From a virus (taxonomy: Duplodnaviria; Caudoviricetes), in the IMG/VR virus record IMGVR_UViG_3300020043_005067, positions 1 through 40,063 of that record: DNA of 40,063 bases, one strand, 5' to 3'. Position numbers and translations under genes: made by a program. The notes under the pieces were generated by a model, which saw nothing but the letters and a program-made list of their open reading frames with translations, searched no databases and was not told where the DNA came from. Shown in pieces: positions 1-40,063 of the stretch (the stretch's first letter is position 1; every line of letters starts with the position of its first letter).

Positions 1-121
1 TTTGGCTGCCTGAATTGCTTTTCTTGGTCTGTCGTCATTAGGATATTCTTCTTCATAAATATGAAGCACTAATTCAGCACATTGAATAGCAATTAACCTC
101 TTGTCATTATCGGGTAAATCA
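1..121 (-). repeat. Exact inverted copy of 39674-39794
   Basis: Reverse complement of 1-121 (TGATTTACCCGATAATGAC...CAGGCAGCCAAA) is identical to 39674-39794. Confidence 0.95.
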
Positions 122-189
122 ATGAACACAACAGAAGAAAGAATCAAAATCACCAACCGCCAACTGTGGTTAGACCTTTATAAGAAGTC

Positions 190-429
190 ATGATGGAAGA
201 AGAAAAAACATTAGTAAAGAATGGTAGAAATATGTTCGACCCTCTTTCATACATCAATGCAAACATCATGTTGCGACTAAGAATGTTTCCTGATTACCCG
301 CTTATCAGACATATTGAAATGGCTAAGTCTGAAATGGAAAAGACCGGAATTAGATTAGAAGATTATTACAATGCCGGAGTAATAATGAGAAATCAAAATC
401 AACAAATATTAAAAACTATACAGCAATGA
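190..429 (+). CDS. hypothetical phage protein
   Basis: 79-aa ORF; stop overlaps next start (ATGA); may be the 3' part of a frameshifted gene starting at 122. Confidence 0.55.
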   Translation: MMEEEKTLVKNGRNMFDPLSYINANIMLRLRMFPDYPLIRHIEMAKSEMEKTGIRLEDYYNAGVIMRNQNQQILKTIQQ

Positions 430-671
430 AAAACACACCTTACGTAAAACAGTATGATGAAAACGGAATAGCAATTCCGATCACAGGTTATGTTAATCAG
501 TTTCCAAACAGGAAGCAAAGACGTGAACATAAAAACAGACCTGCATTCTTTGGCAATGGGAAAAACTTCCCGCTCACTATTGTGAAGGTAGCCAAATATA
601 AAAGGGTACGTCAAATTGAATTTGACAAAGAGGGAAATAAAAAAATAATTGAACATTACTTAATGCAATAA
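426..671 (+). CDS. hypothetical basic phage protein
   Basis: 81-aa ORF in a tightly coupled + strand operon. Confidence 0.7.
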   Translation: MKNTPYVKQYDENGIAIPITGYVNQFPNRKQRREHKNRPAFFGNGKNFPLTIVKVAKYKRVRQIEFDKEGNKKIIEHYLMQ

Positions 672-675
672 CCAA

Positions 676-804
676 ATGAAAAACACCACCATAGTAACCT
701 TATTCGTAGGTGCATTAATATGCCCTGCGGTACTGATAGTAACCAAGTCAATGTTATGGGCTTGTTCGATAGTAGTTCTAACAAATAAAATGTTAAGCAA
801 ATGA
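676..804 (+). CDS. small hydrophobic (membrane) peptide, 42 aa
   Basis: Read by hand: MKNTTIVTLFVGALICPAVLIVTKSMLWACSIVVLTNKMLSK*; fills the gap, ATGA overlap with 801. Confidence 0.5.
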   Translation: MKNTTIVTLFVGALICPAVLIVTKSMLWACSIVVLTNKMLSK

Positions 805-1058
805 AAAACGGAGATAAGCCAGCAAATCCGATTGTTAATTCAGAAGGTTTTTGCACAGAACTAAATAATATATCTGTCAAAAAAGACGCAACAGGAATGT
901 CTAAACGCGAAATGTTTGCAATGGCTGCAATGCAGGGGTTGTTACCAATCATTCATAGATACAATCCTTCAGACGCAATGGAGCTTCTATGTGCAGACGC
1001 AGTTGAAATGGCCGATGCCCTACTTGCTGAACTTGAAAACACGGAGGTAACAAAATGA
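801..1058 (+). CDS. conserved phage hypothetical protein (GMSKRE..AMAAMQGLL..ADALL family)
   Basis: Widespread small phage early-gene motif GxxxRExFAxxAMQGLL...ADALL. Confidence 0.8.
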   Translation: MKNGDKPANPIVNSEGFCTELNNISVKKDATGMSKREMFAMAAMQGLLPIIHRYNPSDAMELLCADAVEMADALLAELENTEVTK

Positions 1059-1204
1059 TACAGGAAGCATTCAACGCCTATCAGTTTAAGCAGTCAATCA
1101 ACTGGAAACTGTTCTATGATATTATCGCTGCAAAGGCATTAAAGAAACATAACCCCGAACAATGGGAGCAAGTAAAGAAACAGTTAAACAATAAAGGGAA
1201 ATAA
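1055..1204 (+). CDS. hypothetical 49-aa protein
   Basis: Read by hand: MIQEAFNAYQFKQSINWKLFYDII...KGK*; ATGA overlap with the upstream gene. Confidence 0.55.
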   Translation: MIQEAFNAYQFKQSINWKLFYDIIAAKALKKHNPEQWEQVKKQLNNKGK

Positions 1205-1217
1205 ATATATAATCACT

Positions 1218-1724
1218 ATGACAACTAAAGAACAACAAACAATTGACAGCCTATTTAAAGCTGTTCAAGATTTAAGAACGGAAAATGCAAAGTTTCGAGA
1301 GGATATAAAATTACAGGTTGACGCTATTAATAGTAAGACAGAAAAGAAGCATCTTCCTATTTATCTTGAGCAGGATATTTTAAAGTCTGCACAATTAGCA
1401 ATTGATAGTGCAATAAAGAATGTATTGCAGGATAACTACAGTAGCCCACTAAAGAAATTAATAATTTCAGTTGTAGAAGAAAATTCTGCTGAACTACGAT
1501 TTTTAATATCCGATAGTTTTACTCAGGTTATACGTAAGGATGAGTTCAAGGCTTCAATTATAAATGCTTTTAGCCATAAGGTAGCCCGATCCATCATATC
1601 AAATAATGATGGGCTATTCGATAAAGTTTCAAATGAATTAAAGCAGGATGCAATATTTAAGTCAAGAATGGCTCTTGCTGTTTCGAATGTTGTCAATGAG
1701 TGCTTAACAGAAAAATCAAAATGA
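1218..1724 (+). CDS. hypothetical alpha-helical protein
   Basis: 168-aa ORF, A-rich leader, coiled-coil N-terminus. Confidence 0.75.
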   Translation: MTTKEQQTIDSLFKAVQDLRTENAKFREDIKLQVDAINSKTEKKHLPIYLEQDILKSAQLAIDSAIKNVLQDNYSSPLKKLIISVVEENSAELRFLISDSFTQVIRKDEFKASIINAFSHKVARSIISNNDGLFDKVSNELKQDAIFKSRMALAVSNVVNECLTEKSK

Positions 1725-1909
1725 CACAAGCAATAATCATAACCGACCCCTCACACATTGAGTTCATTCGCAAGGCTATCAGGAGCGAGTTTGATAAGGA
1801 CGATTCATCATTCTTTGACTGTTACAGGCTTATCAACATGGCAAGGGAACTTAATCAGTACGACATCGCTCAGGAAATGGAGAAAGATGTTTTGGAATGG
1901 AAGAAATAA
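1721..1909 (+). CDS. hypothetical protein
   Basis: ATG at 1721 overlaps the previous stop (MTQAIII...). Confidence 0.65.
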   Translation: MTQAIIITDPSHIEFIRKAIRSEFDKDDSSFFDCYRLINMARELNQYDIAQEMEKDVLEWKK

Positions 1910-1928
1910 ACTTTAAACATATATAATC

Positions 1929-2276
1929 ATGAAAATTATTAACGCAAGTATTAACCTGTCAAAGATTGACAAGGCAAAAGTAAAAAGCATAGACCCGAAA
2001 ACTGGAAAGCCTTATGCTAATGGCGCAAAGTATTACAACCTGACTGTAATTGTAAAAGATGAAAAAGATCAGTACGGAAATGATGTTGCAATTAAGCAGG
2101 GGCAAACAAAAGAAGAAAGGGATGCAAAGACACCGGAAGTATATCTCGGTAATGGCAGAACTGTTTACGAAACGAAGCCATCAACAAGCCAATCGGTTGA
2201 TCAAAATACAGGTGAGATTTATAACGCTGTTCCGGTGCAGGGTAATAATAATGAAATGGACCAATTGCCTTTCTAA
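1929..2276 (+). CDS. single-stranded DNA-binding-like protein
   Basis: Acidic C-terminal tail ending DQLPF; DQYGN and YLGNG motifs typical of Bacteroidota phage SSB-like proteins; upstream of Sak and exonuclease. Confidence 0.7.
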
Positions 2277-2277
2277 T

Positions 2278-2793
2278 ATGAAGCAGTGTTTCAAGTGTGG
2301 AGTTAGCAAGCCGTTAAGTGAGTTCTATCCTCACAAACAAATGGCAGACGGGCATCTTAATAAATGCAAGGGTTGCACAAAGATTGATATTAAGAACAGG
2401 CATAATACGCTACTGCTAAACGATGAATGGGTAGATTCAGAAAGAGAAAGGCATAGAGAAAAATACTATAGGCTTGGATATAAAGAAAAGCATAAGCCAT
2501 CGAAGGAAAAGAAAAGAGAGATAACAAAAAGGTACGAGATAAAATACCCTGAAAAATACAAAGCACGTTTAGCAACAGTTCATTTATTAAGAAGCGATAT
2601 TAAAAATCACCTTCATCATTGGTCATACAATAAACAACATTTAAAAGATGTAATTGAAATTGATAGCAAACTACATCATAAACTACACAGGTTTTTAAGG
2701 TACGACAGAGAAAAGATGATTTACAGAACAATATTCGGTGAACTACTTGATACCAAAGAAAAGCACATTGCATTTATCGAATCAATAAAATAA
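2278..2793 (+). CDS. zinc-ribbon HNH-like endonuclease
   Basis: CFKC...EFY...CKGC N-terminus; HHWSY...HHKLH C-terminus; true start likely ATG 2278. Confidence 0.7.
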
Positions 2794-2815
2794 AAAAGCC
2801 CTGCGGTAACAGGGC
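2792..2815 (-). terminator. intrinsic terminator on minus strand
   Basis: AAAAAA-GCCCTG-cggtaa-CAGGGC on +, giving a hairpin followed by a U tract on -. Confidence 0.7.
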
Positions 2816-2846
2816 GTGTCAAACTAAAATAATCAAATAATAAAAA

Positions 2847-2879
2847 CAAAGATATGGAAAACAAAGCAATTGCAACAAA
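2847..2879 (-). promoter_or_regulatory. antisense Bacteroidota sigma promoter
   Basis: Minus strand TTTG(2879-2876)-N21-TATCTTTG(2854-2847), a full consensus match. Confidence 0.6.
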
Positions 2880-3501
2880 TGAAAATAAGCTGGCTCTTAT
2901 TAGCCCAGAAGATTTATCGCTCGTTGCTGATAATACCCTTAATGCCTCACAGCTTAAACTTATTTTAAAAAGCACCCCAAAGCAATATGTTAAAACCAGA
3001 CCGGCAAAGGGTGGTGGAGAATGGCGGTACGTAACAGGAGGTTACATTAAGAAGTGCCTGAACCTGATGTTCGGATGGGACTGGGATTTTGAGATAGTTG
3101 ATGAGAAAATAATGTCAAATCAGGTTATAGTTAAAGGTCGTTTAACGTGCAGGGCTAACGGAAAGCAGATTATTAAAATGCAGTTCGGTCATAAGGAAAT
3201 AGTATGCAAGAAAAACACTAACGATCCACTGGATATTGGAAACGACTTTAAAGCTGCTGCAACGGATGCCCTTAAAAAATGTGCTGCTGAGATTGGTATT
3301 GCTGCCGACATATATAATTCTGATGATTTCAGAGAGGTAAATGTTGATGCAACAGAAATTCACGAATCCGACTTACAGGAACTATTCGACATAAAAAAAG
3401 AATCATTGACAGAATCAGAGCGCGAAAGTGCAGAGCGTATCATCTCAAATAAAGAAACTGCATCATATAAAAAACTTTACAAACAACTTCAATCGAAATA
3501 A
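2854..3501 (+). CDS. Rad52/Sak family single-strand annealing protein
   Basis: YVTG...LNLMFGWDWDFEI...GNDFKAAATDALKKCAAEIGIAADIY, the Rad52/22 signature. Confidence 0.88.
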   Translation: MENKAIATNENKLALISPEDLSLVADNTLNASQLKLILKSTPKQYVKTRPAKGGGEWRYVTGGYIKKCLNLMFGWDWDFEIVDEKIMSNQVIVKGRLTCRANGKQIIKMQFGHKEIVCKKNTNDPLDIGNDFKAAATDALKKCAAEIGIAADIYNSDDFREVNVDATEIHESDLQELFDIKKESLTESERESAERIISNKETASYKKLYKQLQSK

Positions 3502-3505
3502 TTCT

Positions 3506-4213
3506 ATGAACCCAATTCGCAACGGACGCTTCACATCTTCTGAAATATATAAACTGATGGGTGCGCCAATACCTAAAAAAACTTATATACAAGAAAAGAA
3601 CTATGAACGACTTCTGGGAAGGAGATTAAATAGTGAAGCGTCCGCGCGACCCACATTATGGGGAAAATTTGTTGAACAACGGGCATTTGATTTATTAGAT
3701 ACCGTTTACAAAATCTGTTCAGACGTAACTATTTCGCACCCTGATATTAATTTTTGGGCTGGGTCGCCTGATCTTATTAAGCACGTTACACATCAATCGG
3801 TTGTTGACATTAAATGTCCGTTCACACTGAAATCATTTTGCGAACTGGTGGCTATTGCAGATAGTGAAACGCTTAAAAAAGTTAAGCCTGAATATTACTG
3901 GCAGTTAGTAAGCAATGCAATACTGACGAACTCCAATCATGCTGAACTGATTGTGTATTGCCCTTACAAATCTGAACTGGATGAGATCAGGGAAATGACG
4001 CAAAACTATGACGGCGATCAGAATAAAATAGCTTGGATTAATTGGGCTTCCGATGATGAACTGCCTTATATAGTTGATGGTGGTTATTATAAAAATATCA
4101 ACGTGCTTTCGTTTGAAGTATCACAGTCTGACAAGGATGCACTCACAGTAGAAGTAATTGAATCCGGTAAAAAGTTAATTACAGTTAATCAGGAAATCGA
4201 AACAATAATTTAA
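3506..4213 (+). CDS. YqaJ-like (lambda-type) exonuclease
   Basis: R.GRFTSSE, WGKFVE, GSPD, DIKCP, YYWQ motifs; adjacent to the annealing protein. Confidence 0.85.
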   Translation: MNPIRNGRFTSSEIYKLMGAPIPKKTYIQEKNYERLLGRRLNSEASARPTLWGKFVEQRAFDLLDTVYKICSDVTISHPDINFWAGSPDLIKHVTHQSVVDIKCPFTLKSFCELVAIADSETLKKVKPEYYWQLVSNAILTNSNHAELIVYCPYKSELDEIREMTQNYDGDQNKIAWINWASDDELPYIVDGGYYKNINVLSFEVSQSDKDALTVEVIESGKKLITVNQEIETII

Positions 4214-4216
4214 CCC

Positions 4217-4558
4217 ATGAACCAACCCACACTATTTGACCAACCGCCCGTAGTTCGTAAGAAAACGAATTACAGTTATGGTACATCCGACATAGCATAC
4301 CACAGCAATAAGGATGGAAAGCAGACTGATGAAGAAAAAGTATTTCACTGGTGCAAAACACTTCCAAATCCTACCATTGGTGAGATAGCGGATAAAACCG
4401 GAATCGTTGATAGTACCGTTGCTGGCAGGATTAACGACTTAATCACTAAGGGACTTGTCCGGTATGATGAAACGATTAAAGATGATGAAGGCAATATCAT
4501 TCACGAGGGCAAGGTAATATATAAAGGCAGTAAAAGAAAAAGGATTGTAATAATTTAA
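4217..4558 (+). CDS. winged helix-turn-helix DNA-binding protein
   Basis: TIGEIADKTGIVDSTVAGRINDLITKGLV. Confidence 0.78.
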   Translation: MNQPTLFDQPPVVRKKTNYSYGTSDIAYHSNKDGKQTDEEKVFHWCKTLPNPTIGEIADKTGIVDSTVAGRINDLITKGLVRYDETIKDDEGNIIHEGKVIYKGSKRKRIVII

Positions 4559-4562
4559 AACT

Positions 4563-4745
4563 ATGACAAACACAGAAGCATTAAGAGCATTTGTAACGGA
4601 CGAAGAATTATTGGAGTGTTTGATATTGTTTGAAGCAAAAAAGATAGATGCTTCCAAGCTACTCGCTTCTTATATGTTTCCTAAGTGGCAAGTAACAACA
4701 TTAGAGGCATTTGGCATACTTACGAATGTTAAAAAAGAAATTTAA
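4563..4745 (+). CDS. hypothetical protein
   Basis: 60-aa ORF in operon. Confidence 0.55.
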   Translation: MTNTEALRAFVTDEELLECLILFEAKKIDASKLLASYMFPKWQVTTLEAFGILTNVKKEI

Positions 4746-4767
4746 AAACGTGTTGTTTTCATTGGTA

Positions 4768-4797
4768 GCCGGTGGCGTGTAATGCGCTGCCGGTTTT
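4768..4797 (+). terminator. possible intrinsic terminator
   Basis: GCCGGTGGCGTG-taa-TGCGCTGCCGGT hairpin with several G-U pairs (favours + strand RNA), then a short T run. Confidence 0.45.
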
Positions 4798-4816
4798 AAA
4801 AAAGGAAAGGGAAAAT

Positions 4817-4996
4817 ATGACAAAGACAAAAACTATAACCAAATACTCATCACACAACTGCAAAAAATGCAATTCAGTGGAAACGGTACTTGTAACTTTA
4901 AAAGTTAAAGGCGACGAATACACAGCCACCGTTAGTAAATGTGGATGCTGTGGCTATCAGTATGGCATAAAAGAGTTATCACAAATAATCAATTAA
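4817..4996 (+). CDS. small zinc-ribbon protein
   Basis: CKKC...CGCC; start at ATG 4817. Confidence 0.65.
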   Translation: MTKTKTITKYSSHNCKKCNSVETVLVTLKVKGDEYTATVSKCGCCGYQYGIKELSQIIN

Positions 4997-5013
4997 CCAT
5001 TAACAAATAAAAC

Positions 5014-5547
5014 ATGAAAGTAAAATCAAAAACTCCTGCAAAGAAAACTGCAAAGAAATCATTCAAAAAGATTTTTGCTGAATCATCTTTATTTAAAGGC
5101 AAAACTGTTAAGAATGGTGTTGTGAAAACTGCAAAATCTCCGTACAAGTTTAAGAAGGGGGACAAGGTTCAAATAATAGTACCACATCATGAAATTAAGC
5201 CAAACGAAGTAATAACAGTTATGGAAAATTCTTTTTATCCTTTATGCAAAACAAAGCGTGGAACTATAGGATTAGATCAAAATTATTTAAAACTTGCCAC
5301 CAAACCCCGCACCGTCCTGACCATCACAACGCCTCACGGCAAGGTTAAGATCGTTAAGACGGATGAGAATCAATTTCACATTCAATCAAAAGCCAATAAC
5401 AATGAGATCGTGCAGCATAGCGAGGTTCTGGAAGCCAAGCAAACAGGCATTGAAAACATTATTGTAATGAGCAAGATTTACGGCAGCCGTGAAATGTCAG
5501 AGGCGGTGAGAAAGTTGATGAGTAAAAACAAACAATCTAAAAAATAA
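5014..5547 (+). CDS. Lys-rich N-terminus + SH3/KOW-like + YegP/DUF1508-like fusion protein
   Basis: KTPAKKTAKK; YKFKKGDKV; QFHIQSKANNNEIVQHSE..EAKQTGIENI resembles DUF1508. Confidence 0.6.
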   Translation: MKVKSKTPAKKTAKKSFKKIFAESSLFKGKTVKNGVVKTAKSPYKFKKGDKVQIIVPHHEIKPNEVITVMENSFYPLCKTKRGTIGLDQNYLKLATKPRTVLTITTPHGKVKIVKTDENQFHIQSKANNNEIVQHSEVLEAKQTGIENIIVMSKIYGSREMSEAVRKLMSKNKQSKK

Positions 5548-5552
5548 TATAT

Positions 5553-5849
5553 ATGAAAACAGGAATTGAATTAATCGCTATTGAGCGACAAGAACAAATC
5601 GAAAAGCATGGCAGAACAATTGAACAAGATATTATAAATAATAGTCAGTTCCAGCTTACAGAAGCTGCATCGTTTTTATGTAATCCAGAAACAGACCCCG
5701 AAGATTATGATATTCAAGAATATCTACCAGTTGGATGGGATTTAGACTTATTTACAAATATATGTCATAAGCCCTATATAGAACGATTAATAATTGCAGG
5801 TGCATTAATAGCAGCAGAAATTGAAAGAATCCAAAGCGTCGACAAATGA
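5553..5849 (+). CDS. conserved phage hypothetical protein
   Basis: IAIERQEQIEKHG...LIIAGALIAAEIERI family motif. Confidence 0.8.
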   Translation: MKTGIELIAIERQEQIEKHGRTIEQDIINNSQFQLTEAASFLCNPETDPEDYDIQEYLPVGWDLDLFTNICHKPYIERLIIAGALIAAEIERIQSVDK

Positions 5850-6091
5850 ATAATACACAGATATATGCAGCAATAAGTCAGATGAGTGAAAAGCCTGATT
5901 ATTGGATTAGTGAACTGGAATCTTTGCCCGAAAGCAAATGGTTTACTAATGTTTACAAGTATGAATTTCTAGAGGTTTTGCATGACACTTCCATCATCTG
6001 CAAACGCATCACGCCCATCTGGAATAACGGATCGTTTGTCGGGAATAAGATTGAGTATTACTGGAATCGGGAAATGAGGTTTGAGGTATGA
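5846..6091 (+). CDS. hypothetical protein
   Basis: ATGA overlaps at both ends. Confidence 0.65.
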   Translation: MNNTQIYAAISQMSEKPDYWISELESLPESKWFTNVYKYEFLEVLHDTSIICKRITPIWNNGSFVGNKIEYYWNREMRFEV

Positions 6092-6882
6092 GGTTGAATC
6101 AGATATATAACGAAAGCAACATTGAAACGATGGCACGTATGCCTAATGAGTTTATTGATTTAGTGGTAACATCCCCACCGTACGATGGACTAAGAACATA
6201 TAATGGTTATTCATTTCCGTTTGAAGATATTGCCAAAGAACTTTATAGAATAACAAAGCAGGGAGGTGTAGTTGTTTGGGTTGTTGCTGATGCTACTGTT
6301 GAAGGGAGTGAAACAGGCACATCATTTAGACAAGCATTACATTTTAAAGAAGTTGGGTTTTATTTACACGACACTATGATTTATGCAAAACAAAATCCAA
6401 TACCATTAACGCATAACCGATATGAACAACAGTTTGAATATATGTTTGTATTAAGCAAGAGTAATCCCAAAACATTTAACGGGATAAAAGAGAAATCAAA
6501 ATATGGGGGAGAAATGGCAAGTCTAACAAGGTCTTTTTATAAAACCAATACAGAGAATGAGCCGACACTACAAAACAAAAGAGATTTTATCAGCGATAAA
6601 AAATTGAGAAATAACATTTGGTATTACATTGTAGGAAGCACACAAACAGGAAAGATAAAACACCCTGCTGTATTTCCAGAACAGCTTGCAGCAGATCATA
6701 TTTATAGTTGGAGCAATGAAGGTGATTTAGTTTATGATCCATTTGGCGGCTCAGGGACGACAGCAAAGATGGCACATATCCATAACCGGAATTGGATTCT
6801 ATCTGAAATCAGCGAAGAATACTGCAAGCTGGCAGAAAAAAGATTAAAGCCATACCTAACACAAATCAGTCTATTCCAATAA
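6088..6882 (+). CDS. orphan beta-class amino DNA methyltransferase (N4-cytosine/N6-adenine)
   Basis: Motif IV TSPPY near N-terminus; HPAVFP; motif I DPFGGSGTT near C-terminus. Confidence 0.93.
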   Translation: MRLNQIYNESNIETMARMPNEFIDLVVTSPPYDGLRTYNGYSFPFEDIAKELYRITKQGGVVVWVVADATVEGSETGTSFRQALHFKEVGFYLHDTMIYAKQNPIPLTHNRYEQQFEYMFVLSKSNPKTFNGIKEKSKYGGEMASLTRSFYKTNTENEPTLQNKRDFISDKKLRNNIWYYIVGSTQTGKIKHPAVFPEQLAADHIYSWSNEGDLVYDPFGGSGTTAKMAHIHNRNWILSEISEEYCKLAEKRLKPYLTQISLFQ

Positions 6883-6929
6883 CTGTTAATAAAATCTAAA
6901 AATCCACCGAAATGATAGGAAAAAGTGAG

Positions 6930-6937
6930 TATATTTG
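6930..6937 (+). promoter_or_regulatory. Bacteroidota -7 promoter element for the replication operon
   Basis: TATATTTG in intergenic DNA. Confidence 0.7.
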
Positions 6938-6966
6938 TGCCGTTAGCGACGCAATTATTTTAAAAA

Positions 6967-7113
6967 ATGAACCTACTAAGAAATACAAGGATGGGGTACA
7001 TACTTCGGTATGGTCTAATTGCGTCGCTGCTATTGGTTCAACCCCATCCCCTTTATTATTTACATCTAAAAGCAGCGACTAATGGCAAAAGATCCGGCAT
7101 TCTTATTTTATAG
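6967..7113 (+). CDS. putative 48-aa leader peptide spanning the structured RNA
   Basis: Read by hand: MNLLRNTRMGYILRYGLIASLLLVQPHPLYYLHLKAATNGKRSGILIL*; A-rich leader; overlaps initiator start out of frame. Confidence 0.35.
   Translation: MNLLRNTRMGYILRYGLIASLLLVQPHPLYYLHLKAATNGKRSGILIL
6989..7049 (+). ncRNA. putative c4/CI-like structured antisense RNA
   Basis: Closing stem GGATGGGGT/ACCCCATCC; CATAC-TTCG-GTATG hairpin; segment 7016-7031 complementary to 6945-6957 and 7071-7079. Confidence 0.6.
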
Positions 7114-8050
7114 TTCCGACTTCCTGAGCGGAACTCTTACAATGTCATTTGCCGATAAAGGGCAATACATAACGATATTATGTGCACTTCACCAAAACGG
7201 CAGATTGACGTTAGATGAAATGAAAATCGTTTGCAATAATAATCCAGTTTCCGAAAAGGTACTTGCAAAGTTTAAACAGGATGAAACCGGAGCCTATTTT
7301 AACGAAAGGCTTGATGAAGAAATTAATAAGAGAAAACGCTTTACTGAAAGCAGAAGAAACAGTCTCAATATTAACAATGACGACCAAGTTCATATTTACC
7401 TTTTGTTTAATCCAGTAACGGGTTTTTATAAAATCGGAAGCAGCAAATATCCACAATTAAGACTTACCGAAGTCCAAAAGAAAATCCCGACAGCGCAACT
7501 TTTCTGGAAAAGCGAAATTCTGGTTAATAGGTCGAACGAAAAAAAATTGCACGATGAATTTCAGGCAAAACGAAAATCTTATGATTGGTTTTCATTAACA
7601 GAAAATGACCTTAATAAAATCATAAACAATACAGAATTAAAACCTCGTACGGAAACCCGTACGGAAAATGAAAATAGAAATGGAAATAGTAATAGTAATG
7701 AAAAGGATAAAAGGGGTGTGGGGAAAAAAGGAAAAGCTTTCGTACCGCCAACCCTGCATGAGTTCACCAATTACTTTTTAGAAAACGAATTTGATGCTGA
7801 TCTGGCTAAACGTGCATGGACCGGCTATGCAGAAAACAACTGGCACGATTCACACGACAACCCGATACGTAACTGGAAAACGAAGGCACAACAAATCTGG
7901 TTTAAAAAAGAAAACAAAACAAATGGCAACAGAAATACAAGTTCAGCAACAGGATCAACTAATAGTACTGGAAGCGAAAAAGCTGGAAGGGCAACAGTTG
8001 ACGCACTTGACGCTTTTAAAAACCAAAGAAGTATGCCGGGAAGTGTCTAA
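7082..8050 (+). CDS. replication initiator (DUF1376/YdaU-like N-terminus) with internal T5orf172/GIY-YIG domain
   Basis: DPAFLFYSSDF..KGQYITIL; IYLL..YKIGSSK.P..RL..EKKLH.EF..KR...DWF; C-terminal FVPPT..Y..NNW..NWK. Confidence 0.78.
   Translation: MAKDPAFLFYSSDFLSGTLTMSFADKGQYITILCALHQNGRLTLDEMKIVCNNNPVSEKVLAKFKQDETGAYFNERLDEEINKRKRFTESRRNSLNINNDDQVHIYLLFNPVTGFYKIGSSKYPQLRLTEVQKKIPTAQLFWKSEILVNRSNEKKLHDEFQAKRKSYDWFSLTENDLNKIINNTELKPRTETRTENENRNGNSNSNEKDKRGVGKKGKAFVPPTLHEFTNYFLENEFDADLAKRAWTGYAENNWHDSHDNPIRNWKTKAQQIWFKKENKTNGNRNTSSATGSTNSTGSEKAGRATVDALDAFKNQRSMPGSV
7646..7700 (+). repeat. candidate origin: CGTACGGAAA x2 followed by A-rich hexamer-like repeats
   Basis: Copies at 7646-7655 and 7658-7667 inside the initiator linker, followed by GAAAAT/GAAAT/AGTAAT repeats. 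Confidence 0.4.
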
Positions 8051-8768
8051 GCATGACCAAGCCATCATTGAAGCTGCCTGTGCCTTCCCTATGCTGATGA
8101 ACATACCGGAGGCAGAACAGGAATCAGCTTTCCGTGATGCCATGACTTACATCATTGTTGCTTGTAGCATTAAAACTGAAAATATTCCTTCCGCAATCCA
8201 GATGAATGTTATGCTCCAATATTTCAGGCAACATTACCGGACCTTAACGATGGCAGAATTAAAGCTGGCAGTTGATTTAAACTTTACCAAGACCGTTGCA
8301 CCGGAGAATCAGGCAGGACCAGAATTCAGGGTAAAGCATTTTCAGTGTATTGATATTGATTACCTGACGCAAGTGATAACCAATTACCGGTATGATAGGA
8401 TGAAAGCATTTGCGGAACTGAAAAAGGTAACTGCTGTTCCTGTGGAAAGACAACTTGAAGCCCCGAAAGCATCATTACAAAGCCTGATTAACTGGTATAA
8501 GGAAAACGGATCAATGCCTCTTACCTATGATTGGATTGCAGCCTTTGAACAGATGAGAGAAGAAAAGAAGTGCGAACCGTTTGAAGTGATGAAAGCATGG
8601 ATGAAGCCAGAAGAAAATAAGATCCGTTCAGAAATCAGCATGAAGTTGAAAACCTGTTCCGGTTTAATTGAGAAAAGACAGATTGAATTACTGCTAACAG
8701 AAGATGCTATCAGGATGGAACTACGCAAACGGTATGTGTTAAAACGAATCCCTGAACTATGCGCCTAA
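7923..8768 (+). CDS. putative helicase loader / replication accessory protein
   Basis: Follows and overlaps the initiator (lambda O/P-like layout); likely start ATG 7923; function inferred from position only. Confidence 0.45.
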   Translation: MATEIQVQQQDQLIVLEAKKLEGQQLTHLTLLKTKEVCREVSKHDQAIIEAACAFPMLMNIPEAEQESAFRDAMTYIIVACSIKTENIPSAIQMNVMLQYFRQHYRTLTMAELKLAVDLNFTKTVAPENQAGPEFRVKHFQCIDIDYLTQVITNYRYDRMKAFAELKKVTAVPVERQLEAPKASLQSLINWYKENGSMPLTYDWIAAFEQMREEKKCEPFEVMKAWMKPEENKIRSEISMKLKTCSGLIEKRQIELLLTEDAIRMELRKRYVLKRIPELCA

Positions 8769-9016
8769 ACTCCCTCGACTACTATTCACTGATACTAAAT
8801 AACCCACCATCCGCACCGGATCAAATTAGAAAGAAAATGGAAAAAGAGAAAATACTAAAACAGTTAGATGTTTGGATTGACAAATGTCAAAGGCAATCCG
8901 ATGATTTCTTTAAAAGAGGAATGGTTGTTTCTGAAGCAGGTTCACTATCAATGAAGGCAGCTTACCAAAATGTAAAGGATTTAATCAATCAAACCCAAAC
9001 CCCTAACACCCACTGA
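8759..9016 (+). CDS. hypothetical protein
   Basis: ORF in operon; alternative start at 8837. Confidence 0.55.
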   Translation: MRLNSLDYYSLILNNPPSAPDQIRKKMEKEKILKQLDVWIDKCQRQSDDFFKRGMVVSEAGSLSMKAAYQNVKDLINQTQTPNTH

Positions 9017-9017
9017 T

Positions 9018-9233
9018 ATGGAAGCAAGAGAATGGAAAAATGAATTAATGAAAATACACACCGATGATCCACAGGCAATGTATCAGGTTAAGTATGCTGA
9101 TTATGATGAAAACACATGGACTATACCATGTTTGCTAAACGAGAAACGAATTGACTTTGCATTAAACGATCTAAGTGTTACCAAAATAAAAATACTGCTA
9201 TCTAATGACAATGAAATATTATTTATTCTGTAA
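9018..9233 (+). CDS. hypothetical protein
   Basis: 71-aa ORF, TAATG overlap with next gene. Confidence 0.6.
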   Translation: MEAREWKNELMKIHTDDPQAMYQVKYADYDENTWTIPCLLNEKRIDFALNDLSVTKIKILLSNDNEILFIL

Positions 9234-9634
9234 TGAAACGAGCCGCCCGAATTGATAGTAACCAGTTAACAGCAGCAGAATACAGCCTGATGAAAAAGAA
9301 GAAAGGAAGCAAGTTTAAGAATGTAAAGGTAGAAACGGATGGAATTAAGTTTGATTCCAAAAAGGAGCAGGATCATTACCTGTTCCTGAAAGATGAAGAA
9401 GCGGCAGGAAACATTAAGGAGTTGAATTGCCAAGTGAGATTCCGGTTAAAAATATCTGAGCAGTTGATATGTGCTTATGTTGCCGACTTTGTATTCCATC
9501 ATAAAGATTCATCAGGCAAATGGATAACACAGGTCGAAGATGTGAAGTCAGAGTTCACCAGAAAGAATCCAGTGTACCGGATTAAGAAGAAGCTAATGAA
9601 AGCGATTTACGGAATTGATATTGTAGAAATCTAA
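9233..9634 (+). CDS. DUF1064 family PD-(D/E)XK endonuclease
   Basis: SKFKN.K...DGIKFDSKKE...YVADF...VEDVK...YRIKKKL. Confidence 0.85.
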   Translation: MKRAARIDSNQLTAAEYSLMKKKKGSKFKNVKVETDGIKFDSKKEQDHYLFLKDEEAAGNIKELNCQVRFRLKISEQLICAYVADFVFHHKDSSGKWITQVEDVKSEFTRKNPVYRIKKKLMKAIYGIDIVEI

Positions 9635-9693
9635 AACCACCACCAAGCCGTTGAACTGGCTAATAAATTGAAAGGGTAAAAAATTATAAAAAT

Positions 9694-10056
9694 ATGACAA
9701 AAATATTAAAACAATTTCCATCTTTTAAGATTGGAGAAATAGTTTACCATCGTTCGGTTTATGAACATGGAGAACCATTAAAAGTGGTTGGAATTACAGA
9801 AGACAAATTGCTTTTAGAAGGTGATTATTCTGGTGGAACTCACAATGTATGTCAGCGTGATTGGTTGCCAATTAAAGGCACATCAAGAATACGAAACCAC
9901 GCTTTCAAATTAAAGGCTCGTAAAGATGCTATTGATATTGAAATATTAGCAATCCCGTGTGCAGGCAGCCAAAATAATACCTACAAAGCAATGATGGACA
10001 TGGTTCATGCTGTAATGGTTCTTACCGCAGATGTTTCACTTAATCCTGAATTTTAA
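9694..10056 (+). CDS. hypothetical protein with SH3-like N-terminus
   Basis: FKIGEIV...LKVVGI. Confidence 0.65.
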   Translation: MTKILKQFPSFKIGEIVYHRSVYEHGEPLKVVGITEDKLLLEGDYSGGTHNVCQRDWLPIKGTSRIRNHAFKLKARKDAIDIEILAIPCAGSQNNTYKAMMDMVHAVMVLTADVSLNPEF

Positions 10057-10099
10057 CCGCCACCAGTCGGGCGTTCGGCTTGGTAACAATAAAAGAGAG

Positions 10100-10363
10100 A
10101 TGAAAAACCAAAAACTATTTAATCTGATGGCAAATAGCCATGATGTTACCTTACTTGAATCTGATATGGATGAGATCGTAAGGGTTGTAAGGGAAATGAT
10201 TATTCCCACCCCCTCCCAACTGGAAGCGATGGCGATGGCTAAGTTTCCGGTTAAAATGATAAAACTGAATGGGACATTAACTGATTTTTACGAGAGAAAG
10301 CGTAAAAACTACCTCTCAGCCCTTACCGACCTTGCTAAATTGATGGGAGGGGATGAGGGATGA
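10100..10363 (+). CDS. hypothetical protein
   Basis: Likely ATG 10100; ATGA overlap with next gene. Confidence 0.6.
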   Translation: MKNQKLFNLMANSHDVTLLESDMDEIVRVVREMIIPTPSQLEAMAMAKFPVKMIKLNGTLTDFYERKRKNYLSALTDLAKLMGGDEG

Positions 10364-10542
10364 AGGAGGAATATAAATTAATATTCAAAACAATAGGAAG
10401 TAATCATAAATGGGCAAAAAACAGGTGTATTAAGTGTGGAATTACAAGGGTTTATAATCAGACTAAATATTCTTATGATTATTATATTAGCAATGAAAAA
10501 CAAGAATCAAGACCATTTTGTACTATAAAGACTCAATCTTAA
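10360..10542 (+). CDS. small zinc-binding hypothetical protein
   Basis: HKW...CIKCG...C. Confidence 0.6.
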   Translation: MKEEYKLIFKTIGSNHKWAKNRCIKCGITRVYNQTKYSYDYYISNEKQESRPFCTIKTQS

Positions 10543-10553
10543 AATTACAAAAC

Positions 10554-10703
10554 ATGAACTATAAACTATGGACTACTGTTTACAAAGCAACAGATAAGTC
10601 TTCTTATGTGATTATAAAGCTAAACAAGCGATCAGCAACTATTAGCAATAATGGATTCAAAGAAATAATTAGCCTTGATGATTTATGGCTGCACTTTAAC
10701 TAA
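10554..10703 (+). CDS. hypothetical protein
   Basis: ATG 10554 after an A-rich leader. Confidence 0.5.
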   Translation: MNYKLWTTVYKATDKSSYVIIKLNKRSATISNNGFKEIISLDDLWLHFN

Positions 10704-10728
10704 ATGAAAAATTAACCCCACCCACAAC

Positions 10729-10971
10729 ATGAAAAATAGAATAAAAGAAGTACTTGAAGTATTGTTAATTATAATATATATTATTTGGCATCTTGTCAGG
10801 GTGGTGCTGGTTTCAATAGTTTGGTTCTGTATTAATTTTTTAGATTTAATATTACTGATCCCTTTATTTTTTGTTTGGTTAATTTTTGGTAGAAACTATA
10901 TGTTTAATTTGGAGTATGCCATTAATGAAAAAACTGGAATTTTTGAATGTATTTATTTAAATAAAAATTAA
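10729..10971 (+). CDS. small AT-rich membrane protein
   Basis: Long hydrophobic stretch (about two TM segments). Confidence 0.65.
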   Translation: MKNRIKEVLEVLLIIIYIIWHLVRVVLVSIVWFCINFLDLILLIPLFFVWLIFGRNYMFNLEYAINEKTGIFECIYLNKN

Positions 10972-10975
10972 CAAC

Positions 10976-11866
10976 ATGAAAAATAAACTTGCAGTCGGGA
11001 TGACTGTGTATGCGAAAAACCCTTTCAATATATGTGAAGGCTGGGATTGCCTTACAATAGGATGTGGTTATAAAATAACCAATTTAGATTCAGATGTTTT
11101 CTATGTAGTAGACGATGATGGCGATGATCTTGATATACCTATTGACGAGTTCGACCAATACTTCACCACCGAACAGCCGGATGAACATATTCATCTAAGA
11201 GTTGCACCTAATGCAGTGGCTACATTTAACACTCCTAATCCATCACCCGAAACTTTAGAAATGGTTAAGCATTTAGCGAATGCTGCTGATAAAAAGTTTA
11301 ACAGACCATTGCATGAAACCTGTGAACATGAATATGGTGCAGTTAAAGAATTATCAACCGGAAAATGGAGAAACTGTATTAAATGTCCTCATTGGGAAAA
11401 GGTTGATGAAGCATTCACCACCGAACATCCGGAGGGAGGTGAAATAGAAAAAGAGCTTTTTGGCAATGGGCAAGAATTATCGAATGAATTATTGGTAGCA
11501 CAACTTCAATCCCGTGTGCAGGAGTTGGAAGGTAGCACAATGGAACTGATTGACGAAAGGGATCACTTGGAAGATGCGCTTAATAAAATAATGGGCATTA
11601 TGAAAATTGATAAAGAGTGGAGTAATCATTATAACGTTGAAAATTTTGTCGATGATGTACTGGAAACTGTTAATGAAAAAGACCAACAAATCACTCAACT
11701 CACAGCCGAAGTGGAACGGTTGAGGGGAGCGGATTATTTAGGAAACATTCTTTTAGAGTTTGCAAATGATTTGACAGAAGCAAGCAAACAGCATATTGCA
11801 ACTAATGCAGTTATCAAAAATATAATTGATAAATATTGTATCCCCACCCACCAAACCGATAAATAA
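10976..11866 (+). CDS. mosaic multidomain hypothetical protein (SH3-like + Zn-binding insert + coiled coil)
   Basis: CEH...CIKC; C-terminal QLTAEVERL heptads; internal direct repeat. Confidence 0.7.
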   Translation: MKNKLAVGMTVYAKNPFNICEGWDCLTIGCGYKITNLDSDVFYVVDDDGDDLDIPIDEFDQYFTTEQPDEHIHLRVAPNAVATFNTPNPSPETLEMVKHLANAADKKFNRPLHETCEHEYGAVKELSTGKWRNCIKCPHWEKVDEAFTTEHPEGGEIEKELFGNGQELSNELLVAQLQSRVQELEGSTMELIDERDHLEDALNKIMGIMKIDKEWSNHYNVENFVDDVLETVNEKDQQITQLTAEVERLRGADYLGNILLEFANDLTEASKQHIATNAVIKNIIDKYCIPTHQTDK

Positions 11867-11873
11867 AGAGATT

Positions 11874-12146
11874 ATGAATAAGGACTTACTACAAAAAGCA
11901 ATTGATAAGTGGGGCAAAGAAACTCAAATCAATAAAATACAGGAAGAAGCACTGGAACTTGCACTTGTATTAAATCAGAGGAAATGCCCTACTAAAGATG
12001 TAGATCGAATGGAATCCAATCTGTATGACGAATTAGCTGATATGAAAATTATGATGGCTCAGGCTGAATTATTATTTGATTCTGAAAGAATAAATGAGCG
12101 AGTAAAGTTTAAGTTAGATAGACTTCAATCAAAATATTTCAGTTAA
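11874..12146 (+). CDS. MazG-like NTP pyrophosphohydrolase
   Basis: WG...Q..KIQEEALEL...LYDELAD (EExxE / ExxD motifs). Confidence 0.8.
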   Translation: MNKDLLQKAIDKWGKETQINKIQEEALELALVLNQRKCPTKDVDRMESNLYDELADMKIMMAQAELLFDSERINERVKFKLDRLQSKYFS

Positions 12147-12207
12147 CCAACCCATGAAATACCTACTCATCGCCTGCCTGATGGTGGGGTAAAAAAAGAA
12201 AGAGATT

Positions 12208-12927
12208 ATGAAAGTAAATAATTCAAAGAAAATGAAAACAGAAAAAAAGTTAATTGCATCAGCAAAGGATCAGGTTACAAAAAGAGCCGAAAAAACTAAA
12301 CAGCTATTGCCAACATTACAGGCATTGGTAAACGAGGCGAAGGTTATTGATATTGATATGAGTACAGATGATCTATTCACGGTTATAAGATTTCCAGATG
12401 CATTTATTAAAAAGAAAAGGATTGAAAAAATCAAAGCCGAGAAGCTGAATGAAATAAATGGGCTTCCTTTTAAGATAACACCTGAAAAGTTTTTAGAGCT
12501 TACAGAAGGGACGGACGCCTTTCCAGATTCTATTAAGTTTGAGGTTGCAGCAGCACAACTGGCAAAGAGTAAGATTTTAGAGAATGTACAATATATCAGT
12601 ATCGTTGACGGCGAAGCGGTAATAGATCAGGCGAAAGTTGACGAGGATATTGAAAACGAAAGTGTGTATTTGTCCAACCCTGAACTGATAGAAATATACG
12701 AAGGTTACAGCAGCATTATCAACACCATTAACGAGGTGAACAAAAAACTTGCGTTGGTTACTGGTTACGATGGTTTACCCGTTTCTGAATGGCGGCGAAT
12801 GATAGAACCTACATTCAACATTCCTGATCCGTTAGGTAGAAAAGGGCACGCCGGCATTAGTCAGGCGAAAGAAAGCAATTTTTTTCATCAACTAATTTTA
12901 AAAGCTGAAAGGGGGATTATGTCGTAA
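12208..12927 (+). CDS. hypothetical protein
   Basis: 239-aa ORF, no motif recognised. Confidence 0.75.
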   Translation: MKVNNSKKMKTEKKLIASAKDQVTKRAEKTKQLLPTLQALVNEAKVIDIDMSTDDLFTVIRFPDAFIKKKRIEKIKAEKLNEINGLPFKITPEKFLELTEGTDAFPDSIKFEVAAAQLAKSKILENVQYISIVDGEAVIDQAKVDEDIENESVYLSNPELIEIYEGYSSIINTINEVNKKLALVTGYDGLPVSEWRRMIEPTFNIPDPLGRKGHAGISQAKESNFFHQLILKAERGIMS

Positions 12928-12944
12928 TTATTTACCGGCAATTT

Positions 12945-12992
12945 TTCCCAAAATAAGAAATATTGCCAATTTGGGAATTAATTGTATATTTG
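12945..12992 (+). promoter_or_regulatory. terminase promoter with tandem 15-bp operator-like sites
   Basis: TATATTTG at 12985-12992; TTCCC-aaaat-AAGAA at 12945 and TTGCC-aattt-GGGAA at 12963. Confidence 0.65.
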
Positions 12993-12998
12993 CAGGGA

Positions 12999-13490
12999 AT
13001 GGCTAAGGCTGTAAAAGTTAAGGACGGGAAAGGCAGGTTAACTGATTATAGTAAAGAACTTGCTGATGAGATTTGCGAACTAATCGCAACAACCGATAGG
13101 GGACTTCATTCTATTTGTAAGGAGTTCAATGTCAGTGTAGTATCTGTTTTTAATTGGCTAAAAGACCCACGTTACGAATATTTTCTTAACAATTACACGC
13201 GCGCAAAGGAAGCACAGGCTGAACTAATGGCAGGTGAGATAGTTAGCATTGCCGACAAGCCATTAATAGGTGAAGTAATCAAAGAAACAAAGGACGGTAC
13301 TTTTACCGAAACTGGCGACAACGTACAACGGTCCCGACTAATGGTTGAATCCCGTAAGTGGGTTGCTTCAAAACTACTACCCAAAAAATACGGTGACAAG
13401 GTTGATGTAACCAGTGGAGGCGAAGCCATTAAGCAACCTGTTTACATCGTTAAGGATCAGGAACAGAAAGACGAACTGGATAAACTGTGA
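12999..13490 (+). CDS. terS: terminase small subunit (Sf6/P22-like)
   Basis: YS.ELADEIC..IA...YTRAKEAQA...RSRLMVESRKWVASKLLPKKYGDK; start ATG 12999. Confidence 0.9.
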   Translation: MAKAVKVKDGKGRLTDYSKELADEICELIATTDRGLHSICKEFNVSVVSVFNWLKDPRYEYFLNNYTRAKEAQAELMAGEIVSIADKPLIGEVIKETKDGTFTETGDNVQRSRLMVESRKWVASKLLPKKYGDKVDVTSGGEAIKQPVYIVKDQEQKDELDKL

Positions 13491-14674
13491 GCCATCACTT
13501 TAGCAGTTACTTTACCCGACTTTTAAAGGCATACAACACCGGAACACGCCGCCTTGTTTCAATGGGTGGCACATCTTCCAGTAAGACCTATTCAGAATTA
13601 CAGTTACTACATCAGATTGCCGTTAAGCGTAATGCAAAGGGTAAGCCGGTAAGTATATCCGTTGTCAGTGAATCATTGCCCCACCTTAAATTAGGTGCTA
13701 TCAGGGACTTTGAAAACTGGCTTAAACGGATTAATCAGTATGATGAGAAACAGATTGACTTCACCAATCACATCTATTGGTTTGGCGATTCCTTCATTGA
13801 ATTCTTTGCTGCAGATATGGGTAAGGCAACCGGACCCCGTAGAGATAAATTGCTTTTCAATGAGGTGAACAATATACCCAGATCCGTTGTTATTGAACTT
13901 TCCCAGCGTACCAATGAAACGATTTTTTACGACTTCAACCCGACAGAAGAATTCTGGATAACGGATGAGGTGTTCAGCTTACCTGAATCAGAATACCTGC
14001 TACTGAAATCAAACCATCTGGATAATGAGTTCCTGCCTGATGCCATCCGTAAGGATATAACCATGCGAGCAGAACGGGACCCGAACTATAAACGGGTTCA
14101 TATTGATGTGGAGTTCGGAAGCAGTGAAGGGATTATCTTTCCTGAATGGAAGCTATGCGATAAGATGCCGGACACCTCAAAACGGATATATGGTATGGAT
14201 TTCGGGTTCACGAACGACCCGTCAACACTTGTTGATATTAGACTGCAGAACGGGGAACTCTGGTTTGATGAATTACTTTATGAAAGAGGGCAAACACCGG
14301 AACAACTGGATCAGTTTTTAAAGCTGAATACTGACAAGCGTTATGAAGTCATTGCTGATAACAGTGAACCGCAGATGATAGATTACCTGTTCCGTAAAGG
14401 TAATAGGATGAAGCCATGTGTTAAGGGTAAGGATTCCATCACAACAGGCATTGAACTGATAAAACAATACCCTGTAAATGTTACCAAGCGGTCCGTTAAC
14501 CTGATCAAAGAAAGAAGATCGTACCGATATGCTGTTGATAAGAATGGTGTAAGTCATAATGAACCGCAGGTTGGTCAGCAGGACCACGCTATTGATGCGG
14601 TAAGGTATGGAGTGCAGATGCTTGTAGGTAAGCCAGCACCACCCCGACCCCGTTACACGATGCTGAACGGATAA
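13487..14674 (+). CDS. terL: terminase large subunit (PBSX/Terminase_3-like)
   Basis: Walker A GGTSSSKT, Walker B LLFNE, DFNP, nuclease GMDFGFTNDP, DHAIDAVRY. Confidence 0.95.
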   Translation: MSHHFSSYFTRLLKAYNTGTRRLVSMGGTSSSKTYSELQLLHQIAVKRNAKGKPVSISVVSESLPHLKLGAIRDFENWLKRINQYDEKQIDFTNHIYWFGDSFIEFFAADMGKATGPRRDKLLFNEVNNIPRSVVIELSQRTNETIFYDFNPTEEFWITDEVFSLPESEYLLLKSNHLDNEFLPDAIRKDITMRAERDPNYKRVHIDVEFGSSEGIIFPEWKLCDKMPDTSKRIYGMDFGFTNDPSTLVDIRLQNGELWFDELLYERGQTPEQLDQFLKLNTDKRYEVIADNSEPQMIDYLFRKGNRMKPCVKGKDSITTGIELIKQYPVNVTKRSVNLIKERRSYRYAVDKNGVSHNEPQVGQQDHAIDAVRYGVQMLVGKPAPPRPRYTMLNG

Positions 14675-14707
14675 AAAATAAGCCGGAAAGCTATCAACCG
14701 TCCGGCT
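14673..14707 (-). terminator. intrinsic terminator on minus strand
   Basis: A tract then AGCCGGA(14681)...TCCGGCT(14707). Confidence 0.6.
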
Positions 14708-14753
14708 CTAAACTCAAACACCAATTTGACATCATCCACTATGTCATGAGCAG

Positions 14754-14846
14754 CAAAGATAACCCGACTGCTAATAACTTCCTATCATTTTGGTAATATT
14801 TATTTTCCCGTTTCGGTAATATTTCCCATTTTTGGAAATATATTTG
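14754..14846. promoter_or_regulatory. divergent promoter pair with operator-like array
   Basis: Minus TATCTTTG (14761-14754) and plus TATATTTG (14839-14846); 15-bp sites at 14782, 14805, 14823. Confidence 0.65.
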
Positions 14847-14850
14847 CATC

Positions 14851-15114
14851 ATGCAAGCCGCCACAAACGACACCGCCAAAGCTATTAAAATGGAAATCTG
14901 CCGGAGTTGTCCGTATAGCAGGGATTCTAATTTAATGGGCGTTCACTTCTTAACATGCGGTAAGTTCATGACAGGCGAACAGGTTATCCATAATGGAAAG
15001 CCTATTCAGTTATGCGGCTGCATCATGCAGATAAAATCTGTTGCTGCTGATGTTGTGGGAGCGATAACAAACAAAGATTTACAATTACTTAAATGCCCTG
15101 CTGAGAGATGGTAG
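14851..15114 (+). CDS. Cys-rich small phage protein
   Basis: ICRSCP..CG..CGC..KCP..RW pattern common in Bacteroidota phage late regions. Confidence 0.75.
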   Translation: MQAATNDTAKAIKMEICRSCPYSRDSNLMGVHFLTCGKFMTGEQVIHNGKPIQLCGCIMQIKSVAADVVGAITNKDLQLLKCPAERW

Positions 15115-15157
15115 ATGAATCACATTACACCCGTGAAGGTGCTCAAAATGGTAATAC

Positions 15158-15361
15158 ATGCTGAAAGATAAATTCGTTAAGGTTGAGGCAAAGCATATAA
15201 CTTTCAAAAGAAAGATGCCACATACGGCTGTCTGTTGGGCTGTTATTAAGGGTTTTGAAACACGATACCCATTTGCAAAAGAATGTTTCTTTTATTCCAT
15301 TGGCAGAACAAATGAAGTAACATTCTTCTTTAGTTATCACAGTGATTTAATGGCTAATTAA
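15158..15361 (+). CDS. hypothetical protein
   Basis: 67-aa ORF on the operon strand. Confidence 0.45.
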   Translation: MLKDKFVKVEAKHITFKRKMPHTAVCWAVIKGFETRYPFAKECFFYSIGRTNEVTFFFSYHSDLMAN

Positions 15362-15368
15362 AACAGAT

Positions 15369-15617
15369 ATGGCACGCTACAGCAGAAACAATCTTAGTCA
15401 GAAAGTAAACATTGGCGGGAGCCAATACAAATATGTAAGAAAAAAGCTCAATGAAATAACAAATAAAGTTTACTATGCAGCAGAGGTTTCAAAAGTTTCA
15501 AATATAAAACACTATAGTATTCACGAAACAGAAAGAGAAGCGGCAATTGCAGTAGACAAAGCATTTATTCAGAATGGAAAAGATCCAGTCAACATCTTAA
15601 AAAGAAAATCTGCTTAA
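15369..15617 (+). CDS. stand-alone AP2-like DNA-binding domain protein
   Basis: SQYKYVR...YAAEV...HETEREAAIAVDKA...G follows the AP2 pattern. Confidence 0.65.
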   Translation: MARYSRNNLSQKVNIGGSQYKYVRKKLNEITNKVYYAAEVSKVSNIKHYSIHETEREAAIAVDKAFIQNGKDPVNILKRKSA

Positions 15618-16237
15618 TGCTACCCATCACCATAAACGAACATAAATATTCATTACCTACTATATGGGATGAAGTAACCTATGAGCAGGAATGTAAACTG
15701 TATGATCGTGAAGATGGCAACCGTCCTGCACAAATATTATCAGCATTTACCGGAATGGATTATGATACCGTAAGCCGTATTGATGCAGCAGAATTCATTA
15801 AAAACATCATGCCTCATATTGCTTTTGTCAATTCTCCACGTGATTATTTTAAGATACCGGTACCCACTGAAATAAATATTAACGGTAAGACATTGCCAGT
15901 TCAACAACAGGTCGGGAAACTTCCGTTCGGAATGTATTCAGATGCAACACTGTTAATCGAATCAAATCAGGATAATTCTATCTACAACATAGCTGCAAAA
16001 CTTTGTTCCATCTTCTTACAACAGCAATATACAGCAGCAATTAAAGGTATTGAATTAAAAGATGCTTATGATGGTGGTGAAACATACGACAAAGCGGCAG
16101 CCTTTGAACTGGAACAGCACTTAAATCATCAGAACGGGAAAGTGATAATGCCGCTTTCCGGTTTTTTTTTAACCAAATTGAAGCATTACGAACGCAAGAA
16201 TCTGAAAAACTATCGACAAACCCTGACCCAAAAGTGA
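15617..16237 (+). CDS. putative tail assembly chaperone (G-like)
   Basis: ITIN...Y.LPT.WDEVT N-terminus; ends near GFF encoded by GGT TTT TTT TTA. Confidence 0.65.
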   Translation: MLPITINEHKYSLPTIWDEVTYEQECKLYDREDGNRPAQILSAFTGMDYDTVSRIDAAEFIKNIMPHIAFVNSPRDYFKIPVPTEININGKTLPVQQQVGKLPFGMYSDATLLIESNQDNSIYNIAAKLCSIFLQQQYTAAIKGIELKDAYDGGETYDKAAAFELEQHLNHQNGKVIMPLSGFFLTKLKHYERKNLKNYRQTLTQK

Positions 16238-16413
16238 TGAACGCCATGTCATTGTTTAAGGATTTAAGCCATTTCAACGCTGTTAAGGCTGTTGCAGACC
16301 TGAATCATTGCACTATCAGAGAAGCCAGGCGATTGGATTACGAAACTGCTTATTGCTTACTGTTCTATAATGCTGCCACTATCAACGCTCAAAAAATGCT
16401 TAACACAAAATAA
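16168..16413 (+). CDS. -1 frame extension (GT-like) of the tail assembly chaperone
   Basis: Open -1 frame from the T9 run to TAA 16413: FNQIEALRTQESEKL...DYETAYCLLFYNAATINAQKMLNTK. Confidence 0.7.
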   Translation, partial: FNQIEALRTQESEKLSTNPDPKVMNAMSLFKDLSHFNAVKAVADLNHCTIREARRLDYETAYCLLFYNAATINAQKMLNTK

Positions 16414-16415
16414 CC

Positions 16416-16670
16416 ATGTTCAAAGTACCACGTCATAATATACCTGTTGAAATACGTAAGCACGTAACCGATAAGAAGATAAAGCAAGCTATCAAAGGAA
16501 CGTACAAATCAGAATTAAGCAGGATGAAAAAGGAGTCAGGCATTAAGAAGTTCACACCGGAACAGAATGAACTATACAGCAAAGAAGTTATTAAAAGGAT
16601 TGCTGAATTTATGAGCTCACAATTCAAGATGCCAATAACATCTAAAGAAATACAGGAGGCACTGAAATGA
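16416..16670 (+). CDS. basic hypothetical protein
   Basis: 84-aa ORF, coupled to neighbours. Confidence 0.6.
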   Translation: MFKVPRHNIPVEIRKHVTDKKIKQAIKGTYKSELSRMKKESGIKKFTPEQNELYSKEVIKRIAEFMSSQFKMPITSKEIQEALK

Positions 16671-17188
16671 TACTACTGCAAACATTGAAAGAAACATTTA
16701 ACTCCACGCCACTGATTCAACAGTATGGCTTTGGTGATAAATACTTCCTGAATAACGTTGACAGGCAGACAGGATTAACTACTGATGCCTTGTACCCTTT
16801 GTTATGGGTGCATTCCATCGGCATGGAATCGTACTACAATGAGTATGCAGAACGCAAAAACGAATATTCAGTGCTGGCAGTTATCGGAAAGGGATTACCG
16901 AAAGGATTGGATGCAAGTAAAGAAGAAATTGAAGATGCAATAAAAACCTGTTGGACGTGCATGGTGCAGTTCGAACAACGATTGCAGCATCATGAAACGA
17001 TACAACCCGACCATGTAATCCGGTTTAAAGCAAACCCATTTATTCATGACTTGGATCTGAATCTCTTTGGATGGGCTTTCACCTTCACAGTTAAATTGAT
17101 TGAAGCCGTACCGACTGACTGCGATCCTGTTCCAACGGAGGCAGATTATATAAGTACAGGATATGCACAATCAGGATATGTTGAATAA
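16667..17188 (+). CDS. putative tail completion/terminator protein
   Basis: YPLLWV...GWAFTFTV pattern, size and structural context. Confidence 0.55.
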   Translation: MILLQTLKETFNSTPLIQQYGFGDKYFLNNVDRQTGLTTDALYPLLWVHSIGMESYYNEYAERKNEYSVLAVIGKGLPKGLDASKEEIEDAIKTCWTCMVQFEQRLQHHETIQPDHVIRFKANPFIHDLDLNLFGWAFTFTVKLIEAVPTDCDPVPTEADYISTGYAQSGYVE

Positions 17189-17202
17189 ATAAAATAATAT
17201 AT

Positions 17203-17466
17203 ATGATCAGGAAACCATATTCAAGACGTGAAAAGAAATTATTACAGGAACTTCAAAGAGCAAATAAGGCAGTGCAGGATCAGGTAGTTTATTCAGGAAA
17301 GTTGCTTCATGAGATTGCAGAGATTAACAAAATTAAGGATGAACAAAAGTCGGTAATTGAAAAACTTAGTGAAGAAAGTGAACTATATAGGGAGAATTTT
17401 GAAGATAAGGCAGACAGGGTTACCGATCTTGAAACAGCATTGAAAGTGGTAATAGCATTAAAGTAA
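17203..17466 (+). CDS. coiled-coil hypothetical protein
   Basis: Heptad pattern. Confidence 0.6.
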   Translation: MIRKPYSRREKKLLQELQRANKAVQDQVVYSGKLLHEIAEINKIKDEQKSVIEKLSEESELYRENFEDKADRVTDLETALKVVIALK

Positions 17467-17924
17467 TGGCAGAGGTAACAAATAAGGACGTTATACGTGA
17501 TTTCCTGACTGACAGGCGGCTCACTATCGTTTCACTGATGGATCAGATGGATGTGAACGCAACAGGAAAGACTATGCAGTCCTTACGTGTGGATGCACAG
17601 GATGAAGCCGGTCAACTGTACGGTGCAAGGGCTTTCAATCTCAACAGTGATGGGAAGGTATCACTGGAATACGGTTCGCCTGCAGGAACATTAGTGCCGA
17701 TTGCAGATTTACAGGAATGGGCTACAGCAAGAGGTTATAAAGGCGATGTGTTTGACCTGCAAACCAGAATCTTTGAGCGTGGAACAGTAACAGTTAATGA
17801 TGATTACCCGCGATTAATCCTGCAGAAAGCATTCAACAAATCAGGAGTGGAACAATTAGTGAAAGGAATCAGCAGGGTAAACATTCAATCAGTGAGTAGT
17901 GAAATATTAACGATGTTTAAGTGA
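17466..17924 (+). CDS. putative neck/tail completion protein (HK97 gp10-like)
   Basis: ATGKTMQSL...LEYG..AG...L.EWA..RG...I..RGT. Confidence 0.6.
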   Translation: MAEVTNKDVIRDFLTDRRLTIVSLMDQMDVNATGKTMQSLRVDAQDEAGQLYGARAFNLNSDGKVSLEYGSPAGTLVPIADLQEWATARGYKGDVFDLQTRIFERGTVTVNDDYPRLILQKAFNKSGVEQLVKGISRVNIQSVSSEILTMFK

Positions 17925-18034
17925 TGACAAACTGGAAAGACTACCAACCTGACAAAGTTTTTGTTGCTGTATTGGTGATAGGATTCCTGATTATGGTTTA
18001 CAGATTCATTAAAGACTTTATTAAAGATAAATAA
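17924..18034 (+). CDS. 36-aa single-TM peptide
   Basis: Read by hand: MTNWKDYQPDKVFVAVLVIGFLIMVYRFIKDFIKDK*; TGATG overlap. Confidence 0.5.
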   Translation: MTNWKDYQPDKVFVAVLVIGFLIMVYRFIKDFIKDK

Positions 18035-18036
18035 AA

Positions 18037-19557
18037 ATGCCTATATCAATCGACATAAGACCTGAACTTGATTTCATGGGAAACGGTTTACTCCGTAGTA
18101 AGTGGAACTGTTCACAAATGACTGTTCTGTTCCATCTGCAAAGGATGGATCACATCATTAATACAATTACCGGTAATGGAAATCCTGATGAAATAGTTAT
18201 TACCACTGCTGACATTGCCTTCAATCCATCATTAACAACAGGTGATACTATCTACGTGAATTCACGGGGTTACGTTGGTGTTGCGGAAGTGCTATCAATA
18301 ACAGGCGGCTCAGGAAGTGATTATGTTATTACTGCCGAAGGTTTAACTTTCATTGGAAATATTGCAGGTGGTTATTTTAATCTTAATACAAGAGTCAACT
18401 ATTTTGTAACTGTTGAGGTGTACGGATATAATCATGCAACAGGAATATATGAGGTGTTCGGATCACAACGTATTGCACCGGATTCAGCAGGACTTGGAAT
18501 TGCTGATGTTTCCAGAATGCTTAATAAATATATAAAGTTTGAAGCTGATTTATTAGGTGTTCGTAATGAGTTAAACATCAATGCAGGATCGAAGTTCTAT
18601 ATAAAGCATACTGAAAACTGGATTGGAAGCAGCGAAACGGCTGTATCTGACTCAGCAAATGAATATTATTTCCTTCCTGCAGTAAAGCAGATTGGTGAAG
18701 AATACGGAAGTAATGTTGCTGAATACGTACCATTTGCTGTTGATACGGCAGGAAACCCTAAAGCAAACTGGCTTACGGACTTCGAACGTCCTTCATGGTT
18801 TGTCGGGCATGATGTTGATTTCTCCATAATCAAATCTGATTCCCTAGATGGTCATACCATGACACTGGAACAGGAATATCAGAACGGATTAGAAGATGAT
18901 ATTGGTACTGCCGATGCTGATCTGGATATACTTCAGGGCGTTGGAGTGCATCGTATTTCTCCAATTGGCGCATTATCAGCTGATGATCCACTGGTATCAG
19001 GAACTAAATTTATTGATCTGTGGATTGAGGTAGACGGCATTAGCCAAAGTAGATATGTGCAGGAAGATTATGTTGCTGATGATTATGCTGAAGCCTTGCC
19101 ACCGTCCGTATCGCCATTAACACCGTACAGAGTTACCAATAAGCTAAAGGTAAAAGTAAAACAGCCGTGCGATGGTGCGCTATTCCGATGGGTTAATTCA
19201 AAGGGCGGCTGGGATCGTTGGGTATTTTCTCCAAAGCAGTTTAATGGTGTGGAAGTAGAAAATATCGGAAGCAGAAATGTATATAACAGTGATTCGTCCG
19301 TTGCTTTTTCTGTTAATGAGATAATCGGTAAAGCATCACGCCAACCTGTAAAAGTGTTTACAAAGATTGAACAGGATGATGTTTCCGGTTTTGTTTCTCT
19401 TTTTGAATCTGCCTGTGTTCAGATTTACAATACCACGTTAAGCCAGTACCAGACAGTGGAACTAATGACAAAAGGATTTCAGTATAATAATCAGCAGTCG
19501 TTAATTCCTGTTGAATTAGTATTCACTATGCCAGAACGTAACACGGTTAAGAGATGA
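18037..19557 (+). CDS. tail structural protein (distal-tail-like)
   Basis: Beta-rich acidic protein; C-terminal RWVNSKGGWDRWVF motif typical of Bacteroidota siphovirus tail proteins. Confidence 0.7.
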   Translation: MPISIDIRPELDFMGNGLLRSKWNCSQMTVLFHLQRMDHIINTITGNGNPDEIVITTADIAFNPSLTTGDTIYVNSRGYVGVAEVLSITGGSGSDYVITAEGLTFIGNIAGGYFNLNTRVNYFVTVEVYGYNHATGIYEVFGSQRIAPDSAGLGIADVSRMLNKYIKFEADLLGVRNELNINAGSKFYIKHTENWIGSSETAVSDSANEYYFLPAVKQIGEEYGSNVAEYVPFAVDTAGNPKANWLTDFERPSWFVGHDVDFSIIKSDSLDGHTMTLEQEYQNGLEDDIGTADADLDILQGVGVHRISPIGALSADDPLVSGTKFIDLWIEVDGISQSRYVQEDYVADDYAEALPPSVSPLTPYRVTNKLKVKVKQPCDGALFRWVNSKGGWDRWVFSPKQFNGVEVENIGSRNVYNSDSSVAFSVNEIIGKASRQPVKVFTKIEQDDVSGFVSLFESACVQIYNTTLSQYQTVELMTKGFQYNNQQSLIPVELVFTMPERNTVKR

Positions 19558-19823
19558 TAGTGTACGAGCCAAAAAGAGAAATGATAGTACACCATCCTTT
19601 AAAAAGAGGTCGAGTAAAGTCATTTGTAGATATTAAGAATACAACACAATCGGAAAGGTGTGTTTTATTCCTACACTTTCAGCTTCATGATAGTGTAGCG
19701 ATGATATACATTAAAACGAAATGCCCAACCAAAGAAATCAAAAGAGTTATTGATACATACGGAGATTCATATTGTCAGGCACTTGAATTAAGTATTAAAA
19801 ATAAAACAAAGCTATTCAGATGA
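19554..19823 (+). CDS. hypothetical basic protein inserted in tail module
   Basis: ATGA overlaps on both sides. Confidence 0.55.
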   Translation: MIVYEPKREMIVHHPLKRGRVKSFVDIKNTTQSERCVLFLHFQLHDSVAMIYIKTKCPTKEIKRVIDTYGDSYCQALELSIKNKTKLFR

Positions 19824-21742
19824 GCCAACCCCTACTATTTGTTAATGATAAGTTAGTGGATTTAGATCCTGCCTTTAAGGTAGCAATAAATTTTCAGTTG
19901 AATGAAATTGCAGACATTAAAGGAAGGCGAACTGTAGGCACTAACAGATTTTACGGTTTGTTGACTAACAACAACAAATTCATATTTGAACACGCGGAAA
20001 TGGTGCAAACCACATCCAGACTTCACAGGAACAGAATTAACGCAAGACTAATAACGGGCGGCACAACTTACACCGGATTCGTTATTGTTGACGAAGTAGA
20101 CGAAAAAGGTTATTCGTTGCAATTCCTTTCAGGTAATGCAGAACTTTTTAAAGCGATTGAAGGCAAAAAAATATCTGATTTAGATTTAACCAGTTTCAAC
20201 AGGGAGTGGAATAGGGTAGAGATGAGTAATGTTTACAGCAGCTTCACAAGTCCGACTTTTCACATAGTAGATAATGGTTATCTTTCAGAAAGTTCCAGAA
20301 GTGTAGATGTAAGGAAACAATATTACTCTGTTTATGTTTACACTATCTTTGAAAAGATATTGACAGAAGCAGGATTTACATTCTACGGATCGTTATTTAG
20401 CGACCCTCGTTATTTGCGTTCTGCAATACCATTTACCAACGATAAGCCAATACACACGAATGAATGGCTTTTACAACCTTTATGCAAAGTAAATATTAAG
20501 CCTGATTTATTTTCTGTAACACTTGGAACACCACTAACAACAGAATCGTTTTACATGGGATTCGACAACGATAGTACTGGCGGTTTTTATGATAAGAGTA
20601 ACGAAGTAACACTTGGACCATTAGTAGTTGATACTGTTAACCCACCTGCAGCATATTGGAAGACGCGCCGGGCAATTAACATTGAAATAAAAAGTACAAT
20701 GGTAATTACCGTTTATAACTTTAACGGATCATTATCATATTTACGTATCAATGTAGGTGGCGATGAGTACATACATAGTGCAGGAAATGGAACATTTACA
20801 ATAAACTTTTTATCACAGTTAGGTCGTGCAGTAGATGGCACTGTTACCGCTTCACTATCTATTACTAATTGTCAGGTACAAGTATCCGGTTTTGTGCAAA
20901 TTGATCCGATAGATGTACCATCAGACACAACAATTTATTTTGGTGAGTTATGGGAATTCCCGATCAACTTACCTGATATTACTCAGGCAGATTTTTTAAA
21001 GGCTATTTTGCAAATGACTGGTTCCATCATTGAAACGGACGGTTTAGATTTAAGTGTAAGAATTGAAACCTATAAGACAATGACAAATGAAGCGGCAAAG
21101 CAAAGAGCCGTTAATATTGATCAGTTTATTGATCACAGTGTTAAGCCAAAAAACGAAATACACCCAACCGGATATTTTCAAAAAACATGGTTTAGATATT
21201 TATCGGATGAAAATGTACGTTCAGAATATGGTGATTATTATTTAAGTATTAACGATAACACGTTGCCAGCATCAGGAACAGCATTAACACTTCCTTTTGC
21301 AGCTTCTGAGTTTTCTACTGCAATGAGCGATTTAAATATGGCAGCAGTGTTAAGAGTAAAAAACGGGAATGACATTGTACCAAAACCGCGAATATTATAT
21401 AGGGCAAATATTGAAAATGTAACATCAAATCCAATTTTATTAACAGATGGATCAAACACCTTCACAAAATTAGCATTTAGCAAATTTACCTTCAATGATC
21501 CTTTTGAGAATGTAAGCCTTGACTGGAAACATTTACTCTTTGATTGTTATTCTGAACTTAATGCAGCCCTAAACGATTTTAATAAAATAACACCCCGTTT
21601 CTATTTCTCTACAAACTTCATTAATCAGATGGACTTATTCGATCCGGTTTTTAGTCAGTACTTCAATAGTTACTTTATGATTAATAAGGTAGAAAATTAT
21701 GTTGACGACTTACCTTGTAAAGCAGAACTAATAAAGCTATAA
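19820..21742 (+). CDS. tail tip / baseplate hub-like protein
   Basis: L..N...VDL..., NLPDITQADFLK, YFMINKV..Y...KAELIKL architecture; upstream of tape measure. Confidence 0.7.
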   Translation: MSQPLLFVNDKLVDLDPAFKVAINFQLNEIADIKGRRTVGTNRFYGLLTNNNKFIFEHAEMVQTTSRLHRNRINARLITGGTTYTGFVIVDEVDEKGYSLQFLSGNAELFKAIEGKKISDLDLTSFNREWNRVEMSNVYSSFTSPTFHIVDNGYLSESSRSVDVRKQYYSVYVYTIFEKILTEAGFTFYGSLFSDPRYLRSAIPFTNDKPIHTNEWLLQPLCKVNIKPDLFSVTLGTPLTTESFYMGFDNDSTGGFYDKSNEVTLGPLVVDTVNPPAAYWKTRRAINIEIKSTMVITVYNFNGSLSYLRINVGGDEYIHSAGNGTFTINFLSQLGRAVDGTVTASLSITNCQVQVSGFVQIDPIDVPSDTTIYFGELWEFPINLPDITQADFLKAILQMTGSIIETDGLDLSVRIETYKTMTNEAAKQRAVNIDQFIDHSVKPKNEIHPTGYFQKTWFRYLSDENVRSEYGDYYLSINDNTLPASGTALTLPFAASEFSTAMSDLNMAAVLRVKNGNDIVPKPRILYRANIENVTSNPILLTDGSNTFTKLAFSKFTFNDPFENVSLDWKHLLFDCYSELNAALNDFNKITPRFYFSTNFINQMDLFDPVFSQYFNSYFMINKVENYVDDLPCKAELIKL

Positions 21743-21787
21743 TAAGGACATAACCAGACCTACCTAAAACCCTATATATAAAACACA

Positions 21788-24700
21788 ATGGCAGATAATA
21801 CAGAAAAGGTAATACTCGATGTCAGGATTGACTATGCAACCCTTGCAAAGCAGTTAGATGCAACGCAAGATAAAATTAACGAGCTTGTAGTCGAACAAAA
21901 AAAACTGAATCAGGCTTTTAGTGATGCGAAGTCAACAGGTAATGTTGCTGAGATGGAGCGGCTTTCTGCTGCCTTGTTTAAGAACAAATCAGAAACAAAA
22001 GCACTTCAACAGGAGCAGAAGAATCTGGAAATACAGGGAAAGACACTTGCACAGGCTGCCGATGCCGAAAAAGGAAGCTACGAAGAACTGTTCCGCATTC
22101 AGAAGTTACGGGAAATACAATTAAAAACGCTTGGTGAACAGTTGCAGGTGAACTCAAAAGGCGAATTAGAATTAACTGATGAATATAAAAAACAATCAGC
22201 TGAAGTATTGAAGGGTAAAGAAGCATTATTACAATTCAATGCAGGTATTAAAGATGGCAGATTGAATGTAGGAAATTATGCTGATGGATTTGAAAAGGCG
22301 ATTGAAAAAACGGGATTATTCAGAGGCTCATTAGGTGATTTGAAAGGCATATTGGAACAATCCAAAGCCGGTTATGAAGCAGTAAAACAAGGGGCTTCGC
22401 TTGTTGTGGAAGGATTTGAAAATGCTGGCAAGGCAACGAAAGCATTTGTTGTTAATGTAGGTGAGTCGGTTGGCATAATTAATTCATTCAGTACAACTAA
22501 TGGTGATTTATCGGGTAACATTACACAAACTGCCGAATCGTTAGGTGATGCAGCAAAGGAAGCGGAAAACTTAGGAACAGCAGGAAAAGCAGCAGGAACA
22601 GCACTGGAAACAGGAGGGAAGGCAGGAGCCGGAGCAATGAATCTTCTGAAAGTTGCTATTGCATCCACCGGAATCGGATTGCTGTTAATTGCTGCAGGTG
22701 CATTATTCGCATTCTTTAAAAAGAATGAAGCAGCAGCAGAACTTTTGGAACGTGTATTTGCTGGGCTGGGTGCTGTTGTTGATGTTTTAGTGGATGGATT
22801 TGTAAACGTTGGTAAAGCTATTTTTAATTTCCGTGATACCATGACAAAGGTTGGGGACTTCATAAAGAATCAGCTTATTAATCGCTTCACGGGACTTCTG
22901 GATATATTAACCGGCATTGCAACACTGGATTTCTCAAAGGCAGGTGAAGGGCTGTTAAAATTAAATACAGGCTTTACTTCTGATCAGATTAAGGAAGGCG
23001 CGAAAGCGATAGGAGAATATAAGGATAAACTTGTTGAAGCAGCCCGCGAAGCATCAGCACTGAAAGCACGGGAGCAGGAACTGGAAGATAGTATAAGGAA
23101 TCAGTCAATCGCTTATAACAATCAGAAGAATCGTATTACTGAAATCCAACGATTGCTGAAAGATAAAAACATTACTGAGAAAGAACGTATAGCATTAGGA
23201 AAAGAAGCGATTGCCATACAGGAGAATTTAAGCCGTATTGATTTAGCTAATGCAAAGGAAGCGAAAGATATTGCAGTGGATAAGCTGTTAATTGGCAAGG
23301 AAATTTCTAAGGATGAAAAGGCAAGGCTTGCTGAATTACTTAAACTTTCCCGCGAAAGAACAAAAGCGGAAAACGATGAATTGCAAACCTTGCAGGACAA
23401 AGCCAATATCAGAGATTCCGAACTGGATTCTGTTATTGAAACAACGAATAAAGTAAATGACACTGTTGCACAAGGTAATGAAACACGTATCAGATTAGAA
23501 AAGGAGGTTAGGTCTGCCATACTTGCTGAACAAAAGAAATACATCACTGCATTAACCGGAATTCTGGATGATGAATTAAAGTTAAAGGAATTGCAGGGAG
23601 TAAAAGATTTCAACGCTCAACGAATCATTGCAACGAAACAACGTGATGCAGCATTATTGGAAGCAGAGTTAACAGCAAAGGAAAGAGAGAAGATTGAAAA
23701 AGATTTACAGGTTCGTCTTGCTGAAATTGATAAGGCGCAAGCTGATTTTAAGTTACAGTTACAGCAACAGACCGAAGATGCTTTATTAAACCGTCTTGTG
23801 GATGGCAAAGAGAAAGAAATTGCTATCGAATCACTGAATTTGCAACGTAAATTAGATGCAATTAAAGGTAATTCAGCAGAAGAATTGGCATTACGGGAGG
23901 CATTAATTGCTGAATCTGCCACAAAGATTGCAGAGATTGAAGCGAAATACACGAAAGAAGTTATCAATGATAACACTGATTTACAGTTACAGCAGCAGAA
24001 AGATGTATATAATGAAGAAGTAAATGCCTTGAAGATTGCACGTTCACAGCAATTATTGACTGAACAGGAGTTTCAAAGTCAAATGCAAGCCTTACGTGTT
24101 AAGGGATTGCAGAATCAGTTGAACACATTGTTATCTAATCAGGCTGCATTACAACAACAGGATCAAAAGCAGTATGATGATGAAGTGCAGCGTTTAAATA
24201 CGGCACTGGAAAATAAACAAATTACTCAGGAGCAGTATAACGAAGGATTGTCTGCCGCACAATTATCATTCTATGCAGCACAAGCTGAAACAGAAGTAAG
24301 TACTCAATCCGGCATCACTGAAACTATTAATGGCATAAAGCAATCACAGGTCGATTTTCAGGTAACAACAAATCAACAGTTACTTGATAACGAACAAAAG
24401 TTAAGTGATGAACGTTTTGCAATCCAACAGGCTTCATTATCATTTGCCGGAACAATCGTTACAGGCTTCAAAGATTTATTAGGGCAGGACGAACAGAATA
24501 AAAAGAAGTACGCTAAATTAATAAAGGCTCTTGCTATTGGTGAGGTGCAGATAAACTTATTGGCAGAACTTTCAGCAATTGCAAAGAATTCAGCATTAAA
24601 TCCACTTAATGGACCTACTGCCGGAGCCGCCGGTATTACACAATATTTAATTCAATCAGGCGCAGCAGTTGCACGTTCCATCTTTGCTACTGCTAAAATA

Positions 24701-25108
24701 TCGGCTCAGGAATTTGCGGACGGTGGCATCACTGTTCATGAAGCGCAAAGAAGATACAATGCTAAAGCAATCGGATCTTTTGCCGGTGGTGGTGCTGTAC
24801 GTTCGGCATCACTTGGATTAATTGGTGAAGCAGGTCCGGAATTCGTTGTGAACAATCCAACGTTAAATCATCCATATTATGCACCAATGGTAGATAGCAT
24901 GGAGCATTACAGACGTACAGGGCAAGTTATGCCTGTTTATGCTGATGGTGGTTTTACTGAAAGCCGTATCACATTACCAGTACAACAGGAAAGCCAGAGT
25001 GCGGAATTATTAGCAGCAGTGAAAGAAACGAAAACAGTTTTAGTTGTGGAACAATTGAACGCTGTTAGCGGCAACATGGTAGAAGCACAGGAACTACTTA
25101 GAATATAA
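21788..25108 (+). CDS. tail tape measure protein
   Basis: 1106 aa of coiled coil; NVGNY; ASTGIGLLLIA; C-terminal FADGG/FAGGG/GEAGPEFVV/YADGG. Confidence 0.92.
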   Translation: MADNTEKVILDVRIDYATLAKQLDATQDKINELVVEQKKLNQAFSDAKSTGNVAEMERLSAALFKNKSETKALQQEQKNLEIQGKTLAQAADAEKGSYEELFRIQKLREIQLKTLGEQLQVNSKGELELTDEYKKQSAEVLKGKEALLQFNAGIKDGRLNVGNYADGFEKAIEKTGLFRGSLGDLKGILEQSKAGYEAVKQGASLVVEGFENAGKATKAFVVNVGESVGIINSFSTTNGDLSGNITQTAESLGDAAKEAENLGTAGKAAGTALETGGKAGAGAMNLLKVAIASTGIGLLLIAAGALFAFFKKNEAAAELLERVFAGLGAVVDVLVDGFVNVGKAIFNFRDTMTKVGDFIKNQLINRFTGLLDILTGIATLDFSKAGEGLLKLNTGFTSDQIKEGAKAIGEYKDKLVEAAREASALKAREQELEDSIRNQSIAYNNQKNRITEIQRLLKDKNITEKERIALGKEAIAIQENLSRIDLANAKEAKDIAVDKLLIGKEISKDEKARLAELLKLSRERTKAENDELQTLQDKANIRDSELDSVIETTNKVNDTVAQGNETRIRLEKEVRSAILAEQKKYITALTGILDDELKLKELQGVKDFNAQRIIATKQRDAALLEAELTAKEREKIEKDLQVRLAEIDKAQADFKLQLQQQTEDALLNRLVDGKEKEIAIESLNLQRKLDAIKGNSAEELALREALIAESATKIAEIEAKYTKEVINDNTDLQLQQQKDVYNEEVNALKIARSQQLLTEQEFQSQMQALRVKGLQNQLNTLLSNQAALQQQDQKQYDDEVQRLNTALENKQITQEQYNEGLSAAQLSFYAAQAETEVSTQSGITETINGIKQSQVDFQVTTNQQLLDNEQKLSDERFAIQQASLSFAGTIVTGFKDLLGQDEQNKKKYAKLIKALAIGEVQINLLAELSAIAKNSALNPLNGPTAGAAGITQYLIQSGAAVARSIFATAKISAQEFADGGITVHEAQRRYNAKAIGSFAGGGAVRSASLGLIGEAGPEFVVNNPTLNHPYYAPMVDSMEHYRRTGQVMPVYADGGFTESRITLPVQQESQSAELLAAVKETKTVLVVEQLNAVSGNMVEAQELLRI

Positions 25109-25117
25109 ACCATATAT

Positions 25118-25369
25118 ATGATTCAAACAGTGGCAAAAACAAGTTTATTCTTTTTCCTTGACGACCTTAGTGTAAGAGGTAAGCTAAGTGAAGCAGTAAA
25201 GTGTAAGCATGTACCTTACCGTCATAAAAGACTGTATGAAATTTATATTGAGTACCTGAAAGAAACATCACGTTTCAAAACAAAAGTTCAGAAAGCCAAC
25301 GATGTTGCTGCACGTATGGGAACCTATCAACGTGAAGTTTACAGGGCTATTGAGTTGATGGAGAGTTAA
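25118..25369 (+). CDS. small HTH-like protein
   Basis: DVAARMGTYQREVYRAI. Confidence 0.6.
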   Translation: MIQTVAKTSLFFFLDDLSVRGKLSEAVKCKHVPYRHKRLYEIYIEYLKETSRFKTKVQKANDVAARMGTYQREVYRAIELMES

Positions 25370-25704
25370 GGGATTCTAACTGACATAATACAGTTGTCGT
25401 CAGGCTCAATAGCACCACTAATAAAAAAGCACAATTCATTTTTAGGGTGTTCTATTATTTTACAACCATTAACCATAATAGGGTTGTCAATATGAATTGA
25501 ATTATTATAATTTGTCGACAACCTATAAACAGAATTACAATAATATATTATATTTTCAATAAAATACTTTGGAGCAAGCACAATAATGTTTCTTGACGAT
25601 CTTAATTGAGGCGGTGTAGAGTAATAGCAATCTTGAAAAAAACTGTGGCACATTTCTGCCATCTCGGAATTAATCTTACTTAAAGTATCTTGTTCTTTTT
25701 CCAT
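25366..25704 (-). CDS. AT-rich moron-like hypothetical protein
   Basis: Fills the gap, has its own minus-strand TATATTTG at 25716-25709. Confidence 0.65.
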   Translation of the reverse strand: MEKEQDTLSKINSEMAEMCHSFFQDCYYSTPPQLRSSRNIIVLAPKYFIENIIYYCNSVYRLSTNYNNSIHIDNPIMVNGCKIIEHPKNELCFFISGAIEPDDNCIMSVRIP

Positions 25705-25708
25705 TCAA

Positions 25709-25770
25709 CAAATATATAAACTTTTGACAAAACCTTGTCAAATAACACCCTTTTTTCCTGATGAACTTTG
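25709..25770. promoter_or_regulatory. divergent promoter region with palindrome TTTGACAA-aacc-TTGTCAAA
   Basis: Perfect 8-4-8 inverted repeat at 25723-25742; GAACTTTG variant -7 box at 25763-25770 ahead of the head operon. Confidence 0.55.
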
Positions 25771-25776
25771 TCAGCG

Positions 25777-26928
25777 ATGGCAAAGGTTGTTCACAAGTCA
25801 TTTCCTGTATTTAAAAGTGTTGATGTTTCTAATGTTGACCGTGAGAATGGCATCATTAAGAACGTTGTCATTATTGAATCTGGCGTTGATAAGTACGGCG
25901 ACAATTTTGATGAAACCTTTTTGCGTTCAATGGAATCGCAGGGTAATAGTCAACCGATGGGTATTAAATCCCGTTTCGGCCATCCTTCAATGAGTAAAGA
26001 GGCTTTAGGCTCTTATCTGGGACGTTTCAAAAACTTTAATGTAGGAAGTGTTGACGGTAAGCAGGTTTTACTTGCTGATCTGTATTTGGATAAAACAGCC
26101 AAAGCATCACCAACGAACGGTAACATGTACGACTATGTTCTGGATATGGCTTCATCCAACGATGATATGTTCGGGAACAGTGTTGTTTTTATGGCAGATA
26201 AGGACGAAGTGAAAGTTGAAAAAGATATTGATGGCAATGATGTTAAAGTTCCATACATAAGACTGAAAACATTCATGGCATCAGATATAGTTGATTCTCC
26301 TGCTGCCACTACATCGCTTTTTAAGGATTACAACGAAGGAAATTTCGCAGCAAAGGCAACGGAATTCTTTGATGAAAACCCAGAGTTTGTAACACTACTG
26401 AAATCACACCCTGAAAAGGTAAAAGAATTTATAACAAAGTACGAAATATTCAAAGAAATGGCAGAAGAAAAATCCATCATAACTAAGCTGAAAGAATTAA
26501 TTGGCTTGGAAAAAGAAGTCACTGAAACGCCGGAAGTCATTACCGAAACACCGGAAGTTACTGTTGATAATACAGAAGTATTAACAAAGGAACTGAACGA
26601 CTTGAAAGAGTTGCACAAATCAGTAACCAGTGAACTGGAAAAAGTAAAATCAGAAAATGAAACTCTGGTAAAAGAAAATGCTGAAATCAAATCTACTGCT
26701 GAAAAGTTAGTTGCTGAAGTGGAAGCAAAAGAAGCTGACATTCTACAGGTGAAAAACATTCTGAAGGCTCACAAAAATACAGTAATCATACCTGCCGAAA
26801 ATAAAACTTTCGCTGTTCCTGCCTCTGAAGCTGCTTCCGAAACACCGGTTGCAGAAAAATCAAAGGAAGAAAAGAAAGCAGAGTTAATCGCAGCCCGTGA
26901 AGAAAGAGAAAAGAAAAACAAACGATAA
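25777..26928 (+). CDS. prohead protease-scaffold fusion
   Basis: Globular N-terminus (SRFGHP, GNSVV, DIVDSPAAT) plus Glu/Lys coiled-coil C-terminus; upstream of capsid gene. Confidence 0.7.
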   Translation: MAKVVHKSFPVFKSVDVSNVDRENGIIKNVVIIESGVDKYGDNFDETFLRSMESQGNSQPMGIKSRFGHPSMSKEALGSYLGRFKNFNVGSVDGKQVLLADLYLDKTAKASPTNGNMYDYVLDMASSNDDMFGNSVVFMADKDEVKVEKDIDGNDVKVPYIRLKTFMASDIVDSPAATTSLFKDYNEGNFAAKATEFFDENPEFVTLLKSHPEKVKEFITKYEIFKEMAEEKSIITKLKELIGLEKEVTETPEVITETPEVTVDNTEVLTKELNDLKELHKSVTSELEKVKSENETLVKENAEIKSTAEKLVAEVEAKEADILQVKNILKAHKNTVIIPAENKTFAVPASEAASETPVAEKSKEEKKAELIAAREEREKKNKR

Positions 26929-26950
26929 AATCAACAACCCTATTTATAAG

Positions 26951-27376
26951 ATGAAAAATAAAATATTTATCCTACTCACAGCCTTCGCACTTGTTGCAGC
27001 ATCAGCAGTATATATATACTCTGATGGACTTGGCATTCGTACGACAAACAAGATTACTACCTCTATCACATCAACAGATGCAGCCGGAGCGGACACGTTA
27101 ACATTAACACCTGATAAATACGAAACAATCGTTGTTCAGGCGTTAACCGATTCAGTAACGTATGCCATCGGATCAACAGTAAGAAGTAAGCAGAATGACA
27201 GAATTTGTATTCAGGTAACGAATACATCTGGATCAGGCAAAGTAAAATTCCCTACTGCATACTTTGAAACTGCATCAGCAGACAGCGTATCAACTATCAC
27301 ATCATCAAAGCGAGCGATATACTGGTTTACGTTCGTTGGCAATGAGTGGATCATGACTTCAAAATACGTTCAATAA
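26951..27376 (+). CDS. signal-peptide-bearing Thr/Ser-rich protein at the head-decoration gene position
   Basis: MKNKIFILLTAFALVAASA N-terminus; beta-rich body ending FTFVGNEW. Confidence 0.65.
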   Translation: MKNKIFILLTAFALVAASAVYIYSDGLGIRTTNKITTSITSTDAAGADTLTLTPDKYETIVVQALTDSVTYAIGSTVRSKQNDRICIQVTNTSGSGKVKFPTAYFETASADSVSTITSSKRAIYWFTFVGNEWIMTSKYVQ

Positions 27377-27403
27377 TTAACCTAAAACAACCCTATATAT
27401 AAA

Positions 27404-28540
27404 ATGAAATTATTCGCTAAACAATATACTCCTGACATCTTTGATGCAACAGGATTGACCCTTGCAGACGATAACGCAACGGCAGTAAGTGAACTGGTAT
27501 TTGAAGAATCGTTTGCGATGAATGAAAGGAATAAATATTCCTCATTCTTAAAGTTCAATACAGGTATTAAAAACAAAAAGATCATTCCAATTCTGGGAGG
27601 CTTCACAGGTCTTGCAGGTCATGAATTGACAGGTGAAAACTGTACACCAACGGAATCGGATATGCAGATTTCATCTTATCAAAAGAAATGGGAGTGTATT
27701 TATATCGGTGATCGTTTAGTTGACTGTTATACGAACATTAAAGAAACATTCTGGACTTACTTCCGTCCGTCCGGCGTTGCAGGGCAAGACCCTTCACAAA
27801 ATCCGGCTTATGCTTCTTACGTGCAGATGCGATTACAGGAGTATTTGGCTGATCTGTTGATGTTCCGTATTCTGTTCATGAGTGATACAGATGTTGCAGC
27901 AGCAACAAACAACTCTTTAACATCTGATCAGTTGAAGTATTTCAATACTCATGATGGCATCATTAAGCAGTGTAAAGACATATTTGCGGCAGATGCAGAC
28001 CGTCAAACTACACTTGCTGAAAATACTCAGACAACTTATTCAACTCAGAGTTTCGATAACACGCCAATCGTTGTGGGTACTGTTGCAACATACAGAGCAA
28101 CGAACATTCTGAACAACCTTGTAAAGAATTCTCACATCGACTTAAAGCGTATTCCAAAGAACAGACGTGTAATTCTTATCTCTCAAACTATCGCAGATCG
28201 TTACGCAGAAGAAAGAAAAGCGATTACGAATGTTGATCTGGGTTATATCCGTACAGAGACAGGCATGGATATGTTTGTTTTCGATGGTATTGATGTAGTG
28301 ATCCTGCCAACTTATGACACACTTATCGAATCATATTACGATAACGGAACACGTCAATGGGAACCACACTTTGCAATTCATACAACTAAGGATAACATTC
28401 AGGTTGGAACATTGCAGACAACAGATTTCGAAACATTCTCATCTCACTACGACAAGACAACAAAGAAATGGTATTTGGATTTCGCATTCGACTTTGATGT
28501 GAAAGTTATCGTTGACCGTTTAATCCAGATTGCAATTTAA
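27404..28540 (+). CDS. major capsid protein
   Basis: 378 aa; follows the protease-scaffold; F.SDT...YF...DGIIK..., FDGIDV pattern. Confidence 0.82.
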   Translation: MKLFAKQYTPDIFDATGLTLADDNATAVSELVFEESFAMNERNKYSSFLKFNTGIKNKKIIPILGGFTGLAGHELTGENCTPTESDMQISSYQKKWECIYIGDRLVDCYTNIKETFWTYFRPSGVAGQDPSQNPAYASYVQMRLQEYLADLLMFRILFMSDTDVAAATNNSLTSDQLKYFNTHDGIIKQCKDIFAADADRQTTLAENTQTTYSTQSFDNTPIVVGTVATYRATNILNNLVKNSHIDLKRIPKNRRVILISQTIADRYAEERKAITNVDLGYIRTETGMDMFVFDGIDVVILPTYDTLIESYYDNGTRQWEPHFAIHTTKDNIQVGTLQTTDFETFSSHYDKTTKKWYLDFAFDFDVKVIVDRLIQIAI

Positions 28541-28561
28541 CCTAAAACAACCCTAAAGAAA

Positions 28562-29158
28562 ATGAATAAATTATTTAATCCATTAGCGGTTCGACAATTA
28601 TCGCCAGCATGTGCGCTAATTACCAGTGGTCAAACAATTCCAGCAGGTTGTGTTGTACCGGTTAGAGGTGTAAGCCCTGATGTTATTCTCATCAACTATG
28701 ATGATTATAGTGACAATTACAGTTCCTCAACGAACATCATTACTACTATAACTGCTGCAAATCCTGGCTTTACATGGGAGGGCTTAAAGACTTCCACAAA
28801 GCCAGTTGCAACAAAGAAAGAGGGAACGTATGAAGATTCATTTGAGCTTTCAATTCAGATGGTTTCTTTCTCTGTTACTGCTGCCATCCGTAAGCAATTA
28901 CAGGCAGGTGTTAAGGTTGTTGCGCTGTTAAAGCATAATGAGAAAGGTGCATCAGGTGCAACAAAATGGAATGCTTGGGGACGTGATACTGGATTATATA
29001 TCCGTGATCTGGTTTGGGACTTAAACAGCCCCGACACAGGAGGCATCACATTTACATTAAAGACCCTTGACGATCAGCCATCAGCAACCCTTCCTGTAAC
29101 AGTGTTTATTACTGATGAGGCAACAACGGATACATTAGTTGCAGGCTTATTAGTTTAA
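28562..29158 (+). CDS. major tail tube protein
   Basis: C.L...C.....GV...V.LINYDD...WG.DTGL...GG..FTL; followed by a terminator. Confidence 0.75.
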   Translation: MNKLFNPLAVRQLSPACALITSGQTIPAGCVVPVRGVSPDVILINYDDYSDNYSSSTNIITTITAANPGFTWEGLKTSTKPVATKKEGTYEDSFELSIQMVSFSVTAAIRKQLQAGVKVVALLKHNEKGASGATKWNAWGRDTGLYIRDLVWDLNSPDTGGITFTLKTLDDQPSATLPVTVFITDEATTDTLVAGLLV

Positions 29159-29198
29159 TCATTCTTATTTGGTTACTGGTTATATATAAATTGATGAG

Positions 29199-29230
29199 AA
29201 GGGGTGCAGGTCAAATCGTACCCCTTTTTT
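29199..29230 (+). terminator. intrinsic terminator after capsid and tail tube genes
   Basis: AAGGGGTGC...GTACCCCTT followed by a T run. Confidence 0.75.
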
Positions 29231-29236
29231 AATAAA

Positions 29237-29851
29237 ATGAGTATGGATGAATTAAAAGAGAAGGCATTAAAATTCATTGCCTTAAACAATGAGAATCACA
29301 TTCTACTGGTAGCACCTGTAAAAACACAGTTCATTGAATTATTCACATTAATATTTGGAAAGAAGCCATCATGTGCCAGTTGTGGCGACAAAGTAGCCAA
29401 AGAATACGCTGAACTGGTAGAGTTTGCAAAAGGAACACATTCAATTTATAAATACAGCATGAGCGCATATAAATTAAAGAATCACAAATCAATATTCGAT
29501 CCGGTAACGAATCGGTATTATATATACAAATCACCATTGTGGAGTGATGAGATTGCATTAAATATTTTATCAAACCAGCCGCAACAGGCTTTCCGGTTTA
29601 TTCTTCCTGCTGACCATGAAGAAAGATTACAGGCTTATCTGGATGCACGTGCATTGGTTAATTCTGCTGAAGTAGTGGCAAAGGTTGAAGAAGTTGCTGG
29701 GACTGAAAATACAACAGCTATTGAAGGTGATAATGTAGTGGTGAATGAAGAGATCGTGGAAAGCAAAGAAGTAGATGTTGAAGAAAAGCCGGTACCGAAA
29801 ACTGAATTCAATACCGGAAAAAAGCATTCAAGAGAATTTAATCGTAAATAA
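29237..29851 (+). CDS. hypothetical protein with CxxC motif and acidic tail
   Basis: KPSCASC; likely start ATG 29237; precedes the portal. Confidence 0.7.
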   Translation: MSMDELKEKALKFIALNNENHILLVAPVKTQFIELFTLIFGKKPSCASCGDKVAKEYAELVEFAKGTHSIYKYSMSAYKLKNHKSIFDPVTNRYYIYKSPLWSDEIALNILSNQPQQAFRFILPADHEERLQAYLDARALVNSAEVVAKVEEVAGTENTTAIEGDNVVVNEEIVESKEVDVEEKPVPKTEFNTGKKHSREFNRK

Positions 29852-29853
29852 TA

Positions 29854-31188
29854 GTGGCAAAGGCTGTTGCATTAGGATCAACTACCAAGCGAATAAAATC
29901 AAATGTAGAAAAGACATTTGGTATATTGTCATGCGATTTTGATAACGCCTATTATCAGCGCGTAGATCAGGCATTATTACGATCTACCATTGGAACTGCA
30001 TGCGACAACTTACGAAGTAAATACTTATTTGGAAGAGGGTTTTTAAAAAAGGAAATAGCCGACATTGTTGTAAACGAATTTGGAGAAACGCTTACTGAGC
30101 TTTACAGCCTGATTCGTAAAGACTATGCAAGATACAAGGGGTGCTCTGTGCATGTTAAATACGATGGTGCTTTTAATGTAATCGGATTGCATCATGTTCC
30201 ATTTTTATTTTGCAGGATAGGTATTCCAAATGAAAAAGGTGTTTCAGATAAAATAAAAGTTCATCCTGATTGGGCGAAAAATTCATGGAAGCAATTTAAG
30301 AAAGAAGATATTATCGAGTTCAGCGTTTTTGATAAAGATATAGATGTAGCAATTGAACAGGCTACACAGGCCGGCGGTTTTGATAAGTGGAACGGGCAGA
30401 TATTATACTTTACGGATTCAGGTAAAATAGAATACCCTTATGCGCCATGTGATTCAGGTTTTGAAGATCTGGAAAGCGACCATTTAATTAAAATATTCAA
30501 ATGGCGCGGACTGAAAAAATCATTTATGCCCGGAGGTATTTTTGTTCGAAAGGGTATCTCTCCACTTCCTGCTGATGCAAGCTCTGATGATATTGATGAG
30601 CAACAAGAAGAGGCAAAAAACTTTACAAAAAATATAAATGAAAGTCAGGGAGCAGACAGTAGTCATAACATAATTGTAGTTGATATAGCAGCAGATGAGT
30701 TGAAGCCTGAATTCACACAATTTGAAATAAAGAATAACGATAAGTTATTCGAGTTGACAGAAAGTTCAGTAAGAGAAAATATTATTAGATGCTATGGACA
30801 GCCTCTTGTTTTGCATGCAATAAAGACACCGGGCGCATTAGGAAATTCAACTGAGTGGGAAGATGCGAAAAAAAACTATGATGAGCAAACAGCAGACGAA
30901 AGAAATATGCTTTCGGTTGCACTGATGGACCCTCTAACAATGCTTACAGGATCAGAATATACAAATGAAGATTTCATCATAGTGCCAATTACCGGACTTG
31001 AATCAAAGAAGGATAACAAGACGCTTGCAGAAGTAATTGGAGTGGGTGGCATAACATCGCTAACAGAGGTACTTCAATCAGCATTAGAGCCGCAACAGAA
31101 AATAAACTATTTAATACTTGCATTTGGATTATCAGAAGCAAATGCAGAGGCACTTGTTAACGGAACTAAAATAGAGCAAAATGCCTGA
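29854..31188 (+). CDS. portal protein
   Basis: DNAY, GRGF, HVPF..CRIG, YP.., F.PGG, NDKLFE, I...GQP; 444 aa; GTG start. Confidence 0.82.
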   Translation: MAKAVALGSTTKRIKSNVEKTFGILSCDFDNAYYQRVDQALLRSTIGTACDNLRSKYLFGRGFLKKEIADIVVNEFGETLTELYSLIRKDYARYKGCSVHVKYDGAFNVIGLHHVPFLFCRIGIPNEKGVSDKIKVHPDWAKNSWKQFKKEDIIEFSVFDKDIDVAIEQATQAGGFDKWNGQILYFTDSGKIEYPYAPCDSGFEDLESDHLIKIFKWRGLKKSFMPGGIFVRKGISPLPADASSDDIDEQQEEAKNFTKNINESQGADSSHNIIVVDIAADELKPEFTQFEIKNNDKLFELTESSVRENIIRCYGQPLVLHAIKTPGALGNSTEWEDAKKNYDEQTADERNMLSVALMDPLTMLTGSEYTNEDFIIVPITGLESKKDNKTLAEVIGVGGITSLTEVLQSALEPQQKINYLILAFGLSEANAEALVNGTKIEQNA

Positions 31189-31708
31189 TACACTACTCAT
31201 CGACAGGGACGACTTAAAGTTATGGAAAGGCGTAAGCCTGACTGTAACAGAAGAAACGGAATTGGAGCCATATATCAGGGAGGCGCAGGACTTGGATATT
31301 TCTGTTCAGTTAGGTAAGCCGTTGTATTATGACTTAATGACCAACTCGGCAAATGCTGAATATGTGGATTTATTGGATGGTACGGATTATCTGGATTCAG
31401 AAGAAAATACCGTATTCTTTAAAGGATTGAAAGCTGCCATCTGTTACTACACATGGTCAAGATATATAAAGTCAAGGAATAAAAAAGACACCGCTTCCGG
31501 TTATATGACTAAGCAACAAGGGCAATATTCACAACCTGTTGATTACAGGGAGATTGAAAAGGAAGCAAATCAGTGCAGGATGGATGCGGAACAATACATG
31601 AAGGACTGCATAGACTTCATTAAAACATTTCCTGAAACGTACCCATTATTTACAGCAACATGCAAAAAGCGCAGTGCTGCAGGATCAGTAAGATTAACAA
31701 CCCTATAA
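31181..31708 (+). CDS. head-tail adaptor (DUF6712-like)
   Basis: PYIREAQDLD....LG..LY..L...LLDG...GLKAAICYY; directly after the portal. Confidence 0.7.
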   Translation: MPDTLLIDRDDLKLWKGVSLTVTEETELEPYIREAQDLDISVQLGKPLYYDLMTNSANAEYVDLLDGTDYLDSEENTVFFKGLKAAICYYTWSRYIKSRNKKDTASGYMTKQQGQYSQPVDYREIEKEANQCRMDAEQYMKDCIDFIKTFPETYPLFTATCKKRSAAGSVRLTTL

Positions 31709-31718
31709 TAATAATAAA

Positions 31719-33290
31719 ATGGCAGTAGGAACATTACGGACGGAAACAAAGGCAGGGTTTACCACCAAAGGATCAACCCTAACTTGGAGTGAAGAAGATA
31801 ACACATTTATATTTCTATATGATTTAGTTCAGGCGGCACTTGCAATAGATACCGCTTCCTTTGCGCCATATAATGCAGGAACAACATATACAAATGTCGA
31901 TCCTGATTATGTGAGTTACAACGGCAATATTTATGAATGTATTGTTGCGTCAACAGTAGGAAACCTGCCAACTGATGCTACGAAATGGACGTTGGTTTCC
32001 GTTGGTGAGTTTACCCACATAAAAGACAGGGATCAGTATTTGGATTTCGGAGGCGCAACACAGGTATCAGCAGCAGCATTATATAGGGTTCTTACCGTTA
32101 CACAAGTAACAGCCGCAAACTTCGCTTCATTTGCAGCAGCAGGATCATTAAACAAAAATAGTTACTACGAAATAACGGATGATGCCACCCTGCAATTATT
32201 TATCCGTACAGGATTAACCGGATTTGATTATTCAACTAATGCAGTATTACGGGTTCGGATGCCTGATGCAACTGTTGCGCCGACATGGACGACCGGAAGC
32301 ATTGCACTGAATCAACGTAGAAGCTGGGATAACCTTGTTTATAATCACATCACTTCGACAAATACAACAACTTCGCCGGATGCTGATTCGACAAATTGGG
32401 CTGTTGTCATTACTTCAAATACTACTTATTACAAATCCATTTACTACACTGCAAAAGTTCGTTTCTCTGGAAGTGCATTTGTTGTACTACAGGCAACAGA
32501 CCCAAAGACCGGCGATGTTTACGGAACAGTAACAGGAATCACAAGACTGATCAATCCCGCATACGGATCTGATGTAAACAATGTGAATCATTGTGATGAA
32601 GGCAGTTATATCATCGCGCCAAACGTTTCGAATTCTGTTCACATAAGAGGTAATAAGTTAAGAGCCGGTGCAAGCATTGAAGCCTCTGGACTTATTACCG
32701 GAAACATCGGAACAAACCGTTTAGAAAATGCTTTGCTTTCCATAGGATTAAACTTTGATGGATCAGTTACCGGCAGCAGCATTAAAGGTTGTCAGGTTAT
32801 TATTCCTGATGATGCTACGGGCGGCATGACAGATACTATAATTGAGTTCAACGATCCAAATGATATTTCTTTCAACATCAGGTCTGGGGCAACATTAGAT
32901 GCAAACACCATAAACAAATATGGTTCTGATGTTTCGGACACAATCGACATGACAAGTAAGTCTGAACTGGATTGTGATTCTGTTGATCCTGATAACGAAT
33001 ATGTGGGTGTGTACCTGATGGAGTCTGGCAATGGAACAGAAACAGTAAGCAGCATAATTAATATGCCATCGCGCTTCCCTTCAAAGATTGTTGCGGGTAT
33101 TGGTACAGCATGGACTATTGAAATAGTAGATGGTGCAACAGTAACGGGCGATGGTCAAATAGTTGGTGATCTGGGAACACTTAACGGATCATCAATTCCA
33201 TTAATCGGTAATGGTGTTTCCTGCATCATCGTTGAACCGGTAACGATTGATGGATTCTTAGTTGCACAAATTAAACATTATCAACCTTAA
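31719..33290 (+). CDS. fibre / receptor-binding protein with CBM5/12-like repeats
   Basis: KGSTLTWSEEDN.F N-terminus; YNAGTTY..VSYNGNIYEC..P....W module and a second similar one; beta-helix-like C-terminus. Confidence 0.7.
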   Translation: MAVGTLRTETKAGFTTKGSTLTWSEEDNTFIFLYDLVQAALAIDTASFAPYNAGTTYTNVDPDYVSYNGNIYECIVASTVGNLPTDATKWTLVSVGEFTHIKDRDQYLDFGGATQVSAAALYRVLTVTQVTAANFASFAAAGSLNKNSYYEITDDATLQLFIRTGLTGFDYSTNAVLRVRMPDATVAPTWTTGSIALNQRRSWDNLVYNHITSTNTTTSPDADSTNWAVVITSNTTYYKSIYYTAKVRFSGSAFVVLQATDPKTGDVYGTVTGITRLINPAYGSDVNNVNHCDEGSYIIAPNVSNSVHIRGNKLRAGASIEASGLITGNIGTNRLENALLSIGLNFDGSVTGSSIKGCQVIIPDDATGGMTDTIIEFNDPNDISFNIRSGATLDANTINKYGSDVSDTIDMTSKSELDCDSVDPDNEYVGVYLMESGNGTETVSSIINMPSRFPSKIVAGIGTAWTIEIVDGATVTGDGQIVGDLGTLNGSSIPLIGNGVSCIIVEPVTIDGFLVAQIKHYQP

Positions 33291-33302
33291 TAAAATAGAA
33301 AT

Positions 33303-33455
33303 ATGACAGAACAAGAGAAAAGGCAGTTGGAAAGTAAGCTGCTTGGATTAAACAAACAACTGGAAGTGAACGAACGTGCATTGCTTCGTTTGCCTAATCA
33401 GATCGAAGATTTAAAAAAACAAATTGCTGAAATAAATGCGAAACTTAAACAATAG
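33303..33455 (+). CDS. 50-aa coiled-coil protein
   Basis: Read by hand: MTEQEKRQLESKLLGLNKQLEVNERALLRLPNQIEDLKKQIAEINAKLKQ*. Confidence 0.65.
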   Translation: MTEQEKRQLESKLLGLNKQLEVNERALLRLPNQIEDLKKQIAEINAKLKQ

Positions 33456-33458
33456 TAT

Positions 33459-34751
33459 ATGAAACAAATCCAAAGAATTGTAATTGCATTTATCGTTGTT
33501 GCGATAATTTGCCTAATGTATTTTCATGCACCGGCTCAAACAATACCGGTAAAGATTATTTCAGCAACCGGAGTAATTGATACTACCGGAATGAACTTAA
33601 ACGGAAAAGATGGCAAGGATGGAAGGGACGGAAAAGATGGAATTAACGGTAAGGACGGAAAAGATGGTGCAACCGGACCGATGGGACCTGCAGGTCCTGC
33701 AGGAAGTGGATCAGGAGTAGTTAAGCCATCATGTGTTTTTCAGGTATATAATGCCAGTGATATTGACGCTGCAATAAACGGAGTAATTGCAGGGACGGTT
33801 ACAAAGATTGAGTTTATGCAGACTGATATAGTAAAAAATATTTCCATCCCCAAATCATGGGGTGGCAACAGTAAATTCTTAATCATTGAAGGTAACGGAG
33901 CAAACCTGAAAGGGTGGATTAAACAGCAAATGCCAGCTTCACAATCAGAGGCAGAAGATTTAATGACACAGTATAAAATCATTGTTCAGAACCTTTCTTT
34001 TGAAGCACCTAACGACACCTGTTTAGCATTGTATGGATCAATGAATAATGATGTGAAAAACAATAGATTCAGACGTGCAAAATCTGCTGTTCATCTAGGC
34101 TTTTGTATGAATGCTATGGTATATCATAATGATGCGGTGAACATGACAGGGACGGCTTTTGTAGCAAACCGCTTATATGTTACCGGAGCAGGACTAACCA
34201 ACGCACAAAGCAACAACGCTACGTTCATGCACAACAGGGTATTTAATGCTGATAGTTGTTTTGCTTCGTTTGCTTCCTACTCATCCAACAACATTGACTA
34301 CTGGAAAAATACTGTTGAAGGGAAAAAGCCACAGTACGGATTTTATAATGACGACCATCAGAGTTCCACCGTTAAGATGTATTCACACTACGGTAATCAC
34401 TGTGAAACAACAGCATTGAACAGCATGTTTTACACAAAGCTGAATGATGGAGTAATCAATTATGAAAACACTTGGAATCAGAAAGCAAGCCCTAATTTAT
34501 ATGAGGTTGTTTCTGGTGCTGGGGCAATCGTTAATGTGCTGAACAATCCAAACATATTAAGTTCCGATAAGTTCAAAGCAACAACTACAACAAAGTGGAA
34601 TATCTGGAACAATAAGCGATTCGATGAAACAACAATCTGGAACGGTGCAGCACCTACACAGGTTGACTTACGATATTATTATCAGGGTGGTTACAAATGG
34701 GTAAATGCTGTTGCAAGGTTTAATAACCAAAGAATACAGACAGCCCCCTAA
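33459..34751 (+). CDS. signal peptide + collagen-like repeat + right-handed beta-helix protein
   Basis: MKQIQRIVIAFIVVAIICLMYFHAPA|Q; 11 Gly-X-Y triplets (33603-33701); IDAAIN..IIEGNGA..and Asn-ladder repeats. Confidence 0.75.
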   Translation: MKQIQRIVIAFIVVAIICLMYFHAPAQTIPVKIISATGVIDTTGMNLNGKDGKDGRDGKDGINGKDGKDGATGPMGPAGPAGSGSGVVKPSCVFQVYNASDIDAAINGVIAGTVTKIEFMQTDIVKNISIPKSWGGNSKFLIIEGNGANLKGWIKQQMPASQSEAEDLMTQYKIIVQNLSFEAPNDTCLALYGSMNNDVKNNRFRRAKSAVHLGFCMNAMVYHNDAVNMTGTAFVANRLYVTGAGLTNAQSNNATFMHNRVFNADSCFASFASYSSNNIDYWKNTVEGKKPQYGFYNDDHQSSTVKMYSHYGNHCETTALNSMFYTKLNDGVINYENTWNQKASPNLYEVVSGAGAIVNVLNNPNILSSDKFKATTTTKWNIWNNKRFDETTIWNGAAPTQVDLRYYYQGGYKWVNAVARFNNQRIQTAP

Positions 34752-34796
34752 AAATATAAGCAATAGTGCAAATCAAACAAATCAAACTTTAAAATC

Positions 34797-35069
34797 ATGT
34801 ACATTACAGAAGCATTCGTTGACCTTTCAACAGGCAACACCGTTATTCAGGCGACATTAGAAAACAATGTGAGCCAAAACCGTTCAATATCACTTGATCC
34901 TTCAAGTAAACAAATCAACGTTACGCCATTAAAGGAAGTAGGTGATATGACACCAATCGAGATGTCAGAAGTTATTCCTGTGGCAACGGACTGTTTAGAT
35001 GGTGAATCACCAGAAGCAGAAAAGGGATTTTTGTGTGCATTACTTGCAGACATGAGTTCAATAAGCTAA
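34797..35069 (+). CDS. acidic hypothetical protein
   Basis: 90-aa ORF, A-rich leader. Confidence 0.65.
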   Translation: MYITEAFVDLSTGNTVIQATLENNVSQNRSISLDPSSKQINVTPLKEVGDMTPIEMSEVIPVATDCLDGESPEAEKGFLCALLADMSSIS

Positions 35070-35118
35070 TCGGATAAACGAAACCAAGCCCCGTAAGGCT
35101 TAATCAAAACAACCCACC

Positions 35119-35403
35119 ATGAAAAACTACGCAAGATATGATTCAGTAAATCAAATTGATTGCTTATACACATTTCCAGAATCAGAAGATCCAGAAGTAC
35201 AGGACACCGTTACCGTTATTGATTCAGAAGGTGAAATAAAAATAGGACCATGCGCCCTTACATCTACTCAGGTAGAAAATCTGGGAGCCATTGCAAGAGA
35301 TGAAGAACAATTTTCATCTGATCTGGATTACTACGGATGTAACTGTGATGCTGCACGTATTGGTAAACGTCCTAATTCATTACCACCACCTGTAAGAGAT
35401 TGA
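35119..35403 (+). CDS. acidic hypothetical protein
   Basis: 94-aa ORF, Pro/Arg-rich C-terminus. Confidence 0.65.
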   Translation: MKNYARYDSVNQIDCLYTFPESEDPEVQDTVTVIDSEGEIKIGPCALTSTQVENLGAIARDEEQFSSDLDYYGCNCDAARIGKRPNSLPPPVRD

Positions 35404-35798
35404 AAAAGCATCAGCAAATAATATTCACTATCCTGCTGTTCATTGCTATTGCAGTGGATGCAGTACGTGGTTATTCCGATCTGCTGATCTATTCAGGATT
35501 AATTAAAACCGATTACACAACACTATACTGTTTATTGGATTCATTAATGGCATTGGCTTACGTAGCCGTATTAACCTACATCAGCTTTATTTATTGCACA
35601 ATGAATATCGCTGCACTGATCACATACAACTTCCTGCAAGGATGCTGGCTAATGATGGCATTCATAGATTTAAAGCAGGAATGGTTTCATCAGAATGTAA
35701 ACTATGATGCCAGTGAAATAAGCATGATGATGTTCAGTATTGCATTAACAATTATCATTTCCGCTTACCAGTGGAGTAAAAGAAAAAACCTAACCTAA
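35400..35798 (+). CDS. four-TM membrane protein
   Basis: Four hydrophobic segments; TTG start overlapping previous stop. Confidence 0.65.
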   Translation: MKKHQQIIFTILLFIAIAVDAVRGYSDLLIYSGLIKTDYTTLYCLLDSLMALAYVAVLTYISFIYCTMNIAALITYNFLQGCWLMMAFIDLKQEWFHQNVNYDASEISMMMFSIALTIIISAYQWSKRKNLT

Positions 35799-36154
35799 TG
35801 ACCGACATAAACAGACTTGAAAACTTAATGACTAAGCAGCATAAACAGTTGTCAGGTCAAATTGAAAACATAGAAAGAACTGTTACTTCAATTGATACCA
35901 GTATACAAGGCGACGAGAGTAGAGGGGTGGCAGGAATTAAGCACCACATAAGAGAGTTGAAGGATTCATCTATTAATCACCATGAAAGAATCAGCTTTTT
36001 AGAACAGCAGTTACCGGAAGAAAGAAGAAACGGAAACCGTAAGATGGTAGCCGGTGCAGCAGCCGGAGTAATTGCCGGAGGTACGGCAGTTAAGTTCGGA
36101 GGCTGGGGATTAATAAAATCAATAGTAACATTTTTAGCAGGACTATTTAAATAA
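35798..36154 (+). CDS. holin-like protein (coiled coil + C-terminal TM)
   Basis: Hydrophobic C-terminus; TAATG-coupled to the endolysin. Confidence 0.5.
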   Translation: MTDINRLENLMTKQHKQLSGQIENIERTVTSIDTSIQGDESRGVAGIKHHIRELKDSSINHHERISFLEQQLPEERRNGNRKMVAGAAAGVIAGGTAVKFGGWGLIKSIVTFLAGLFK

Positions 36155-36618
36155 TGATAGGTCAACATTTAACAATAGAACAGTGCTGCAAAAGTGAAAC
36201 AGCCATCAGGAAAGGAATTGATAACACTCCTTCACCTGATATTGTTTCAGTAATGAATCAGACTGCAATACACATTTACGATCCACTGAAAGAGCAGTTC
36301 GGCAATATCGCTTTCAGTTCGTTCTATCGTTCCGTTAAACTGAATAAAGCAATCGGAGGCAGTCCAACCAGTTCACATTGTAAAGGTGAAGCAATCGACT
36401 TCGATATGGATGGAATAAAAGGCGGCATTACTAATTCGATGCTGTTTTATTACGTCCTGAATAATCTGGAATTTGATCAGTTGATATGGGAGTTCGGTAC
36501 TGATGAAAACCCTGCATGGGTACACGTTGGTTATCGTAAAGGCAACAACAGAAAGCAAGTATTGAAAGCAGTTAAGGAAAACGGGAAAACAGTTTACAAA
36601 CCATTTAAAGCACTATAA
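36154..36618 (+). CDS. endolysin, peptidase M15 family
   Basis: SSFYRS..LN.AIGG..TSSH..GEAID...DQLIWEF...WVHV. Confidence 0.9.
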   Translation: MIGQHLTIEQCCKSETAIRKGIDNTPSPDIVSVMNQTAIHIYDPLKEQFGNIAFSSFYRSVKLNKAIGGSPTSSHCKGEAIDFDMDGIKGGITNSMLFYYVLNNLEFDQLIWEFGTDENPAWVHVGYRKGNNRKQVLKAVKENGKTVYKPFKAL

Positions 36619-36621
36619 CAA

Positions 36622-36822
36622 ATGTTAAAAAGATACTATTCGCCAACACCTAAAAACATTCGAAAGTTTGCTGATAGCTTACTTGTCGGGGCAATGACTA
36701 TTCAATTACAACCGGAGTTACTTGGTGAAAAATGGACACGTTACGCAACGATAATGGCTGTTGCTGCAAAGATGTTAAGTAACTTTTTTAAGGAAGAAAG
36801 CGATGAAACGTCAAACAACTGA
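36622..36822 (+). CDS. putative holin
   Basis: SPTPK..RK motif and two short hydrophobic segments in the lysis cassette. Confidence 0.55.
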   Translation: MLKRYYSPTPKNIRKFADSLLVGAMTIQLQPELLGEKWTRYATIMAVAAKMLSNFFKEESDETSNN

Positions 36823-37342
36823 CCTGCTTCTTTTCTTATTTGTGCTGATGGCAATTGCTATCAGTATGGCATCCTGCAAAGTTTGCCCTGAGATTGTTAC
36901 GACTTCACAAGTTGATACCAATGCCATCATTCAGAATGTGGAAAGGCAAACCAGATACAAGGATTCAGTGGCATTTGAAATGAGAGTTGATTCATTGGTT
37001 AAGTTATTCAATGATGCACTATTTAAAGCCTCACAACCGGACGTTGAATTCACGCCCACCACCATTGCCACAAAGAAGCAGGGAGGCACTGCGGCTAATG
37101 TAAGGCTGTATAAAGACAGCCTGAACAATCTGCAACTAACTATTGACCTGTTGACCGATTCACTTTATAAGTATCAGGAAAAGGACACGACTATTTATAT
37201 CAGACAAGTGGATCATGATGTAGTAAAGGTTTGCCCGTATTTTCCAAAGTGGGTTCATTCATCCATGTTAATCGTTCCGCTGATACTATTTGCAACCTTC
37301 GGACTTATTTGTCTGGTGGTGATTATTGTCGGGAAAATGTAG
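36803..37342 (+). CDS. putative unimolecular spanin
   Basis: Lipoprotein signal ending MAS|C plus a C-terminal TM helix, last gene of the lysis cassette. Confidence 0.65.
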   Translation: MKRQTTDLLLFLFVLMAIAISMASCKVCPEIVTTSQVDTNAIIQNVERQTRYKDSVAFEMRVDSLVKLFNDALFKASQPDVEFTPTTIATKKQGGTAANVRLYKDSLNNLQLTIDLLTDSLYKYQEKDTTIYIRQVDHDVVKVCPYFPKWVHSSMLIVPLILFATFGLICLVVIIVGKM

Positions 37343-37350
37343 TATATTTG
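37343..37350 (+). promoter_or_regulatory. -7 promoter element
   Basis: TATATTTG ahead of a monocistronic gene. Confidence 0.6.
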
Positions 37351-37420
37351 TAATATGTAAAAAGGAGTATTCCGAAAATCCTTCAAAGAGTAGGAAAAAC
37401 CATGAAAAAATAAAAAGAAA

Positions 37421-37618
37421 ATGGTTACTTATTTTAACAAAAAAGACCTTGTAAGTTTTGGCTCTTACTTGCTGTCTGAAAAACGAAAAGCCATGTTTCA
37501 ATCATCATTCGATGAGGCAATAAAAAACGGAGCTAAGATTCCATTTCCGGTAGAAGATTCCTTGAAAGAAGTTCATCATGCCGACATTGAAAACTGGATA
37601 GAAATTTCCAAAGAGTAA
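37421..37618 (+). CDS. small moron protein
   Basis: FNKKDLVSFG.YLLS..R...V.HADIENW; has its own promoter and terminator. Confidence 0.75.
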   Translation: MVTYFNKKDLVSFGSYLLSEKRKAMFQSSFDEAIKNGAKIPFPVEDSLKEVHHADIENWIEISKE

Positions 37619-37659
37619 TTATTGTGTGTTCCAGGTCTTTATAAGTAAATTTTGTCACT

Positions 37660-37684
37660 AGCCATCCTTCGGGGTGGCTTTTTT
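37660..37684 (+). terminator. intrinsic terminator
   Basis: AGCCATCC-TTCG-GGGTGGCT followed by a T run. Confidence 0.85.
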
Positions 37685-37784
37685 ATTTGCCATCATTTCG
37701 ACAGACTAATCGAAATGATCTCTTGCCTGTTTCGATATTTCTTGACTGTTTGAAATACCTACTATCATTAATACCGACATCAGC

Positions 37785-37810
37785 TTTTTGCTTAATCGGT
37801 TAAGCAAAAA
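37785..37810. repeat. perfect 11-4-11 inverted repeat
   Basis: TTTTTGCTTAA-tcgg-TTAAGCAAAAA. Confidence 0.7.
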
Positions 37811-37937
37811 ATTCATTTTTGTACTACTCAAGCACATAGTTCAATTATAAGTAATTAATCTTGTGCATGATGCATGAACACGAAAACAAGCATAAAATAT
37901 GCACGGAAAATCGTAAAAAATATGTAAAGGACTACCC

Positions 37938-38327
37938 CTAAAAATCTATCACAATTTTATTGGCATCCAACCGGACACGACCTGCACGACCAATCCATTT
38001 ATGAGAATCAACGATAACGATGGTCCCGATTAATGTAAGCAGACCACCAATACCGGCAACTATTACGGGTGCATTGGAATTCTCATTGCCCTGACCATTT
38101 CCCAGCCCTTCAAATAACAGCCCTGCACTTCCTGCAGCAATGCCACTCATGGTTAAGATTGTTCCGGTACGGTACTCGCTATCGCAATAATCTAAATACG
38201 TACTCATCCGGTTAATTGCCCGTGCCTGTTCCTGTAATGCTGTTACTATTTTACTATTGATGGAATCCTGCACCTGAGAGAATGAAAGAGCCGGTAATAA
38301 TACCAGAATGATAAGTAATTTTTTCAT
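37938..38327 (-). CDS. exported/membrane protein (signal peptide + two Gly-rich TM segments)
   Basis: MKKLLIILVLLPALSFS|Q. Confidence 0.75.
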   Translation of the reverse strand: MKKLLIILVLLPALSFSQVQDSINSKIVTALQEQARAINRMSTYLDYCDSEYRTGTILTMSGIAAGSAGLLFEGLGNGQGNENSNAPVIVAGIGGLLTLIGTIVIVDSHKWIGRAGRVRLDANKIVIDF

Positions 38328-38376
38328 TTGTATAGGTTTTTAATTGGTGGCAATTTACTGTTTTTTTGTGTAGCTG

Positions 38377-38646
38377 TCAATAACACCCTGTAAGGTGGTT
38401 ACTAATCCCCGAAGAAATTTTACTTCTTTTTCCAGTGCTGCATAGTTTTCGGTCAGGTGCTTTTTTATCCCAATCATATTTAGTGTATTGCTTTGCCTTT
38501 CCTGCTCCGTCAATGCCTATTTTACCTCCATCCATATCTATTCCGTATGGTGGGTCAACTATTGCTAAATCAAAGTGTTTGTCAGGGTATTTAGCCATAA
38601 GTTCCATATTGTCGCAATTAAATAATTCTATTTTCCCTTCGCTCAT
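38377..38646 (-). pseudogene. truncated beta-class DNA methyltransferase
   Basis: N.DNME.M...PDK.FDLAIVDPPYGI...WD...PD, then resemblance ends; no SAM-binding motif I. Confidence 0.75.
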
Positions 38647-38741
38647 TTTTTGTTTTTTTTGAACACGAAATTGTCAAACGGAGACTGAATGTAGCCCTTG
38701 CTTATAGCATTGGTTAGTAGTATTGTAGCTTTTGTACTCAT
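38643..38741 (-). CDS. 32-aa hypothetical peptide
   Basis: Read by hand: MSTKATILLTNAISKGYIQSPFDNFVFKKNKK*; coupled at both ends. Confidence 0.4.
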   Translation of the reverse strand: MSTKATILLTNAISKGYIQSPFDNFVFKKNKK

Positions 38742-38911
38742 TACACCGCCTGTTTAAACTTCTTAACTACCTGACCGGTTGCATACTCCTGAATAGCGGA
38801 CTTGCCGTTAGTGTCAATCAGTGATTTACGCAGGTAAATAACCAGTGGCACTTTCTTATCTGCCACCGGCTTACGCCCAGCGTTCGACTTCCTCTGTTTT
38901 TTTGTTGCCAT
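38741..38911 (-). CDS. small DNA-binding protein (AGRKP + ribbon-helix-helix-like), 56 aa
   Basis: Read by hand: MATKKQRKSNAGRKPVADKKVPLVIYLRKSLIDTNGKSAIQEYATGQVVKKFKQAV*. Confidence 0.65.
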   Translation of the reverse strand: MATKKQRKSNAGRKPVADKKVPLVIYLRKSLIDTNGKSAIQEYATGQVVKKFKQAV

Positions 38912-38931
38912 TATTTGTATAATTGTGCTGA

Positions 38932-38964
38932 CAAAGATATAAATTAATTTTGTAATTTAGCAAA
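38932..38964 (-). promoter_or_regulatory. leftward promoter
   Basis: Minus TTTG(38964-38961)-N21-TATCTTTG(38939-38932). Confidence 0.75.
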
Positions 38965-39062
38965 TGATTAAATAATATAAAATATTAATGTTGAATATCA
39001 GTCAGTTAGATTAATTGTAATTAAATATTCTATTTTATATAACATTTTATTGAATTGTAGCG

Positions 39063-39070
39063 TATATTTG
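39063..39070 (+). promoter_or_regulatory. rightward early promoter -7 element
   Basis: TATATTTG at the end of a very AT-rich spacer. Confidence 0.7.
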
Positions 39071-39090
39071 CAAAATCAAATTCAAGCCAA

Positions 39091-39282
39091 ATGATCTACG
39101 TATCTAAATTCACTAACAAAGCCTATCCAAAGGAAGGTAGAGCGGTAAGCTCCCAGCAGGTTCACGTTAACCTGAATCATTACGACAAAGTTGGCGGTGA
39201 TGCTATCTACGACCACTATGAATTGAAGCCGGAACTACGGACGGCAGTAAGCAATAATAAGGCACAAATACTTTACAGATAA
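39091..39282 (+). CDS. hypothetical early protein
   Basis: First gene after the promoter; TAATG coupling. Confidence 0.6.
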   Translation: MIYVSKFTNKAYPKEGRAVSSQQVHVNLNHYDKVGGDAIYDHYELKPELRTAVSNNKAQILYR

Positions 39283-39485
39283 TGCCATCAGGACTAATAG
39301 AATTAACCGATCCCTACTTCCGCACTATACAGGTTGACTACTATATCCAGCGTGGCAGCATCAGTGAACCTGATGAAATAACCATTAATCAGGTAGAATA
39401 CAAAGGGCGCAAGGTGAAACGGTTCATACGTCCCGCAAACATAAAATGGATTGAAAGAAAAACATTAGAAACAGTAACGGAATAA
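39282..39485 (+). CDS. hypothetical early protein
   Basis: 67-aa ORF. Confidence 0.6.
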   Translation: MPSGLIELTDPYFRTIQVDYYIQRGSISEPDEITINQVEYKGRKVKRFIRPANIKWIERKTLETVTE

Positions 39486-39506
39486 CTCAAATAAATATAT
39501 ATACCA

Positions 39507-40063
39507 ATGAAAACAACATTCACAAAAGAGTACATCATGCAGGAAAGAGGCTGCTATGAGCCGGAACAGGTCAATCAATTATCATTCATTAACCTTCCTG
39601 AAATCACCATTCACGACATTATTAATTCTGAAATACCGCTTAAAGATAAGTTTTGGTTTTTCATTAAAAAATGTGATTTACCCGATAATGACAAGAGGTT
39701 AATTGCTATTCAATGTGCTGAATTAGTGCTTCATATTTATGAAGAAGAATATCCTAATGACGACAGACCAAGAAAAGCAATTCAGGCAGCCAAAGATTAT
39801 CTGAACGGAACTATTGACCGTGCTGCTGCTGCTGCTGCTGCTGATGCTGCTTATGCTGCTGCTGCTGCTGCTTATGCTGCTGCTGCTGCTGTGCTGATGC
39901 TGCTGCTGATGCTGCTGCTTATGCTGCTGCTGATGCTGCTTATGCTGCTGCTGATGCTGCTTATGCTGCTGCTTCTGCTGATGCTTATGCTGCTGCTGCT
40001 GCTGCTTATTATTGTGATGATGCTGATTATTCTGATGTTCGTGCTGCTGCTTATTATGACTTT
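39507..40063 (+). CDS. Imm5-like domain protein with Ala/Tyr/Asp repeats (partial, runs off the end)
   Basis: Read by hand: MKTTFTKEYIMQERGCY...AIQCAELVLHIYEEEYPNDDRPRKAIQAAKDYLNG...AAYAA; no stop before the window end. Confidence 0.75.
   Translation, partial: MKTTFTKEYIMQERGCYEPEQVNQLSFINLPEITIHDIINSEIPLKDKFWFFIKKCDLPDNDKRLIAIQCAELVLHIYEEEYPNDDRPRKAIQAAKDYLNGTIDRAAAAAAADAAYAAAAAAYAAAAAVLMLLLMLLLMLLLMLLMLLLMLLMLLLLLMLMLLLLLLIIVMMLIILMFVLLLIMT
39822..40057 (+). repeat. GCT-based trinucleotide microsatellite
   Basis: (GCT)n interrupted mainly by GAT and TAT; phase break at 39891-39892. Confidence 0.95.

Follow-up and report, generated by a model that had tools for sequence, protein, structure and literature searches.

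A putative P4 CI-like RNA element in the leader of a likely replication initiator gene from a Bacteroidota-type phage

A sequence-only reading of the window (the whole stretch of viral DNA analysed here, 40,063 nt) had proposed that a small antisense RNA switch of the c4/CI type sits directly on the gene starting at position 7082. Is such an element present in this leader, does it belong to something wider, and how could it control the gene that follows? The promoter box, both targets, the antisense segment, the closing arms, the UUCG hairpin and the initiator ATG were all found where that reading had put them, and are listed with the other parts of the locus in Table 1.

Table 1. Parts of the leader element and neighbouring genes in the window.
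Feature	Position	Strand	Remarks
Promoter box TATATTTG	6930-6937	+	Bacteroidota sigma-A -7 box (TAnnTTTG)
Target 1, where the transcript is predicted to begin, ahead of and close to the leader-ORF start region	6945-6957	+	13-bp perfect complement of 7016-7028
Leader ORF (putative), 48 codons, running through the RNA	6967-7113	+	listed ORF; no Pfam or PHROG match
Stem-closed RNA domain, 61 nt, three-way junction	6989-7049	+	closing arms 6989-6997/7041-7049, 9 bp
UUCG hairpin	6999-7012	+	not common to the five other three-site leaders aligned
Antisense segment, 16 nt	7016-7031	+	complement of target 1 via 7016-7028 and of target 2 via 7023-7031
Predicted second pairing, 10 bp with G-U pairs	7029-7038 with 7077-7086	+	covers the initiator AUG; from the full-length MFE structure
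U-rich stretch after the stem	7052-7061	+	longest U-run 3; no canonical terminator tail
Target 2, stopping 2 nt before the initiator ATG (7082)	7071-7079	+	9-bp perfect complement of 7023-7031
Likely replication initiator, 322 aa	7082-8050	+	DUF1376-type N-terminal domain with inserted T5orf172/MUG113 domain

The perfect complementarity claimed for the segment, 13 nt with target 1 and 9 nt with target 2, was reproduced. Between 6880 and 7140 the only perfect inverted repeats of at least 9 bp are the three named here (13, 9 and 9 bp), and in dinucleotide shuffles of 6900-7100 a repeat of at least 13 bp, three repeats of at least 9 bp, or the triad each occurred in 0/1000 cases. The two targets are the segment's two longest complements in the whole 40 kb, both strands included (next best, 8 nt), and target 2 of this leader takes the best rank when set against 28 non-cognate regions. 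The 61-nt domain is predicted to fold with -23.6 kcal/mol (z -3.49), a stability reached by 0/200 shuffles. TAnnTTTG is the consensus of the Bacteroidota -7 box (PMC6847099), which occupies positions -12 to -5 (PMC9723704). With the TATATTTG box placed accordingly, transcription is predicted to start near 6942, and target 1 would then lie at +4 to +16. No -33 TTTG box is visible upstream of 6930, and no intrinsic terminator (GC-rich stem plus U-run) was called in the window leader. The sequence supports the window leader as a real RNA element, with a P4 CI/c4-like layout, on a likely replication gene.

The 322-aa product of this gene is likely a replication initiator, as judged from several partial similarities. 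In Pfam, its DUF1376 match (E 1.2e-4) falls below the cut-off and its MUG113 and T5orf172 matches lie above it. It also shows a weak match to PHROG 9327, a primosomal protein (E 5.5e-5). The structural model has a pLDDT of 87.5, and its N-terminal domain matches DUF1376 and Lin1244_N viral models. A PDB search with the protein gave no match at E<=0.001, the top row being a DnaD N-terminal domain (E 0.46), and no significant match came from the PDB sequence and fold searches or from NCBIfam. PMC5795418 mentions DUF1376 in passing. The T5orf172/MUG113 insertion maps to 7394-7630, and most relatives are 190-270 aa long. Many of its closest relatives in the genome collection are found in records titled Bacteroidota. 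According to PMC6847099, Bacteroidota do without Shine-Dalgarno sequences, and initiation is tuned by structure and by upstream adenines. Since the initiator start has C at -3 and at -6, occlusion of the start or delivery of ribosomes from the leader ORF could matter for its translation.

Comparison with other loci places the window leader in an uncatalogued family found before replication genes of Bacteroidota-type phages, with a layout of promoter, 5' target, stem enclosing a complementary loop, and start codon. Loci encoding relatives of the N-terminal domain (192, the DUF1376 set) provided 185 leaders with at least 150 nt upstream, window counted, which fell into 109 clusters; 29 of these have a promoter box 55-230 nt upstream. 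In 20/29 promoter-bearing versus 13/80 promoter-less clusters, the ATG is immediately preceded by a stem of <=-10 kcal/mol (p 4e-7). From the 29, 22 passed a -6 cut-off and seven were left out. The pairing of the stem interior with the leader's own first 40 nt was then ranked against that with 28 foreign 5' ends, a place in the top 3 being counted. The own 5' end reached it in 17 of the 22 leaders, window included, for 2.3 expected. Two further protein families of 80 loci each gave 7/20 and 5/8 in the same test, queries included. When the three protein-defined sets were pooled and the three query leaders removed, 5' pairing (a perfect run of at least 6 bp, <=-5 kcal/mol) was present in 37/47 leaders versus 4.1 expected, the leader clusters not being fully independent of one another. 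The covariation check suggested by the sequence-only reading is therefore positive for the segment and target 1 (the same 37/47), in agreement with its claim of a P4 CI/c4-like layout on a likely replication gene, and negative for target 2 as a general feature (2/47).

The pairing letters differ completely between clusters. Their behaviour is best followed in one clade of 50 loci and 24 distinct leaders, in which the target and the loop are both hairpin loops. Both sides change in five of the seven target-loop pairs and 99% of the cells stay paired; slid controls bring paired cells down to 33-42%, and the covariation shuffle count for this 24-leader clade is inflated by relatedness. There are six matched letter pairs and one mismatch among the 24 leaders. 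Variability amounts to 0.83 bits in the pairing columns versus 0.17 and 0.21 in the stems, about 4 times more, and the linker is almost invariant (0.02 bits). A second clade presents the same covariation by eye. Hypervariable pairing columns are the pattern expected of a specificity determinant, and the G-U changes tolerated in the stems point to RNA, not DNA. A role as DNA-level hairpin or origin was ruled out on the same ground. This covariation covers the family and other clades, rather than the window leader letter by letter; the searches turned up nothing nearly identical to that leader, and at protein level the best relatives share about 60% identity or less. The clade, of which L010:2901-3000 is an example, has a minimal kissing-loop version of the element, made of two hairpins and a U-run, and its six matched letter variants are spread among closely related phages of 32-35 kb.

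Additional loci were collected with pattern scans seeded on the window letters. These scans covered 7-30 of 64 parts, so that all their counts are among the matches listed, with one separate scan at 28 stretches. The resulting seed-selected sets are biased towards target 1, letters being shared, and were left out of the target-1 claim. Among the matches listed, hits of a search pairing the segment with target 2 were mostly chance, and the closing stem alone was no discriminator (22/50 versus 61/151 at <=-8 kcal/mol). Seed-selected elements precede Lin1244_N, DUF6291, BT4734/PriCT_2, PIF1 and SNF2 helicase, ERF and GIY-YIG genes among the matches listed, and primase families as well; 11 of the 23 proteins scanned had no Pfam match. 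The GenBank phage set yielded one match, unannotated.

These data bear on the idea that the leader is gated by a ligand or a protein, for example by the initiator itself or a host factor binding the folded leader in an autoregulatory loop. The near invariance of the linker within one clade would fit, and a kissing-loop/terminator topology is found in riboswitches: in the guanidine-IV riboswitch (PMC11611296), as in our leaders, pairing into a terminator loop is proposed to permit read-through. However, that riboswitch binds its ligand through conserved bases, in contrast to the hypervariable letters seen here. No nucleotides are conserved across clades, and the same layout stands before unrelated proteins (helicases, ERF, GIY-YIG). 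We consider such gating highly improbable.

Target 2 concerns a minority of leaders. By rank, it is found in 2/22 DUF1376 leaders, one of them the window (1/21 without it), in 2/20 and 2/8 leaders of the other two sets, and in 3/42 in a general scan, none of these counts being significant. A strict three-site test retained 2/47 unselected leaders (L707 and L779) versus 0.2 expected (p 0.018), the three queries being extra. Among the matches listed in the seed-selected sets, three sites occur in 4/22 architecture-positive clusters versus 4/179 others (p 0.006; p 0.027 without the window). Three-site leaders, whose letters differ, are thus a real minority subtype and not a family-wide feature. 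A run of at least 5 U before the ATG is present in 0/7 three-site versus 24/44 two-site leaders (p 0.011, post hoc), the seven comprising three queries, two unselected leaders and two picked by eye. The contrast with the other leaders, about half of which have the U-run, suggests that a single input can lead to either of two outputs, termination or occlusion of the start site. Two variants, in L358 (leader before 1637) and L392, have their second target on or just past the start codon and precede an ERF recombinase gene and an 80-aa unknown gene. Another three-site leader, with the window's seed letters, is located at a contig start about 130 nt after a tRNA gene (L558:76-147 and 281-430). It precedes only short ORFs with no Pfam match, and may represent either a decayed locus or an element placed at an attachment site.

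The sequence-only reading had also described a 48-codon ORF starting just after target 1 and running through the RNA. The ORF does run through the RNA. Its ATG is 9 nt downstream of target 1, and it overlaps the first 32 nt of the initiator gene in a different frame. In the DUF1376 set, the frame opened by the first ATG passes through the stem in 11/19 leaders versus 3.7 expected (p about 2e-4; 5e-4 without the window), three leaders having no ATG. Their ends lie between -11 and +46 nt relative to the initiator ATG. The two other protein sets gave 7/13 and 1/6, counts for which there is no null. Many leaders have no upstream ATG at all. The leader ORF is a frequent accessory, not a core part.

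How does this element compare with known systems? In the phage-plasmid P4, CI RNA pairs with the upstream seqA and the downstream seqC and represses P4's own replication genes (PMC4825925 and PMC3632133). The window leader shares with seqA-CI(seqB)-seqC an antisense segment inside the controlled leader, an upstream and a downstream target, and replication genes, here likely ones, as the object of control. Control of replication instead of an antirepressor had been put forward as novel, but P4 CI already blocks P4 replication genes (PMC4825925). The element is, from the comparisons made here, uncatalogued and widespread, while its logic is already known from P4. It differs from P4 CI in showing no sequence or Rfam similarity and in its Bacteroidota promoter; any processing is putative here, most relatives of the window leader have an upstream target and a U-run only, and most carriers are full phages in which no integrase was matched. 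Searches of the open-access literature yielded no description of such a leader element in Bacteroidota. It is not described in the passages compared from PMC2864571, PMC5737381 (a 224-motif paper), PMC3632133, PMC12360218, PMC11611296 or 10.64898/2026.09.22.753630.

C4 RNA is about 77 nt long, with three stem-loops, loops a' and b', and a GGW start for RNase P (PMC5320573). It is catalogued in Rfam as RF01695 and controls icd-ant of P1/P7 (PMC8198154). The window resembles the P1/P7 system in that an operon leader holds a stem-closed RNA together with a small ORF, that the specificity letters vary, and that one target lies where translation starts. In contrast to C4, the antisense segment is one contiguous piece, the domain measures 61 nt in the window and 31-78 nt in relatives, the gene downstream is likely a replication gene rather than an antirepressor, and RNase P marks are not conserved. 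A true but distant C4/CI member, i.e. a tRNA-like RNA with two antisense loops excised by RNase P, would account for the three-way junction predicted for the window RNA, its T-loop-like GTTCAA and a stem that begins with GGA, to be compared with the GGW cleavage motif of C4 (PMC5320573). However, the T-loop-like word and a CCA near the stem end are each present in 1/22 leaders, most of the 22 stems lack the GGA beginning of the window's stem, and many domains are simple one-loop hairpins. The Rfam covariance search of the window leader matched the element with no family, C4 included, and the Infernal check that had been suggested came out negative, neither C4 nor c4-2 appearing at E<=10 in the window or in 16 and 4 related loci. 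By these comparisons the window leader does not qualify as a C4 member, distant membership is very unlikely, and the RNase P excision evoked earlier finds no support in these data.

Two other systems deserve comparison. The Gifsy-1 IsrK-orf45-anrP locus (PMC4825925) also has a short leader RNA and a small ORF that runs through the structure to the next gene, but IsrK acts in trans as an activator of translation and its object of control is an antiterminator, whereas for our leader we infer repression of an initiator. In I-complex plasmids, as presented in PMC10286972, RNAI, a leader peptide and a rep pseudoknot combine a leader ORF, long-range pairing, a replication initiator and letter-defined groups, all of which have at least a putative counterpart here. 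One may ask if a counter-transcribed antisense RNA from the opposite strand blocks the target-loop pseudoknot according to the RNAI logic, the variable letters resembling incompatibility groups. However, between the stem end and ATG+80, a minus-strand TAnnTTTG box is found in 0/22 leaders (0.7 expected) and a relaxed minus-strand motif in 1/22 (1.8 expected). The I-complex RNAI differs precisely in being counter-transcribed, and we give such control here only the slightest chance.

The sequence-only reading had considered the two pairings as mutually exclusive. They do overlap, and full exclusion does not follow: the overlap is 6 nt only (7023-7028), and when target 2 is made to pair, the helix with target 1 is predicted to retain 7 bp, so that partial strand exchange is to be expected. 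The folding path was computed with nested, pseudoknot-free structures. During transcription, the pairing of target 1 with the segment is predicted to form once the segment is made, with P>0.99 up to 7060. Predicted full-length energies are -34.3 kcal/mol for target 1, -30.1 for target 2 and -29.7 for the closing stem. For 7066-7095 a mean openness of 0.54 is predicted with target 1 paired, against 0.29 with target 2 paired. In the nested ensemble, the closing stem is predicted to be occupied at 0.3-0.5% at two of three lengths and at 36% at 7085. The second pairing of Table 1 is compatible with the target-1 helix in the full-length MFE structure. As this helix is predicted to cover the AUG also when target 1 is paired, the ON state would be only partly open. 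The net gain predicted for binding in trans is modest, -4.7 and -3.4 kcal/mol. The helix over the AUG, the rarity of the closing stem and this small gain all speak against a plain two-state picture.

Our preferred reading, to which we assign a probability of roughly 0.55, is a P4 CI-style switch: acting in trans, a stable stem-closed RNA would capture either of the two targets, lower initiator synthesis, and provide feedback and letter-specific exclusion. It starts from the observed complementarity, covariation and hypervariability. The dose of initiator would be set by the partner choice of the 16-nt segment, either the 5' end of the message or the bases before the start codon. In a fresh transcript the predicted order of folding would let the segment take target 1 first and leave the bases before the AUG more open (ON). 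Beyond this point, we infer a free RNA, its action in trans, its sign and its role. Copies of the stem-closed RNA, freed by termination or cleavage, would accumulate and bind newly made transcripts, either at target 1 or directly at target 2. The initiator start region would then be covered, by the segment or by the RNA acting in trans, and the leader-ORF start would be blocked (OFF). In relatives with no target 2, the same capture would let the stem and U-run terminate transcription. Replication would in this way come under negative feedback, and phages sharing the segment would be excluded in a letter-specific manner. Action in trans is suggested by the hypervariability of the pairing letters; covariation by itself cannot separate pairing in cis from pairing in trans. 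Weighing against this reading are the rarity of target 2 among relatives, the low predicted occupancy of the closing stem from which a free RNA would arise, and a leader ORF that is far from universal.

The main rival is a switch acting in cis only. Here target 1 would pair with the loop of its own transcript, as a pseudoknot or kissing contact, and this pairing together with the leader ribosome would attenuate that transcript, kinetically or through coupled translation, so that the initiator is made in limited amount or with a delay; no free antisense RNA would take part. It fits all the covariation seen, the predicted early pairing of target 1 during transcription, and the position of the leader-ORF ends close to the initiator ATG. 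Precedents for its parts are a kissing loop dissolving a terminator, the mechanism proposed for guanidine-IV (PMC11611296), and the leader peptide that gates rep in I-complex plasmids (PMC10286972). That the carriers mostly look non-integrating also agrees with it. However, it names no input signal and leaves unexplained why letters change fourfold faster than stems, with six matched variants among 24 leaders of near-identical phages. We regard it as unlikely on balance.

The lifestyle of the carriers is relevant to the purpose of a P4 CI-style switch. A tyrosine integrase was detected in 2/16 element-bearing records, six of the 16 coming from one clade and three being judged by eye, and in 0/7 comparison DUF1376 records. 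HTH_3 matched in 5/23 records and S24 in 1/23; ParA and resolvase matched in 0/16 element-bearing records. In the window and three records with direct terminal repeats, none of integrase, HTH_3, S24, ParA and resolvase was matched. The statement that no integrase or CI is visible in this phage therefore holds for profile matches, in a record rated linear and 58% complete. One of the loci with the element is a provirus that encodes both an integrase and an S24/HTH protein. Its presence in complete phages with none of the five lysogeny or partition matches means that it is not tied to integration, and since most of the tested carriers have no lysogeny genes, the need for immunity is not obvious. 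A broader and more tentative proposal, which we hold as possible rather than probable, is that leader-derived antisense RNA with freely diversifying letters serves as an RNA-only replication licence in wide use among Bacteroidota phages, some of them complete and lacking any match to integrase, repressor or partition genes. It would have letter-defined exclusion groups and two interchangeable outputs, U-run termination and three-site occlusion of the start codon. In the literature compared, RNA immunity of the C4/CI type is described from Proteobacteria and their phages. If true, our proposal would add a version independent in structure, provide a first handle on how mostly uncultured Bacteroidota-type phages time or limit replication and on how close relatives exclude one another with no repressor protein, and offer Bacteroidota research an RNA regulator that is compact and re-programmable. 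For the question of action in trans, nature already supplies cognate and non-cognate pairs in the form of the letter variants.

In the window, the element is preceded by recombination genes and a DNA methylase and followed by terminase, portal and tail genes. Positions 1-121 form an exact 121-nt inverted duplication with 39674-39794 at the contig start, probably an assembly overlap; the genome may thus be closer to completion than the 58% estimate, with a mis-joined end. A low-complexity GCT/GAT/TAT repeat (39820-40060) encodes the alanine-rich tail of the last ORF, whose frame seems to be broken near 39890. A TATATTTG box with a DUF805b RNA directly behind it (Rfam, 47.1 bits; 37343-37396) precedes a small ORF where the late region ends. 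A AACAACCCTA-type motif is repeated right before late genes, at 21765, 26933, 27377-27410, 28537 and 31696, and is a candidate late promoter or translation signal.
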